NCBI GenBank assembly: GCA_963748625.1
Contig: CAVVJT010000007.1
Span: 1,024,001 to 1,088,000 of the forward strand
DNA: 64,000 nucleotides
From: an uncultured Chloroflexia bacterium
Lineage (GTDB): Bacteria > Chloroflexota > Limnocylindria > Limnocylindrales > CSP1-4
Direction of reading: 5' to 3'
In this document: in pieces, positions 1-64,000 of the stretch
How the letters are laid out: each line of letters starts with the position of its first letter
How positions within the stretch are numbered: the first letter of the stretch is position 1
Program-made: the position numbers and the translations under genes
The notes under the pieces: model-generated
The model's database searches: none
The model's input: only the letters and a program-made list of their open reading frames with translations
Told to the model about the DNA's origin: nothing

Positions 1-205
1 CCGCCTTGCTGCGATGCAGGCGGCCGGAACGGCTGACCAGGAGGCCGTCGCCGCGCTCGGCGCGCCGGCGACCGCGCCGGTGCAGCTGACCGCGGAGCAG
101 ATCGACGCGGCCAAGGTGCTCCTGACCGACCCGACCAGCGGCTGGAACTTCATCACGCATCCAGCTAGCCACGGATCCCGTCTGAGCGCGGAGGTGCCCG
201 CATGA
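1..205 (+). CDS. C-terminal fragment of ABC transporter substrate-binding protein (partial)
   Basis: Open frame from the window edge. Stop overlaps the next ATG (ATGA 202-205). Lies directly upstream of two permeases and an ATPase. Product inferred from context. Confidence 0.55.
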   Translation, partial: RLAAMQAAGTADQEAVAALGAPATAPVQLTAEQIDAAKVLLTDPTSGWNFITHPASHGSRLSAEVPA

Positions 206-1136
206 CCGTATCCACGGTCGGCGTGCCCGCCCCCTCGGAGCTGCCCGCGGCCGGCCCCGCCTCGGCGGGGCCGGCCGCAGCCTCCGCAGGAGGGCCGGGA
301 ACTACGTCGCCCTCGTCCCGTTCCACGCATACCTCGGGCTGTTCCTGATCTTCCCGACGGTGGTGGTCCTGGTCGGCGCGTTGACGACCACCGAGGGCCA
401 GCTCACGCTCGACAACTTCCGTGCGGTCTTCATCGACGCCCTCGTTCGTCGACTCCTTCGTCAAGTCGATCCAGCTCTCGGCCAGTCACCGCACTGCTCG
501 GGGCCGTCGTCGGCGGCCTGCTGGCGTGGGCCGTCGCGCGCGGCGAACCCGAACGGCACCCAGCGCCGTGCTGATCGTCTCGGTCTCAGGCGTCCTGGCG
601 CAGTTCGGTGGCGTCATGCTGACGTTCGCCTTCCTGGCGACCATCGGCTACGAGGGCATGCTGACGCTGCTCCTCAACGACATCCTTCAACGTCAAGCTG
701 GACATGTCGTGGGTGTACTCCATGACCGGCCTGATCCTGCTCTACTCCTTCTTCCAGATCCCGCTGATGCTGATCGTGTTCCTGCCCTCCATGGACAGCC
801 TGCGCCAGGAGTGGTACGACGCCTCGGCCAGCCTTGGCGGCAGTCCCTGGTCGTTCTGGCGGCACGTTGGCGGCCCGATCCTCACCCCGAGCTTCCTGGG
901 CGCCCTGCTGCTGCTCTTCACCAACGCCTTCGCCGCCTACGCCACCGCGCAGGCCCTGATCAGCCAGGGGTGCGGGCTCATCACCCAGCAGATCTCGTGC
1001 CAGATGACGAGCGAGGTCGTGCTTGGCCAGGAGAACGTGGGCAAGGCACTCGCGCTGGGCATGATCATCGTCGTCGTCGGTGGTGATGCTGCTGTACGCC
1101 TACATCCAGCGGCGCGCCTCGAGGTGGGTCAAGTGA
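202..1136 (+). CDS. ABC transporter permease 1 (PotB-like), several frameshifts
   Basis: GGAGG then ATG 202. Hydrophobic segments spread over several frames. EAA-loop-like EWYDASASLGGSPW. Confidence 0.85.
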
Positions 1137-2051
1137 GCGGCGTCGGTCAACACCCAGATGGGCGCTGCCGCCCCCGAGGGCGGCGCGCTCCTGGCCAAGC
1201 CACCGAGGGGCGGCAGGCGCCGCCGGACATCGCGTCGCCAGCGATCGTGCGCTACCTGGTCCTCATCCTCGTGCGTGGGCTACCTGATCGGCCCGCTGTT
1301 CGCGTCACTCGAGTTCGCGACGCGCGGGAACTACGACAAGGCCACCGGGACCTTCGGACGCACCCTCGAGGCCTTCGCATCGATCCTGAGCTATCCGAAC
1401 CTCGTCGAGAGCATCATCGTCGACGCTGCAGATCGCGCGCGCTGACGGTGTTCGGGATGCTCCTGCTGCTCGTCCCGACGATGGTCTGGACCGTGGTCCG
1501 CGTGCCCCGGATGCGGCGAGTCGTCGAGTTCCTGTGCCTGCTGCCGCTGGCGATCCCGGCGATCGTGATCGTGGTGGGCATCGCGCCCATCTACCGCTGG
1601 CTCGGCCAGAACCTCGGCGCCGTTGGCGCATCACCGCTCACGCTCGCCCTGATCAACATCATCCTGGTGCTGCCGTACTCGTACCGCGCCATCGACTCCG
1701 GCCTGCGCGGGCTGGACACGGCGACGCTCGCCGACGCGGCGCGAAGCCTGGGTGCCGGCTGGCCTCGAGCGATCTTCCAGGTCATCGTGCCGAACATCCG
1801 CGGCTGGCGTCCTCTCCGCCTCGGTGCTCGCCATCGCCCTGGTGCTCGGCGAGTTCACGATCTCGTCGCTGCTCTCGTTCAACACCGTCCAGGTGGTCAT
1901 CTACCTGCTGGGCAAGCGTGACGCCTACGTGGCGGTTGCGGTCTCACTGGCCGCCCTGTTCTTCGCATTCGTCCTGCTGTTCGCCATTTCCCGGTTCGCC
2001 CCAGGGGCCGGAAGTCGCACCCAACGAGTCGTCGAGGAGCCCGTTGCATGA
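1133..2051 (+). CDS. ABC transporter permease 2 (PotC-like), frameshifted
   Basis: GTGA overlap at 1133. Contains LPLAIPAIV, EAA loop LADAARSLGA and LGEFTI. Confidence 0.85.
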
Positions 2052-3116
2052 CCGCCACGACCTCTGACCCCACCGCCGGCAGCCATGGCGTTGCCGTCGT
2101 CTTCGACCAGCTGCACCGCTGGTACGGCCCGGTCCACGCGCTCGACGGGCTGTCCATCGACATCGCGCCGGGCGAGCTGATCGCCCTGCTCGGGCCGTCG
2201 GGTGCGGCAAGACCACCGCGCTGCGTGCGCTGGGCGGCCTCGACGAGCTCGATGCGGGCCGGATCCTCGTCGGCGGCAAGGACATCACCGGCGTCCCGAC
2301 GAACAAGCGCAACATGGGGATCGTCTTCCAGGCCTACAGCCTGTTCCCCAACATGACCGCGCGCGACAACGTCGCGTATGGCCTCCGGCTTCGAGGCATG
2401 GACAAGAAGGCGCGCAACAAGAAGGCCGAGGAGACGCTCGACCTGGTCGGCCTCGCCGTGCAGGCCAATCGCTACCCGCACCAGATGTCGGGCGGCCAGC
2501 AGCAGCGGGTGGCGCTCGCGCGCGCCCTGGCCATCGAGCCGAGCGTGCTGCTCCTCGACGAGCCGTTGTCCGCGCTCGACGCCAAGGTCCGGCGCCAGCT
2601 CCGCGAGGAGATTCGACGGATCCAGATCATGGTCGGCATCACCACCCTGTTCGTGACCCACGACCAGGAGGAGGCGCTGGCCATGGGCGACCGCGTGGGC
2701 GTCATGTCGGCTGGTCGCCTGGAGCAGATCGCTCCGCCGGCCGAGCTGTACGACCGGCCGCAGACCCGGTTCGTGGCCGAGTTCGTGGGGCTCACCAACC
2801 GCATCCCGGCACGCACCGACGGCACCGACGTGGAGGTGCTGGGCCGACGCATCGCGCTGCTCCCCGGCTCCAGCGATCGCGGCGACGTCCACGCGCTCGT
2901 CCGGCCGGAGAACGTCCGGGTCACCCCGACGGAGAACGGCACAGGCCGGGTCCTTGCGGTCAGCTTCCTGGGCTCGCTGTGCCGCGCCCAGGTGGCGCTG
3001 CCCGACGAGACGCTCGTGGTTGCCCAGATGTCCGCGTCCGATTCCGTGGGGCTCTACCCCGGCATCGCGGTCGACCTGGCCGTGGCGCCGCGCCAGTGTT
3101 CGTCGTCGCCAACTAG
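2048..3116 (+). CDS. ABC transporter ATP-binding protein (PotA/FbpC class), frameshifts near 2203 and 3094
   Basis: Walker A GPSG(C)GKTT split by an indel, FQAYSLFPNMT, MSGGQQQRVALARAL, LLLDEPLSALD, FVTHDQEEA, TOBE-like tail. Confidence 0.92.
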
Positions 3117-3180
3117 TCGTTCTCGCTCCGCGCCGCACTGTCGTCGTCGTCGCCCAAGGTTGCTTCACCGATGTCTCCTC

Positions 3181-4559
3181 GTGGACCCTTCCTTGATCCG
3201 CCACATCACCGAGCCCGCCCGCACCATCGACGTCATCCACGAGACGGACGTCCTGGTCGTGGGCAGCGGCCCCGGTGGTCTTGGTGCGGCGCTTGGCGCG
3301 GCGCGGGCCGGCGCCCGGACGACCCTGGTCGAGCGGCACGGCTGCTTCGGCGGCAACATCACCGCGGTCGGCGTCGAGACCTTCGCCTGGTACCGGCGCA
3401 AGGAGACCGTGGACAGCGTCGGCGTGGGCGCCGAGATCGAGGCGCGCGCCCGGGCGGCAGGCGCCACCACGGACGAGTCCCAGTCGACCAGCCAGGCCCT
3501 CGACGCGGACCGGTTCAAGGTCGTCGCTGACACCCTGGTCGAGGAGAACGGGATCCACCCGATGCTCCACCGCATGTTCGTCGCCCCGATCATCGAGGAC
3601 GGCGTCCTGCGCGGCGTGATCACCGAGAGCAAGTCCGGCCGCGAGGCCATCCTCGCCAAGCGCGTCGTGGACGCGACCGGCGACGCGGACGTCGCTGCGC
3701 GCTCCGGCGCCGCGGTCCGCATGGCGCCGCCCGAGGAGCGGCTGTCGGTCTCGGTCCTGTTCTCGATGACCGGCGTGAACAAGCGGCGCTACCTCGAGGG
3801 CATCGCGGCCGACGCGCCAACCTACAGCGACTGGTCCGGCAACTCCGCCTGGAACACCAGACCGACGGCAAGGAGGACAGCCTCTTCTCGCCGTTCCTGC
3901 GCAAGCCGTTCAGCAAGGCCGTGGAGGCCGGCCTCATCCCGTCCGACCTCGTCACGATGGCCGGCACCTACGGCGCCATGCACGACACCGGCGACCTCAC
4001 CTACCTCAACCTGGTCCACATCGACGGGGTGGACGCGACCAGCGCGGACGAGCTGTGCCGCGCCGAGATCGAGGGCCGCAGGCAGGCGATGCACGCGATC
4101 GAGGCGCTCCGCCGGTTCCAGCCCGGCTGCGAGGACGCGACGCTGCGCAACTTCGGGATGACCCTGGGCGTGCGGGACACGCGCAAGATCGACGCGCGCT
4201 ACAACCTCACCGAGGACGACGTGCGGGGCCAGGCCCGGTTCGAGGACTCGATCGGGATCTTCCCGGAGTTCATCGACGGCTACGGCGTGCTGATCCTGCC
4301 GACGACCGGGCGCTACTTCCACGTGCCGTACGGCGCGCTCGTCCCCAAGGGTGTGTCGAACCTGCTGGTCGCGGGCCGCAGCATCGGCGGCGACAAGATC
4401 AGCCACGCCGCGGTGCGCTCGATGATGTGCTGCACGGTGAGCGGCCAGGGCGCCGGCGTGGGCGCGGCAGTCTCGATCCGCGAGGGCGTCGCGTCCGAGG
4501 ACGTGCCGATCGCCAAGGTCCGCGCGGAGCTCGCCCGCCAGGGCGTCCGCCTGGACTGA
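3181..4559 (+). CDS. FAD-dependent oxidoreductase (PF12831-like), frameshift near 3860
   Basis: DVLVVGSGPGG, VVDATGDADVA, VPYGALVPKGVSNLLVAGRSI, GQGAGVGAA. Confidence 0.88.
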
Positions 4560-4575
4560 CCGGACACGCACCTCG

Positions 4576-5086
4576 ATGGACGACCTGGCCGCGACCCTGT
4601 CGGCGCTGGGCAGCCTCGCGCTCATCGGCTGGATCGTCATCGCCGTCATCCAGCTGCGGCTGCAGTACCTCCAGCGGCGCGAGGACACCGTGCTGCGCCT
4701 GTACGAGCCGCTCCTGTCCGAGCCGCTGGCGCGGGCCTACTGGCGGGTGCAGACCTGGCCCTCGCCGGGACCACGCCGCGTTCCAGGCCGAGGCCACGGA
4801 GGATGACTGGGTCGCGTTCGACCAGGTGGCCACCTTCTACGACACGATGGGCATCCTGCACCACCGTGGTGTGGCGAGCCTGTCCCTGCTCGATGAGCTG
4901 CTCACCTCCTCGATCTTCGAGGCGTGGGACGCCTGCGCGGACATCGTCCGCGGTGAGCGCGAGCGGACCGGCACGCCCCAGAAGTACGCCGCCTTCGAGC
5001 GCCTCGTCAGCTTGCTGGAGGCGCGTCTCGCGGCGCGGGGCGAGCCGTCGGCCCGGCCACCTGGGGAGGGGCACGACGGCGCCTGA
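4576..5086 (+). CDS. hypothetical protein with N-terminal TM helix (DUF4760-like), frameshift near 4770
   Basis: ORF 4576-4806 continues in another frame (VATFYDTMGILHHRG...YAAFERLV) to TGA 5086. Confidence 0.65.
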
Positions 5087-6217
5087 CCGGAGGGCCCGTT
5101 CGCCCGAGGCCTGGACCAGGGTGTGCGCCAGGCGGTCCTCGTCGAGTTCGAAGCCGAGCCCCGGCCGTTCGTCGAGCACGATCACGCCGTCCGCATCGAT
5201 GTCGACCGGCCTCGTCATCGGATAGTCCCGGCGCTCGAGGGTCCAGCCCGGCGGATCGTACGGGAACTCGACATAGGGTGAGCCGGCGAGACCAGCCGCC
5301 AGGTGGATGTTGGCCAGTGTGCCGATGCCGATCGTCCACGCATGCGGCGTGAACATGAGGTGGTTCTCCTGCGCCATGATGGCGACGCGGCGCAGGCCCG
5401 AGATGCCGCCGCACCAGGTGACGTCGGGCTGCAGGACATCGAGGCAGCGACGCTGGATGAGGTTCTGGAACTCGTAGACCTCGAGGTTGCCCTCGCCACC
5501 CGCGATGCGGAGATCGGTGCTCTGCCGCAGCGCCGCCATCCCCTCGATGTCACCGCGATGGAGCGGCTCCTCCATCCAGTAGACGCCGAGGTCCTCCAGG
5601 GCCCTGGCCACGACGAGCGCGTCCTTCAACTGCCACGGCAGCTGGATGTCCCACGGCATGCGCCAGCCCTGGTTGCAGTCGACCATGAGCTCGAGACGAT
5701 CCCCGACGCGACGGCGCACCGCTTCGACCACCGCAACGTCGTCCCGCCAGTCATGACGCCCGAAGCGGATCTTCATGGCCTTGAACCCGCGTGAGATGTA
5801 GAACTCGGCCAGTTCCACCGTCTCGTCGGCAGTGCGGAGGGAGCCCGTCGACGCGTAGGCAGTGCAGCGATCGCTCAGGCCGCCAAGCATCTTCCAGACG
5901 GGCTGCCCGGTGATCTTGCCCGCCAGGTCCCAGAGGGCGATGTCGACCGGCCAGGGACGACCGAAGTAGAAGTTGAGGTTGTCAAGGACTCGGTAGTGGC
6001 GCTCGAGCGCGAGCGGGTCCTGGCCGACGAACAGTCCCTCGTGCCCCTCGAAGCCGCGCATCGTGTACCCGGCTCCAATGCCCGTGATGCCCTCGTCGGT
6101 CGTCACCCGCACCAATGACATGGGGTGGCTTGTCTTCGGTCGAGAGTCGAACGACGCCGCGTACGGAGGATCGAGCGTCAGGCTGTGGTGCGTGATGGTG
6201 ATCGATGTGATCTTCAC
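4646..6217 (-). CDS. mandelate racemase/muconate lactonizing enzyme family protein (conserved part ends near 5110)
   Basis: DIALWDLAGK, KIR, metal ligands in VDCN, WMEEP and AGGE, LQPD, PH, RPGLGFELD. Confidence 0.88.
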   Translation of the reverse strand: MKITSITITHHSLTLDPPYAASFDSRPKTSHPMSLVRVTTDEGITGIGAGYTMRGFEGHEGLFVGQDPLALERHYRVLDNLNFYFGRPWPVDIALWDLAGKITGQPVWKMLGGLSDRCTAYASTGSLRTADETVELAEFYISRGFKAMKIRFGRHDWRDDVAVVEAVRRRVGDRLELMVDCNQGWRMPWDIQLPWQLKDALVVARALEDLGVYWMEEPLHRGDIEGMAALRQSTDLRIAGGEGNLEVYEFQNLIQRRCLDVLQPDVTWCGGISGLRRVAIMAQENHLMFTPHAWTIGIGTLANIHLAAGLAGSPYVEFPYDPPGWTLERRDYPMTRPVDIDADGVIVLDERPGLGFELDEDRLAHTLVQASGERALRSGAVVPLPRWPGRRLAPRRETRLQQADEALEGGVLLGRAGPLALTADDVRAGVPRLEDRGGEQLIEQGQARHTTVVQDAHRVVEGGHLVERDPVILRGLGLERGVVPARARSAPASRPAPAARTGAARTGAARCPRAAGGTAAAAG

Positions 6218-6234
6218 GAGTGCCCTACCTCGCC

Positions 6235-7689
6235 CTACCGGCTGGCTGCCTCCACTGCACGGTGCATCTGCCCCAAAGTTCCCTCGAGCATGGTCGCAAG
6301 CTCCCGGTACGCCCCCTCGTTGATGGTCGTGTAGACCCTGTGGTTGTCCGGGTCAGGGGTGTACTCGACCTGCTGGTGGACCATGGCGCCGACGGCCTCG
6401 GCGAAGTCGGCATAGGTCCCCGTGGCCACGGCCACGCTGATGGCCGCCCCCAGGGCCGCAGCTCCGTTGACCTCGTTGCGCACGGTCCTGATGCCGAACA
6501 CATCGGCCACGATCTGCATGAACAGGGGGCTGTTCGATCCCCCGCCACAGACGATCAGCTTGTCCTGGACGACCCCGATGTCCCGGTTCATGGCGTCCAG
6601 GTTGTTCTTCATGCGCATCGCGATCGCTTCCATGATCGACCGGTACATGTGGCCCCGCGTGTGCCGCTGATCGAAGCCGATCATGACGCCCTTCTTGTGC
6701 AGCTGGGTCGCCGGGGCAAGCCAGTCGGGAACGGTCAGGAGGCCATCGGAGCCGGCGGGCACCTGGGCAGCCTCCTCCTCGAGCAACTCCTCGGCACGGC
6801 GACCCGTCTCGAGCGCGCGCCGCTCAAGGTCCTCGCCGAAGAGGCTCTTGAACCAGGAGATATGCCACATGCCGCCCCGAATGCCCGTGCTCTCATACAG
6901 GTACCGGAACGGGATGCTGGACAGGTTGGTGAAGAAGCTGTCGGTATCGGGCAGATTGCGATCGCCCGCGACCATCGACGTGATGTAGGTGCCCAGGGAC
7001 AGCAGGGCAACGCGAGGCTCGATCAGCCCTGACCCGAGGGCCTCCACGGCCTTGTCGTTGGCGGTAGCGACCACGGGGATGCCTTCCGGCAGCCCCGTCT
7101 CTCGCGCCGCCGCGGCGGATACGTGCCCGAGGATGTCCCCGGGCAGGCCCATGTCCAGAAGCTTGGCCCTGGGAATCCTGAATGCCGAAAGGACCTCCGG
7201 ATCCTCGGACCAGCTCCAGGTGTCCATGTCGGTCGGGAACTGGTACTGGTAGGAGTTGGCGATCGTGTCCTTCAGCTCGCCGGTGAGCCGGAACGTCAGG
7301 TAGCCCGAGGTCGACCCGGTGTAGCCGATAGCCGGATCATCCTCGAACGGCACGTACGCCCGCACGTCCATCCAGCTCATGACCGGCGCGGCGAGCGAGC
7401 CGTTGTTCCTGAGGAACACCCGGCAGCAGCGGATCGAGCACAGGCCGATCCCCTTGATGTCAGACACGTCCCCGGTGAACGAGGCCATGAGTTCCTGGAG
7501 CGCTGCCTTGGTGCTGTCCCACAGATCGTCGTCGGGATGCTCGACCCAGCCCGGCTGCCGAGACAGCATGGGCTTCAGGGGCTGGCTCGCGCTGAGGAGG
7601 ACCTCCCCCCTCTGGTTGATCATCGAGACTTTGGTGCTCTGGGTGCCGCTGTCGACACCGAGGAAGTACACATCCCGCTTGCTTGTCAT
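6235..7689 (-). CDS. ygcE: FGGY-family carbohydrate kinase, YgcE-like
   Basis: GVDSGTQSTK, EHPDDDLW, SIRCCR, SLGTYI and GGGSNSPLFMQI match E. coli YgcE as recalled. Confidence 0.9.
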   Translation of the reverse strand: MTSKRDVYFLGVDSGTQSTKVSMINQRGEVLLSASQPLKPMLSRQPGWVEHPDDDLWDSTKAALQELMASFTGDVSDIKGIGLCSIRCCRVFLRNNGSLAAPVMSWMDVRAYVPFEDDPAIGYTGSTSGYLTFRLTGELKDTIANSYQYQFPTDMDTWSWSEDPEVLSAFRIPRAKLLDMGLPGDILGHVSAAAARETGLPEGIPVVATANDKAVEALGSGLIEPRVALLSLGTYITSMVAGDRNLPDTDSFFTNLSSIPFRYLYESTGIRGGMWHISWFKSLFGEDLERRALETGRRAEELLEEEAAQVPAGSDGLLTVPDWLAPATQLHKKGVMIGFDQRHTRGHMYRSIMEAIAMRMKNNLDAMNRDIGVVQDKLIVCGGGSNSPLFMQIVADVFGIRTVRNEVNGAAALGAAISVAVATGTYADFAEAVGAMVHQQVEYTPDPDNHRVYTTINEGAYRELATMLEGTLGQMHRAVEAASR

Positions 7690-7752
7690 CGCGGCCTTCC
7701 TGTGCCTTGGATTCAGGTGGTTGGAGGTTGAGACTGCGTCGCCAAGCTGGGC

Positions 7753-8535
7753 TCAGCGCATCAGGTAGCCGCCGTCGACGGTCAGGACGATGCCGTTCAC
7801 GTAGTTCGAGGCATCACTGGCCAGGAAGACGCACGCGCCCATGAGATCAGCGGTGTCGCCCCAGCGATTCGCGGGAATGTGCGCGAGGATCGTGGCATTG
7901 CGCTGCGGGTCACTGCGCGTCTTCTCCGTCAGCCTGGTGGCGAAGTAGCCGGGAGCGATGGCATTGACCTGGACGTTGAACTGCGCCAGCTCATCGCACA
8001 GTGCCTTGGTCAACCCGACGATCCCGTGCTTGGTGGCGGCATAGGCCGGAGACCACTGCCCGCCAAGGAACGAGTACAGCGAGGCGATGTTGATGATCTT
8101 GCCGCGCTGCTGCTTGATCATGTGCTTGCAGGCCTCGTGGGACATCTCGAAGGCGGCAGTCAGGTTGACGGCCACCATCTTGTCCCACTCCGTGCGCGTG
8201 AACTTGGTGACGTCCTCGATGTTGATCGAGATGCCGGCGCAGTTGACGAGGATGTCGATGCTGCCCCAAGCGGCCACACAGGCGTCGACGGCCCGCTTGG
8301 GCTCGCCATCAGCCGTGATGTCCCCGTACAGATGCCGGTACTGGACGCCGCAGTCCTCGACCAACTGCTTCGTCTCGCCGTCCTCCTCGACCAGGCTGAT
8401 GGCGAGGACATTGGCCCCGCCTCTGGCAAGGGCCACGGAGAACGCCTGCCCGAGGCCGCTGTTGCCTCCGGTCACGAGCGCATTCCTGCCCTTGAGGGAG
8501 AAGGTGCCCAGCGAGAAGTCCGTGACGTTCATCAT
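7753..8535 (-). CDS. ygcW: SDR oxidoreductase, YgcW/KduD-like
   Basis: TGGNSGLG, YAATK catalytic motif, SFLGGQWSPAY, IPANRWGD, VDGGYLMR. Confidence 0.92.
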   Translation of the reverse strand: MMNVTDFSLGTFSLKGRNALVTGGNSGLGQAFSVALARGGANVLAISLVEEDGETKQLVEDCGVQYRHLYGDITADGEPKRAVDACVAAWGSIDILVNCAGISINIEDVTKFTRTEWDKMVAVNLTAAFEMSHEACKHMIKQQRGKIINIASLYSFLGGQWSPAYAATKHGIVGLTKALCDELAQFNVQVNAIAPGYFATRLTEKTRSDPQRNATILAHIPANRWGDTADLMGACVFLASDASNYVNGIVLTVDGGYLMR

Positions 8536-9492
8536 CGATCTCCAGGATGCTGCGTGGTGGAGGCTTCAATCCGGTCGAGAAGCGCTTCGACAAACGCCCG
8601 GCCGTCCCCCTCGACGACGATGTCCGAGATGCTGCAGATCGGGGCGTCCCGGTCCTGGTTGACCGAGATGACGTACTCGGCGTTCCGCATCCCCGCGACG
8701 TGCGCGGACGATCCCGAGATGCCGATGGCGACGTACAGCCGGGGACGCACCGTCCTCCCCGATTGGCCGACCTGGATCTCCCGTGGAGCAGCGCCCGAGT
8801 CCACGGCCTTGCGACTGGCGGCAACCATGCCGTTGAGCGCCGTGGCGAGGCGTCGGAGAAGGTCGAAGTCCCCGATGGCGCCACCGCCACCGGAGACGAG
8901 GACGGCGCTGTCGCGGATGTCGTGGAGCGGCGACCGATCCCTGCGCTCGATCAGGCGGACGTCGCATGTGCTGCCCTGCACGTCGATGTCGACGACCTCC
9001 GCGGTCTTCGCGACCGGGTCCTGATCGCTGAACACCCTGGGCCGCACGGTCATCATCGCGGGTCCACCCCCGCGGCCGACGATCGTGGCCAGCGCGCGTC
9101 CGCTGAACGCCGGCCGGACCATCGAGATGCCGTCGCCGTCAGCGCTGACGCCCGTGACATCCGCGACCAGTCCGGCACGCAGTCGCATGGCCGCGCGGGG
9201 CGCGATCATCCGGCCCCAGTGGGTGCCCGGCACCACGATCGCATCAAAGCCAAACGTCTGGTGCAGGTCCTCGATGCAGCGCGCAAGCGTGGCCGTGCAG
9301 TAGTTCGGGACGGGTCCGCCGCTTTGCCCGGAACACCTGGTCGAACCGGCCGGCAGCGTCTCCGAGTCGCGCGCCGACAGCGAGCGCGTAGGAACGGAAG
9401 CCCCGGTCGCCGAACAGCAGCCGGCCGACCGCCAGCAGGCCGATCGAGTCCTCGACCGCATCCTCGTCGATGTACACGAGCATCCGCTTCAC
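8532..9492 (-). CDS. etfA: electron transfer flavoprotein alpha subunit (FixB/YgcQ-like), frameshift near 9335
   Basis: GLVADVT, RPAFSG, VAASRKAVD, QVGQSGRTVRP, GISGSSAHVAGM. Confidence 0.9.
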
Positions 9493-10289
9493 GGCTGGAG
9501 GAACCCCTTCTGCTCCAGCCAGCGGACCACCTGGGAGACGCCCTCCGGGTCCGCGCGGAGCCGCAGCGGGTCCTTGGCCTCGAGGGCGTCCGCGTCAAGC
9601 CTGCGGATCTGGGTGAGCGAGCCGCGGAGGCCCAGGTCCGCCTCGTCCAGACCGAGGTCGCCGGCCCCGAGCACCGCAACCTGACCTGACACGTCCCGGT
9701 CCAGGTCCTCGTACCGGATGGGGGGCAGCTTGCGTCGAGGGTCGTACTGGAACCCGAGCACCGCGGGAAGCGCGATGGAGAAGCGCATCAGCGCCGCCTC
9801 CGCATCGACATCCACCACCGCCCGGTGCTCGCGGAGGTCGAGGTCGACGACGGAGCTGACGCCGACCATGAGCGGGAGCCCCAGGGACTCGGCGACCTGG
9901 GCCGGCACCTGGCCCGTGCCGCTGTCGAGCGTGCGGGTGCCACAGAACACGCAGTCGAAGTCCTGCGTGGCGAGGTAGTGCGCCAGCACCCTGCTCGTCG
10001 CCCAGGTGTCGCTCCCGGCAAGGCGCGGATCGGTGATCAGCGTGGCCCGGTCGACCCCGCGGCGGACGAGATCCTCGAGGTGCGGCAGCGCCCCCCGAGG
10101 AGCCATGCTCAAGGTCTCGATGTGCTCGACACCTGCGACTCGCCGAAGCTCGAGCGCCGCGACCGTGGCGGTCGCGTCCTCGGGGTTGGGCATCAGGCGC
10201 ACATGCTCGCGGACGAGGACGTTCCGTTCGCGGTCATACCGGAGCTGGTCCACATCGGGCACCAGCTTCACCAGGCACAGGATTCTCAC
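9489..10289 (-). CDS. etfB: electron transfer flavoprotein beta subunit (FixA/YgcR-like)
   Basis: GTG start, ILCLVKLVPD, NPED, GSDTWATS, DSGTGQVP. Confidence 0.9.
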   Translation of the reverse strand: MRILCLVKLVPDVDQLRYDRERNVLVREHVRLMPNPEDATATVAALELRRVAGVEHIETLSMAPRGALPHLEDLVRRGVDRATLITDPRLAGSDTWATSRVLAHYLATQDFDCVFCGTRTLDSGTGQVPAQVAESLGLPLMVGVSSVVDLDLREHRAVVDVDAEAALMRFSIALPAVLGFQYDPRRKLPPIRYEDLDRDVSGQVAVLGAGDLGLDEADLGLRGSLTQIRRLDADALEAKDPLRLRADPEGVSQVVRWLEQKGFLQP

Positions 10290-10407
10290 GAGCCCGATCC
10301 CGACCGGCGAGGCGTTGCCGGCGAAGCCGGCGACCCGGACGACGCTCGTGCCGCCACCGCGGGTCGCATCAGCGAGGGTGCAGCCGCGTCGCACGCACCG
10401 GCGAGGG

Positions 10408-11880
10408 TCACTTCTGGAACCGGGCGCCCTCTTCCTGGTAGAAGATGGTGCCGAAGTTCATGATCCCGTTGGGGTCGAACGCCTCCTTCAGCTTCTCGAG
10501 CATGTAGTAGGCCGACCCGTGCTCCTCCCTGGTCCACTCGTTCCGGAACTTCCCGATGCCATGGTGGTGGCACATGGAACCGCCGAGCTTGAGGGTCTCC
10601 TCGACGATGATCCGCTGGATCGGGTGGTGGTACACCCGCATCTCATCCTCGGGTGCGCAGTTGATCGCGTAGTTGTAGACGAAGTACATGTTCGTGCCGT
10701 TGATGTAGCTGTGCGAGGAGTGGCCACCCAGCATCGTCAGGTCGTGAGCCCTCGGGAACTCGGCCCGCACGCGGCTGATGACGCTGTCGTACAGGACTGG
10801 GACCGTTTCCCAATCGGCCGAGACCTCCGTGGTGAACCCGGCATGGGAATCGCCCTCGATCATCCCCTGGAACTCGTCGTCGATGTCCTTCTGGGACCAG
10901 TTGAGGTTCGCGAACCAGGAGGCGATCAGGCTGCTGTCCACCTGCTCGAGGATGCCGTCGCGGAACCTCTCGACCGCCTCCTCGATGCCGGCGGAGGTGG
11001 CCTCCACGATGCCCTTGTTCCCTTCGGCCATGAACAGGAGGACGCACTTGCCCTTGTGGAAGTGGTAGAAGTGCTGCCGAGCATCCTCCTCGGAGTAGAC
11101 GCGGGCGACGGAGGGCCGGTACCCGTTGACCATGACCTCTCGAAGCACCTTGATCCCGCTTGCCACATCCTTGATGAGGTAGCCGAAGAAGGCGTTGTTC
11201 TCGGGGAAGTGCCGGAAGAGCTTGACGGTCACCTCGGTGATGTAGCAGAGGGCACCTTCGTTGCCGATCGCGATGTGGCGGATGTCGGGGCCGCCAGAGC
11301 GGCGGGGCACGTTCTTGATCCGCGACACGTGGCCGTCCGGGAACACGCACTCCAGGCCGACGACCATGTCCTCGATGCCGCCATACAGCGTTGAGAACTG
11401 GCCGATGCTGCGGGTGGCGACCAGGCCGCCGAACTTGGCGACCGGCTTGGACTGGGGCGAGTGCCCCGTGGTCAGGCCTCGCTTGTTGAGCTCATCCTCC
11501 AGCGCCTGCAGGGTGACGCCCGCCTCGACCGTGGCCTGCATGTTGTACTCGTCGATCTTGACGATCCGATTGAGATCCCGGGCGTCCACGACCAGCGTGG
11601 TGTCTTTCCAGTTCTCCAGCCCGCCCTCCGTGGCGGTCTTCCCGGCTCGCGGAATGACGTTGATGCCATGCTCGTTGCACATGGCCAGCAGCCGTGCCAC
11701 GTCCGCCGTCGTCCTGGGGTAGACGATCGCCACGGGCATCGGCACGTCGAGGACCTTCCTGGCCTTCGCGTACTTCTTGTAGCGATCCGCCGAGGCGTCG
11801 TAGAGGTCATCGGGGGCCGTGTTGATCTGACTGGCCGGCAGCACCCCAGACACCAGCCCGAGAACCGTGTTCCTGTCCAT
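10408..11880 (-). CDS. ygcU: FAD-binding oxidoreductase, YgcU-like (VAO/alkyl-DHAP synthase family)
   Basis: GHSPQSKP, ATRSIGQFSTLYG, GNEGALCYITE, GGHSSHSY, HHHGIGK, FDPNGIMN. Confidence 0.93.
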   Translation of the reverse strand: MDRNTVLGLVSGVLPASQINTAPDDLYDASADRYKKYAKARKVLDVPMPVAIVYPRTTADVARLLAMCNEHGINVIPRAGKTATEGGLENWKDTTLVVDARDLNRIVKIDEYNMQATVEAGVTLQALEDELNKRGLTTGHSPQSKPVAKFGGLVATRSIGQFSTLYGGIEDMVVGLECVFPDGHVSRIKNVPRRSGGPDIRHIAIGNEGALCYITEVTVKLFRHFPENNAFFGYLIKDVASGIKVLREVMVNGYRPSVARVYSEEDARQHFYHFHKGKCVLLFMAEGNKGIVEATSAGIEEAVERFRDGILEQVDSSLIASWFANLNWSQKDIDDEFQGMIEGDSHAGFTTEVSADWETVPVLYDSVISRVRAEFPRAHDLTMLGGHSSHSYINGTNMYFVYNYAINCAPEDEMRVYHHPIQRIIVEETLKLGGSMCHHHGIGKFRNEWTREEHGSAYYMLEKLKEAFDPNGIMNFGTIFYQEEGARFQK

Positions 11881-11981
11881 GGCGTCTGCTCCCATCGAAC
11901 TCCAGTTGGGGTGTCAGTGGCCGGGCATGGCGAGTGGCCCGCCTGACCCTGCAGGTCCCGTCGCATCGACCCAAACCAGCA

Positions 11982-12031
11982 GAAAATTTTCGCTCGATTG
12001 CCATATGCTACGTCTATCCTAGAGAATTTTC
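11982..12031. promoter_or_regulatory. two probable RpiR-family operator palindromes
   Basis: Perfect GAAAATTTTC at 11982-11991 and GAGAATTTTC at 12022-12031, in the AT-rich divergent gap and flanking a minus-strand TAGCAT -10. Confidence 0.6.
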
Positions 12032-12047
12032 CGTGAGAGCGCGCACG

Positions 12048-12768
12048 ATGTTCAACATAGACACGACGCGGCTGACCCCCCTCGATCGCAGGATCGTCGA
12101 CGAACTCGTGGCCCATGCACGGCAACACCCGCCGTTCCGGATCGCGGAGGCTGCGGAGATCTGCGGCTGCTCAATCTCGCAGGTGTCAAAGGCCATCCGG
12201 AAGGCCGGGTTCAGCGGCTACAAGCACTTCCTCCGGGTCCTCTATGCGGGCGAGCAGCCGCGTGAGCCGGCCCTGGACGAGCTCGAGCGCCTCAAGCGGG
12301 TCATCGAGGAGTTCGACATCGCGGCGGTCGAGGAGTTCGCGAGCCTCATCGAGGAGCACGAGCGGATCATCCTGTTCGGCTATGGACCCTCCCTGATCTG
12401 CGCCCAGTACTTCGAGTACAAGCTGCGCTTCAGCTCCACCGCCTTCGTCACCACCGCCCCGGACGAGGAATTCGGCGCGGAGTCTGCTGGAACAGGCAAG
12501 CCTGCTCGTCATCTTCACAGCGACCGGCCAGTACCGTTCCTTCGGAAGCCTCGCCCAGGAGGCCAGCGCCAAGGGCGCCGATGTTGTGGTGGTCTCGGAG
12601 GAGTTCAATCCGCTGCTGCTGGACATCTGCGAGCGGTACTTCGTCCTGACCCGTCACACGCAGCCCGACACCCTGAAACCGCACGAGAAGACCCGGACGG
12701 TGTTCTTCATCTTCCTCGAGGAGGTCATCGCGAGGTTCCAGCGCAGGAGAGCCCAGGGCCGTGAGTGA
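12048..12768 (+). CDS. MurR/RpiR-family transcriptional regulator (HTH + SIS), frameshift near 12470
   Basis: IAEAAEICGCSISQVSKAIRKAGFSGY helix-turn-helix; IILFGYGPS SIS motif. Confidence 0.88.
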
Positions 12769-12871
12769 GTTGCGGGCCGCGTCCCTGGGAGTCGATAACG
12801 GGTGCATGAACGCAGGCAGGCGGCCGGCGATGCCGGATCATCAAGAACCGAGCTGAGAGGACCACGTACAG

Positions 12872-13794
12872 ATGACCATGCGGATCGGGTTCGTCGGGCT
12901 GGGCAGCCTGGGACGCCACCTCGCCACGAGCCTGGTGCAGGCCGGGTTCCAGGTGACCGTCTTCGACGACGAACGAGGCCGCCGTGGCGGACCTTGTCGC
13001 CGTCGGGGCGGCCGGCGCCGCATCCGCGGCCGACGTGGCCCGTGCATCCGACACCGTCATCACCTGCCTGCCTTCGCCGGAGATCGTCACGCAGGTGGTC
13101 GCGGGGCCGTCGGGCATCCTCGAGGGGCTCGCGCCCGGCGGCACCTGGATCGACATGAGCACCAACGACCTGCACGAGCTGCAGCGCCTGGCGGCGGTCG
13201 CGGCGGAGCGGGGCATCGCCACCCTCGAGGCCCCGGTGACCGGCGGCGTCCACCGCGCGGCGGCCGGGATGATCACGCGTGCTCGTCGGCGGTGACGAGG
13301 CGGTCTTCCAGGCGCACCTCCCTGCGTTCGAGGCGATGGGCGGGAAGATCTTCTACATCGGCGCGCTCGGGCAGGCGTCGGTGATCAAGGTCATCACCAA
13401 CATGCTCGCGTTCATCCACCTCGTGGCGGACGGCGAGGCCCTCATGCTGGCCAAGCGCGGCGGCGTCGATCTCGGCCTTGCGTGGGAGGTCATCAAGGCG
13501 AGCTCGGGCAACAGCTTCGTCCACGAGACCGAGGGCCAGCTGATCCTCAACGGCAGCTACAACATCAACTTCACGATGGACCTCGCCCGCAAGGACCTGC
13601 ACCTCGCGCACATGATGGGTCGCGAGTTCGGCGTGCCGCTCGAGCTTGCGAGCGTCACCGAGCAGATCTTCGCCCGCGCCCGGGCGACCTACGGCGGGAG
13701 CGCGCAGTCGCCGTTGGTGGTCAAGATGCTCGAGGAGGCGGTCGGCACCGACCTGCGTGCGCCAGGCTTCCCGGCGGAGCTGGCTCCGGAGTGA
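12872..13794 (+). CDS. NAD(P)-dependent oxidoreductase, 3-hydroxyisobutyrate dehydrogenase family, two frameshifts
   Basis: IGFVGLGSLG, WIDMST, EAPVTGG, KVITNML, MDLARKDL. Confidence 0.88.
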
Positions 13795-13871
13795 CCGCGG
13801 CGCGGGGGCAGAACGGCGACCGTGGCGCAGGACGCCGGCCACCGGATCGGGCAGGGCGGCCGCTGCCGGCC

Positions 13872-15147
13872 TCAGAGCGGGACGGCGCCGTGCTCCACGG
13901 TGAGGGCGACGATGTCGGCGGCGGGCACGTCCCGTGAGGCGACGCCACGCTGGACGGCGAGCGCCGCCGCCGCGCCCATCGCCTGGCCCATCGCCATGCA
14001 GGTGCACTGGGCCCGGATCCCCGCGAACGCGATCCGGTTCGCGGACACGTTCCGACCGGCCACCGTGAGGCGCCGCGACCCCTTGGGGATCAGGGCCCGG
14101 AACGGGACCGTCGGAATGGTGTCCGGGTCGTCGATGAACGAGACCTCGCAGCCGATCGCCTGGCTGTGCAGGTCGATGTAGTTGAAGGCGTTGCACGACC
14201 TTGTCCGCGAAGTCGGTCGCCTGCACGAAGTCGTCGCTGACCACGGTGTACTCGCCGACGGTGTGGTACGTCTCGCGGGCCAGCGCGTACGGCGCCATGT
14301 AGGCGAGGTACGCGCGCTCGCGCCCGGGATGCACTCGCGCACGAACCGGAACATGCGCAGCATCCGCTCGCGGCCTTCGATGTCGGCTTTCGTCTGCCCG
14401 TCCGCGTCCGAGGTGTCCGCGTCGTAGACGTGGGTGGCGTTGTGCCCGCCGTGCTGCAGGTAGTACAGGAACGGCTCCATGTTGGCGTACGCCCAGTCGC
14501 CCTTCCGGAGCCGGCCGGCGGCCAGCGCCTCCTCGTACAGCGCCTGGACCTCGGACTTCCAGAGCTGCTCGTGCTCGATGCCCTTGATCTGGTACTGGAG
14601 CGTGCCGGGCTGGGACACCGTCGACCGGGTCACCGCGAGTCCGAGGATGCGCACGACGTCGGAATCGCCGGGCAGTCGATGATCTCCCGGCAGCGGGTCA
14701 CGCGCCGCACGCCGCGGCCGAGGGACACGACCTCCCACCAGTCGCCGTCGGCGCTGACCTCGGCGACGAACTCGTGGTAGTGGAGGACGACGCCCGCGCC
14801 GACCGCCTCGGCCTCGGCGATCGACGCGTAGACCGGGACGTTGATGTAGCTGTAGTAGCCGGGCGTCTCCACGGGTCGGCGCTGGCGGTAGTCGGGGACC
14901 GGGAGGCCCTCGATCTCCTTGGACTTCACGTACAGCTCCCAGGGGATCCCCTGGACCACCGGCCCGCGCGGCGTGAAGAAGTGGTTGGGCATCTACACGC
15001 CGCCCGCGGTCATGGTGCCGCCGAGCATCGACCCCGCCTCGATGACCGACGTGATCACGCCGGCACGGGCCGCCTGGAGGGCGGCGATGTGCCCGGCCGT
15101 GCCGCCACCCACGACCACGACATCGACGGTCTCGGTACTGTCTTCAT
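13872..15147 (-). CDS. FAD-dependent oxidoreductase (PF12831-like), several frameshifts
   Basis: DVVVVGGGTAG, LGGTMTAGGV, VPFRALIPKG, VAGRNVS, AMGQAMGAAAA. Confidence 0.85.
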
Positions 15148-15192
15148 GGCGCCATTGTGGCCCGTCGCGGGCGCGCGGGCGGACCGGATCGG

Positions 15193-16449
15193 CTAGCCGA
15201 AGAGCTTCTGGACCTCGCGCAGGGCGGCCGCCAGCGCGTCGATGTCGGCCTTCGTCGTGTAGACCTGGAACGAGGCCCGGGCCGTGGCGGCGAGGTCGAG
15301 GCGCTCGTGGAGCGGCATCGTGCAGTGGTGGCCGGCCCGGATCGCGACGCCGAAGCGGTCGAGCACCTGGGCGACGTCGTGCGGGTGGATGCCGGGCAGG
15401 TTGAACGGGATGACGCCGCCGCGCTGGTCGGCGGGCGGCCCGTAGAGCTCGATCCCGGGGACCTCGCGCGGGAGCATCTCGAGCGCGTACGCGACCAGCT
15501 CCTGCTCGTGGGCGGCCAGCCGGTCCATCCCCAGCTCGAGGAGGTAGTCCGCGGCCGCACCGAGGCCGATCTGGGCGCTGATGTCCGGCGTGCCGGCCTC
15601 GAACTTCCAGGGGATGCTCGTTCCACTCGGACCGGCGCAGGTGGACCTCGCGGATCATGTCGCCGCCGCCCATGAACGGCGGCATGGCCTCGAGCAGCTC
15701 GCGGCGACCCCACAGCGACGCCGGAGCCGGTGGGCGCGAGCGCCTTGTGGCCGCGAGAACACGTAGAAGTCGCAGCCGATGTCGACCACGTCCACCGGCA
15801 GGTGCGGCACCGCCTGGGCGCCGTCGACCAGCACGAGCGCGCCGGCCTCGTGGGCCATGCGCGTCATCTCCTTGACCGGGTTGATCGTGCCCAGCGTGTT
15901 CGACACGTGGGTGAACGCGACCAGCTTGGGCCGGAGGCGCAGCAGCACCTCGTAGACGTCGAGGCGCAGCAGCCCGTCGTCGGTGATCGGGATGAACTCG
16001 AGGTCCCCGTCCTTCTCCTGGGCGAGGATCTGCCAGGGCACCAGGTTCGCGTGGTGCTCCATCTCGGTCAGGATGATCGCGTCGCCCCGCTCGATGTGGC
16101 GGCGCCCCCAGGAGTACGCGACCAGGTTGATCGCCTCGGTCGCGTTCCGGGTCCAGATGATCGTGCTCGGGTCGGGCGCTCCGATCAGGCGCGCGACCTT
16201 CTCCCGGGCACCCTCGTACGCGGCGGTCGCGCGCTCGCTGAGCTGGTAGATCCCGCGGTGGACGTTCGCGTTGTCGTGGCGGTAGTAGGCGTCCATCGCC
16301 TCGATCACCGCCAGGGGCTTCTGCGAGGTCGCGGCGGAGTCGAGGTACACCAGCGGGTGCCCGAAGACCTCCTGGTCCAGGATCGGGAAGTCCGCCTTGA
16401 GCGAGGCCGGATCGAGCGGGGTGCGGGCGCGCTGCAGCTCGGTGGTCAT
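15193..16449 (-). CDS. sufS: cysteine desulfurase SufS, frameshifted
   Basis: [28 protein letters not shown], group II motif RAGHHC. Confidence 0.93.
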
Positions 16450-16489
16450 CGGTGGGTCCCTCGGTCCTTCGCGGCTGCCGTGGTGCCTG

Positions 16490-17372
16490 CTACCGGCCGG
16501 CGCCGGCGGCCTCGGGCTCGAGCGGGACCGTGAGCGCCTCGTCGGGGACGCCGAGGTCCGTGCCGTTCTCGCGCAGGATCGGGCCGTAGCCCTCCTCCTC
16601 GAGGCGCAGGGCCAGGTCCTTGCCGCCCGACGTCACGATCCGGCCGGCGGCCAGGACGTGGACGACGTCGGGGGTGATGTAGTTGAGCAGCCGCTGGTAG
16701 TGCGTGATCAGCAGCACGCCCATGTCCGGGTTCAGCTGGGCGTTGACGCCCTCGGCCACGATGCGCAGCGCGTCGATGTCGAGGCCCGAGTCCGTCTCGT
16801 CGAGGATCGCGAACTCCGGCTCCAGCATCGCCATCTGGAGCATCTCGAGGCGCTTCTTCTCGCCGCCGCTGAAGCCGTCGTTGACGTAGCGGGCCGCAAA
16901 GGCGTCGTCCATCTTGAGCAGCGCCATCTTCGCCCGCATCCGCTTGCGGAACTCGAGCATGGAGACGCCGCCCTTGATGGCGTCGGTGGGATCCACGTTG
17001 GGATCCTTGTCGATGCCCTGGAGCTTCGCATTGAGCGCGCTCCGGACGAAGGAGGCGACGGACAGACCCGGGATGGCGGTCGGGTACTGGAAGGCCAGGA
17101 ACAGGCCGAGGCGGGCGCGCTTGTCGGCCGACAGGTCGAGCAGGTCGTAGCCCTTCCAGCGGACCTCGCCGCCCAGGACACGTATGCGCCGGGTGGCCCA
17201 TGAGGGCGTAGGAGAGGGTGGTCTTGCCCGAGCCGTTGGGGCCCATGATCGCGTGGGTCTCACCCTTGCGGATCGTGAGGTTGATCCCCTTGAGGATCTC
17301 GAGGTCGGGCTTGGCCGCCGGGGCGACCCGCAGGTCGCGGATCACCAGCTCCCGGTCGTTGGCGTCGGTCAC
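16490..17372 (-). CDS. sufC: Fe-S cluster assembly ATPase SufC, frameshift near 17185
   Basis: [46 protein letters not shown]. Confidence 0.95.
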
Positions 17373-17920
17373 GAAACGGCTCCTGTGAGCGAGGGTTCAA
17401 TTGACAGGGTTGGGTCCCCCGCCGCGGTACCGGCCGGGGACGTGGCCGGGATCCGCGGGTCGAGGGTGATGTGCGGGACCGGGACGAGGTCCGCGAGGGT
17501 GATCGATTCGAGGGTGCCGGCGATGGCATCGCGGACGCGGACCCAGAGGGTGTGCGTCGTGCACCGCGCCGAGCGGGCGCACTCGGCGTGGCCGGGCTCG
17601 TCCGAGGCGCAGATCATCGGCGCGATCGGGCCTTCGAGGGCGCGCAGCACCTCGCTCATCCGGATGTCGGATGGCGACGAGGTGAGCTCGTAGCCCCCGC
17701 GGGCACCGCGGGTCGAGGTGACGAGGCCTGCGTCCCGGAGGCTCGTGACGAGCTGCTCCAGGTAGGCACGCGGCAGGTCCTCGTCAGCCGCGATCTCGGC
17801 GAGGGAGGCGGGACCGGCCCCGTAGCGTCGTCCGAGCTGGACCATCAGGCGCACGCCGTACTCGCCCTTCGTTGAGAAGGCGACGGCGCCGGTTCCGTGG
17901 TAGCTCGGTCGATTGCTCAG
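17369..17920 (-). CDS. Rrf2-family IscR-like transcriptional regulator, probable CTG start
   Basis: [23 protein letters not shown]-x9-C-x5-C-x2-H ligand set. GGAGG lies 8 nt before an in-frame CTG at 17920. Confidence 0.9.
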
Positions 17921-18032
17921 GGTCGGGTCCTCCGTGGTCGGAGGTTCCCCAGGGGGACGCCCGCGGCACTTGGACAGCGTCCGAGCCGTTCGTGTCGATC
18001 GCTCGGGGGTTGCCGGGTGCCGCGCCGGAGAA

Positions 18033-18086
18033 ATCCGACCACTTTCGTCGGATATGAGTCTAGACCCGCCCGCGGGAGTGCGTCAA
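18033..18086 (-). promoter_or_regulatory. sigma70-type promoter with Rrf2/IscR-type operator
   Basis: Minus-strand TTGACG-N18-TAGACT (18086-18057), followed by inverted repeat ATCCGAC-N7-GTCGGAT (18033-18053). Confidence 0.75.
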
Positions 18087-18315
18087 CGAGCACTCGACCG
18101 CGTGCGCGATAGCAGACCGAGACCGGCCGGAGACCCGTCGGCGACCGATGCGCGCGTAGCGTGCGCACGCCATCCGGGCACACCATCCGCGCACGCTGGC
18201 CGCGCACGCCATCCAGGCACGAACTGCACAGGTCACCAAGCGAGACGGTCCGAATGGCCGTGGCCCCATCGGCTGCGGACGCCTAGGATCGCCAGCGCCG
18301 GGGAGGGGTGAGGCG

Positions 18316-21300
18316 ATGGAGTTCCGAGTCCTGGGCCGGATCGAGGCGTCCCAAGACGGAACGCGCTGCCCGGTAGCGGCGGGTCACCAACTGTCCTTGC
18401 TCGCCCTCCTCCTGGTGCACGCGAACCGCACGGTCAGGACGGATCGCATCCTCGAGGATCTCTGGGGCGACGAGCCGCCGTCGAGCGGCGCGAAGACCGT
18501 CGGCTTCCACGTGTCCCGCTTGCGCGACGCGCTCGCGCCTGATCGGGGTGGCGAGGCGGCGGCCCGCGGCAACGGGCGCGAGGTGGCGGCCCGTGGCGAG
18601 GCGGCGGCCGGTGGCAACGGGCGCGGTCCCATCCTCACCGTGGAGGGCGGCTACCTGCTCCGGGTGGATCCGGATTCCGTCGATGCCACGCGCTTCGAGC
18701 GGCTCGCGGCCGAGGGACACGCGCTGCTCGCCAGCGATCCGGCCACCGCGGCGGACCGGCTCCGCGCCGCTCTGGGCGAGTGGGACGGACCCGCCTACGT
18801 GCAGGTCGCGGACTTCCCGTTCGCCCAGACAGAGGCCACGCGCCTCGACGAGCTCCGTCTCCGGGCGCAGGAGGACGCCTTCGACGCTGCCCTGGCGCTC
18901 GGCCGCCAGGATGAGGTGGCAGAAGCGCTCGCAGCGCACGTCGCCACCAACCCGCTGCGCGAGCATCCCCGGGCGACGCTGGTGACCGCCCTCTACCGGA
19001 CCGGGCGCCAGGCCGAGGCCCTGCGCGTCCTCGCCGACGGGCGCACCACGCTCGCGGACGAGCTCGGGGTCGATCCCGGGCCGGAGCTCCGCCGCCTGGA
19101 GACGTGGATCCTCCAGCAGGACGCCCGCCTCGACCACGCGGGAGTCCAGCCCGACCGTGCGATCCGCAATCCGTACAAGGGGCTGCGCCCGTTCGGCGAG
19201 GCGGATGCGCCCGATTTCTTCGGCCGCGAGACCATGGTCGACGCGCTCGTCGAGCGGCTGGGCCAGCTGGCCCGCGGCTCGCGGCTGCTCATGCTCATCG
19301 GGCCCAGTGGCAGCGGCAAATCGAGTGTCGCCCTGGCTGGGCTCCTCTCGGCCGTTCGTCGAGGCGTCGTCCCGGCGCTCGCCGGAGCGTCGGTCGAGGT
19401 CCTGGTGCCAGGGCCGCATCCGCGGCAGGACCTGGCCGCTGCCGTCGAGCGACTGCGCTCGGAGGCAGCGCCGATGGGGTTGCTGGTGGTGGACCAGCTC
19501 GACGAGCTCCCGTCCGTGGCCGGAGACGCAGGGACGACCGCGTTCCTGCACGCGCTCGAGGACGCGCTGGCCGCCGAGGGACCGCCGCTGGTCGCGATCG
19601 TGACGCTGCGGGCCGATCGGATCGACCTCCCGCTCGCGGTCCCGGGCCTCGCGGAGCGGGTACGGACGGGCACGGAGATCGTGGCCCCGCTGTCGCGGCA
19701 CGACCTGGAGCGAGCGGTGAGCCGGCCGGCGGAGCGGGTCGGGCTGATGGTGGAGCCGGGCCTGCCCCATGCGATCGCGGCGGACGTGGGCTCACAGCCC
19801 GCCGCGCTCCCCCTGCTGCAGGTCGCGCTCACCGAGCTGTTCGAGCGGCGCGATGGCGACCGGCTCACGCGTGCCGCCTACGTCGCGTCGGGCGGCGTGG
19901 CGGGCGCGCTCGCAGCCAGGGCCGAGGATGCCTGGGCCGCGCTCGATCGCGGCGACCGCGAGATTGCCCGCCACCTGTTCCTGCACCTCGTCGCCATCAC
20001 CGACACGGGAGAGCCGGCCGTGCGCCGGCGCTCACGGGCCGACCTCGACCCCTTGGCCGACGACGCCGGCTCCCTCGACCGCGTCCTCGAGGTGCTGGCA
20101 CGACGGCGTCTGCTGGGGATCGACGTGGATGCGACCTCGGGCGATGCGGTCGTCTCCATCGCCCATGGCGCGCTCCTCACGAACTGGCCGCGCTGTGCGG
20201 GCTGGATCCGCGAGGCGCGTGACGACCTCGCCATGCGGCGGCGCCTGGCCGACGCGACCGCGGAGTGGGAGGCTGCCGGACGAGATGCCGGCTTCCTCCT
20301 GACCGGCTCCCGCCTCGACCTGTTCGGGGCCTGGGCGTCAACGACGAGCCTGCGCCTCGACCCGCACGAGCGGGCCCTGCTGGACGCGAGCCTGGCCGAC
20401 CGCCGGGCGGCCGAGGAGGCGGAGCGTGCCCGAGCGGAACGCGAGCGTCGCCTCGAGCGGCGCGCGTCGACGCGGATGCGGGCCCTGGCTGCGGTGCTCG
20501 CCGCCGGCATCCTGGCCGCCTCCAGCCTGTCGATCGCCCTGTACCGGCAAGGCACGACGGCGACCGAGGAGGCGCGGGTTGCAGTGGCCCGGGAGCGAGC
20601 GGCGGCAGCGGTCGGCACGCTGGGCTCGGACCCCCGGCTCGCGCTCGTGCTCGCGTGGCATGCGGCCGACGCCACCGCCGATCTCGGCTACGTGACTGCC
20701 GAGGCCTACGACGCACTCCACTGGTCGCTCCAAGCGCTCCACGTGGCCTACCCTCCCGACACCCAGGGCACGGCCGTCCGGATGGGGCCGGACGGACCGA
20801 CGGGCGTCCCGCTGCTCCTGCCCGAGGAGCTGATGGCCATGGCGGCCGCCGAGGGGCTCGAGCCGCTCGGCGCCAGCGAGTGCCGCACCTACCTGCACCA
20901 GGAGTCCTGTCCCCTGCCCCCGGCGCGGTCGACCGGAGGTGGTCCCGTGCTCGGGATCCTGCGTGACGGGTCCACGGCGCCCGCGTCTGCGCTCGGGACC
21001 GGAGGGCTCGAGGGCACGACGGTGGACGTCGTCTCGCAGCTCCCGATGGATGCGACGGACGCGCTGTCGTCGCTGCTAGCGGGGACCGGGATCACCGTGC
21101 GCACGAGCACCGACGATGCCACAGGATCCGTGCTGGCCGACCGCCTCGCGCGCGGTCCCGAGCCGGACATCGCGATCGTGGCCGCGCCTCGGACAATGGC
21201 CGGCCTGGCCGCGGACGGGCTGCTCGTCGACCTCTCCACGCTCGGGGCCGGCACGTCGCCGGCGGTCGCGGGCAGTGCGTACCTCGACGGCCTGATGCGC

Positions 21301-22212
21301 GTCGGCGACGGCGGGTCGTGGCCCGCCGCAGGCGGACGGCTCCGTGGCGTGCCGCTCGCGCTCACTGACGAGAGCCTGCTGTGGACGGCCAGCAGCGAGG
21401 AGCCGGGGGTGATGTCGCCTCGCACCTGGGGGGCGGTGACGGCCAACGCGCGAGACGCGGCCTCGGCTGGACGCGCCGGCTGGTGCCTCGGGCTCGCGGG
21501 GGATTCGGCCGGCGCCAGCGACATTGTCGGCGTGTTCGAGGACGGCCTGCTTGACCTCGGGGGCGTCGCCACCTACGACGCGTGGGCGAGCGATCCGGAG
21601 TCGATCGCGATGGAGCGAGGCGGCCCGGCCTTCGCGAGGGTTCTCGAGGTCGCCGACCCCTCGCTCGTGCTCGGAGGGCTCGAGAGTGCGGCGCTCACGC
21701 CACCCGAATGGGCTGCATGGCCGATGTTCGCCTCGCCATCCCGCTGCCTCTACCACCCGGGAGGCGGGCAGGACCGCCTCGAATGGCCCGCCGGCAGCAA
21801 CACCGGGCTCACGGCGGTCCCGGTGCCCGGCACCGCCCCGGACACGGCCGGGCCGGTCCGCGGTCGGGCGTACATCGTCGTGGTCCTGCACGACCGGCCG
21901 GAGGTCCGCTCGCTGCTCCGCCACCTGCTGGATCCAGCGGCAGGCGCGGACCTCGACAGCGTGCTGGCCGCGGCGGGCCTCTGGCGGCCCGGAGGCGCGG
22001 ACGGGCCGGCGCCCGAACGAGACCTGCTGGCGGCCGCCGTGCGAAACGACACATTCCGGGTACGTCTCCAGGACATCGCACCGGCGCCGGTCAGCGAGGC
22101 GCTCGCACAGGGCCTGGAGACCTACCTGGGATCGCCCGTCGAGACGTACACCCTGTTCGCCGGCGGGATCCGCCAGGCATGGGCCCGCGTCGCCCTCGAT
22201 GGCGGTGAGTGA
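18316..22212 (+). CDS. SARP/BTAD regulator with STAND NTPase, TM helix and C-terminal solute-binding-protein-like domain
   Basis: MEFRVLG winged HTH, DATRFE/PLRE/ELGVDPG BTAD, NPYKGLRPF, GPSGSGKSS, VVDQLDE, LPLLQ, TM helix, PDIAIV/WCLGL/DRPEVR SBP-like motifs. Confidence 0.88.
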   Translation: MEFRVLGRIEASQDGTRCPVAAGHQLSLLALLLVHANRTVRTDRILEDLWGDEPPSSGAKTVGFHVSRLRDALAPDRGGEAAARGNGREVAARGEAAAGGNGRGPILTVEGGYLLRVDPDSVDATRFERLAAEGHALLASDPATAADRLRAALGEWDGPAYVQVADFPFAQTEATRLDELRLRAQEDAFDAALALGRQDEVAEALAAHVATNPLREHPRATLVTALYRTGRQAEALRVLADGRTTLADELGVDPGPELRRLETWILQQDARLDHAGVQPDRAIRNPYKGLRPFGEADAPDFFGRETMVDALVERLGQLARGSRLLMLIGPSGSGKSSVALAGLLSAVRRGVVPALAGASVEVLVPGPHPRQDLAAAVERLRSEAAPMGLLVVDQLDELPSVAGDAGTTAFLHALEDALAAEGPPLVAIVTLRADRIDLPLAVPGLAERVRTGTEIVAPLSRHDLERAVSRPAERVGLMVEPGLPHAIAADVGSQPAALPLLQVALTELFERRDGDRLTRAAYVASGGVAGALAARAEDAWAALDRGDREIARHLFLHLVAITDTGEPAVRRRSRADLDPLADDAGSLDRVLEVLARRRLLGIDVDATSGDAVVSIAHGALLTNWPRCAGWIREARDDLAMRRRLADATAEWEAAGRDAGFLLTGSRLDLFGAWASTTSLRLDPHERALLDASLADRRAAEEAERARAERERRLERRASTRMRALAAVLAAGILAASSLSIALYRQGTTATEEARVAVARERAAAAVGTLGSDPRLALVLAWHAADATADLGYVTAEAYDALHWSLQALHVAYPPDTQGTAVRMGPDGPTGVPLLLPEELMAMAAAEGLEPLGASECRTYLHQESCPLPPARSTGGGPVLGILRDGSTAPASALGTGGLEGTTVDVVSQLPMDATDALSSLLAGTGITVRTSTDDATGSVLADRLARGPEPDIAIVAAPRTMAGLAADGLLVDLSTLGAGTSPAVAGSAYLDGLMRVGDGGSWPAAGGRLRGVPLALTDESLLWTASSEEPGVMSPRTWGAVTANARDAASAGRAGWCLGLAGDSAGASDIVGVFEDGLLDLGGVATYDAWASDPESIAMERGGPAFARVLEVADPSLVLGGLESAALTPPEWAAWPMFASPSRCLYHPGGGQDRLEWPAGSNTGLTAVPVPGTAPDTAGPVRGRAYIVVVLHDRPEVRSLLRHLLDPAAGADLDSVLAAAGLWRPGGADGPAPERDLLAAAVRNDTFRVRLQDIAPAPVSEALAQGLETYLGSPVETYTLFAGGIRQAWARVALDGGE

Positions 22213-22309
22213 CTTGCCGGTGGCTAGCCGGGCCCTAACCGCCACCGCCGAGAGTCCGTCCCACCAGCGGGGCACACGGCCCCGCGCAAGGGACGGAAGG
22301 CAGGGTCAC

Positions 22310-22882
22310 ATGAAGCGCATCACCATCCTGGTCGCGGCCATGGCGCTCGCGACCGCCGCCTGCGCAGGTGGCTCGGCGTCCGACAGCACGACGGCAGCTC
22401 CGGTCGCGACGGTTGGGGCCCCCGCCGAGACGCCTGCCGACGCTCCGGCGGCCACCGTCGCGCCGACCGCGACCCAGCAGCCCGAGGCGGCTGCCACGAT
22501 GACCTGGGACGGGACCACCTGCACCTACGCCGGACCGACCGTCGTGCCGCGCGGCGCGCGCCTCACCGTGACGCTGACCAACACGCCCGAGGCCGAGGCA
22601 GGCGGGCGGGATGGCGCCGGGTTCCTCCTCGCCAAGGTCGACGACGGCATCACGCAGGCGGACTTCGATGCCTGGGTGAAGGACCATCCGAAGGGGTCCG
22701 ACATCCCGCCCTGGCTGGACGGGGCCGGAACCCAGATCGTGTATCCGGAACAGGTAAAGGACGGCCTTCCGCTCGTCGCCCGACAGCTGAACGCCAACCG
22801 CTTCATGACCCTGTGCGGCGAGACCCCGAAGGACGGCCAGGCGATGCACTTCGGCGCGATCATCGAGACCACGGGCGGCTGA
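22310..22882 (+). CDS. hypothetical lipoprotein
   Basis: MKR plus hydrophobic signal and lipobox TAAC, Ala/Pro/Thr linker, beta-rich domain with two Cys. Confidence 0.8.
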   Translation: MKRITILVAAMALATAACAGGSASDSTTAAPVATVGAPAETPADAPAATVAPTATQQPEAAATMTWDGTTCTYAGPTVVPRGARLTVTLTNTPEAEAGGRDGAGFLLAKVDDGITQADFDAWVKDHPKGSDIPPWLDGAGTQIVYPEQVKDGLPLVARQLNANRFMTLCGETPKDGQAMHFGAIIETTGG

Positions 22883-22907
22883 CTCGCGATCGCTCCTCTA
22901 GGAACCC

Positions 22908-22935
22908 ATGGCCCCGGGCAACAGCCCGGGGCCAT
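22908..22935. terminator. 12-bp perfect hairpin, possible terminator
   Basis: ATGGCCCCGGGC-AACA-GCCCGGGGCCAT 25 nt after the stop; no U tract. Confidence 0.5.
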
Positions 22936-23116
22936 CGTCCGCGCGCGGTTCGGTGCGCCCGGGCCGGCCACCCGGGTGCGTGGTAGTCAACAAGGACGCA
23001 CGTCGGGGCCTGGCACGGTGCGCGAAGCGCCCGTTTGCGGGTTCCTGCGGACGCTCAGGCGACAATCGGCCGCATCTGGGTCGACGCGGCGTCTGTTTGC
23101 GGGGTTTCGTTGAGTT

Positions 23117-23198
23117 CCACGCGGCGGGAGGCGGCCACGCGGCGGGAGGCGGCCACGCGGCGGGAGGCGGGAGGCGGCCACGCGGCGGGAGGCGGCCA
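23117..23198. repeat. 18-bp tandem repeat x4
   Basis: CCACGCGGCGGGAGGCGG four times, with a 7-nt GAGGCGG insert before copy 4. Confidence 0.9.
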
Positions 23199-23249
23199 TG
23201 CCGCGGGGCGTGGGACCCCGCGCCCGTTCCGTGCGCGATGCGGCGCTTC

Positions 23250-23750
23250 CTAGCGAACCCGCTCCGTGGTCAGCGCCGCCGCGATCGACAGGGACCAGGC
23301 CTCGATCTCCGCCCATGGGCGGTAGTCCCCCTCGGGAGTGTGGACGGCAGCGATGATCGCCCGCTCACCGAAGCCCAGCTTGTGCTTGTCGAGCGCGCCT
23401 GGGAACGTCCGATGCTCGCGCGCATGGACGAGCTCCACGAGGCGGGCCGCCTCCACCGACTCCTCCACGGGCTTGGGCGGGTCGCCGATGGGCCCACTCG
23501 CGAAGAGCCAGACGGGGATCGCGCGCAGCTCCGGCTTGCAGCGCTCCAGGACGTCGCGGGCGGCGTCGAGCCACTTGCCCACGTAGACGGCACTGCCGAT
23601 CACCGCCGCATCGAAGCCCGCGATGCTCTCGATGTCGACCGGCGCCATGACATGGACCTCGTGGCCGGCGGCCTGGAGCGTCGCCCCGATCGAGGCCGCC
23701 ACCTCGACCGTCGCCCCATGGCGTGAGGCGGCACTGACAAGAACCTTCAC
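23250..23750 (-). CDS. flavodoxin-domain protein (HemG-like)
   Basis: SD plus GTG; ASRHGATVEVA, IGSAVYVGKW, WLFASGP, GDYRPWAEI. Confidence 0.88.
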   Translation of the reverse strand: MKVLVSAASRHGATVEVAASIGATLQAAGHEVHVMAPVDIESIAGFDAAVIGSAVYVGKWLDAARDVLERCKPELRAIPVWLFASGPIGDPPKPVEESVEAARLVELVHAREHRTFPGALDKHKLGFGERAIIAAVHTPEGDYRPWAEIEAWSLSIAAALTTERVR

Positions 23751-24076
23751 GTACTCCCCTTTCCGCGCCTCCCCGGCCGCTTGGGCGGACGGGGCCGGCG
23801 TCACGGGCGGACCGGGTCAGCGTCGTGGGCGGCGGCGTCGGGCGTGAGGGCCGGATGGGACCGAGGCCGGTTCGCTCGTCACCCGTCACGGGGGCCGCAT
23901 GGCGCGGGACCATGTGCGCGCGGCACGTATCGGACGACAGGGTGGGTACGGCCACCGGCTGGTACCTCCGCGCCATTGGAGGGGTACCCCGCAGCGCGTA
24001 CGGTGCGTTCTGACACCCCGTACCCGGGACTGTACTCATCCGGCACCCGGGGGTCGTTGGGGTCCGCACGTCCACC

Positions 24077-27000
24077 ATGGCCCTCGCGCACGATCGGAGC
24101 GATCGCCGACTTCGGCGCTCCAGACCCGCGATCCGTGCGCTGCCCGCGCCGCTCGAGGAAGCGCGCGTCGCAGCGCTGCGTCGCCTTGTCGCCGAGGCCT
24201 CCGCGAACCTTGAGCTCGAGGAAGTGCTCCACGACGTCCTCGACTCGGCGCAGGAGCTGTTCGGCGCCGACGTGGCCGGGCTCTGGCTGCTCGAGCAGGA
24301 TGACCATCCGCTCCGCCTGGCGGCGGCTCGGAACCTGGATCCGGAGATCATCGAGGCGGTTGCCGCGGTGCGGCGCGACCAGCCGGTGGTGGGGCTGCTC
24401 GCGATCGGCGAGCAGCGGCCAGTGGTCCTCGACGATCCCGAGCATGCCGCGCAGTTCGGAGACATCTACGCGCACCAGGGGTTCCGCACGGTCGCCTTCG
24501 TGCCGCTCGTGTTCCGCGACGAAGCGGTCGGCCTGCTGGCGCTCTATCACCGGGTCGCCTACGACTGGAGCCCCGACGAGCTGGAGCTCTGCTCGGCGTT
24601 CGGGGCGCAGATGGCGATCGCGGTCTCCAACGCCCGCCTCCACGGCTCGGTCCGTGAGGGTGCCGCCCGGCTGCGCGCGATCCAGGAGCTGAGCCTGCGG
24701 CTCAACCGGATCCAGGACACGGAGGGCATCGGGGCGGCGATCGTGGCCGAGGCCGACCGGCTCATCGCCCACGACACGATCCGGGTGTACCGCGTCGACC
24801 ACGTCACCCAGACCTGCGAGCCCATCGCGTTCCAGGGCGAGTTCATGGACATTGGGACCCCGTCCGAGGAGGATCTCCGGCTGCGGATCGGCGAAGGCCT
24901 CACCGGGTGGGTGGCGCTCCACAACCAGACGCTCCGGATCGAGGACGCCAACAACGACGCACGGGGACGCCAGGTGGGCGGCGCCCGCACCGCGGAGTCG
25001 ATGCTCCTGGTCCCGATGTCCTACGAGTCGCGCGTGCTGGGGATCATCGTCGTCTCGAAGACAGGCCGTGCGCAGTACGGCGAGGACGACCAGCGCACGC
25101 TCGAGATCTTCGCGGGCTACGCGGCCCAGGCCCTCGCCAACGCCGAGGCGTTCGGACGGGTGAGCCGCCAGCAGGAGCAGCTGCACCACCGGCTCGAGAG
25201 CCAGCGCCGGCTCCTGGAGGTCAGCGAGCGCCTGCTCGCGACGCTGGATCCTGCGGGCATCCTGGAGCTGATCGCGGACTCGCTGCGCTCCGTGGTGGCC
25301 TACGACTCGCTCACCATCTACCGCGTGGACCGCGCGGCGTGGGTGCGCCGGGCCGTGGTGGCGCGCGACCGTTTCGCCGAGGAGATCCTCTCCCACGAGA
25401 GCCCGCTCGACGTGGGCATCACGGGATGGGTGATCCGCAACGGGGAGGCCGTGCTGGCGAACGACGCCCACCTGGACCCCCGTGCCGAGACGATCCCGGG
25501 CACGCCCGAGGAGCCGGAGTCCATGATCGTGTGCCCGCTCCTCATCGCGGGCGACGTGGTGGGCACGCTCAACATGGCCCGCATGGGTGGTCCTGAGGCC
25601 CACTTCAGCCGCGACGAGTTCGAACTGGTCCAGCTCTTCGCCGCCCAGGCCTCGATCGCGCTGCGCAATGCCGAAACCCACGGCGAGGTGGTGACTCGGG
25701 CCGAGCACGACGCCCTGACCGGGGTGCGCAACCACGGGGCCTTCCAGCGCGAGGTTGGCGCGCTCATCGGGCTGGGCGCTCCGTTCGCGCTGCTGATGCT
25801 GGACCTGGACGACTTCAAGGCCTACAACGACGCGCACGGCCATCCGGCAGGTGACGCCCTGCTGGGCCGGATCGCGGCGGTCATGGCCGACATGGTCCGC
25901 TCCCAGGACCGTGTCTACCGGTATGGAGGCGATGAGTTCGCGATCCTGCTCCCGGACGCGGGGATCGGGGCCGCGCGCGACGTCGCCGAGCGCATCCGGG
26001 CCGCGGTCGCCCGGATCACCGCGGCCATCGGCCCGGTCGTCACGGTGAGCGTGGGCGTGGCCTGCTACCCGGACCAGGCCACCGACAAGGACGGCCTCGT
26101 GGGCGCCGCCGACCGTGCGCTCTACCTCGCCAAGCCACCGGATCGGACACGCCTCCCATCCGTGGATCCCACGCGCGACCTGTACCTTGCGGCCGTGGAC
26201 CAGACCACGCTCAAGCTGCTCGAGCGCCTCGAGCCGCGGGAGCTCCTCACCGAGATCGTCGAGCGTGCGGCCAGCCTGGTCGGCGTGGAGCACGGGTTCC
26301 TCTACCTGCTCGAAGGGCCGGAGCAGACCGGAGCGCCCGGACCGGACGACCTCGCGCTGGTGGCCCGGGTGGGTATCGGCGAGTTCGCGGACTACGAGGG
26401 CTACCGGCTACCACGGGGCACCGGGATCGGCTGGACCGTCGTGAACACGGGTGCACCGGTGGTGGTGGACGACTATGCCGACTACCCCGGGCGTGCACCG
26501 GACCTGTCCGGCGAGCGGTTCGGGGCCGTGTGCGCGGTGCCGCTCACCTCGGGTGACGAGGTGCTCGGCTGCATCGGCCTCGCCTCCGGTGACGCCTCGC
26601 GCCTGTTCTCCGAGCGCGAGGTAGAGGCGCTCGCGCGCTTCAGCCAGCTGGCGTCCGTGGCGCTCGACAACGCGCGGCTGTTCGAACGGGCGCAGACCGA
26701 GGTCCGCTATCGCGCCCACATCGCCCTCCACGACCAGGTGACCGGACTTCCCAACCGGACGCTCCTGCTCAACCGCCTCGCGGAGGAGCTCGACGCCGCC
26801 GGGCGCGACGATGAGCCGCGGCGCGCGGCGGTCAGCAGCCGGATCGCGCTCGTCCTGCTCGACCTGGACCGGTTCAAGGTGGTCAACGAGAGCCTGGGTC
26901 ACGCGGCCGGCGACCTGCTCCTCACCGAGACAGGCAGGCGCCTGGTTGCGGCGGCACGCTCCACCGACACCGTCGCGCGGCTGGGCTCAGACGAGTTCGG

Positions 27001-28063
27001 GATCCTGCTGGGCACCGTCCGCAGCGTGCGTGAGGCGGAGCGCGTCGCGGCGCGCATCCAGGCTGCCCTGGGCGAGCCGTTCGATCTCGACGGCGAGGAG
27101 GTCACCATCGGTGCCAGCATCGGCATCGCGGTGGGCCTGGCGGAGGATGCCCACCCGGCCGACCTGCTCAAGGAGGCGGAGATCGCGTTGCACCGGGCCA
27201 AGGCGGACCCGGTCCGCAAGGTCGTCGTCTTCGATCCGGAGATGCGGACCCAGACCCTGGAGCGCGCCGGCATGGAACACGACCTGCGCCGTGCCATCGA
27301 GCGGTCCGAGCTGTGCCTCCACTACCAGCCACTGGTGGACCTCACGACCGGATCCGTCGTCGGCGTCGAGGCCCTCCTGCGCTGGAACCACCCGACACGA
27401 GGGCTGGTTGCCCCCCTCTCGTTCATCCCGCTCGCCGAGGAGACGGGACTCATCCTGCCCATCGGGCGCTGGGTCCTGGAGTCCGCGTGCCACCAGCTGC
27501 GGGAGTGGCAGCGTCGCTTCCCGGCCGCCGCGCGCCTGCAGGTGAGCGTGAACCTCTCAGCCCGCCAGTTCGCCGAGGCCGACCTCATCGGCAACGTGGC
27601 CGCGATCCTGGACCATGCCGGCCTGCGGCCCGAGGACCTCGAGCTCGAGATCACCGAGAGCGTGGTGATGGACCAGACCGAGGCGTCGATCGAGCGGCTG
27701 CGCGGGCTGCGTGCACTGGGCGTCCACCTGGTGCTCGACGACTTCGGAACGGGCTACTCGTCGCTCGCCTACCTGCGGCGCCTGCCGCTCGACACGATCA
27801 AGGTGGACCGCTCGTTCGTGATGGGCCTGGGCTCGGACCCGGCCGACATGCCCATCGTCCAGGCGGTGATCTCGCTCGCGCACGGTCTGGGCATCGACGT
27901 GGTGGCGGAGGGGATCGAGACGCCCAGCCAGCTCGCGACGCTCCAGCGCCTTGCCTGCGACCGTGGCCAGGGCTACTGGTTCTCACGGCCGCTGCCGGCC
28001 CCGATGCTGGAGGCGCTCCTCGCGGAGGCCGACGGCGCGCAGCTGGTGCTCGGAGGGGGCTGA
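24077..28063 (+). CDS. diguanylate cyclase/phosphodiesterase, GAF-GAF-GAF-GGDEF-GAF-GGDEF*-EAL
   Basis: DLDDFK..ND..GH..GD and RYGGDEF; second domain RLGSDEF; EALLRW, ELEITE, DDFGTGYSSL, AEGIE. Confidence 0.93.
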   Translation: MALAHDRSDRRLRRSRPAIRALPAPLEEARVAALRRLVAEASANLELEEVLHDVLDSAQELFGADVAGLWLLEQDDHPLRLAAARNLDPEIIEAVAAVRRDQPVVGLLAIGEQRPVVLDDPEHAAQFGDIYAHQGFRTVAFVPLVFRDEAVGLLALYHRVAYDWSPDELELCSAFGAQMAIAVSNARLHGSVREGAARLRAIQELSLRLNRIQDTEGIGAAIVAEADRLIAHDTIRVYRVDHVTQTCEPIAFQGEFMDIGTPSEEDLRLRIGEGLTGWVALHNQTLRIEDANNDARGRQVGGARTAESMLLVPMSYESRVLGIIVVSKTGRAQYGEDDQRTLEIFAGYAAQALANAEAFGRVSRQQEQLHHRLESQRRLLEVSERLLATLDPAGILELIADSLRSVVAYDSLTIYRVDRAAWVRRAVVARDRFAEEILSHESPLDVGITGWVIRNGEAVLANDAHLDPRAETIPGTPEEPESMIVCPLLIAGDVVGTLNMARMGGPEAHFSRDEFELVQLFAAQASIALRNAETHGEVVTRAEHDALTGVRNHGAFQREVGALIGLGAPFALLMLDLDDFKAYNDAHGHPAGDALLGRIAAVMADMVRSQDRVYRYGGDEFAILLPDAGIGAARDVAERIRAAVARITAAIGPVVTVSVGVACYPDQATDKDGLVGAADRALYLAKPPDRTRLPSVDPTRDLYLAAVDQTTLKLLERLEPRELLTEIVERAASLVGVEHGFLYLLEGPEQTGAPGPDDLALVARVGIGEFADYEGYRLPRGTGIGWTVVNTGAPVVVDDYADYPGRAPDLSGERFGAVCAVPLTSGDEVLGCIGLASGDASRLFSEREVEALARFSQLASVALDNARLFERAQTEVRYRAHIALHDQVTGLPNRTLLLNRLAEELDAAGRDDEPRRAAVSSRIALVLLDLDRFKVVNESLGHAAGDLLLTETGRRLVAAARSTDTVARLGSDEFGILLGTVRSVREAERVAARIQAALGEPFDLDGEEVTIGASIGIAVGLAEDAHPADLLKEAEIALHRAKADPVRKVVVFDPEMRTQTLERAGMEHDLRRAIERSELCLHYQPLVDLTTGSVVGVEALLRWNHPTRGLVAPLSFIPLAEETGLILPIGRWVLESACHQLREWQRRFPAAARLQVSVNLSARQFAEADLIGNVAAILDHAGLRPEDLELEITESVVMDQTEASIERLRGLRALGVHLVLDDFGTGYSSLAYLRRLPLDTIKVDRSFVMGLGSDPADMPIVQAVISLAHGLGIDVVAEGIETPSQLATLQRLACDRGQGYWFSRPLPAPMLEALLAEADGAQLVLGGG

Positions 28064-28100
28064 GCGCCCGTCGCGCGCAGACCGGTCGACAGGCGGCAGG

Positions 28101-28134
28101 AATCACAAACGGCCGGGTCTTGCGACCCGGCCGT
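28101..28134 (-). terminator. intrinsic terminator
   Basis: Minus strand ACGGCCGGGTC-GCAA-GACCCGGCCGT followed by TTGTGATT. Confidence 0.75.
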
Positions 28135-28148
28135 CGTCTGTCCGAAGC

Positions 28149-28862
28149 CTAGTTCCGGCTGCCGCCGAAGATGCGCAGCATGAACATGAACAGGTTGATG
28201 AAGTTCAGGTACAGGTGCAGCGCCGCCAGGATCGCTGCGCGGTTGGCGTCACGCGTCATGGCCACGAAGTCGCCACGGGCGATCCGCTGGACGTCGTAGG
28301 CGGTGAGGGCGGTGAAGATCAGGACGCCCGCGTACGAGATGACCCAGTACAGGATCTCGGACTTGAGGAACCAGTTGATCAGCGACGCGACCAGGATCCC
28401 GATGAGGGCCATGATCGCGATCATCCCGACCTTCGAGAGGTCACGCTTGGTGACGGCCCCGAAGAACGCCGCGGCTCCGAACATCGCCGAGGACGAGACG
28501 AACGCGGACACGACCGCGGTCATGCCGTCCGGCGTCTGGAGGAACGTCCAGATGACCACGCCCAGGGTGAGGCCCATGCTCGCCGCGAAGATGAAGAACA
28601 TCAGCAGCGACAGCGACGCGGGCGCCTTGCGGATCGCGACCTGGATGCCGATGCCGAGGGCGAGCTGGACGATGACGACCAGCAGCCACCACTCGGCGAC
28701 CAGCGTCAGGAGCTGCTCGCTGGTGGCAACCAGCCAGGCCGTCCCGGCGGAGAGGAGGAGGCCGGCGAACATCCAGCCGAAGGCACCCACGAGCATGCTC
28801 TGGACGAGCGCCGGCGCGGGGCGGATGCCGAGTTGGGCGGGGGTATAGGGGGTTCCGGTCAT
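28149..28862 (-). CDS. Bax inhibitor-1/YccA-family membrane protein
   Basis: About 7 TM helices; TKRDLS, LTAYDVQRI, ALHLYLNFINLF. Confidence 0.92.
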   Translation of the reverse strand: MTGTPYTPAQLGIRPAPALVQSMLVGAFGWMFAGLLLSAGTAWLVATSEQLLTLVAEWWLLVVIVQLALGIGIQVAIRKAPASLSLLMFFIFAASMGLTLGVVIWTFLQTPDGMTAVVSAFVSSSAMFGAAAFFGAVTKRDLSKVGMIAIMALIGILVASLINWFLKSEILYWVISYAGVLIFTALTAYDVQRIARGDFVAMTRDANRAAILAALHLYLNFINLFMFMLRIFGGSRN

Positions 28863-28903
28863 CGGTTCCTCCTCGAGAAGGTCAGTGTGTCAGCTCGTCA
28901 GGT

Positions 28904-29554
28904 TCAGGGGTTGGGGCGCTGTCGTCGATCGGGGCGCGCGGCGGTGGCCTGGTGGGCTTCGGCCTGCTCGGCGAAGCGGGCAAGCACCCAGAGCAGGTCG
29001 GCCAGCCGGTTGAGATAGGGCAGGAGCCGGCTGTCGGCCAGGCCCGGGTCATTGCGTGAGAGGGTGACGGCCCGCCGCTCCGCGCGCCGGAGGATGGTCC
29101 GTCCCATCTCGAGGCCGGCGGACAGGCGGGTCTCACCGGGGACCACGAACTCCTGGGGGAGCGTGATCTGCGCCTCCACCTCCTGGAGCATGTCGTCCAT
29201 GCCGTCCACCATGGCCTGCGACACGCGCGTGACGTCGTCACGGGACTTGTACCTGGCCTCGGGGTTGGTGGCGAGCTCCGCGCCCACCACGAAGAGCTCG
29301 CGCTGGATGCGCAGGACCAGCTCGTTGAGGCGGTGGAGCCTCGGGTTGGCGTCCAGGACGTCGTCCTGGGCCATCACCGAGAGCTCCGCACGGGCGATGC
29401 CAAGGGCCGCGACGGCCTCATCGACGGCGCCGTACGCCTCGGTGCGCAGGTCGTCCTTGTTCACCCGGTCGCCGCCGAAGAGCAGCGCGGTGGTGCCATC
29501 GTCGCCGCGTCCGGTGGCGACGGCAGAGTCGTAGTCGAGGCGGTTGTCGGTCAT
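28904..29554 (-). CDS. PduO-type ATP:cob(I)alamin adenosyltransferase
   Basis: TGRGDDGTT, EAYGAVDE, FVVPG, RRAER, YLNRLADLL. Confidence 0.92.
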   Translation of the reverse strand: MTDNRLDYDSAVATGRGDDGTTALLFGGDRVNKDDLRTEAYGAVDEAVAALGIARAELSVMAQDDVLDANPRLHRLNELVLRIQRELFVVGAELATNPEARYKSRDDVTRVSQAMVDGMDDMLQEVEAQITLPQEFVVPGETRLSAGLEMGRTILRRAERRAVTLSRNDPGLADSRLLPYLNRLADLLWVLARFAEQAEAHQATAARPDRRQRPNP

Positions 29555-29576
29555 CGGGCGGTTGGGAGTTCCGGGC

Positions 29577-29915
29577 TCACCACATCAGGCCGGCGTCGCG
29601 GGGATCCCAGCGCTCGGCGAGCAGGGTCACCTTGACCGGGTGGTCCACGACGGTCTCTGCCTGCTCCTTCACCTGCGAGATCATCGCGCCGGCGTACGGG
29701 CAGAAGGGCGTGGTCAGGATCATCTTGACCTCGGTGGAGTCAGGCCCAAGGATGATCTGCCGGATGAGCGCCAGCTCCACCACGTTCATGCCGATCTCCG
29801 GGTCAACCACGGCGCGGAGGGCGTCGAGGATGGCGAGCTCGGTGGCGCGACGCTGCGCCTCGAAGGCGGCATCGGCGGGGGCGGCGGGCTGGTCGGCTGG
29901 CTGCGTATCAGTCAT
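29577..29915 (-). CDS. DUF59/SufT-like metal-sulfur cluster assembly factor
   Basis: VVDPEIGMNVVELAL, LTTPFCP. Confidence 0.9.
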   Translation of the reverse strand: MTDTQPADQPAAPADAAFEAQRRATELAILDALRAVVDPEIGMNVVELALIRQIILGPDSTEVKMILTTPFCPYAGAMISQVKEQAETVVDHPVKVTLLAERWDPRDAGLMW

Positions 29916-29973
29916 GGTTGCGAAATCCTACCACCAAGGTCGGAAATCGCCACACCGTGGGGCGGCTCTATTC

Positions 29974-29993
29974 GCGCATTTGCGCAAATGCGC
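29974..29993. promoter_or_regulatory. perfect 20-bp palindrome, probable repressor operator
   Basis: GCGCATTTGCGCAAATGCGC in the divergent gap between DUF59 and DUF302. Confidence 0.65.
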
Positions 29994-30038
29994 AATCAGG
30001 CCCCAAGATGGACGCCTTCACGTACCACGGAGACACAG

Positions 30039-30455
30039 ATGTTCCAGGATCGCTACACGCTTGGAGTCCGCGTCAGCGGCGACATCGCCACGGTCCGCGC
30101 GACCACGACGGACGCCCTCAAGGCCGAGGGCTTCGGCGTCCTGACGGAGATCGATATGGCCGCGACGCTGCGCGCGAAGCTGGGCGTGGAGATGGCCCCG
30201 TACCTGATCCTGGGCGCCTGCAACCCACCCTTCGCCCACAGCGCCGTGACGGCGGACCCTTCGATCGGCGCCCTCCTGCCCTGCAACGTCGTCCTGCGGG
30301 CCGACGGGGACGCCGTGATCCTCGAGATCATGGATCCGGCGAAGGTCCTCGCCCTGGTCGGGATGCCCGAGGTCGATGCCGTCGGCGCCGATGTCCGGGC
30401 ACGCCTGGTCCGGGTCGTCGAGGCGGTCGCTGCCGCCACGTCCACCAGCGCCTGA
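30039..30455 (+). CDS. DUF302-family protein
   Basis: LKAEGFGVLTEID, ILGACNP, IGALLPCNVV. Confidence 0.92.
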   Translation: MFQDRYTLGVRVSGDIATVRATTTDALKAEGFGVLTEIDMAATLRAKLGVEMAPYLILGACNPPFAHSAVTADPSIGALLPCNVVLRADGDAVILEIMDPAKVLALVGMPEVDAVGADVRARLVRVVEAVAAATSTSA

Positions 30456-30539
30456 GCGGAGCCCCCGGCGCCGCCTGCCCTGCTCCCTGCGCCGCCCACC
30501 CTGCCCCCACGTCCACCCGCGCCTGAACGGAGCCCAGCC

Positions 30540-31037
30540 ATGGCCATCAAGCACGCAACCGTCACGCTCGCCGGGGGCGACATGCGCTTCGAGGCGCGCG
30601 TCGGCTCCGGGCACACCATCGTCATGGACAACGGCGAGGGCGACACCGGCGCCCGGCCCGCGGAGCTCGTGGGGGTGGCCCTGGCCGGCTGCACCGGCAT
30701 GGACGTGATCTCCATCCTGCGCAAGAAGCGCCAGGCCGTCAGCGGCTACGAGATCCGCGTCGAGGGCATCCAGATCGAGGAGCATCCGAACAGCTTCACG
30801 CAGTTCACCGTGACGCACGTCGTGACGGGCGAGGCGGTCGATCCCGAGGCGGTCCGGCGGGCGGTCGAGCTGTCCGCGACCAAGTACTGCTCGGTGGGCT
30901 CCACGCTGGCATCGGGCGGGCTCACGATCAGCCACCGGTTCGCCGTGCTGGGCCCGGGCGGGGCCGAGGTTGCCGCCGGCGAGGTGCTCGTGATCGGTCC
31001 GCACGAGGCTCCAGCGGCGCTGGCCGCAAGGGCGTAG
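30540..31037 (+). CDS. OsmC-family protein (YhfA-like)
   Basis: RPAEL, LAGCTGMDV, LSATKYCSV. Confidence 0.92.
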   Translation: MAIKHATVTLAGGDMRFEARVGSGHTIVMDNGEGDTGARPAELVGVALAGCTGMDVISILRKKRQAVSGYEIRVEGIQIEEHPNSFTQFTVTHVVTGEAVDPEAVRRAVELSATKYCSVGSTLASGGLTISHRFAVLGPGGAEVAAGEVLVIGPHEAPAALAARA

Positions 31038-31146
31038 CGCCGGCTCTCCCCTCGGGTCTTCTCCCGACTCCGCCCCGGGTCACCCAGGCACGGCTCCCGC
31101 ATGGCGCATCCACCAACGTCGAGGTTCGTGGACGTCATGTGCACAA

Positions 31147-31176
31147 CGACTCCGCTGGTGACTCCCAGCGGAGTCG
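31147..31176. terminator. 12-bp hairpin between convergent genes
   Basis: CGACTCCGCTGG-TGACTC-CCAGCGGAGTCG. Confidence 0.45.
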
Positions 31177-31277
31177 CGTCGGAGCGGCGAACCGCCCCGT
31201 GCAGGCGGCCGCGAACCGCCCGTGGAGGCTGCCGCTAAGCGCCGCCAGTGTGCCGAGGAACTGCCCGGGTGCCCCCG

Positions 31278-31604
31278 TCAGGCCGGGACGGCGGCCTTGA
31301 CCGTGACGCCGGCGATGCGGAGGCTCGGCGGGAGCGTGTCCAGCTCGGCCTCGGTCATGCCCGGGCCAGTCAGGGAGCCGTCGGCGTCGAAGAAGTCCGC
31401 GTAGCGGTCCTTGTGCTCGGCGGCGAACGCAAAGGCACTCGCGATACCCATGAGCTTGAGCTCCGGGTGGTCCTTGAGCAGGTCCGTCACGGTGTAGCCG
31501 TTCGCACGGAGCTCCAGCACCTGGCGCACCGTGAGACGGGAGCCATAGCAGAAGGGCTCGCCGTTCATCACGAGCGGGTCTTCCTTGACCCACTTGATCG
31601 TCAT
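31278..31604 (-). CDS. DUF433-domain protein
   Basis: DPLVMNGEPFCYGSRLTVRQVL...DLLKDHPEL. Confidence 0.85.
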   Translation of the reverse strand: MTIKWVKEDPLVMNGEPFCYGSRLTVRQVLELRANGYTVTDLLKDHPELKLMGIASAFAFAAEHKDRYADFFDADGSLTGPGMTEAELDTLPPSLRIAGVTVKAAVPA

Positions 31605-31606
31605 CG

Positions 31607-32089
31607 CTAGATGCCCCGGTAGAGCTTTTCGACGATGGGGTTCTTCTTGCGAGCGTCGCCCGACAGGCGCCGGTACCAGGCGTAGACCTTCACGGCCTCA
31701 TCGAGCGCGGCATCCGCGGGAACCATCTCGTCATCCGAGAGGACGCCACGTGCGGCCGTGCGCAGGCCCTCGAGGATGCGGCAGACATCGTCCATCGGCA
31801 CCTCGCGGCGGCGGAAGACCGGCGCGGCCTGATCGGCGAACTCCTTCAGCCAGTGGCTGTCGCTGCCGGCCACGCAGAGGGCCAGGCGATCGACGTGCAC
31901 CTGCGCGTCCTTGAGCAGGCCCCGCAGGGCGACGTCGTCGAACCGGGTGCGGATCGTGGGATCGGCGTCCACAGCCACCTCGAGCGCACGGGCGGCGAGC
32001 GCTGCGCGGTGCGTCCGGAGACGAGCGGCGGCGTCCGGGAACCCGGCCTGGAGGCTGCGCGGCGGAAGACCAAGCGACGGATGGCTCAC
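31607..32089 (-). CDS. hypothetical all-helical protein, possibly globin/phycobiliprotein-like fold
   Basis: GTG 8 nt after TAGACT; GC-rich third positions; stop 2 nt before the DUF433 start. Confidence 0.7.
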   Translation of the reverse strand: MSHPSLGLPPRSLQAGFPDAAARLRTHRAALAARALEVAVDADPTIRTRFDDVALRGLLKDAQVHVDRLALCVAGSDSHWLKEFADQAAPVFRRREVPMDDVCRILEGLRTAARGVLSDDEMVPADAALDEAVKVYAWYRRLSGDARKKNPIVEKLYRGI

Positions 32090-32138
32090 GAGCGGGAAGT
32101 CTACCGCGTTCGTGCGCCCGCGCGTAGCATCTGTCCCC

Positions 32139-32567
32139 ATGACCAACCGCCCGAATCCAGCCCCTTCGGTCGTCGAAGCCCGCGCTCGCGCCCGCCGCCG
32201 GCGCTCCATCGCGGGCGCCGTCGTCGTCGCCGATGTCGCCGTCCTCGCCTGGCTCCTGCTCGCGATGGCCGGGCTCGACCCGGCACTCCTGGTGGTCGCC
32301 GCGTTCGCCGGCTGGCTGATCGCGCTGTCGCTCGTCTGGTATGGCCGCGGCACCGCCGTGCCCGAATCGAGGATGCGGATGGGCGTGGCTGCGCTTCTGG
32401 GCGGCTGGGTGGTCGTGGGCGGCATGCTCCTGGACTGGATCGTGTCGATCACGGTGCTGGAGGGCGCGCTCGGACCGCTCGACTACGTCGTGGCGCGGTA
32501 CGGCGTCGTGCTCCCCGTGCTCGCACTCGCGCTCGGTCCGGCGGTGGCGGCGTTCAGGGCGCGCTGA
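32139..32567 (+). CDS. hypothetical membrane protein (about 4 TM)
   Basis: TAGCAT-N8-ATG; hydrophobic helices. Confidence 0.75.
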   Translation: MTNRPNPAPSVVEARARARRRRSIAGAVVVADVAVLAWLLLAMAGLDPALLVVAAFAGWLIALSLVWYGRGTAVPESRMRMGVAALLGGWVVVGGMLLDWIVSITVLEGALGPLDYVVARYGVVLPVLALALGPAVAAFRAR

Positions 32568-32603
32568 TCCCGGTCGCCATCCGGGCGGTGGCATCCGGCG
32601 GCC

Positions 32604-33131
32604 TCACCGCTGGAGGCGCTCCGGGTTTGGCGCGCGACGCTCGCCGTGCGCGGCGTGGTCGGCGGCGGTGCGGCGGGCCTCGTCGAGGCGGGCCTGGAGC
32701 TCAGGGTCAAGGGGGATGGCGCGGTGCGTTGCGGATGCCAGCGTCGCCGCCGGAGCGATCGCGGATGGAGCCGGGACCTCGCCCATCCCCTGGCCCGCGC
32801 CCACCCCGCCGGTCTCGCCCTTGAACGGCATGTGCTGGCGCTCGACGGCGTCGAGGCTCATCCGCAGCGCGGCCGTCTTCTGGCCGGCGACCTCGCGAAC
32901 GTACACCGCCTCCTCGTCGTCGGTCATCGGTCTGCCGCGGACGATGCCCTTCGGCTTGCCGACCATCAGCCAGGCGAGGTGGTACCGGTCCATGGATCCC
33001 CAGGCCGTCGCGAGGAGGTCGTCGGACAGCTGGAGCCAGGTCTGGAGGGCGGTCAGCGAGGGGTCGGCGCCGAGGCGCTCGCCCTCGGCGATCAGCTGGC
33101 GGGTGCGCAGGATCAGCTCGTCACGGGTCAC
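32604..33131 (-). CDS. hypothetical protein
   Basis: TAGACT-N6-GTG; protein-like composition. Confidence 0.75.
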   Translation of the reverse strand: MTRDELILRTRQLIAEGERLGADPSLTALQTWLQLSDDLLATAWGSMDRYHLAWLMVGKPKGIVRGRPMTDDEEAVYVREVAGQKTAALRMSLDAVERQHMPFKGETGGVGAGQGMGEVPAPSAIAPAATLASATHRAIPLDPELQARLDEARRTAADHAAHGERRAPNPERLQR

Positions 33132-33420
33132 GCGGCCAGTCTAGACCGGTGTCGGGATGAGGGCCGTGCGCGGCATGTCGCGCGCCGCGCGCACCGGGGC
33201 GAGGGTCCCGGGCGTACCTGCCATGGACGCGGCGCCCATGAATCGTCGCTTAGGGCCGCTACGGGTCGCGTCGGGCGCGCTTCAGCGACTGTTGGGACGA
33301 GTCTCGCAGACGCTCCGTCCATGATTGCGCCCCTGGACCGCGCACCGGGCCCCCGCACCGACGTTTCACAGGCGCTCCGTCCATGGGCAGCGGCGGCGAA
33401 GGGAGGTAGGCTGCGCAGCC

Positions 33421-34085
33421 ATGGTCCGCCTCGAACCGCACCGCATCGCCTGGTTCGCCTCGCCCGCGGAGCTTCGCGCGTGGCTGGTCGCCAACCACGA
33501 GACCGAGACGGAGCTCTGGGTGGGCATGCGCCGCAAGGCATCGGGCATGCCGTCTGTCACCTGGGAGCAGGTGGTGGACGAGGTCCTCTGCGTGGGCTGG
33601 ATCGACGGCGTCCGCATGGGCGTCGACGACGGCTCGTGCATCCGCATCACGCCCCGGAGGAAGGGGTCGATCTGGAGCACTCGCAACGTCGGGCGGGTGG
33701 AGGCCCTGCGGGCAGAAGGCCGGATGCTGCCCGCGGGCGAGGCCGCCTTTGCCGTCCGGCGTGAGGACCGCACGGCCATCTACCTGTACGAGCGCGAGGG
33801 TGCGATGGACGAGGCCGCGATCGCCGCCATCCGCGATGCAGGCGGCTGGGACTTCTTCGCAGCCCAGTCCATGACATACCGGCGTGCCGCGACCGCCTCG
33901 ATCATGACCGCCAAGCGCCCCGAGACCCGGGCCAAGCGCCTCGCCCAGGTGGTCGACGCATCCGCTGCCGGGATTCGGGCGCCATCGCTTGCGCCACCGG
34001 GCCGCGCGACGGAGCCCCGCGCGACGGAGCCCCGCGCGACGGAGCCCGCGCGACGGAGCGCCGCGAGGACCCCTCCTCGGACTAG
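33421..34085 (+). CDS. YdeI/OmpD-associated family protein (reads through into the next gene as assembled)
   Basis: LRAWL, LCVGWIDG, TPRRKGSIWS..N, AKRPETRAKRL. Restoring one C near 34047 gives a stop at TAG 34083-34085. Confidence 0.85.
34002..34059 (+). repeat. 15-bp tandem repeat, about 4 copies (RATEP)
   Basis: CCGCGCGACGGAGCC x3, then a fourth copy one C short. Confidence 0.9.
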
Positions 34086-34095
34086 CCTGTCGGGC

Positions 34096-35226
34096 ATGAC
34101 CCGTATCGCCATCTTCAGCGTGTCGGCAGGCGCCGGCCATGTCCGCGCCGCGCACGCGCTCGAGGCGGCCGCCGCCCGAATGCCCGGTGTCGAGGCCGTG
34201 CATGTGGACGTCATGAGCCTCGTCCCCGCCCCGTTCCGCAAGACGTACACCGACGGTTACATCAAGGTCATCGAGACCAGCCCGGCCTTCTGGGGCTACC
34301 TCTACGCCCGCACGGACACGGCCGACGTGGACTCCGCGTTCACCCGCATGCGCGAGGCGATCGAGCGGCTCAACACGCGCAAGTTCGACGCGTGCCTGCG
34401 GTCCATCGCGCCGGACGCCGTGATCTGCACGCACTTCCTGCCCGCCCAGCTGCTGTCGCGCAAGATCGCCAAGGGCTCGTTCGATGCGCCGGTATGGGTG
34501 CAGGTGACCGACTTCGACCTTCACGCGAGCTGGGTGCACGAGCACATGGCGGGCTATCTGGCAGCCGACGACGAGGTCGCCTGGAGGATGGCGGAGCGAG
34601 GCATCCCCGCCGCGAACGTCCACATCACGGGCATCCCGGTCGTGCCGGCGTTCGGTCAGGACCTCTCGCGAGAGGTGTGCGCCGCGGAGGTGGGGCTCGA
34701 TCCCACCCGACCGACGGTCCTGCTGATCGCGGGGGCCGCAGGCACCACTGGCATCGAGGGGATGGTGGACCGGCTCCTCGCGCTCGACGAGCGGCTCCAG
34801 CTGATCGCGCTGGCCGGACGCAACGAGCGATTGCTCGGGCGGCTGCAGCGGCGTGCGGCGCGCTCGGGCGGGCGACTTGTCGCGAGCGGGTTCACCACCA
34901 CGATCGAGCGGCTCATGGCGGCATCGGACGTGGCGGTCACCAAGTCGGGCGGGTTGACCACGTCCGAGTGCCTGGCGATGGGCCTGCCGATGATCGTGGT
35001 CTCGCCGATCCCCGGGCAGGAGGAGCGCAACGCCCGTTTCCTGCTGGAGCACGGGGCGGCGCTCCAGGCGGACGACGTGTCGTCGCTGGCGTACCGCGTC
35101 TCGCGCCTGATCTCGGAGCCGGACACGCTCGAGGAGCTGCGCCGCAACGCGAAGGCGCTGGGCAAGCCCGGCGCCGCCCGACGGGTGCTGGAGCTGGTGG
35201 CAGGCGGGGCGCGCCAGCCGACCTGA
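34096..35226 (+). CDS. MGDG synthase/UgtP-like glycosyltransferase (GT28)
   Basis: SAGAGHVRAA, CTHFLP, VTDFDLH..W, TGIPV, TKSGGLT, PIPGQEERNA. Confidence 0.9.
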   Translation: MTRIAIFSVSAGAGHVRAAHALEAAAARMPGVEAVHVDVMSLVPAPFRKTYTDGYIKVIETSPAFWGYLYARTDTADVDSAFTRMREAIERLNTRKFDACLRSIAPDAVICTHFLPAQLLSRKIAKGSFDAPVWVQVTDFDLHASWVHEHMAGYLAADDEVAWRMAERGIPAANVHITGIPVVPAFGQDLSREVCAAEVGLDPTRPTVLLIAGAAGTTGIEGMVDRLLALDERLQLIALAGRNERLLGRLQRRAARSGGRLVASGFTTTIERLMAASDVAVTKSGGLTTSECLAMGLPMIVVSPIPGQEERNARFLLEHGAALQADDVSSLAYRVSRLISEPDTLEELRRNAKALGKPGAARRVLELVAGGARQPT

Positions 35227-35339
35227 GCCGCGCTGCGGCTGACGGGCCGGCTGCTTGGGCAACCGCCCCACAGGACGTGTTGCCGGCTGTTGGTGAGGAG
35301 TCGACACCCGCGCACCGCTTGGCTTGACTCGAGGGGTTG

Positions 35340-35777
35340 ATGACGGATGGCAGGTTGCATCCCATCGAGCGCACGACGAAGATCGAGGGAGCGTCCGAAG
35401 GAGTGGGGAAGCCGATCGTGTCTTCGCTCGAGATCGTCGCGATCGTGGCGTTCGGGACGCTCGCTCTCGGCTACACGATCGTCCGCGGTCCGCGTCCCGA
35501 CCCGAAGCTGGCCGCCGAGTCGCCCTGGAAGATCGTCGGCGAAGTCGTCCGCCTGATGGTCGGCGTGTCCCTGTGGAGCCTCCTGCTGATCTCCGTGCCG
35601 CGCGAGGTTGGGATCACTCTCGCGGTCGGGAGCACGGCGCTCGCCGTTGCTGCCGGCACCCAGTGGCATCGCCGCCGGGCCCGCAGGGCTGCCGGGCCGG
35701 ATCGACCCGGACTGGATCAGTCCGGGTCGGCAGCCGAGAGAGCACCATGTCGGGCCGGTAGCCCACCTTGTCCATGA
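35340..35777 (+). CDS. hypothetical membrane protein
   Basis: GAGGGG SD, three hydrophobic segments, ATGA overlap with next gene. Confidence 0.55.
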   Translation: MTDGRLHPIERTTKIEGASEGVGKPIVSSLEIVAIVAFGTLALGYTIVRGPRPDPKLAAESPWKIVGEVVRLMVGVSLWSLLLISVPREVGITLAVGSTALAVAAGTQWHRRRARRAAGPDRPGLDQSGSAAERAPCRAGSPPCP

Positions 35778-36307
35778 CGATCCGCCAGACGCCGATGCGG
35801 GTGTCGCTTGCCGGCCCGTTGACTGCGGGTTCAACGGGCGTCGGGGTCCGCCGGGAACCGGTGGCGGGCCGGGCGTGTCGTGGGATCTCCGTCCTGGCGC
35901 TGGTCGCAGCGACACTGGCTGTTGTGGCTGGATGCGCGGCACCAGGTGGCAGCTTGCCGCCCCTGCCCCTCGCCCGTGACCTGCCGGCGGACACCAGCTG
36001 GCGCCTGCCGACGACGTCCCCGCCCAACCTCGTCGACGCGGGCCTGAGCTCGGGCAACGACACGCCGATCATCAGCTTCTACTCGCTCAACGAGCCGATC
36101 GTCTCGGTGTGTCAGGCCACTCGGGAGCAATGCCTGAGTCTCCTGCCGACCGCCCAGGTGATCCCGAGGTCCGACACCGGGCCGGACGTGACCGTGCTGA
36201 TCGAGGCGGGCGAGAACGGCGTCCGCCCACTGACCGAGGAACTCGAGCGCTACTGGACGGACGTCGACCTCGCCGCAGGCCGACCCGCCTGGCTGGGCGC
36301 CCCGTAG
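35774..36307 (+). CDS. hypothetical lipoprotein
   Basis: Hydrophobic stretch ending in VAGC lipobox; start uncertain. Confidence 0.6.
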   Translation: MTIRQTPMRVSLAGPLTAGSTGVGVRREPVAGRACRGISVLALVAATLAVVAGCAAPGGSLPPLPLARDLPADTSWRLPTTSPPNLVDAGLSSGNDTPIISFYSLNEPIVSVCQATREQCLSLLPTAQVIPRSDTGPDVTVLIEAGENGVRPLTEELERYWTDVDLAAGRPAWLGAP

Positions 36308-36315
36308 GCCCCCGC

Positions 36316-37221
36316 CTACGCGCCGAAGATCGCCTCGCGGTCCGCGCGCGCGCGCAGCGTCCACGGACCGGGCACGCCCTCACCGATCGGATGGCCGTTG
36401 AAGCGCGTGATCGGCAGAACGCCGGCAACCGACGAGCACATGAACGCCTCTGATGCGACCGCCAGCTCATCGGGCGTCAGCCACCCCTCGACCGGGCGCA
36501 GGCCCACCGATGCTCCCCAGCGGAGCAGCCAGGATCGGGTGGTGCCGGGCAGGATCGCGCAGTCCAGCGAGGGGGTCGCAAGCTCGATGACACCATCGGC
36601 AGCCGGGCGTACCAGGAAGATGTTGGCGGTGGTGGCCTCGGACAGGTGGCCGCTCACGGTGAGGAAGACGGCGTCCTCGGCGCCGGCGCGGCGGGCCTCC
36701 AGGCGAGCGTAGACGTAGTCAGCGCGCGAGGTCGTCTTGAGCGAGACGATCGGATTGCCTGGATCGCGCCGCACGGCCGATGCGACCACGGACAGGCCGC
36801 GCGCCAGGTGGTCCGCCGGGGGCGGGGTCACGGGCCAGGCCTGGATGACGATCGTGGGCTCAAGGTGCTCGGACAGCGGCGGCAGGAGCCCGCGCGACAT
36901 CCACACGCCGCGGGACGCGGTGATCCGGACGGACGCGTCGCCCTCCGGGCCGTCGAGCCCCTCGGCCGTGAGGAGCGCACCGATCCCCAGACCGACCCGC
37001 GCCCCCACGTCGTCGGGCAGATCGATCCCCAGGCCGACCGCCGACCGCCGGAGACGCGCGACGTGCTCCGCGAGCTCCGTGCAGCGGCCGGCCTTGGCGC
37101 GCAGCGTCTCGAAGATGCCGTCGCCCAGCTGGAAGCCCCGGTCGAAGACGGAGAGGTGGGCGCCCTCGGCCGGCACCAGGGACCCGTCAACCCAAACGAA
37201 CCGCGGCGCCGGGCCGATCAC
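36316..37221 (-). CDS. aminotransferase class IV (4-amino-4-deoxychorismate lyase-like)
   Basis: DRGFQLGDGIFET, LKTTS, EATTANIF, ILPGTTR; adjacent to a pabB-like gene. Confidence 0.92.
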   Translation of the reverse strand: MIGPAPRFVWVDGSLVPAEGAHLSVFDRGFQLGDGIFETLRAKAGRCTELAEHVARLRRSAVGLGIDLPDDVGARVGLGIGALLTAEGLDGPEGDASVRITASRGVWMSRGLLPPLSEHLEPTIVIQAWPVTPPPADHLARGLSVVASAVRRDPGNPIVSLKTTSRADYVYARLEARRAGAEDAVFLTVSGHLSEATTANIFLVRPAADGVIELATPSLDCAILPGTTRSWLLRWGASVGLRPVEGWLTPDELAVASEAFMCSSVAGVLPITRFNGHPIGEGVPGPWTLRARADREAIFGA

Positions 37222-37294
37222 CGGGCCACCTCGGCTGCGCCGCTCATCGGTCCACCTCGGCGTCGCCGATCACCGGGCCACCTCGGCTGCGCCG
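37213..37294 (-). repeat. 26-bp tandem triplication carrying SD and overlapping stop/start
   Basis: Minus-strand units GCAGCCGAGGTGGCCCGGTGATCGGC / GACGCCGAGGTGGACCGATGAGCGGC / GCAGCCGAGGTGGCCCGGTGATCGGC. Confidence 0.9.
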
Positions 37295-38784
37295 ATCGAG
37301 CCCAGCGGTCCCCGGGCCTTCGCCACCGTCTCGTCCCACTCGCCCTCCGGGTCGCTGCGGTAGGTGATGCCGCCGCCAACGTGCAGCGTGAGGCGCTCGC
37401 CGTCGGCCACGAAGGTCCGGATCAGGATCGACGAGCCCAGCCGTCCATCCGGTCCCAGCCACAGCATCGAGCCGCAGTAGGGTCCACGGCGCACGGGTTC
37501 GAGCCCCTCGATGATCTCCATCGCGCGGATCTTCGGCGCACCGGTGATCGAACCGCCCGGGAAGGAGGCGGCCAGCAGGTCGAACGCGTCCCGACCAGGG
37601 GCAAGGCGGCCCGACACGGTGGTCACCAGGTGCTGGACGGTCGCGGTCCGCTCGGGGCGGAGCAGCCTGGGCACCCGCACGGATCCCGGCACGCAGACGC
37701 GCCCGAGATCGTTGCGCAGGACGTCCACGATCATCACGTTCTCGGCCTGGTCCTTGCGCGACGCGAGCAGCTCGCGCAGGAGCGCGCGGTCCTCGGCGGC
37801 GCTGCGGCCACGGGGCCGGGTGCCCTTGATCGGGTCGGTGGAGACGGTGCCGTCGGTGTCGACCGCGAGGAACGGCTCCGGGGAGGCGGAGAGTAGCGCC
37901 CGCGGTGCGCCCGTGGCGGGGGACGGCCCGATGTCCAGGTAGGCAGCGAACAGCGCAGGGTCGCCCGTGCGGAGGCGCCGGAAGATGTGCCACGGGTCCC
38001 CGCGGTAGGGGGCCTCCAGGCGGCGCGTCAGGTTGGCCTGGTAGATCTCGCCGCGTCCGATGGCGGCACGCACTCGCTCGACACCATCGATCCAGGCGGC
38101 TTTCGGCGTGGCCGAGACGAAGGTGGTCGGGATCACGCCCTCGCGTGGGTCGGCGAAGCGCGGCACGGGGCTGGGATCGGGCAGGCGGCCGTCGAGGTAC
38201 CCGCGGACCCGGGCGGCGATGGACGCCTCGCGGCGGCGGGCGGCGGCGGCGTCACCATCGAGTGTGCGGACGGCGAGCCATGCGGTGGCAGTCCGCCGGT
38301 CCCAGGCGATCGCCCAGTCATGGAGCGCCAGCCGCATCACCGGCAGGTGCTGGTCCACACGGGCGAGCGTCGGCAGGACCTCGAGGCGGCGGCCCAGATC
38401 GTAGGAGAGATAGCCCACGAGGCCGCCGGCAAAAGGCGGCGTGGCGGCGAGCTCACGACCAGTCTCGATCGCCTGCTCGTCCGGAGCCGGGCCAGATCCC
38501 AGCCTGCCCAGGAGCACACGGGCTTCCGCGAACGGGTCCGGCCCCTCCGACGGTGCGTCCAGCACGGCAACCGGGTCGGCGGTCAGGAAGCTCCACCGAC
38601 CAGTACGCCCGGGCCTGGCGCTCTCGAGCAGCGCGAGTCCCGGCAGGTCGCGGAAGGCCTCGGCGGCATCCATCGGGGCCACGCCGTCGAGCTCCGGCAG
38701 CCGCAGGAGACGCGACGGGACCGCGACGCCTGCTGGCGCAGGGCTGCTTCGGTGGGCGAGACTGGCGTCCGGAGTCGGGGGCAC
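37270..38784 (-). CDS. pabB: aminodeoxychorismate synthase component I
   Basis: GYLSYDLG, GEIYQANL, SASPE, PIKGTRPR, ENVMIVDVLRNDLGR, FPGGSITGAPK. Confidence 0.88.
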   Translation of the reverse strand: MPPTPDASLAHRSSPAPAGVAVPSRLLRLPELDGVAPMDAAEAFRDLPGLALLESARPGRTGRWSFLTADPVAVLDAPSEGPDPFAEARVLLGRLGSGPAPDEQAIETGRELAATPPFAGGLVGYLSYDLGRRLEVLPTLARVDQHLPVMRLALHDWAIAWDRRTATAWLAVRTLDGDAAAARRREASIAARVRGYLDGRLPDPSPVPRFADPREGVIPTTFVSATPKAAWIDGVERVRAAIGRGEIYQANLTRRLEAPYRGDPWHIFRRLRTGDPALFAAYLDIGPSPATGAPRALLSASPEPFLAVDTDGTVSTDPIKGTRPRGRSAAEDRALLRELLASRKDQAENVMIVDVLRNDLGRVCVPGSVRVPRLLRPERTATVQHLVTTVSGRLAPGRDAFDLLAASFPGGSITGAPKIRAMEIIEGLEPVRRGPYCGSMLWLGPDGRLGSSILIRTFVADGERLTLHVGGGITYRSDPEGEWDETVAKARGPLGSIGAAEVAR

Positions 38785-38830
38785 CCGGCGATGATAGGCG
38801 TGCTGCAGGGAAGCGGCCCACCTCGAATGC

Positions 38831-40024
38831 ATGGAGGAACCCGTGCGCGCTCGCGAACTCGGCCTGCGGATCGGCCGGATGGCCCCCGGGGAGCACGACG
38901 CCATCACCGACGTTCCGGGGGTCCTGGTCGGCCACACGACGCTCATCTCGGGCGACGGGCCGCTCGTCGTCGGGCAGGGACCGGTCCGCACGGGCGTCAC
39001 GGTGGTCGTCCCGCACGAGGATGCCGTCTTCACCGAGCCCGTCTTCGCGGGCGCCCACCGCCTGAATGGCAATGGCGAGCTCACGGGCCTCGAATGGGTT
39101 CGTGAGTCAGGGCTGCTCGGCGGTGTCATCGGGATCACCAACACCCACTCGGTGGGCGTCGTGCGGGATGCGCTGGTCGCGCACGCGGCGCGCGCCCACG
39201 CGGGCAAGGGCACGTTCTGGTCGCTGCCGGTCGTGGGCGAGACGTATGACGGCGCGCTCAACGACATCAACGGGTTTCACGTGCAACCTGTCCATGTCGA
39301 TGCCGCGCTGGCGGCTGCCGCACGAGGGCCGGTCGCCGAGGGTGGCGTGGGCGGCGGCACCGGGATGATCTGCCACGAGTTCAAGGGCGGCATCGGCACG
39401 GCGTCCCGACGGCTTCCCGATGGCGACGGCGGGTGGACGGTGGGCGCGCTGGTCCAGGCGAACTACGGCTCACGCGAGCTGCTGCGCATCGACGGCGTGC
39501 CGGTTGGCGAGGCGATCCCGCTGTCCGAGCTGCCGAGTCCGTGGGCGCAGGAGGAGGCGATCGACGGCGCCGGCACCACCGACGCTGCCCCGCAGATGTC
39601 CGCGCGGACCGGGCCCAACGGGGGCTCCATCATCGTCGTCGTGGCCACCGATGCACCGCTGCTCGCCCACCAGTGCGAGCGCATCGCCCAGCGGGTCTCG
39701 CTCGGCCTGGCGCGGATGGGCTCGATCGCGTCGAACGGGTCCGGCGACATCTTCATCGCGTTCTCCACCGGCAACCGCGGGCTGTCGGCGTCGGCCTGGG
39801 AGCAGGACGCGCGCAAGCTCATCGATGTGCGGTTCGTGCCGGACAAGGCGCTCTCGCCCCTGTTCCAGGCCACCGTGGAGGCAGCCGAGGCGGCGGTCGT
39901 CAACGCGCTGCTGGCAGGGCGGACCATGGTGGGCCGCGACGGGATCACCGCGCACGAGCTGGACCATGGCCGACTGCTCTCGATCATGGCGGCGTACGGG
40001 CGACCGGCTCGGCCGGGAGCCTGA
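38831..40024 (+). CDS. P1/S58-family aminopeptidase (DmpA-like)
   Basis: ITDVPGV.VGH, RTGVT, NGNGELTG, PVVGETYD, GSIIVVVATDAP, GSGDIF. Confidence 0.93.
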   Translation: MEEPVRARELGLRIGRMAPGEHDAITDVPGVLVGHTTLISGDGPLVVGQGPVRTGVTVVVPHEDAVFTEPVFAGAHRLNGNGELTGLEWVRESGLLGGVIGITNTHSVGVVRDALVAHAARAHAGKGTFWSLPVVGETYDGALNDINGFHVQPVHVDAALAAAARGPVAEGGVGGGTGMICHEFKGGIGTASRRLPDGDGGWTVGALVQANYGSRELLRIDGVPVGEAIPLSELPSPWAQEEAIDGAGTTDAAPQMSARTGPNGGSIIVVVATDAPLLAHQCERIAQRVSLGLARMGSIASNGSGDIFIAFSTGNRGLSASAWEQDARKLIDVRFVPDKALSPLFQATVEAAEAAVVNALLAGRTMVGRDGITAHELDHGRLLSIMAAYGRPARPGA

Positions 40025-40030
40025 TCGGCC

Positions 40031-40904
40031 GTGGTCGATCCGCGCCCGGTCCCGGCCCCCCAGATCCGCCGCGCAACGCTCGAGGACGTCCCAGCCCTGC
40101 GGGCCATCCTCGCCGCGCAGCGGTGACGACGGGCCGGTGGCGCCCGGCTGCGTGGACGTCGTCGGGCCGTACCTGCGGCACCTGGTGACCAACCACGTCG
40201 TGCTGCTGAGCGATGTGGCCGGACGGGCCGTGGCATTCGGGTCGATGGTGGACACCGGGCGTGCCCACATGCTGGGCGACCTGTACGTGCTGCCGGAGCA
40301 CACGGGGCAAGGGGTTGGGCGTCCCCTGCTGGCCGCGCTCTACGGGGATGCGCGGGTCCGCGTCACCCTGTCGTCCGATGACCCGCGCGCCATGCCGCTC
40401 TACATCCGGGCCGGCATGACCCCGCTGTGGGTCAATCTCTACATGGAGGGTCTGCCGGCGCGCCTGCCGGACTCGCTCTCCGCGATCCGGGTGCGAACGG
40501 CGACGCCGGCCGAATGCTGGGAACTCGAGCTCGCATGGACGGGGGCCCACCGCGCCGCAGACCACGAGTTCTGGGCCTCGCAGGGCGGCGCCGACACCTT
40601 CGTTGCGGAGGACGGCGAGGGCGCCGTCGCGTTCGGGTACGCCAGGGCGAAGCAGATCACGATGGCCAGGGCGGTGGACCGGCTGCTGGTCCGCCCAGGA
40701 GCAGATCCCGTTGCCCCCGCGATCGCGGGCATCGCGCGCGCGGCGCGAGGCGGACCCGTCCAGACCTGCATCTTCGGGCCGAACCCGTTGGTCCCGGTCC
40801 TGCTCGAGGCCGGGTTCCGGATCATCGATCACGACCAGTTCCTGGCGTCGGACCCGGCGCTCATCGATCCGCTGCGCCTCCTGCCGAACCCCGGCATGCT
40901 CTGA
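40031..40904 (+). CDS. GNAT-family N-acetyltransferase, frameshift near 40120
   Basis: IRRATLED; LYVLPEHTGQGVGRPLL acetyl-CoA motif; PLYIRAGM. Confidence 0.8.
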
Positions 40905-40979
40905 GCCGTGGCACGGCCCGAATCGCGGCCCGCGTGAACCCCGGCGGCCCCGCGTGACTCCTTCGAAGCAGGAGGGCTG

Positions 40980-41537
40980 ATGGCGGCACCAGTGGACCCG
41001 GTACGGATCGAACGGGCCCGGAAGGGTGATGCCGCCGCATTCGAGGCCCTCGTGGAGGCTCGGGTCGGACCGATGACGCGCACGGCGATGGCGATCCTGG
41101 GGCGGGAGGACGAGGCGCTTGACGCTGTCCAGGACTCGCTCGTCATCGCCTGGCGGGAGCTGGCCTCGCTCCGCGACCCCGCCGCCTTCGACGCCTGGCT
41201 CACCCGGATCCTCGTCAACCGCTGCAAGCGCGGCCTCCGGGGCGTCGTCCGCCAGCGCGTGCGCGAGATCCCCGCCGACCAGGTGGCCGCAACTGCCGAC
41301 GAGCCATCCTCCCTCGACGCCCACGTGACCGGCATCGGCCAGCGCGACGCACTGGAGCGCGCGTTCGAGCGCCTGACCGTGGACGAGCGCACGATCCTGG
41401 TGCTCCACCACCTCGACGGGCGGCCGCTGGCCGAGATCGCCGCCGTGCTCAAGGTCCCGGTGGGAACGGCCAAGTCGCGCCTGTTCGCCGCGCGCCGTTC
41501 GCTCGACCAGGCGCTGGAGCGGGAGGGCGGCCGATGA
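40980..41537 (+). CDS. ECF RNA polymerase sigma factor
   Basis: DAVQDS...W, FDAWLTRILVN (region 2); EIAAVL..PVGTAKSRL (region 4). Confidence 0.93.
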   Translation: MAAPVDPVRIERARKGDAAAFEALVEARVGPMTRTAMAILGREDEALDAVQDSLVIAWRELASLRDPAAFDAWLTRILVNRCKRGLRGVVRQRVREIPADQVAATADEPSSLDAHVTGIGQRDALERAFERLTVDERTILVLHHLDGRPLAEIAAVLKVPVGTAKSRLFAARRSLDQALEREGGR

Positions 41538-43714
41538 CGTCCGGCGACGGGCGCTCCACACCTGCCGGCGAGCCCATCACGCCCGATGGCGAGCGATTCG
41601 CCGTCTCCGACGATGCCCTGGATGCGATGCTCGAGGCCCGCGCCGGCCGCATGGCAGCGGGCGCGGCCGACACCGTCCGGTCGCGCGTCCGCGCCGACCT
41701 GCACGAGCGACGGCCGGGCGGGATCCTGGGCTTCCTGCCGATCGGCGACCGTGCCGGATCGATGAGCGGGTGGGCCGGCTGGGGGGTGGCGATCGCGGCG
41801 GCGGTGCTGGTGATCGCGGTGCTGGGCGGGCGCCCGACCGAGGATCCGGCCGCGACCTCGTCGCCTCCGGGTTCCCCTGGCCCGTCGGCATCCCTGGAGG
41901 CTGAGCTCGGGGAGACCGTCGAGCGGCTGGAGGGGGCAGCGTTCGCGCTGGCCGTGGCCGACGGCACCCTGGACGGGCAGATCGTCCTCGTGAATGGCAG
42001 TCTCGAGCCGGGAGCCGTCTGCGCGGTCGACCGGTGTCCACCTCCCTACTCGTTCACCGGCCTCCCGGGGATCCCAGTGGACTGGAACGGGCCGGTCGAG
42101 TCGGCCCTCGTGTCCCCTACGAGCACCCCGGTTCCAGGCGTCTACGACTGGTGGGACGGCCCGTTCCTTGTCCGGCCCGGCGATGGCCGCCTGGAGCTCC
42201 TCGGCTACCTGGCGGGCGTCCTGCACAACCCGGTATCCGTGCAGGAGGCGCTCGTGGACCGGCGCGGCTACCCCAACGCGTCGAGCCCGTTCGACATCCT
42301 GCCCGTGGACGGCTACCTGGTCGATGCCTGCAGTGGAGCCAAGCAGCCCTGCGACGGGCTCGGACCACTCCTGAGCGACACCTTCCCACCGGCGAGTGAC
42401 GGCAGCGGCCAGGGTGCGGTCGCGGTGCTTGAGCCTGCGCCTTCACCGGGCGCCAGCGGCATCGTCGAGGGCCCGTTCCTCGTCCGCTTCGAGCAGAAGG
42501 TCGTCACCGGGGCGTGCAGCCGCATGGACCAGTGCTCCAGCGCCGGCTGGGGCATGAACCCCACCGTCATCGGCCAGTACCGGGCCCAGGACATCGTCCG
42601 GGTCGACCTGCCTGCCGTGGAGAGCCCCTCGTCGCAGCCCTCACCGACGCCGTCGTCGAGCCCCTCGCCAGTAGTGAGCGAGCCATCGCCCCGCGAGACC
42701 TTCGCCGAGGACCAGGTGTCGCCCGCCCTCATGGCCCAGCCCGGCGCGATGACGATCGCGGCCATCGAGGAGGAGGCGGCCGGGGCGTGGATCCTCGTCC
42801 TCACGGTGGCACGCCAGGGCAGACCGGTCGTCAGCGGCAGCTTCGACCTCCCGGTCCCGGCAGGCTGGGAGCCCCAGGACCCCGCGGAGATCCGGATCTC
42901 GGCCGATGGCTGGGTGGCCCTCGGGATCAGCGCCATCGAAGCGCGCGACGACAACGCGATCTTGACCGACAACGCGACCATGACCGTGGACCTGTTCGGG
43001 AACGGCGGCAGGTCGGGCGCGATCCCCGGCTCGGCGCCGTTGTGGCTGCCCGACGGGGCCCTGCTCTTCACGATACAGGCGCGCCTCGACGGCGATTGGC
43101 TTGAGGTCGCGCGCCGGATCCCGGACCATGGGCTGGGCACGCCGGTGGACCTCGTCCTCCCCGACGCGCCGCCCTGGCCGTGGTTCCCCGGGCACTACGT
43201 CGTGGAGGGCGACGGCTCCGGCATCCTCGCCACGAAGGACGAGGACCCGGTCTCGATGACGATCCGCTGGGACGGGACCATGGTGGAGCGCGACGCAGGT
43301 GCGCCGCCGTACCTGGACCTCGGGGCGGAGCGGTGGGCAGGAGCCGACGGCGCGATCGTCGTGCACTGCGGGTTCGACACGTGCCCGGCGGAGTGGCGCC
43401 GGCCCGACGGCTCGCGGCTTCCGTACCCGTTCCTGGAGCAGGCGACCGCCTGGCTCCCCGATGGGTCGGCGTTGCTCGTCCTGGACGATGGCGATCTCAA
43501 GGTGGTCCGGGACGAGGGTGGGGATGCGCTCACGGTGCGCACGATCGGCAGCGCGCCCGCCGACGGGCTGCAGGGCGACAGCTTCGCCATCACCGGTATC
43601 ACCGATTGGGCCGCGGCGATCGAGGGCGACGACAGCATGGTGACCCTGGTGCCGCTCGACGGGTCAGCGCCGGTCGGCCCGTTCGCGGGGACGCTTGCCG
43701 CCGTCTGGCGCTGA
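41534..43714 (+). CDS. putative anti-sigma factor, single TM with large extracytoplasmic domain
   Basis: ATGA overlap with the sigma gene, short cytoplasmic N-terminus, one TM helix, Cys pairs and beta-rich C-terminus. Confidence 0.7.
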   Translation: MTSGDGRSTPAGEPITPDGERFAVSDDALDAMLEARAGRMAAGAADTVRSRVRADLHERRPGGILGFLPIGDRAGSMSGWAGWGVAIAAAVLVIAVLGGRPTEDPAATSSPPGSPGPSASLEAELGETVERLEGAAFALAVADGTLDGQIVLVNGSLEPGAVCAVDRCPPPYSFTGLPGIPVDWNGPVESALVSPTSTPVPGVYDWWDGPFLVRPGDGRLELLGYLAGVLHNPVSVQEALVDRRGYPNASSPFDILPVDGYLVDACSGAKQPCDGLGPLLSDTFPPASDGSGQGAVAVLEPAPSPGASGIVEGPFLVRFEQKVVTGACSRMDQCSSAGWGMNPTVIGQYRAQDIVRVDLPAVESPSSQPSPTPSSSPSPVVSEPSPRETFAEDQVSPALMAQPGAMTIAAIEEEAAGAWILVLTVARQGRPVVSGSFDLPVPAGWEPQDPAEIRISADGWVALGISAIEARDDNAILTDNATMTVDLFGNGGRSGAIPGSAPLWLPDGALLFTIQARLDGDWLEVARRIPDHGLGTPVDLVLPDAPPWPWFPGHYVVEGDGSGILATKDEDPVSMTIRWDGTMVERDAGAPPYLDLGAERWAGADGAIVVHCGFDTCPAEWRRPDGSRLPYPFLEQATAWLPDGSALLVLDDGDLKVVRDEGGDALTVRTIGSAPADGLQGDSFAITGITDWAAAIEGDDSMVTLVPLDGSAPVGPFAGTLAAVWR

Positions 43715-43742
43715 CCAGTCGCGTTCGCCCCCGGGTGGCCGG

Positions 43743-44372
43743 TCAGCCTTCGAGGGCAGCCTGCCCTTTTGGAGTGAGCCGGTAGACGCCCCGGTCCACT
43801 CGCTCGAACCAGCCGTAGACGTCGTCGCGGAGGATCGGTCCCGCATTGGGAGCCTCGGCGGCGGCCCGGACGTCGCGGACCCGGGCCTCGCCGCCGGCCT
43901 CCGCCAGCGCTCGCGCGATCCGGATCGCCGCCTGGCGGTAGGCGGTCATGATCGGCTGACGCGTCGAGCCGCCGGTGGTGGGGTCGCCAACCCGCCGGCG
44001 GTGCTCGCCCAGCAGCCTGGTCGTCCGCTTCCGGTCCCGCCGCGGCTGGTAGGGCACCGGGTCAACTACCACGTCAGCATGCTGCCCTGTTACCACGATG
44101 AGGCCCAGGCCCAGCCGCCGGCACAGCCGCCGGGCCTCCGCCTCCTGCGCCGGCCAAGCCCCCACCGCCACGTACACGGCATCGGTCATGGCGAACCGGT
44201 CCAGCGCCTGGTAGACGACGCCCAGACCGAACGTCCGCTTGAGCTCCACGATCACCGGTGGCTCGTCGCCGCGGACGGCCACCAGGTCACAGCCCCGGAC
44301 CTCGCCCTTGACCTCGTACCCCTGGGACTCCAGCAGCGCCTTGACCGGCGCGTAGAGCGCGGTCTCCGGCAC
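43743..44372 (-). CDS. DUF2161-family putative PD-(D/E)XK phosphodiesterase
   Basis: ETALYAPVK, GYEVKGEV..CD, VELK, GDPTTGG, MTAYRQ, YGWFERV.RGVY. Confidence 0.9.
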   Translation of the reverse strand: MPETALYAPVKALLESQGYEVKGEVRGCDLVAVRGDEPPVIVELKRTFGLGVVYQALDRFAMTDAVYVAVGAWPAQEAEARRLCRRLGLGLIVVTGQHADVVVDPVPYQPRRDRKRTTRLLGEHRRRVGDPTTGGSTRQPIMTAYRQAAIRIARALAEAGGEARVRDVRAAAEAPNAGPILRDDVYGWFERVDRGVYRLTPKGQAALEG

Positions 44373-44415
44373 GGGTGTAGTCCGGGGACTCCGCGCCGGC
44401 ATCGGGGTCGGAGCC

Positions 44416-44859
44416 TCAGCCCCCGCCGAAGGGGCGGTCGCGCCTCGCGAACTCGTCGAGCGCCTCCCGGCAGGCCCGGACCTCGCGTTGCGCCTGCTGG
44501 ACGATCCACGGGTCCACGCGCGACGAGTCCTCGAGCGTGACCTCGGGTCCGCGCGCGCCATCGGCAAGCACGATCCCCGACGAGTTTCGGTAGTCCGACA
44601 TCCAGTTCGACTGGAGCGCAACCAGCACGTCCACGACGACCCGCCGCGAGAACAGCCAGTCCACGTAGGCCGCGTTCAGCCGGTCCACGAGGTCGTCTAC
44701 GCGCACGGGGCGGCCGCGCTCCATCCGCGCGACAGCGTCGATCACGCGCGCGGCGGCGAACGGGTCGCCCGATTCGGCGATGACGGGCGGGTTCGGAAGG
44801 TCGGTGGGCATCCCGGCAGGGGCAGGGCGGCGGCCGGGCGCGCCGGGTTCGGTGGTCAT
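44416..44859 (-). CDS. hypothetical protein
   Basis: TAGCAT-N6-ATG; co-oriented with the DUF2161 gene. Confidence 0.75.
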   Translation of the reverse strand: MTTEPGAPGRRPAPAGMPTDLPNPPVIAESGDPFAAARVIDAVARMERGRPVRVDDLVDRLNAAYVDWLFSRRVVVDVLVALQSNWMSDYRNSSGIVLADGARGPEVTLEDSSRVDPWIVQQAQREVRACREALDEFARRDRPFGGG

Positions 44860-44941
44860 GGCTCGATGCTACCGGCAATCGCGCGGGCTACGATCCGCCC
44901 ATGCGGACGCTCGGACGTCCGGCCCACGACCCGGAGGAGCG

Positions 44942-45619
44942 ATGGCGCGCGCGGCGAAACGGCGGCCCGAGCCTCCCCGCGATCTCGACCTGCCGGAGCT
45001 CACCCCGTTTGCCGGCGACCTCGAGCCCTCCGGTGACTACGACGGCATGTCCTTTGTCGACCGCGACCTCGCGTTCGCGGGGGCGGCCGGTGCGACCTTC
45101 AGCGCCTGCTGCATCGGGCGCTGCCGCCTGGACGACGCGACCTTCGCCGACGGGCACCTGATCGAATGCCTGCTGGTCGAGGTGGGCGCATCGGGCATCG
45201 ACATGGCCGGGACGACCTGGCGGGACGTGATCCTCGACAGCCCGCGGATCGGCGCGCTCACGGCCGTCCGGGCCGAGTGGTCGTCAGTCCGGATCCGCGG
45301 CGGGAAGATCGACTTCCTGGTGCTCGCGGGAGCCAGGCTGGACGATGTCGTGTTCGAGGACTGCGCGATCGGCGAATTGGATCTCGGCGATGCCCGGCTG
45401 CGCAACGTCATGTTCAGCGGGTGCCGGGTGGGCGTGCTCGACGTCGAGGCGGCGCTCCTGGCCGACGTTGACCTGTCCGGTGCCCGGCTGCAGACCATCC
45501 GGGGCGTGGGCTCGCTGCGCGGTGCGACCGTCTCGGCGAGCCAGCTGGTGGAGATGGGCCCGCTGCTGGCGGCCCACCTGGGGATCCGCGTCGAGGACGG
45601 CGGATCGGAGACCGGCTAG
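44942..45619 (+). CDS. pentapeptide repeat protein
   Basis: GGAGG SD; A-x-L/F five-residue periodicity (ARLDD, VVFED, ARLRN, VDLSG). Confidence 0.88.
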   Translation: MARAAKRRPEPPRDLDLPELTPFAGDLEPSGDYDGMSFVDRDLAFAGAAGATFSACCIGRCRLDDATFADGHLIECLLVEVGASGIDMAGTTWRDVILDSPRIGALTAVRAEWSSVRIRGGKIDFLVLAGARLDDVVFEDCAIGELDLGDARLRNVMFSGCRVGVLDVEAALLADVDLSGARLQTIRGVGSLRGATVSASQLVEMGPLLAAHLGIRVEDGGSETG

Positions 45620-45990
45620 CGGTCGGCCGGGTCGGCCCCGGGCCCGGCACGGGCTTCCGCGTCAGCACCGGATTCCGGGTCGGCACGGGCTGCCGCGTCA
45701 GCGTCGGCTGTGGCATCGGCACCGGCATCGGCCATTTCGTCTGGCAATGACACTCCGGGCATCGAGATGTGGATGAGCGACCCGTCCCCGGCGGGCATCG
45801 GGGCGTCCGGCCGGGCATGGTGCACCAGCTCCTGCGACGGCGGCATCGTCCGGAGCACCTGCTGCTCGAACCCGAACAGCACGCCGCCGATGCTCTGCCC
45901 CAGCGACTCCTTGCGACGCTTCTTCAGCGGCTCCGCGGACACGTCCGGCCCCGGCTCAACGCCGTCGTTGAACTCGTCGGCCTCGCTCAT
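45616..45990 (-). CDS. hypothetical protein with low-complexity tail
   Basis: CATGAT-N6-ATG; 36-bp internal duplication at 45645-45702. Confidence 0.6.
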   Translation of the reverse strand: MSEADEFNDGVEPGPDVSAEPLKKRRKESLGQSIGGVLFGFEQQVLRTMPPSQELVHHARPDAPMPAGDGSLIHISMPGVSLPDEMADAGADATADADAAARADPESGADAEARAGPGADPADR

Positions 45991-46330
45991 GACGACATCA
46001 TGACAGTTGCGACGTTGTCGCCCGCCAGCGGTGGGGTGACGGGCCGGTCAGGTTTGGACATGCGCGGTGGCCTCCCGACCCGGAAAGCGCTCGGTCCTGC
46101 CGGGCAGGGACCGGCAACCAGGACGCCGGGCGCCGGTCCGCATCCCGCCCACCGGGCACTGTGTACTGGATTCCGCGCAGATCGCCCGCTGCGAGGGAGG
46201 ATCGCCCTCGCGTGCGCGGATTCCGGCCCTGTCCGCCCGCTGGACGGGACGCCTGCGCGGAATGATGCGCGCAAGGCCCGCCAGGCGGGAGGCCCGCCCC
46301 CCGGGGCGTTCGATGCCCGCCCGGGGCCTC

Positions 46331-46395
46331 CGCCGGACAACGAGCCTGCCGCCGGACAACGAGCCTGCCCCCCCGGCGGCGAACCACCGGGGGGC
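46331..46395. repeat. 19-bp tandem duplication abutting a UUCG-loop hairpin downstream of kamA
   Basis: CGCCGGACAACGAGCCTGC x2 (46331-46368); minus-strand CCCCCCGGTGG-TTCG-CCGCCGGGGGG. Confidence 0.8.
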
Positions 46396-46424
46396 GCGTG
46401 TGTCAGCAGGAACCAGGAGCGCGC

Positions 46425-47891
46425 CTACGGCTCCTCGACCACCGGCAGCTGCTTGGGCGACTCGACCGCCTGGCCGGCGATCGCCCCCACGCCCAGCGGC
46501 ACCCACTTCGACGGATCCTGGAGCCGGTGTCCATCGGTGGAGCCGCGGGTGTGCGTCTCCGCGAATCCCGCGGGCTCGATCCACATCCGCTTGCCGTCGA
46601 GCAGGCCGGTGATGCCCTCCTGGCCCGGCTCCGGGCGCGGGTTCTGGCAGTACTGGCAGCCGCGAGGGTCGTGCGCCACGTAGTCGGTCGGCTCCTCGTA
46701 CGTGGTGATGTAGCCCTCGTAGTTGCGCAGGATCACCTTGTGGTCGGAGTACGACACGAGGTAGTTGGGCATGACCGGGATCTTCCCACCGCCGCCGGGC
46801 GCATCGACGATGTACTGCGGCACCGCGTACCCGGACGTGTGCCCGCGCAGGCCCTCGATGATCTCGAGCCCCTTGCCCACCGGCGTCCGGAAGTGCCCGG
46901 CGCCTTCGACGAGGTCGCACTGGTAGAGGTAGTACGGGCGGACCCGGTTCTCCACCAGCCGCTGCACCAGCTCGCGCTGGGTGTGCACGCAGTCGTTGAC
47001 CCCGGCCAGGAGCACGGACTGGTTGCCCAGCGGGATGCCCGCGCGCGCGAGCTTGTCGCATGCCCGCGACAGCTCGGGCGTGATCTCGTTGGGATGGTTG
47101 ACGTGGATGTTCAGCCACAGCGGGTGGTACTTCGCGAGCATCTCGCACAACTCGTCGTCGATGCGCTGGGGCATGAACACCGGCACGCGGGACCCGATGC
47201 GCACGATCTCGACGTGCGGGATGTCGCGCAGGCCGCGCAGGGCGGACTCGAGCAGCTTCGGAGCCAGGGTGAGGCCATCGCCGCCGCTGATCAGCACGTC
47301 GCGGATCTGCGGGTTGTTGCGGATGTATTCGAGCTGGGCCTCGTGCTCCTTGCGGTTGAAGTTCTGGGACGGGTCGCCCACGATCCGCGACCGCGTGCAG
47401 TACCGGCAGTAGACCGCGCACTGGGTGGTGATCAGCATGAGGACGCGGTCCGGGTAGCGGTGCACGAGGCCGGGCACCGGCGAGTGGCGGTCCTCGGCGA
47501 GCGAGTCCTCCATCATCCCGGTGAACGCCTGGAGCTCACGGCCCAACGGAATCGTCTGGCGGCGGATCGGGTCGGTGGGATCGTCGGGATCGATGAGCGA
47601 GAGGAAGTACGGCGTGATGTCCACCCGGAACTTGTCCGGGGCGGAGAGGCCCTCACGCTCCTCGTCGGTCAGGTTGAGGACCTTCTCGAAGTCCGCGAGA
47701 TCATTGACGCGGTTCGAGAGCTGCCAGCGCCAGTCGTTCCACTTCTCGTCCGGCACGTCCGCCCAGATCGACGCGCGACGGCTGACCGCCGGCTTGCCAT
47801 CGGGACCCAGGCGCTTGGCGGGGTCGCGCGGGTTCACCCAGACCGGCTCCACCGCCGTCTGCCCGCCGGTTCCTTCAGCCTGCTCTACCAC
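46425..47891 (-). CDS. kamA: lysine 2,3-aminomutase (radical SAM)
   Basis: WNDWRWQ, HRYPDRVL, CAVYCRYC, SGGD, NQSVLL.GVND, GLRGHTSG, DAPGGGGKIP. Confidence 0.93.
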   Translation of the reverse strand: MVEQAEGTGGQTAVEPVWVNPRDPAKRLGPDGKPAVSRRASIWADVPDEKWNDWRWQLSNRVNDLADFEKVLNLTDEEREGLSAPDKFRVDITPYFLSLIDPDDPTDPIRRQTIPLGRELQAFTGMMEDSLAEDRHSPVPGLVHRYPDRVLMLITTQCAVYCRYCTRSRIVGDPSQNFNRKEHEAQLEYIRNNPQIRDVLISGGDGLTLAPKLLESALRGLRDIPHVEIVRIGSRVPVFMPQRIDDELCEMLAKYHPLWLNIHVNHPNEITPELSRACDKLARAGIPLGNQSVLLAGVNDCVHTQRELVQRLVENRVRPYYLYQCDLVEGAGHFRTPVGKGLEIIEGLRGHTSGYAVPQYIVDAPGGGGKIPVMPNYLVSYSDHKVILRNYEGYITTYEEPTDYVAHDPRGCQYCQNPRPEPGQEGITGLLDGKRMWIEPAGFAETHTRGSTDGHRLQDPSKWVPLGVGAIAGQAVESPKQLPVVEEP

Positions 47892-48130
47892 CTGCCGAAC
47901 CTCCCGCTTGGCCGCCGTACCGGGTCAAGGCCCGACGAGGGTCAACGCATAAATCCTATGCACTCTGAATGGAGCGCGATCATAGCGGCTGGCGCCCAGT
48001 GCGTCCATGGTGTGCAGCATGGCGCATTTGACCGATGGCGGACAGGACCTTCGACGCCGTAGAGTGCGGTCCTCCGCCGGGGGATCCGCTTCGAGGCGAC
48101 GGCGGCGCACGTACGGAAAGGACACATTCC

Positions 48131-48805
48131 ATGATCGACAACCGACGCCTGCTCGCCGGCGCCCTGGGCCTGACCCTCATCCTCGCCGCCTGTGGCGGAT
48201 CAGGATCGACCGGCTCGAATGGCGGCACGGACGCCACGGAGGCCCCGGCTGCGACCCAGGATGCGGGCGGTGAGGCAACCGAGGCAACCGAGGCTCCCGA
48301 GCCGACCGGGATGCCCGCCGAGGAGACCGAGGAGCCGGGCGAGGAGGTCACCGAGGACCCGTCGGCAGTCACCGGGCTCGCCGCGACCCTGCCCGAGAAG
48401 ATCAAGGGCGTGACCATGCAGCGCATGGGTTTCGACGGCGACCAGTTCGGCATGTTCGGTGCGGCTGCCGGCCTCAGTGACGAGGACCTCGGCAAGATCC
48501 TCAAGGACAACGGCAAGACCCTCAACGACTTCAACCTCGCCATCGCCACCCCGGCCGACAGCAGCGCGTCGCTCAGCGCGATGATCTACGCGATGCAGAT
48601 CGAGGGCGTCCCCGCCGAGACGTGGGCAGCGGATATGGCCTCCGACTTCGACCTGTCGAAGTCGATCACGGTCGGCGGCAAGAAGGTCTTCGGCGACCTG
48701 TCCACTCCGTTCGGGGTGATCGTCTACCCGACTGGCGACACGCTCTACATGCTCCTGCTGGTCGACCAGGCCACCGCGGAGGACGTCCTCTCGCAGCTGC
48801 CCTGA
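48131..48805 (+). CDS. hypothetical lipoprotein
   Basis: AAAGGA SD, lipobox LAAC, acidic linker. Confidence 0.85.
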   Translation: MIDNRRLLAGALGLTLILAACGGSGSTGSNGGTDATEAPAATQDAGGEATEATEAPEPTGMPAEETEEPGEEVTEDPSAVTGLAATLPEKIKGVTMQRMGFDGDQFGMFGAAAGLSDEDLGKILKDNGKTLNDFNLAIATPADSSASLSAMIYAMQIEGVPAETWAADMASDFDLSKSITVGGKKVFGDLSTPFGVIVYPTGDTLYMLLLVDQATAEDVLSQLP

Positions 48806-48832
48806 TCGTCAGCCCTCGACGGCAGACACCGG

Positions 48833-48868
48833 ACGCCGGCGGTCACGCACCGCCGGCGTTTCGATTCC
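48833..48868 (+). terminator. intrinsic terminator-like hairpin
   Basis: ACGCCGGCGGT-CACGC-ACCGCCGGCGT then TTCGATTC, between convergent genes. Confidence 0.65.
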
Positions 48869-48880
48869 CGGTCCGCTCCA

Positions 48881-50530
48881 TCAGCGCAGCAGCGCGAACC
48901 CGTCCACGCCCACGATCGGGCGGCCCGCGGTCCCGCTGACCACGATGCGCACCGTGTGGGCATCCTTCACCGCCCAGTGGCGTCGGAACACGACCCGCGC
49001 GGGCGCATCGGTCGCCGCGTTGAGATCCACGGTCGCCGCCAGGGCGCCGTCAACGTACACCTTCGCCGCTCCGTGCCCCGGCCCGCGCTCGGCAAGCCAG
49101 GCGATGTCGCGGCCGGTGAAGGTGATGACGGCCCTCGACGCCGCCCCGGATGCCTCGTGGATGCTGCCGCCGCGCGCGGTCGTGTCGGCGGTTGCCGCCC
49201 AGTCACCCGAGTAGCCGATCGCGGCCGACCCGTCCTCCACCACCGCGGGCCGGAACGACGGGCCGATATCCCAGTCGCCCCGGTTGCCGTACTTGTCGAT
49301 CGCCCGGACGCGGAACCGGTAGGCGTGCCCGGGCGCCAGGGAGGTGGCGAAGGTCTTCGTCTTGCGGGCGAGCACCCGTTTCCAGGCGCCCCCGTCGGTC
49401 GAGCGCTCGAGCTGGTACTTCGCGATGCCCCAGCCACGATCGCTGCCGTCCCAGGTGAGCGTCACGGGCACGGTGGAACCGCCGACGGCCGCCGGCGAGA
49501 TACGCGCGACGGGCTTGGTCGTCGTCGGCCGATAGGTGTCCCGCCGGCGGACCGGCGGGTCGTACATCGCGTAGAAGAGCTTCTCACCACCGCGCTGCCA
49601 GGAGACGGTCACGTTGCCGGTCTCCCAAGGCCGGATGGTGAAGCTCGCCCCGCCGTCCTGCGTCCAGTGGTTGAGATCGGGGTCCCTGCCCTGCCAGGCG
49701 TTCCAGGTGCTGGACGAGCCCGCGGACGCGCCGCCGATGAGATGCCGCGTATACGTGATCGCCTCCCCGACGATCGGGGTGTACGTGGACGGGAGCACCT
49801 GCACGATGGGCAGGTTCGACTCCTTGATCAGACGCCCGGTACCGTCCTCGGCCGCGTGGAACCTGACGTAGGCGTCGTACTGGCCGTCGGAGGCGTCCGC
49901 GCCTAGGAAGAGCTCGTACTGGCGGTAGGGCACCCACGGCAGGGTGAACGACCAGATGGGGCAGCTCCCGTTCCGGGCGTTGGCGTCGAAGCCGAGCGCG
50001 CCGAAGGTCTCGTCGTAGTCGTTCGTGTCGAGGGAGAAGTCATTGCCCCAGCGGAACTCGTAGCGGCACACGCTGCCGGCGGGCAGCTGGTAGTCCGCGG
50101 GGAACGTCGGCACGAACGTGAACCGATGGCCCGTGATCGCCGGCTCCGGCGTTCCGAGCGTGAGCTCGGGGCTGATGGCGGCGTGGATGTAGCCCAGGAA
50201 GATGTCGACGTCATCCGCGAGCACCCGCACCGCGACAAGCTTGCGGCCGTACCCCTCACAACCGGGCAGGTCCAGGCTCACGTCGACTCGCGACGCGAAG
50301 GCGTACGGATCGCTCGACGTCGTCCCGTTGTCGCACGAGATCACCACGGTCCGGGTGCCGCCCGGATTGGGGATCGCGTAGAAGATCAGGGTCATCGACC
50401 GGGCGGTGGCGTCCTTGTCGTGGTCCACGGTCGGCGTGGTCGGCAGAGCCGCTCGGGCCGGAGGCGGCGCCGCCCCCAGGAACAGCGCGATGGCCATGGC
50501 CGTGGCCAAGACGAGACGGAGCTGGTGCAC
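48881..50530 (-). CDS. secreted protein with fibronectin type III-like and C-terminal beta-sandwich domains
   Basis: GGAGG plus GTG, signal peptide ending ARA, LTW...YQLERS...YRFRVRAIDKYGN, YSGDW, VYVDG. Confidence 0.8.
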   Translation of the reverse strand: MHQLRLVLATAMAIALFLGAAPPPARAALPTTPTVDHDKDATARSMTLIFYAIPNPGGTRTVVISCDNGTTSSDPYAFASRVDVSLDLPGCEGYGRKLVAVRVLADDVDIFLGYIHAAISPELTLGTPEPAITGHRFTFVPTFPADYQLPAGSVCRYEFRWGNDFSLDTNDYDETFGALGFDANARNGSCPIWSFTLPWVPYRQYELFLGADASDGQYDAYVRFHAAEDGTGRLIKESNLPIVQVLPSTYTPIVGEAITYTRHLIGGASAGSSSTWNAWQGRDPDLNHWTQDGGASFTIRPWETGNVTVSWQRGGEKLFYAMYDPPVRRRDTYRPTTTKPVARISPAAVGGSTVPVTLTWDGSDRGWGIAKYQLERSTDGGAWKRVLARKTKTFATSLAPGHAYRFRVRAIDKYGNRGDWDIGPSFRPAVVEDGSAAIGYSGDWAATADTTARGGSIHEASGAASRAVITFTGRDIAWLAERGPGHGAAKVYVDGALAATVDLNAATDAPARVVFRRHWAVKDAHTVRIVVSGTAGRPIVGVDGFALLR

Positions 50531-50675
50531 GGGTTCCTCCCCCACGTGGCGGGCAGCGCCCGCAGGCTGTCGAGTCTGGACGCCACGGGCCCGGTGCGCC
50601 ACGAGCCGTTGGGCCTGCCGTATCCGGTGCCACCCTCCCGAAGCCGCGCGGGCCCGGGCCCGGCGGGGGCCGGGG

Positions 50676-50719
50676 GGAATCAGGAAGCCCGGCGCAGGAA
50701 TCAGGAAGCCCGGCGCAGG
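50676..50719. repeat. 21-bp tandem duplication
   Basis: GGAATCAGGAAGCCCGGCGCA x2. Confidence 0.9.
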
Positions 50720-50748
50720 CCGGGCTTCGGGTTGGGCGGGACCCGGGG

Positions 50749-51084
50749 CTACTCCCCGACCACGCTCCAGATCAGGCCCATCATCACGAAGAAGCCGCTG
50801 AACATGGCGATCAGGCCGATGCCGCCGTAGGGGGAGTTCGCCCCCTCGTGCGGGACCATCTGCAGCACGGTGCCGAAGAAGATCGCCCAGGCGATGAACA
50901 GGATCGTGAACAGCATCTTGCTGCTGGGGCCGGTCATCCGGCGCGTCCAGCCGTGCCGGCCGCCCTCGGCGACCATCGCGGACCGCAGGAAGGTGTACAC
51001 GAACACTCCAGCCACGAACGCCGCCGCGAGCAGGATGAAGAGGTTGTTCGGGAAGTCCTGGAACCAGACGGTGAAGATCGGCAC
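50749..51084 (-). CDS. hypothetical membrane protein (3 TM)
   Basis: GAGGGA SD plus GTG; three hydrophobic helices. Confidence 0.75.
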   Translation of the reverse strand: MPIFTVWFQDFPNNLFILLAAAFVAGVFVYTFLRSAMVAEGGRHGWTRRMTGPSSKMLFTILFIAWAIFFGTVLQMVPHEGANSPYGGIGLIAMFSGFFVMMGLIWSVVGE

Positions 51085-51303
51085 GGGAGTCCCTCGGGGC
51101 CGGGATGGCGAACGCAAGACACCCGGAAACGCCGGGGCCACAGGATGCTAGCAGACCGTGCAGGGCGCGGAAACCCACAATCCGCCGAACGGTTCTAACA
51201 TGCTACTCAGCAAGCGCACGTTAGCCTGAGGGAACGCGCGCCGCCCCCGGGCAGGAACCCGCCCGAACCATCCGCCGCAGCCCGAGGTCCGAACCCTCCA
51301 CGC

Positions 51304-53571
51304 ATGTCGTTCGATCGTCTGGGCCGCTTCACGGTCCGCCGTCGGTGGTGGATCGTCGGGGCATGGGCCGTCCTCATCCTCCTCGCCCTTCCCCTTGCGC
51401 CCCGTGCGCCGGGGGCGCTGTCCGCGGGCGGCTTCATCCTCGACGACCTCGAGTCCGCCCGGGCCAAGGCGCTCCTGCAGGCAGAGCTGGGCGTGGAGCC
51501 GTCGGCGTTCGTGCTGGTCTACCAGTCGGACAGCCTGACGGCCGGCACCCCGGCCTGGATCGCCGCCGTAAGGGAAGCCACCCAGGACGTCGCCGCGGCC
51601 CCCCACGTCACCCGCGTGCTGAGCCACGTCCTGAGTCCGCGCCAGGTGAGCGCGGACGGGCGCACCGCGTACGACATCGTCTTCCTCGACCTGCCGCCCG
51701 ACGACTCACCCGACGCGATCCCGCCCGTGGCCGCCGCGCTGCGTGAGGTGCCCGGTCTGAAGGTGAGCATCGCCGGCGGCCCCGCCTTCTACGGCGACGT
51801 CCAGAAGGTGACGGAGGACGACTTGCGCCGCAGCGAGATCATCTCGCTCCCGCTCGCGGCCCTGGCCCTGGTCCTCGTGTTCGGCAGCCTCGTGGCGGCC
51901 GGTGTGCCGCTGGCGGTCGGCGGGGCGTCCGTCCTCGTCGCGCTCGCGGGAATCTTCATCGTGGCCAGCCTCATGCCGATGAGCATCTTCGTGCTCAACC
52001 TGGCCACGCTCCTCGGCCTTGGCCTGGGCGTGGACTACTCGCTGCTCATGACCAGCCGATTCCGCGAGGAGCTGGCCCACCGCGAGGGTCCCGACCGCGT
52101 GGCGGAGGCGGTCCGCGTGACCGTCGCGACAGCCGGACGCGCCGTGTTCTTCTCCGGCCTCACCGTCCTGCTCGGCCTCCTGGGCCTGGTCCTCTTCGAG
52201 TTCATGATCCTGCGCTCCGTGGGCATCGCGGGCGCGCTCGTGGTGGGGCTCACCGTGGCCGCGGCGCTCACGTTGCTGCCCGCCATCCTCGCGATCCTGG
52301 GCACCCGCGTGGACGCCTGGTCCGTGCGCAAGGTCACCGTCGAGCCGGGCGCCGACGGCCCCTGGGCGCGGCTCGCCCGGCGGGTGATGCGCCACCCGGT
52401 AGCGGTGCTCGTGCCCACGCTCGCGATCCTCCTCGTCCTTGGCCTCCCGTTCCTGAACGTCCGCTTCAACGCTCCGGACGCCACGATCCTGCCGGCCGAC
52501 GTCCCGTCCCGCGAGGCGTACGACACGCTCGCCCGCGAGTTCGGTGAGGGCGAGTTCGCCCCGATGGTGCTGGCGATCCGCACGCAGGGGGACGTCACCG
52601 ACCCGGCGAACCTGGCGAAGCTCCACGACTACTCGCGTCGCCTGGCGGCCGACCCGCGCATCAGCCGCGTCAGCAGCCTCGTGGACATCGACGAGCGTCT
52701 CACCCTCGAGCAGTACCAGCTGCTGTACGGCGCGCAGTCAGGACCCCCGGACCGCTTCGTGGCCGCAACACTTGGCCAGCTGGCCAAGGACGACCTGACG
52801 GCCTTCACCATCACCACGCCGTACGGCCCCAACAACGATGCGGCGCGCGCCCTCGTGCGCGAGATGCGCGATCCGGCGAGTCCGCTCGCGCCACCCGCAG
52901 GCATGGAGGTCCTGGTGGGCGGCGGCGCTGCCGACGTGGACGACGTGGTGAGCCGCGTCTGGTCCGACTTCCCGCGCACGGCGGCCTTCATCGTGATCAC
53001 CACGTTCATCGTGCTGTTCGTGCTGCTGCGCTCCGTCGTGCTGCCGGTCAAGGCGCTGGTGATGAACACCCTCTCGATCGTGGCCAGCTTCGGCGCGCTC
53101 GTCTGGATCTTCCAGGAGGGGAACCTCTCGGCCCTGCTCGACTTCCAACCACTCGGGTTCGTCGAGACCACGCAGCCGGTGATCCTGTTCTGCGTCCTCT
53201 TCGGCCTGTCCATGGACTACGAGGTCTTCCTGCTCTCACGCATGAAGGAGGCCTGGGACAAGACGGGCGACAACACCGAGGCGGTGGCGCGCGGCCTCGA
53301 GCGGTCGGGCCGGATCGTGAGCTCCGCCGCGCTCATCGTCGTCGTCGTGGCCGGGTCCTTCGCCTTTGCCGACATCGTGCTCATCAAGGCCCTGGGGCTG
53401 GGCGTGGCGATCGCCGTCGCCCTGGACGCCACCATCGTGCGCGCGCTCCTGGTGCCGGCCACCATGCGCCTGCTCGGGAAGTGGAACTGGTGGGTGCCGC
53501 GCCGCCTGGACCGGGCGCTGGCGGGCGTCCTGCCCAAGACTGAGGCGGAAGTGGAGGCCGCGGTCAGATGA
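51304..53571 (+). CDS. MMPL-family (RND) transporter
   Basis: GLGVDYSL..SRFREEL, TAGRAVFFSG, GLSMDYEVFL, LDATIVR..LVPA, GKWNWW. Confidence 0.95.
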   Translation: MSFDRLGRFTVRRRWWIVGAWAVLILLALPLAPRAPGALSAGGFILDDLESARAKALLQAELGVEPSAFVLVYQSDSLTAGTPAWIAAVREATQDVAAAPHVTRVLSHVLSPRQVSADGRTAYDIVFLDLPPDDSPDAIPPVAAALREVPGLKVSIAGGPAFYGDVQKVTEDDLRRSEIISLPLAALALVLVFGSLVAAGVPLAVGGASVLVALAGIFIVASLMPMSIFVLNLATLLGLGLGVDYSLLMTSRFREELAHREGPDRVAEAVRVTVATAGRAVFFSGLTVLLGLLGLVLFEFMILRSVGIAGALVVGLTVAAALTLLPAILAILGTRVDAWSVRKVTVEPGADGPWARLARRVMRHPVAVLVPTLAILLVLGLPFLNVRFNAPDATILPADVPSREAYDTLAREFGEGEFAPMVLAIRTQGDVTDPANLAKLHDYSRRLAADPRISRVSSLVDIDERLTLEQYQLLYGAQSGPPDRFVAATLGQLAKDDLTAFTITTPYGPNNDAARALVREMRDPASPLAPPAGMEVLVGGGAADVDDVVSRVWSDFPRTAAFIVITTFIVLFVLLRSVVLPVKALVMNTLSIVASFGALVWIFQEGNLSALLDFQPLGFVETTQPVILFCVLFGLSMDYEVFLLSRMKEAWDKTGDNTEAVARGLERSGRIVSSAALIVVVVAGSFAFADIVLIKALGLGVAIAVALDATIVRALLVPATMRLLGKWNWWVPRRLDRALAGVLPKTEAEVEAAVR

Positions 53572-54839
53572 GCGGTCGTCTACTTGCACTCGCGCTCCTG
53601 GCCGCCACCGTCGTCGGCGCCTGCAGCGGACCGGTCCTCGCCAACCCGCCGGCGGCCCGGCCCGCGCCCACGGCCGCCCCCGAGCCCACCCCGCGGCCCG
53701 CCGACCCGCAACCCGTGGTCCTCCCACGCGACGACGCCCCGCACGACCGCCTCACCGAGTGGTGGTACTACACGGGACACCTCGTCTCCGACGACGGCGC
53801 CCGTTTCGGCTTCGAGTACGTGGTGTTCCGGGCCGAGCGCGGCAGCTTCCCCGTCACGTGGGCCAGCCACCTCGCCGTCACCGACGAGGACGGCGATCGC
53901 TTCCACTACGCCCAGCGCGCCGAGATCGGCCCGCAGGTGGACCGCTCGCCCGCCGGTCCGGGCGCCGCCGGCACCGGTGGCAGCTCCGGGGACGGCCCCG
54001 CGTTCGACTTCGCCATCAGCGGCTTCGACCCCGCTGATCCCCTGCGTCCACCGGGTGACCCGTGGACGATGGCCGGCGTCGGCGGGCAGGACGCCCTGCG
54101 CGCGCTGGCATCCGGGGCGGACGTCCTGGGCGACCCCCTCGCGACGCTGGGTCTCGACCTGCGCCTCGACGCCGTCAAGCCCGCCGTCCTCCATGACCAG
54201 GACGGCTGGATCGACTTCGGGGCGGCCGGGGGCTCGTACTACTACTCGCGGACGGCGATGGACGCCGTTGGCACCGTGACCCTGGGCGACCGCGAGTTCG
54301 CGGTGACGGGCGACGCCTGGTTCGACCACCAGTGGGGCGACTTCATCTCCGTCGGCGCAGGCGGCTGGGACTGGTTCGCCATCAACCTCGAGGACGGCAC
54401 GGACGTGACGCTCTCCCTGGTACGCGCAGCCGACGGGTCCTACCCGCTGGTGTACGGGACGGCGGTGGATGCGGCGGGAGCGACGACGCACCTGGGCGCG
54501 GGCGACTTCGACGTCGCGATTCTCGACGAGTGGACCAGCCCGGCGACCGGCGCGACCTACCCGTCCGGCTGGCGGGTGGAGATCCCGTCCCTGGGCCTGG
54601 ACCTCGACGTCATGCCCACCGTCCTGGACCAGGAGCTCGACACGCGTGCCACCACCGGCGTCGTGTACTGGGAGGGCTCGCAAGCGGTGACGGGGACGCG
54701 AGATGGTCAGCCGCTGACGGGGCGCGGGTACGTGGAGCTGACGGGATACGCCCCGGCGACGGGATACGCTCCGGCGACGGGATACGCTCCGGCGACGGGA
54801 TACGCTCCGGCGACGGGATACGCCCCGGCGACCCGCTGA
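53568..54839 (+). CDS. AttH/CrtC-like lipocalin-fold lipoprotein
   Basis: Lipobox VGAC, EWWYYTG, SYYYS, WFDHQWG, GWDWF, YWEG, GYVELTGY. Confidence 0.9.
   Translation: MSGRLLALALLAATVVGACSGPVLANPPAARPAPTAAPEPTPRPADPQPVVLPRDDAPHDRLTEWWYYTGHLVSDDGARFGFEYVVFRAERGSFPVTWASHLAVTDEDGDRFHYAQRAEIGPQVDRSPAGPGAAGTGGSSGDGPAFDFAISGFDPADPLRPPGDPWTMAGVGGQDALRALASGADVLGDPLATLGLDLRLDAVKPAVLHDQDGWIDFGAAGGSYYYSRTAMDAVGTVTLGDREFAVTGDAWFDHQWGDFISVGAGGWDWFAINLEDGTDVTLSLVRAADGSYPLVYGTAVDAAGATTHLGAGDFDVAILDEWTSPATGATYPSGWRVEIPSLGLDLDVMPTVLDQELDTRATTGVVYWEGSQAVTGTRDGQPLTGRGYVELTGYAPATGYAPATGYAPATGYAPATGYAPATR
54740..54832 (+). repeat. 18-bp tandem repeat x5 encoding (TGYAPA)5
   Basis: GACGGGATACGC(C/T)CCGGC five times. 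Confidence 0.95.
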
Positions 54840-54858
54840 CGCGAGCTGCTCGATCCTC

Positions 54859-55338
54859 TCAGCCGGACTCGGGCTGCACGGAGCTGCGCCGCAGGGCGAG
54901 TCCTGCGACCACCAGGGCCACGACAACCGTGACCGCGTAGCCCACGCACCAGGCGCAGATCGCCTCGATCACGAACAGCTCCAGGAACGTGAGATACGCG
55001 ACGAAGCCCGTGCCGAGCAGGAGCAGCAGGTAGGCGACCAGCAGCGCCCGGCGGTCCGTCCGCAGCCACCAGACCACCGCAAGCGCCACCAGCAGCACGG
55101 AGCCGGCGAGGCCGTACACGGCAACAGGAATCCCGAGGATCTCGGCGTACTCCGACGCGGCCACGAGATCGCAGCCGTGGGAAGGACCGCAGACGGCGTT
55201 CGTACCGAGCAGGCGCACGGCCGTCAGGTAGCCGGCGATCGCGGCCCCCGCCAGCGTGACAAGCACCAGGAGCAGGCCGAGCGGACCCCTGTGGACCCGC
55301 CCGATCGGTGCGCGAGCGGCGACGGGGTCCGCCGTCAG
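54859..55338 (-). CDS. vitamin K epoxide reductase (VKOR) family protein, possible CTG start
   Basis: CGPSHGC loop cysteines, S.YA..LGIPV..G, CAWC active site. Confidence 0.9.
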   Translation of the reverse strand: MTADPVAARAPIGRVHRGPLGLLLVLVTLAGAAIAGYLTAVRLLGTNAVCGPSHGCDLVAASEYAEILGIPVAVYGLAGSVLLVALAVVWWLRTDRRALLVAYLLLLLGTGFVAYLTFLELFVIEAICAWCVGYAVTVVVALVVAGLALRRSSVQPESG

Positions 55339-56159
55339 GGCTGGGTGCTCGCCGGCGCGCTGCTCTCGGCCAGCGCGGCGTCGATCAGCGCGGACCACTC
55401 CGCCGCGGACTTGAGCCCGACGTACTGCGTGCCGTTGAGATAGATGGTGGGCGTCGAGTTGATGCCCAGCTGGGTCATGGCGACATCCGTGATGGCGTTC
55501 ACGGAGTCGAGGGCCGGCTGGCCGTCGATGCAGCTCGTGAGCGCCGCCTCGTCAAGGCCCGCGGCGACACCGATCTGGATCACGCGCTCCTTGCGGAAGC
55601 CGCCGGTGTTCTCGCCGTCCTGGTTGTTGAAGACCCAGTGGCTGTAGTCGTAGTACTTGCCCTGTTCGTTGGCGCAGAACGCGCCGAGGGCCGGCGTGAG
55701 GGACTCGTCGCCACCGCGGCCGAGCAGGTTGATGTCGTGGCTCAGCACCTGCATCTGGCCCGTGGCCACGTACTTGTTGACGAGCGAGGGCAGCACGTCG
55801 AGCGCGTTCCTGGCGCACACCGGGCACTGGTAGTCGCCGTACACCTCCATGACCACGGGCGCGCCGTCCTGGCCGAGCGTGGTGCCGCTCACCAGCTCTG
55901 CGGGGTAGCTGAAGCCCGGATCCTTGAGCGTGCCCGTCACCTTGCCGCCCAGCTGGTTGACGGCGACGAAGCCGACGATGAGCACGCCCACCACCACGCC
56001 CACGATGGTCATGGTCCTGGTGTTGATCCAGGACGAGCCGCCGCCGGAGCCCGACTGGCCCGACTTGCGCGCCGCGCGGTCGGCCTCGAACCGGTTCTGG
56101 CGCTCGGCGGCGCGGCGCTCTCTGCGGGTCGTCGTGGGAGTGTTCTTGCTGGCGCTCAG
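55335..56159 (-). CDS. membrane-anchored DsbA-family thiol-disulfide oxidoreductase, probable CTG start
   Basis: TM anchor, DYQCPVC, GINSTPT cis-Pro loop. GGAGG lies 6 nt before an in-frame CTG at 56159. Confidence 0.9.
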   Translation of the reverse strand: MSASKNTPTTTRRERRAAERQNRFEADRAARKSGQSGSGGGSSWINTRTMTIVGVVVGVLIVGFVAVNQLGGKVTGTLKDPGFSYPAELVSGTTLGQDGAPVVMEVYGDYQCPVCARNALDVLPSLVNKYVATGQMQVLSHDINLLGRGGDESLTPALGAFCANEQGKYYDYSHWVFNNQDGENTGGFRKERVIQIGVAAGLDEAALTSCIDGQPALDSVNAITDVAMTQLGINSTPTIYLNGTQYVGLKSAAEWSALIDAALAESSAPASTQP

Positions 56160-56310
56160 GGGAGGCCTCCGGATGGTGGTGCCACGAATGGGCGGGTTGG
56201 TGGCGTTCAGCGTGACGGCAGAGCCGAAGGCGACATTGTGCGGCAAACCCGCCGGTCAGGCCGCGAGGCATGTATTCAAGCCCTCTACGACGTGCATTCA
56301 GGCCTTCTAC

Positions 56311-56327
56311 ATGATACCGTGTCTCAT
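56311..56327 (+). promoter_or_regulatory. Fur/Zur-type box overlapping an extended -10
   Basis: ATGATAC-CGT-GTCTCAT (6/7 dyad) contains TGnTACCGT and abuts ATG 56328. Confidence 0.65.
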
Positions 56328-57272
56328 ATGGAACCCATCGAGCCATCCCCATCCGGATCATCGGGCAGCGCGGCCGGAGCGCACCCGTCCGCTGCCCCCG
56401 TCGCCGGAGCCCACGATCATGGGCACAGCCACGACAGCCCGCTCGATGCCGCGCACGCCCTCGCGCACGCGGATGTCTGGCTGAGCGACGTCTCGGCGGG
56501 GTACGGCGACCGTGTCGCCCTGGAGCACGTGTCGATCGCCGTCGAGCCCGGCAGCCTGCTCGCGGTGGTGGGACCCAACGGGGCCGGCAAGAGCACCCTG
56601 CTCAAACTCATGGCCGGGCTCGTGACGCCGTGGACGGGACGGATCCAGATCCTGGGAGCCCCCGCGGGCCGCGAGGCCCGGCGGGTTGCCTACGTCCCCC
56701 AGGCGGAGCTCGTGGACTGGCAGTTCCCGGTGACCGTCGAGGACGTCGTGATGATGGGCCGGTTCCCGCGCCTCGGGCCGGTCCGCCGTCCCGGTCGCGA
56801 CGACCGCCGCGCTGTCGTGGATGCGCTCGAGATGGTCGGCATGGCCCACCACCTGCGCACCCAGATCGGGCGCCTCTCGGGTGGCCAGCGCCGGCGGGTC
56901 TTCCTCGCCAGGGCGCTCGCGGCTGAGCCCGACCTGTTCCTCCTCGACGAGCCGGTCACCGGCATCGATCCCACCACCCAGGAGCTCCTCATGGACATCC
57001 TGGAGGGGCAGGCCGCGCGGGGCAAGACCGTCGTTGCCACCACGCATGACCTCGCCTGTGCCGCGGGCCGCTTCCAGCAGGTGCTCGCGGTGAACCGCAC
57101 CGTGGTTGCCTACGGCCCGTCGAACATCGTGCTCGACGCGAACGTCCTCGCGGCGGCCTACGGTGGGCACCTGCTCATGCTGGAGGGCCAGACCGTCCTG
57201 CTCGACGACGCGCACCACCACGACGATGCCGCGCCCGGCGAGCGGCACTTCCACGAGCAGGGCCAGAAGTGA
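56328..57272 (+). CDS. metal (Zn/Mn/Fe) ABC transporter ATP-binding protein
   Basis: GPNGAGKST, YVPQ, LSGGQRRR, LLDEP; His-rich termini. Confidence 0.93.
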   Translation: MEPIEPSPSGSSGSAAGAHPSAAPVAGAHDHGHSHDSPLDAAHALAHADVWLSDVSAGYGDRVALEHVSIAVEPGSLLAVVGPNGAGKSTLLKLMAGLVTPWTGRIQILGAPAGREARRVAYVPQAELVDWQFPVTVEDVVMMGRFPRLGPVRRPGRDDRRAVVDALEMVGMAHHLRTQIGRLSGGQRRRVFLARALAAEPDLFLLDEPVTGIDPTTQELLMDILEGQAARGKTVVATTHDLACAAGRFQQVLAVNRTVVAYGPSNIVLDANVLAAAYGGHLLMLEGQTVLLDDAHHHDDAAPGERHFHEQGQK

Positions 57273-58177
57273 TGGACATCCTGCTGGAACCTCTTGCCTC
57301 GCCGATCATGCAGCGAGCGCTGCTGGCATCGGCCATGGTCGGCATCGTGTGCGCCATCGTCGGCACCTACGTGGTCCTGCGCGGGATCGCCTTCATCGGC
57401 GACGCCATCGCGCACGCGGGCTTCCCGGGTGTGGTCGTGGCCTACATGCTCGGCTTCCCCTACTACATCGGGGCGGCAGTGGCCGCGGTCCTCACCGCCC
57501 TCGCGATCGGGGTGGTCACCAAGCGTGGCGGCATCCGCCAGGACACCGCCATCGGCGTGCTCTTCGCAGGCACGTTCGCGCTCGGCGTCTTCCTGTTCAG
57601 CGCCATCGACGGCTACGTCGCCGACCTGTTCAGCTTCCTCTTCGGCAATGTCCTCGCCATCGGCACGGCGGACCTCGTGGCCCTGCTGGTCCTGGGATCC
57701 GGCGTCATCGTGGTGATCGGGATCCTCTGGAAAGAGCTGCTCTACGCCACGTTCGATCCGCTGGGGGCCGCCGCCTCCGGCATCAACGTGGACCGCCTCG
57801 AGTACCTGTTCCTCGCCCTGGTCGCCGTGACCATCGTGGTGAGCCTCCAGGCCGTGGGCATCATCCTGGTGGTGGCGATGCTGATCACGCCGGCGGCCAC
57901 CGCCCAGCTGCTCACCGTGCGCTTCGTCCGGACCATGCTCGTGGCTGCCGTCGTGGGCATCACCAGCTCGATCATCGGCCTGTATGCGTCGTACTGGCTG
58001 GACGTCGCCAGCGGTGCCACGATCGTCCTGGTCCAGACCTCGATGTTCGTCCTTGCGCTCCTGTTCGGGCCCCGCGGGCTCCTCGCGCGGCGGGGCGGGC
58101 ATGGCGTCGCGAACCGGTCGGAGCGGGAGGCCCTTGAGGCCTTGGAGGCCGCGGAAGGCGCGGAAGGCGCGGCATGA
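57272..58177 (+). CDS. metal ABC transporter permease (ZnuB/MntC class)
   Basis: [34 protein letters not shown]. Confidence 0.93.
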
Positions 58178-58653
58178 GCCCGACGCACCACCACGTGCGC
58201 CAAGCCACCGAGCACGCGGGCGACCACATGCTCGATGCGCTCGGCCGGGCGGGCGAGCGGGTCACCGAACCGCGCCGCGCCGTGGCACAGCTGGTCGCCG
58301 CGCATGACGGCCACTTCACCGCGGCCGACCTGGTCGAGGAAGCGCGAGACGCGTACCCGCGGCTGGGCAGGGCGACGGTCTTCCGGGCCCTCGACCTGTT
58401 CGCTGGTCTCGGGCTCGTCGAGCGGATCGACATGCCCGATGGCGGCCACGCCTACGTGGCCTGCGACACCACCCATCACCACCACCTGATCTGCACGTCG
58501 TGCGGACGGGCGCTCGACGTGGACGACCCGGGCCTGGCCGAGGTGCTCGAACGCATCGGCGCACGCGCGGACTTCGCCGTCACGGCGCATCGGCTTGAGC
58601 TGTTCGGCGTCTGTGCCCCCTGCAGGGTGAGCGCCTCCAGGGAGCGAACATGA
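58174..58653 (+). CDS. Fur-family transcriptional regulator (Zur-like)
   Basis: T.PR..V, ATVFRAL, HHHHLICTSCG, GVCAPC. Confidence 0.93.
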   Translation: MSPTHHHVRQATEHAGDHMLDALGRAGERVTEPRRAVAQLVAAHDGHFTAADLVEEARDAYPRLGRATVFRALDLFAGLGLVERIDMPDGGHAYVACDTTHHHHLICTSCGRALDVDDPGLAEVLERIGARADFAVTAHRLELFGVCAPCRVSASRERT

Positions 58654-59591
58654 CCGGCTCGTCCATCACCCGCCGGGGCGCGGGAACCGCCATCGCGATG
58701 GCAGTCCTGCTGGCCGCGCTCGTCGGAGCCTGCGGGGGCAGCGCGCCGACGCCGGCGGCCGGGGGCGCGCCCGTCAAGGTCGTCGCCACCACCACCGTCT
58801 TCGCCGACCTCGTCGCCCAGGTGGGCGGCGACCGCGTCGAGGTCTCCAGCCTCGTGCCCAAGGGCGGCGAGGTCCACACCTTCGACCCGACGCCCAGCGA
58901 CATCCGACGCGTGGTGGAGGCGGACCTGATCGTCCGCAACGGCCTGGGCCTGGACGACTGGCTCGCCGCGCTCGTGGCGGATGCGGGCGCGACCGCCCCT
59001 GTCGTGGTCCTCGGGGAGGACCTCGACGGCGTGGACTACCTCGGCGGCGATCCCGATCACGGCGAGGAGGTCAACCCGCACCTCTGGCTCGACGTGGCCT
59101 ACGCGAAGGCCTACGTCGGGCGCATCGCCGCGGCCCTGTCGGCTGCCGATCCTGACGCCGCCGCGGGCTACCAGGAGCGGGCAGCGGCCTATGGCGCTGA
59201 GCTTGCGACACTGGACACGGAGATCCGGGAGCGCCTGGGCGCCATCCCGGAGGCCGACCGGCTCGTCATCTCCTTCCACGATGCCTTCCCGTACTTCGCC
59301 CGCGCCTACGGGCTGGTGATCGACGGCACGATCGTGGAGGCACCGGGCCAGGATCCGAGCGCGGGCCAGATCGCGGACCTCGTCGCCGCGATCGACGACA
59401 AGGGGATCAGCGCGATCCTGGCCGAGGTCCAGTTCAACGACGAGCTGGCCCAGGCGATCGCGGCCGAGACGGATGCCGTGGTCGTGAGCGACCTGTACAC
59501 GGACACATTGGGTGACGCCCCCCTGGACACGTATGGCGCGATCATGCGCTCCAACGTGGACCGCATCGTGGAGGCGCTCTCGGGCAGGTAG
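58650..59591 (+). CDS. metal ABC transporter substrate-binding lipoprotein (ZnuA/TroA class)
   Basis: Lipobox VGAC; ligands in EVHTFDP, NPHLW, FHDAF, YTD. Confidence 0.93.
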   Translation: MTGSSITRRGAGTAIAMAVLLAALVGACGGSAPTPAAGGAPVKVVATTTVFADLVAQVGGDRVEVSSLVPKGGEVHTFDPTPSDIRRVVEADLIVRNGLGLDDWLAALVADAGATAPVVVLGEDLDGVDYLGGDPDHGEEVNPHLWLDVAYAKAYVGRIAAALSAADPDAAAGYQERAAAYGAELATLDTEIRERLGAIPEADRLVISFHDAFPYFARAYGLVIDGTIVEAPGQDPSAGQIADLVAAIDDKGISAILAEVQFNDELAQAIAAETDAVVVSDLYTDTLGDAPLDTYGAIMRSNVDRIVEALSGR

Positions 59592-59795
59592 GCCACATGG
59601 CCCGGGAGTGCGGCCAGGGCACGCGGTACCCCGGTCCCACGCTCCCGCCAGGACCATCGACTGCCCGGCAGGTGAAACCTTCGGGCGCTTGGGCGCCTCG
59701 GAGTCTCGCCACACACTTCCGGGAGTTGCCATGACCCACGCCCTGCGTCCCCATTCCCTCTGCAGCCCCTCGCCGCGATCCGCGGACAGGCCGGC

Positions 59796-60500
59796 ATGCG
59801 CCTGAGCCCCACCCTCCTGGTCGCCCTCGGCGCCATCGTCACGCTCGTGGCGCTCGCCATCACCGACCAGGTCGTCCCCGCATCCGATCCCCGCACCGCC
59901 GAGGTGCGGCCGTGGATCGCCGCGCGGGCGCTCGGTGTCACCGCGTACCTGCTCCTCGCCTTCGAGGTGGCCCTTGGACTCGTGTTGAGCCATCCGCGCA
60001 ACACGTCCGCGTGGCGCAAGACCAGGCAGATCCTCCCGTGGCACGAGCTGGTCACGGTCTTCCTGGGCGCATTCCTTGCGCTCCACATCGTCCTGCTCGC
60101 GGTGGACGAGTTCGCGGGCGTCGGCTGGATCGGCGTGTTCGTCCCGGGCAGCGGCACCTACCGCCCGCCCGCGATCGCCGTCGGTTCGGTGGCGATGTAC
60201 GCCCTGGTCATCACCGCGGTGACCGCGAAGTGGGCGCGCCTCCTGCCATCAGGCTGGTGGCTCAGGATCCACCGATTTGCCGCCGTCGCCTTCCTGCTCA
60301 GCTGGGTCCACGCGATCCTCGCGGGCACCGATGGGGGCGCCCTGACCCCGCTCTACCTCGCCACGGGCCTGCTGATCCTTGCGCTCGGCACGCACCGCTG
60401 GTGGACCTCAAAGGTCCGCCCCCAGCGTTCGTCGCCTGCGGGCGATGCGCCCCTCGCCCTCGCCCGGTCCCGGCCGGCGTCGTCCCCGGAGGAGTCGTGA
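59796..60500 (+). CDS. ferric reductase-like (MsrQ-like) transmembrane cytochrome b; may start at 59731 via a frameshift
   Basis: About 6 TM helices with four His (WHE, LHI, IHR, VHA); W..ARA.G and W..IHR motifs. Confidence 0.85.
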   Translation: MRLSPTLLVALGAIVTLVALAITDQVVPASDPRTAEVRPWIAARALGVTAYLLLAFEVALGLVLSHPRNTSAWRKTRQILPWHELVTVFLGAFLALHIVLLAVDEFAGVGWIGVFVPGSGTYRPPAIAVGSVAMYALVITAVTAKWARLLPSGWWLRIHRFAAVAFLLSWVHAILAGTDGGALTPLYLATGLLILALGTHRWWTSKVRPQRSSPAGDAPLALARSRPASSPEES

Positions 60501-61009
60501 TGAACCGAGAACTAGTGACCAGGTGGGCGCGGCGCGGCGCCGTCCTCGTGACGACTGCGGCGGTGCTCGTCGTGGGCGTGAGCACGGTGCAGGTGGCGGC
60601 TGACTGGCGCAAGGCGTCGGCGCCGCTCGACACCGCCCCTGTGGGCATGAGCACCATCGAGGACGACTTCACCGCCGAGACCGGGCGTACGGATGAGCTC
60701 TCGGGCCAGATCGACGACGTTGCCGCGCAGATCTCGGACCTCAAGGTCGCACTCATCGCCGCGAACGGGTCCATGGCAACCGACCAGGAGCAGGCGACGG
60801 TCCTCCAGGCACAGCTCGAGAGCTCCGCCGCGAAGCTCAAGACCCTCCAGCGCCAGCTCAAGGCAGCGCAACGGCGCTTGACCGAGCTCAACCGCGCGGC
60901 CGCACGGCAAGCGGAGCTCAACCGCCAGGGTGGCGCGCGGAGCGCGGGCTCCGGGACTTCGACGCGGCCCCCGGCCGATGACGACGATGGGGAGGAGGAC
61001 GATGACTGA
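60500..61009 (+). CDS. membrane-anchored or exported coiled-coil protein
   Basis: GGAGG SD; ARR plus hydrophobic helix, long heptad region, acidic tail. Confidence 0.8.
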   Translation: MNRELVTRWARRGAVLVTTAAVLVVGVSTVQVAADWRKASAPLDTAPVGMSTIEDDFTAETGRTDELSGQIDDVAAQISDLKVALIAANGSMATDQEQATVLQAQLESSAAKLKTLQRQLKAAQRRLTELNRAAARQAELNRQGGARSAGSGTSTRPPADDDDGEEDDD

Positions 61010-61598
61010 GCGCGCCCTCCCCCAGGTCTCCGTCGGGACCAGGGCAACGACCGCAGCCGGGGTCGCCGCGCCGGGTGTGGTGGCGCCGGGTGTCGCCGCA
61101 GGGACGCGGCCGGCTGCCGGTGGGGTGGCGCGACCCGCCGTCCGCCGCAACGAGGCCATCCTGACCATGCCGGCACGCGCCGGGATCCTGCTCGGCGCCT
61201 CCGCCGCCGTCTACGCGGTCACGCTGGCCGGGGTCGCGGTCATGCAGTCCGAGACGGATGCCCAGGTGAGCGCTGCGCGCGCGCCGTACGTGGATGAGGT
61301 CACGCAGCTCCGAGCGGCCAACGATGAGCTCGAGCGCGTCCTGCTCCGGGCCGACGCCCAGGCGCGGGCGCTCGCTGCCGACTACGGCGCGGTCGGGGCG
61401 ACGGTGACCGACTACCAGGCACGCCTGGACTCGCTCGCCACGCTCGTGGCCGAGGTCCAGGGCTCGGCGGCGGCGCTGCCCGCCCGGATCAAGCTGCCGA
61501 GCGTCAGCATGCGCGGCGCGATCGCCGGCAGCTCCCGCTCGTCACGTGGCGGCTCGGCGCCGTCGACCAATGCCACGTCAGGCGCCTCCGGAGGCTGA
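61002..61598 (+). CDS. membrane-anchored coiled-coil protein with C-terminal SGAS motif (candidate flavinylation substrate)
   Basis: GGAGG SD; TM helix, heptad region, Ser/Gly linker, ends NATSGASGG. Confidence 0.8.
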   Translation: MTERALPQVSVGTRATTAAGVAAPGVVAPGVAAGTRPAAGGVARPAVRRNEAILTMPARAGILLGASAAVYAVTLAGVAVMQSETDAQVSAARAPYVDEVTQLRAANDELERVLLRADAQARALAADYGAVGATVTDYQARLDSLATLVAEVQGSAAALPARIKLPSVSMRGAIAGSSRSSRGGSAPSTNATSGASGG

Positions 61599-62607
61599 TC
61601 CCGTCATCACGGATCCTCGGGCCGCAAGCCCCCAAGGCGACGGCCCGGACAGGATCGTCGCCTTCTCCGCGCGCGCGCTCGGGTCCACGCTCCGGCTCAG
61701 CGTGCGAGACCACGCCGGCGCCGTGCCCGGGCCGGAGATCAGCGAGGCGGCCGCCCGAGCCTGGGACGCGGTGCGCGCGGAGTTCGACGCCGTGGACCGC
61801 GCCCTGTCCCGCTTCCGCGATGACTCGGAGCTGACCCTGCTCAACCGCCTTGCCGGCACCGGTGCGGTGGTCCCCGTGTCGCGGCGCACGCGGATCGCGC
61901 TGGCCACCGCAGATCGCGCCAGCCGCGTCACCGGCAACCGGTTCGACGCGAGCATCCTGGGCGCCCTCGAGCGCATCGGCGAGCAGGGGGCTGACCTCGG
62001 GACGGCGTCCAGCGCCGAGCTCGCCGTCCCTATCGAGGAACGGACCAGCCGCGCGCATGTCCCACCGGTGCCGCTCGACATGGGCGGGATCGGCAAGGGG
62101 CTGGCGTTGCGCTGGGCCGCAGCCGCCGCACGGCCGTATCTGCCCGACGAAGCGGGCATGCTGCTCGAGGCGGGCGGTGACATCGTCGCGGCCGGCACAC
62201 CCCTCCAGGAGGGCTGGCGCGTCGGGGTCGAGGACCCGGTCGCCGATCCCGGTGCGGAGGCGCCGCCGCTGGTGGTGCTCGACCTGCCCGATGGCGCGGT
62301 GGCCACCTCATCGGTCCGCGTGCGCAACTGGCTGGGACCCGACGGACGGCCCGTTCACCACCTCGTCGATCCTGCCACGCGCGAGCCGGCCCGGACGGGT
62401 TTGGTCGCCGTGACGGTCGCCCGGTCCGACGCCGCATGGGCGGAGATCTGGAGCAAGGCGCTGTTCGTGCTCGGACGGGACCGGATTGCGGACGAGGCGC
62501 GCGCCCGCGGGCTTGCCGCTTGGTGGGTCGATGATCGCGGGCGCCTCGGGATGACCCCCGAGGCCCGCATCCGCACGCTCTGGGCGGCCGAGGACCGTCT
62601 CGGCTAG
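61570..62607 (+). CDS. apbE: FAD:protein FMN transferase (start uncertain)
   Basis: ALGS, LSRFRDDSEL..LN, RFDAS, DMGGIGKG, AGGD, VATSS, HHLVDP. Confidence 0.93.
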   Translation: MPRQAPPEADPVITDPRAASPQGDGPDRIVAFSARALGSTLRLSVRDHAGAVPGPEISEAAARAWDAVRAEFDAVDRALSRFRDDSELTLLNRLAGTGAVVPVSRRTRIALATADRASRVTGNRFDASILGALERIGEQGADLGTASSAELAVPIEERTSRAHVPPVPLDMGGIGKGLALRWAAAAARPYLPDEAGMLLEAGGDIVAAGTPLQEGWRVGVEDPVADPGAEAPPLVVLDLPDGAVATSSVRVRNWLGPDGRPVHHLVDPATREPARTGLVAVTVARSDAAWAEIWSKALFVLGRDRIADEARARGLAAWWVDDRGRLGMTPEARIRTLWAAEDRLG

Positions 62608-62663
62608 GGCGAACTGGTGCAGCCCTGGGCCGCCAAGCCCGCGCCGGTCAGACCATCGCCGGG

Positions 62664-63695
62664 TCAGCTGGGGTGCTGGCGCTCCGCCGCCGCGGCCGCC
62701 TCGGCCTCTGCGCGCAGCTGGGAGGGCGGTGTCTCGCCCAAGGCGATCGCAAGCTCATCGAGCGTCGGATAGCCCTCGCGCGCCCCGGCCCGCGTCACGC
62801 TGATGCTGGCCGCCACGACGGCGCGCCGCGCTGCCGACTCGAGGTCCAGGCCACCGGCGAGCGCCGCGGCAAGGGCACCGTTGAGCGCGTCGCCCGCACC
62901 CGTCGCGTCGATCGCCTTGACCTTCGGCGCCTTGATGTCGATGACGGGACCGTCCCGCTGGACGAGCGCGGCACCCGAGGCTCCGAGGGTCACGAAGATC
63001 GCCCTGGCGGCACCCGGGCCGTCCGCCGTCGCCTCGAGCAGGAGGCGTGCGGATTTGATCGGATCGTCCGTGGCCGGCGTGGGCCTCCCGGCGCGCTTCG
63101 CGTCCTCCGTCACGAGGAGGGCCAGCTCACCGCGGTTGGGGACGACGACATCGGCCAGGCCGATGACCGAGCGGTCCAGGCCGCCGGCCGGCGCCGGATT
63201 GAGGATCGTCCAGGCCCCGCCCTGGCGGCCGATGCGGAGCGCCTCACGAGCGGCGTCCGTGGAGATCTCGTGGGTGACGATGACGGCGTCGCCGGTGTGC
63301 GGATTGAGCCGGCCGAGTGCGTCGCGCACGTGGGCGGCGGTAAGGCCCGCGTTGGCGCCCGGGGCGACCGCGATCTGATTCTCGGCCTTGGCGTCCACCA
63401 GGATCAGGGCGACGCCCGTCGCCGTGTGATCAAGCGTCACGAGGACATCGGTGCCGATCCCCTCGCGGGCGAGCGCCTGCCGCGCATCCATGGCGAACTC
63501 GTCATCACCCAGCGCCGCGACAAGCATGACCGGGACGCCGAGGCGCGCGGCAGCCACCGCCTGGTTGCCGCCCTTGCCGCCGTGGAACCGTGTGAATGTC
63601 CCGCCCAGCACCGTCTCGCCCGGCTGGGGCAGACGCTCGGTCTGCACCACCAGGTCGATGTTGACGGACCCGACGACCAGGACTCGACCGCTCAC
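62664..63695 (-). CDS. rbsK: ribokinase (PfkB family)
   Basis: VGSVNIDL, GGKGGNQA.AAARLG, ILNPAP, DATGAGD. Confidence 0.9.
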   Translation of the reverse strand: MSGRVLVVGSVNIDLVVQTERLPQPGETVLGGTFTRFHGGKGGNQAVAAARLGVPVMLVAALGDDEFAMDARQALAREGIGTDVLVTLDHTATGVALILVDAKAENQIAVAPGANAGLTAAHVRDALGRLNPHTGDAVIVTHEISTDAAREALRIGRQGGAWTILNPAPAGGLDRSVIGLADVVVPNRGELALLVTEDAKRAGRPTPATDDPIKSARLLLEATADGPGAARAIFVTLGASGAALVQRDGPVIDIKAPKVKAIDATGAGDALNGALAAALAGGLDLESAARRAVVAASISVTRAGAREGYPTLDELAIALGETPPSQLRAEAEAAAAAERQHPS

Positions 63696-63734
63696 CTGAC
63701 CGTCCCTCAATCCTTTCCCTGGTACCGGCTCCGT

Positions 63735-64000
63735 CTAGGAGCCGGTGATGAACTCGCCACCGTCGACGCCGATGACCTCGCCGTTGATGAAGCCGGTGCC
63801 CTCACCCGAGAGCGTGAGGATCGCGCTGGCGACGTCCTGGGGCGTCGTCATCCGACCGGTGGGGTTCCGCCGCGTGGCGGCCTCGATGATGGCGTCCTTC
63901 TCGGGGATCTTCATGAGCGCCGGCGTCAGCGTGACGCCCGCGCGGATCGTGTTGGCCGTGATGCCGGTGCCCAGCCGGGCCAGCTCCATCGCGAGCTGGC
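63735..64000 (-). CDS. SDR-family reductase, enoyl-ACP reductase FabL-like (partial)
   Basis: ELARLG..ANTIRAGVT.TPAL, NPTGRMTTPQDVA, INGEVIGVDGG. Confidence 0.75.
   Translation of the reverse strand, partial: QLAMELARLGTGITANTIRAGVTLTPALMKIPEKDAIIEAATRRNPTGRMTTPQDVASAILTLSGEGTGFINGEVIGVDGGEFITGS

Follow-up and report, generated by a model that had tools for sequence, protein, structure and literature searches.

Within the 64,000-nucleotide stretch of DNA analyzed here (the window), four genes follow one another closely on the forward strand. G1 (59796..60500) encodes a 234-residue MsrQ-like, ferric-reductase-like membrane cytochrome b; G2 (60500..61009) a protein with an RR pair and a membrane helix, a long single helix and a disordered acidic tail; G3 (61002..61598) a membrane-anchored tail protein; and G4 (61570..62607) an ApbE-family FAD:protein FMN transferase, counted from the ATG at 61570, with an alternative GTG start at 61546. 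An earlier note on this DNA had described the genes as tightly packed, and they are, with all ends overlapping or abutting: the G2 ATG and the G1 stop have one base in common, G3 and G2 overlap by 8 nt, and the apbE start overlaps codons of the G3 tail. The cytochrome gene does not begin at 59731, where that note had placed it; the ATG there lies in a different frame from G1, one that closes at 59805.

This out-of-frame ATG opens a 24-codon upstream ORF (uORF; 59731..59805, forward strand), which is preceded by GGGAG at 59721-59725 and whose stop overlaps the G1 start. In 68 of 75 loci there is a uORF in this relative frame (its distance from the G1 ATG, mod 3, is 2); it stops 10 nt past the first base of the G1 ATG in 54 loci and 1 nt past it in 11. 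Its peptides are 17-32 aa long and poorly conserved in sequence. Ahead of it, on the same strand, lies a promoter-like element (59673..59699) that consists of TGAAACC (59673-59679) and GnCTC (59695-59699) at fixed spacing, with a variable spacer. GAAAC and G.CTC are invariant in an alignment of 62 loci, and nearly all of 75 loci share a GAAAC-to-CTC distance of 26 nt. The pattern occurs four times in its own genome, compared to zero occurrences for the reversed control; RNAalifold predicts no base pairs within the element, and a comparison with Rfam gave no match. Judged against the consensus, the element is putatively of the ECF-sigma type. We propose that the operon is served by a promoter-like element of its own, together with a leader ORF that is translationally coupled.

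Upstream, also on the forward strand, are an ABC ATPase (about 56343-57272), an ABC-3 permease (57269-58177; Pfam 1e-77), a Fur-family regulator (58174-58653; Pfam FUR 5.6e-27) and a ZnuA-type lipoprotein (58650-59591; Pfam 9.9e-79). The position after a Fur/ZnuA-type operon, from which a metal role was originally suggested, is conserved: of 80 species-level loci, 67 have ZnuA ahead of G1 and in the same orientation, 66 have Fur there and 64 ABC-3. The metal genes stay upstream also in loci in which their own order is rearranged, and about 13 of the 80 loci have none within 5 kb. A link to metal uptake is likely because the Fur and ZnuA-type ABC operon precedes G1 in about 66 of 80 loci. As to the metal, NCBIfam is divided between zinc (AztABC) and manganese (MntABC), with every match below cut-off; the best matches of the binding protein and the permease, likewise below cut-off, are AztC and AztB. 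The third metal ligand of the binding protein is apparently a histidine, and the importer may be zinc-specific.

The order G1-G2-G3-ApbE is conserved throughout the class Limnocylindria (Chloroflexota). Across the 80 species-level loci, G1 was found in 80, G2 in 80, G3 in 79 and ApbE in 74. All 30 same-genus loci have this order, with ApbE absent only at a contig end, and it is retained in other genera and in a second family. The predicted linkage of the stalk genes G2 and G3 to apbE therefore holds: ApbE follows G3 in 74 of 80 loci, and at least four of the six exceptions fall where a contig stops. Three loci (L046, L048 and L126) have G3 without an adjacent ApbE; the genomes of L046 and L048, the two that were searched, have other ApbE genes elsewhere. 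Five genomes of the family lack G3, four of which also lack an orthologous G1, while the fifth has G1 at a contig end. Shared ancestry could account for part of this synteny, since all of it lies within one class. The carriers are uncultured soil and freshwater Chloroflexota.

G1 matches Pfam Ferric_reduct (PF01794; E 6.1e-7, 30 bits against a cut-off of 28) and has about six hydrophobic segments by inspection. This agrees with its first description as a four-histidine ferric-reductase-like membrane protein, as His83/His97 and His159/His172 are invariant in 40 homologues. His66 is likewise invariant in these 40 sequences. The spacings of 14 and 13 residues match the bis-haem pattern of NOX/FRE proteins. 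A profile search found no NAD(P)H or FAD domain in G1, and the G1 profile had no sequence match in the PDB. G1 is a membrane-spanning two-haem MsrQ-like cytochrome b, haem binding being predicted.

G2 has no Pfam family at cut-off. A coiled coil had been read into both stalk proteins, a reading with only moderate support. G2 has weak coiled-coil-type matches in Pfam and NCBIfam and a heptad periodicity of up to z 3.3, and an AlphaFold2 model built from 42 sequences contains helices at residues 3-39 and 50-148 (mean pLDDT 76.7), so that the modeled stalk is a single helix of roughly 99 residues. In G3, there are two shorter helical stretches with heptad z of at most 2.0. The acidic tail of G2, DDDDGEEDDD (60977-61006), is conserved in character, as the last 15 residues average 5.8 D/E and 38 of 42 homologues end in D; a histidine occurs within these 15 residues in 25 of 42. 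Both window proteins do have RR before the hydrophobic helix, as had been pointed out, but the pair is conserved only in G2 (37 of 42; RRx## in 35 of 42, the canonical [ST]RRxF[LIV] in 0 of 42). It lies adjacent to the helix in 0 of 42 G3 proteins, leaving the earlier idea that flavinylated G3 is exported by Tat unsupported.

G3 begins with a conserved MTERxLP N-terminus and a small-residue-rich membrane helix. Next come the two helical stretches and a GSAAALPxRIxLPxV block, which is also conserved, and a flexible linker of Ser, Gly and Thr leads to the C-terminal tail. It belongs to no Pfam or NCBIfam family, has no recognizable flavin-binding fold and, like G2, does not match PF04205 (FMN_bind). 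The family comprises 330 clusters at 50% identity, and among the matches listed all are named 'hypothetical protein' or unnamed. Judged by its sequence, G3 defines an unannotated family. Lysine and arginine are in excess on the N-terminal side of its helix in 126 of 140 homologues, with the reverse in 2, and the positive-inside rule accordingly predicts an N-in/C-out topology. G2 reads as having the same orientation. In 11 of 150 G3-family representatives, two cysteines flank the tail, which would fit an oxidizing compartment.

The window protein does end in NATSGASGG, as first reported, and contains a predicted flavinylation motif, N190-A-T-S-G-A-S196 (61569..61589, forward strand), that overlaps the first apbE codons; the proposed FMN acceptor is Ser196 (61587-61589). 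Conservation of this terminus, which had been suggested as a check, is evident in 42 homologues from two families: Ser196 is one of only four invariant residues, and Ala195 and Gly197 are each conserved in at least 90%. The family consensus, [H/N/Q]-A-T-T-G-A-S-G, lies at the extreme C-terminus. Among 150 G3-family representatives, 143 have [ST]x[AGP]S inside the last 9 residues, 126 have [ST]xAS and 83 have the canonical [ST]GA[ST]. Relative to the acceptor, these 143 tails have H63/N26/Q14 at -6, A109 at -5, T101 at -4, T130/S13 at -3, G98 at -2, A126/G16 at -1 and S143 at 0. Asp is not among the six commonest residues at -6, and half of the species sample (37 of 74 loci) has T, S, R or K at -2. 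The tail was retained in a further 119 of 119 homologues. Of the three outcomes that the note had named as refuting its reading, the two open to sequence data, a motif not conserved among homologues and stalk genes unlinked from apbE, did not arise.

G4 matches PF02424 (E 5.1e-42, 144.7 bits against a cut-off of 25.6). Its residues 51-325 align with residues 30-313 of E. coli ApbE (4xgw; E 5.3e-16), and the GG[IV]GKG, ATS[SG] and H-x-[IVL]-DP stretches line up in the two proteins. The ApbE of the cluster forms a separate paralogue clade (support 99/98). The operon encodes no other modifying enzyme and no FMN_bind, DUF2271 or DUF3570 protein; two FMN_bind genes of the genome sit outside it, and one canonical MsrQ-like/FMN_bind pair is without a separate ApbE. 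For the G3 tail, no modifying enzyme is plausible other than the dedicated ApbE paralogue next to it.

This ApbE had been singled out as lacking a signal, and the absence is real. There is no hydrophobic stretch ahead of the ApbE domain in the window or its homologues and no lipobox, and the homologues leave no room for a signal peptide (for example, 9 codons upstream in L026). The absence is not, however, peculiar to this operon. All three ApbE genes of the genome are without a signal peptide, including one that overlaps a canonical anchored FMN_bind gene, and none was found when the N-termini of 21 ApbE paralogues, drawn from 10 genomes of the family, were examined. A lipoprotein or secretion signal at the N-terminus is common in ApbE proteins but does not define them. 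Because every ApbE paralogue examined in this lineage is built this way, the one in the operon is not special.

A second, paralogous operon in the same genome encodes a protein with an acidic tail, a tail protein corresponding to G3, and an ApbE and a four-histidine cytochrome of its own; the four histidines of this cytochrome align with those of G1. Its tail protein ends in T-[RKQ]-Q-S-G in 120 of 120 sequences. As far as gene content and sequence tell, this operon is a repeat of the same theme, with a T-R-Q-S-G tail that strays further from [ST]GA[ST] than the G3 tail does.

The explanation that we favor, with moderate confidence, is that the operon encodes an extracytoplasmic electron conduit in which the flavin would be carried on a flexible tail instead of a folded FMN-binding domain. 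ApbE would move FMN from FAD onto the invariant Ser196 of G3. Electrons would pass from the quinol pool or a cytoplasmic donor through the two haems of G1 to the tethered FMN, which could then swing outward as a captive flavin shuttle and reduce an external acceptor. The acidic, histidine-bearing tail of G2 is proposed to keep metal cations near the flavin. The likeliest physiological role would be reductive mobilization of Fe(III) or Mn(III/IV) for uptake, because linkage to a Fur-family regulator and a ZnuA/MntC-type importer is conserved. The conduit is supported by the synteny, the conservation of the motif, the dedicated ApbE clade, the joint loss of G1 and G3, the paralogous repeat and the topology. 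On the best reading of these sequences, G3 would be a new class of ApbE substrate.

To our knowledge, the flavin of known ApbE substrates is held in a folded domain or a membrane subunit. In the FmnB/PplA system of extracellular electron transfer in Listeria, PplA is a lipoprotein with folded FMN_bind domains that receives its electrons from a dedicated NADH dehydrogenase and quinone; here, by contrast, a two-haem cytochrome b is proposed to supply the electrons, and a disordered tail would hold the flavin. The proposed conduit would resemble both the Listeria system and soluble flavin shuttles in that flavins, in a bacterium with a single membrane, take electrons from that membrane to ferric iron outside, with covalent FMN installed in Listeria by an ApbE-like enzyme, as described in PMC9973259.

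The closest relatives in gene content are the MsrQ-like clusters surveyed by Meheust et al. (2021, eLife, PMC8238504), in which a two-haem PF01794 protein is encoded near apbE; in the window operon, G1 is three genes away from apbE. For those clusters the survey proposed an electron path from the cell to an extracytosolic flavin, and for some of them a role as assimilatory iron reductases (PMC8238504). Unlike the MsrQ-like clusters as presented there, our operon has neither an FMN_bind gene nor an NAD domain and encodes two anchored helical proteins instead. By its own account, the survey retained a cluster only if its ApbE, FMN_bind, DUF2271 or DUF3570 protein was predicted to have a signal peptide or lipobox (PMC8238504), and because of this filter the window operon would drop out. 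The filter points to a lineage-wide blind spot, since the ApbE proteins examined here are all signal-less while their canonical substrates are anchored outside.

The nearest parallel to the tail comes from FMN_red proteins, which have one or two motifs on an unstructured C-terminal extension; their flavinylation was confirmed in vitro and found to depend on the serine or threonine (Huang et al. 2024, mSystems, PMC11334425). According to the same study, that tail folds back on a conserved non-covalent flavin pocket of a folded dimer. G3 differs in having no recognizable flavin fold, in being membrane-anchored and in placing the motif within its last 3-8 residues. It shares the [S/T]-G-A-[S/T] core, acceptor last, with NqrC, RnfG, other FMN_bind substrates and the seven-residue Flavin-tag, and departs from canonical substrates in having H, N or Q instead of Asp at -6. 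The acceptor is always Ser, whereas the ApbE enzymes studied so far prefer Thr, and only G plus 0-4 residues follow the motif. A review gives the canonical motif as D-x-x-[S/T]-G-A-[S/T] and calls the Asp 'strictly conserved'; it also relates that the seven-residue motif suffices for ApbE and that the effect of an Asp-to-Ala change is minor (PMC12052999). A conserved protein family in which the seven-residue motif closing a disordered tail is the sole recognizable flavin feature would broaden the range of flavinylation substrates, and the G3 tail would be the natural counterpart of the engineered Flavin-tag.

It is possible, if rather improbable, that the T-x-A-S-G tail is not flavinylated and serves for recognition or processing of some other sort, for example as a docking element, a site of another serine modification or a cell-wall attachment signal. 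ApbE would then serve other proteins, for example the two FMN_bind proteins, and the cytochrome would have G2 and G3 as partners in its structure or assembly. The observations that weaken the conduit point this way: the typical Asp is missing from the commoner residues at -6, only 98 of 143 tails have Gly at -2, where T, S, R or K is frequent, the paralogous tail is T-R-Q-S-G, ApbE is predicted to be cytoplasmic while the tail is predicted outside, and G3 lacks an adjacent ApbE in three loci. The MsrQ-like/FMN_bind pair without its own ApbE points the same way. However, both tail families adjoin their own ApbE paralogue, the window tail and 83 of 150 representatives have the exact [S/T]-G-A-[S/T] core, the invariant residue is the one at the acceptor position, and no other modifying enzyme is present in the operon.

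Equally doubtful, in our judgment, is a flavinylated conduit that serves something other than metal, such as envelope repair or redox enzymes, oxygen or peroxide, or humics and quinones, with the Fur/ZnuA link reflecting ancestry or zinc-dependent regulation. Zinc is not redox-active, and a metal role is weakened to the extent that the importer may be zinc-specific; it is not assignable to iron or manganese, its best matches being the zinc proteins AztC and AztB. The separate promoter-like element and leader ORF, apart from the ABC genes, and the loci without nearby metal genes agree with this view, and methionine sulfoxide repair is the role given for E. coli MsrQ in PMC8238504. On the other side, the metal genes remain upstream despite their differing internal order, the conserved acidic, histidine-bearing tail of G2 is typical of cation binding, and no MsrP-like or other reductase gene lies in the operon.

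We think it very unlikely that the tails are cytoplasmic, with flavinylated G3 feeding the inner haem of G1 in place of the NAD/FAD domain of other MsrQ-like proteins: although ApbE has no signal peptide, G1 has no NAD(P)H or FAD domain and Klebsiella pneumoniae is described as having cytosolic ApbE enzymes (PMC12052999), the charge bias of G3, the matching orientation of G2, the cysteine-flanked tails and the pairing of canonical anchored FMN_bind proteins of this genome with signal-less ApbE all stand against it.

If the conduit is extracytoplasmic, as we prefer, then either modification precedes translocation or ApbE is exported by some other route. A bolder joint reading, which we offer tentatively, takes the former course, because every ApbE examined in the lineage is without an export signal. 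Limnocylindria would have a captive flavin shuttle in which FMN forms an ester with the final serine of a disordered tail, borne by a membrane-anchored stalk roughly 15 nm long, with no flavin fold; G3 would receive its flavin in the cytoplasm and carry it along during translocation, a step that the ApbE literature cited here, as far as it covers the matter, does not describe for ApbE substrates. The tail would swing back and forth between Fe(III) or Mn(III/IV), in insoluble or chelated form, and the outer haem of the MsrQ-like cytochrome b, and the metal would be caught by the tail of the partner stalk and fed to the adjacent importer. The paralogous pair would represent diversified ApbE specificity, such that the T-R-Q-S-G tail with its own ApbE would extend the enzyme family beyond [S/T]GA[S/T]. 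Were this function real, it would suggest how abundant uncultured soil and freshwater Chloroflexota reduce metals and take them up while avoiding the loss of soluble shuttles. The puzzle of a signal-less ApbE and an external substrate is the same for the canonical anchored FMN_bind proteins of this genome.

We recovered from the ORF listing and the raw sequence the four tightly packed genes of the proposed flavinylation cluster. The genes for G1, an MsrQ-like membrane cytochrome b (59796-60500), for G2 and G3, two anchored stalk proteins (60500-61009 and 61002-61598), and for the ApbE (from an ATG at 61570 or a GTG at 61546 to 62607) share the plus strand, and their ends overlap. The cytochrome does not start at 59731, as the earlier note had it: the ATG there belongs to a different frame from G1, one that ends at 59805. 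G1 narrowly passed the Pfam cut-off for Ferric_reduct (E 6.1e-7) and the ApbE matched PF02424 (E 5.1e-42), while neither stalk reached a Pfam or NCBIfam family, G2 giving weak coiled-coil-type matches only. Pfam scanning places an ABC ATPase, an ABC-3 permease, a Fur-family regulator and a ZnuA-type lipoprotein 5' of the operon and, on the opposite strand, a pfkB-family sugar kinase (PfkB match) 3' of it.

G2 ends in DDDDGEEDDD and G3 in NATSGASGG. As read from the gene overlaps, both conserved ends are dual-coding, that of G3 if apbE starts at ATG 61570. The terminal Asp-Asp-stop of G2 overlaps the Met-Thr-Glu start of G3 (GATGACTGA); with the ATG start, the G3 tail motif and stop codons (61569-61598) double as the first apbE codons.

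The terminal motif of G3, on which the flavinylation proposal depends, is strongly conserved. Among 42 G3 sequences, drawn from two families, the only invariant residues are Tyr71, Pro95, Pro166 and Ser196, the proposed FMN acceptor; Ala195 and Gly197 are at least 90% conserved. Searching 1.84 billion representatives with the G3 profile returned 330 proteins at E ≤1e-3, 275 of them at ≤1e-10. Among the best 150 of the 330, 143 carry [ST]x[AGP]S inside the last nine residues, and the other seven are fragments, wrongly framed ORFs or a giant, unrelated protein; 126 have an [ST]xAS tail and 83 the canonical [ST]GA[ST]. The logo from these 150 reads [H/N/Q]-A-T-T-G-A-S-G followed by 0-4 residues, and two Cys flank the tail in 11 of them. 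A second sample kept the tail in 119/119 homologues; where sources name these proteins the name is "hypothetical protein", and Pfam domains are absent from all of them. Matches in the ESM Atlas were confined to unnamed Chloroflexota clusters.

How closely does this tail resemble a known ApbE target? The canonical motif is D-x-x-[S/T]-G-A-[S/T], and these seven residues are enough; replacing the Asp by Ala has a minor effect, changing Gly to Ala or Ala to Val lowers labelling by about half, and Thr is a better acceptor than Ser (PMC12052999). The G3 tail agrees with the core but replaces the Asp and always offers Ser as acceptor, which makes it a good match, though a variant one. In the species-level sample, Gly fills position -2 in 31/74 sequences; the others have T, S, R, K or A. 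A site carried on a tail has its nearest precedent in the FMN_red family, where an unstructured extension at the C-terminus was flavinylated in vitro (PMC11334425). The ASGG ending might instead have marked a GG-terminal tail of the ubiquitin-like or sulfur-carrier kind, a reading that we dropped because a GG ending is found in only about half of the tails. Overall, flavinylation of Ser196 is moderately probable. A literature search in which relevance was judged by title and abstract opening brought up nothing on the G3 family.

The module is narrowly distributed, and its gene order is stable. The G3 profile matched 16 of 401 genomes drawn across the phylum, with no match in roughly 80 other families sampled in that draw; it matched 11 of 23 other genomes of the same family and, in another family belonging to that class, 4 of 16. 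Relatives collected with the G1 alignment come from MAGs of Chloroflexota or Candidatus Limnocylindrales, apart from a few bins labelled otherwise (e.g. L052, L096, L110). G1-G2-G3 order is intact in all 30 same-genus loci and ApbE follows in 29, the lone exception stopping at a contig edge; more distant genera and a second family have the identical order. Across 80 species-level loci, taken with 5 kb flanks, G1 and G2 are present in every one, G3 in 79 and ApbE in 74, which upholds the expected linkage of stalks to apbE. Of the six ApbE-less loci, four are truncated where the contig stops, L126 is a true loss and L096 lacks G3 too. Two more loci (L046, L048) have no adjacent ApbE, and both genomes encode other ApbEs elsewhere. 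Of five family genomes without a detected G3, four also lack an orthologous G1; in the fifth, a contig end lies 917 nt from G1.

The operon ApbE aligns to E. coli ApbE across the entire catalytic domain. Whichever start is assumed, only about 10-45 residues precede its domain, with no hydrophobic stretch among them, and in one relative the in-frame stop and the ApbE match are just nine codons apart. The earlier note was right that the enzyme lacks a signal peptide, but this is not peculiar to the operon: all three ApbEs of the genome are signal-less, and none of 21 paralogue N-termini from 10 family genomes contains a hydrophobic 15-mer above 1.45 (Kyte-Doolittle) before the domain. Judged by these N-termini, the missing signal peptide is a trait of the lineage. 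Cytosolic ApbEs are known in Klebsiella (PMC12052999). In the genome studied here, the start of one signal-less ApbE overlaps the stop of a canonical anchored FMN_bind gene (DGLSGATYTS). A tree of 22 ApbE sequences puts the operon enzymes in a clade of their own (support 99/98), sister to the FMN_bind-linked clade (98/97). The family also has a fourth ApbE clade (100/99; L154, L155, L156, L158, L160), for which a simple motif scan of the upstream context found nothing. The genome further holds two canonical pairs of an MsrQ-like-FAD/NAD protein and an anchored FMN_bind protein, at G000:C4:313160-316546 (L005) and G000:C7:731888-735109 (L002); the motifs in these pairs are DGLSGATYTS and DVISGATWTS, and an ApbE gene adjoins the DGLSGATYTS pair alone.

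The published survey that defined MsrQ-like flavinylation clusters retained a cluster only if its ApbE, FMN_bind, DUF2271 or DUF3570 had a predicted signal peptide or lipobox (PMC8238504). The operon described here would be excluded by this filter. The terms Ellin6529, CSP1-4 and Limnocylindr are absent from the small accessible portion of that survey's supplementary table.

A paralogous four-gene operon in the same genome (L004; G000:C7:150389-154177, minus strand) bears on what the tail is for. Its first gene encodes an anchored protein of 100 aa with an acidic/His tail ending GGDDDEHEGEHEGDDD, its second an anchored Pro/Thr-rich protein of 136 aa ending TRTRQSGGKP, and its third and fourth a signal-less ApbE and a four-His Ferric_reduct-like protein. 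The L004 cytochrome is 32% identical to G1, with the four His aligned, and the two ApbEs are also 32% identical. L004-type tail proteins occur in 15/24 same-genus genomes, with an acidic-tailed gene upstream in 12/16 loci, and 120/120 among the matches listed end in T-[RKQ]-Q-S-G, a departure from the textbook ApbE motif. Two independent families thus pair an acidic tail with a T-x-x-S-G tail, and each has a private ApbE and cytochrome, which argues that the serine tail is the purpose of the ApbE. An OmpR-type response regulator lies beside the L004 operon, divergently oriented. Taken together, synteny and motif conservation support the core interpretation, a new flavinylation-type conduit with its site on an unstructured tail; it is well supported by comparative evidence but unproven.

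G1 has five invariant His in 40 sequences (His66, His83, His97, His159 and His172). The pairs 83/97 and 159/172 are spaced 14 and 13 residues apart; NOX/FRE bis-haem domains have His pairs at 14- and 13-residue spacing. G1 contains no NAD or FAD domain, and a PDB profile search with it gave no match.

The acidic end of G2, which the earlier note had suggested could bind metal, is kept among 42 homologues: the last 15 residues average 5.8 D/E, His occurs there in 25 and the final residue is Asp in 38. RR (or RK) immediately precedes the membrane helix in 41 of the 42. An AlphaFold2 model from the same 42-sequence alignment (mean pLDDT 76.7, pTM 0.37) places a membrane helix over residues 3-39 and, after a short linker, an unbroken helix over 50-148, followed by a disordered tail. 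With a rise of 0.15 nm per residue, the modelled 50-148 helix would extend about 15 nm. In a sub-clade of same-genus relatives (L035, L036, L039), TTT[GR]ASG stands directly before the acidic G2 end, so both stalks may bear a site there.

G3 consists of a conserved cytoplasmic MTERxLP start, a membrane helix rich in small residues and a pair of helical stretches, then a conserved GSAAALPxRIxLPxV block and a flexible linker. An hhalign comparison of G2 and G3 as candidate paralogues gave a probability of 44%. Heptad periodicity is modest in both helical stretches, and the coiled coil proposed for the stalks is, for G3, weaker than claimed. The positive-inside rule places the G3 C-terminus outside for 126 of 140 homologues and inside for 2; the other 12 are tied. 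The suggested Tat export found no support for G3.

The position after Fur and metal ABC genes is retained among relatives: ZnuA, Fur and ABC-3 genes lie upstream of G1 on the same strand in 67, 66 and 64 of the 80 loci, distant loci with rearranged order included. NCBIfam could not separate zinc (AztABC) from manganese (MntABC) for the importer, all matches being below cut-off; the regulator, also below cut-off, is closest to Fur. PMC8238504 proposes that MsrQ-like and PepSY-like flavinylation clusters are assimilatory iron reductases. Within the full reading as a conduit for metal reduction, we give the conduit about an even chance and the metal role less. Adjoining the metal-uptake genes on the minus strand (54859-56246) are a VKOR-like membrane protein with CxxxxC and CxxC and a DsbA-like thioredoxin-fold protein with CPVC, both assigned by reading the translations. 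The ABC ATPase carries a His-rich extension (…AGAHDHGHSHDSPLDAAHALAHAD…; about 56343-56480) before its nucleotide-binding domain.

The 204-nt gap 5' of G1 is conserved. Its TGAAACC and GnCTC blocks are invariant and fixed in spacing around a variable spacer, and a GGACCATCG block (59651-59659) is conserved at genus level. A GGGAG Shine-Dalgarno sequence and the ATG at 59731 open a leader ORF of 24 codons, and the stop of this ORF overlaps the start of G1. Such an ORF (17-32 codons) is present in 68 of 75 loci in constant frame relation to G1, its stop falling 10 nt or 1 nt into G1. A riboswitch found no support, since Rfam gave only chance-level matches (E >2) and RNAalifold 0 pairs from 62 sequences, and we now read the leader as a putative alternative-sigma-type promoter with a translationally coupled leader ORF. 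A scan of 56100-62800 for sigma-70 promoters and terminators gave nothing relevant, and an inverted-repeat scan found no Fur- or Zur-like box in two intergenic regions. The TGAAACC/GnCTC pattern occurs four times in the genome and not at all for a reversed control. The three further copies of TGAAACC-N15-16-GnCTC are at C4:296639, C7:994261 and C10:1233771 (L149, L150, L152), and the copies may mark a small regulon. The C4 copy precedes a gene for a signal-anchored, very acidic, His-containing protein of 225 aa with no Pfam family.
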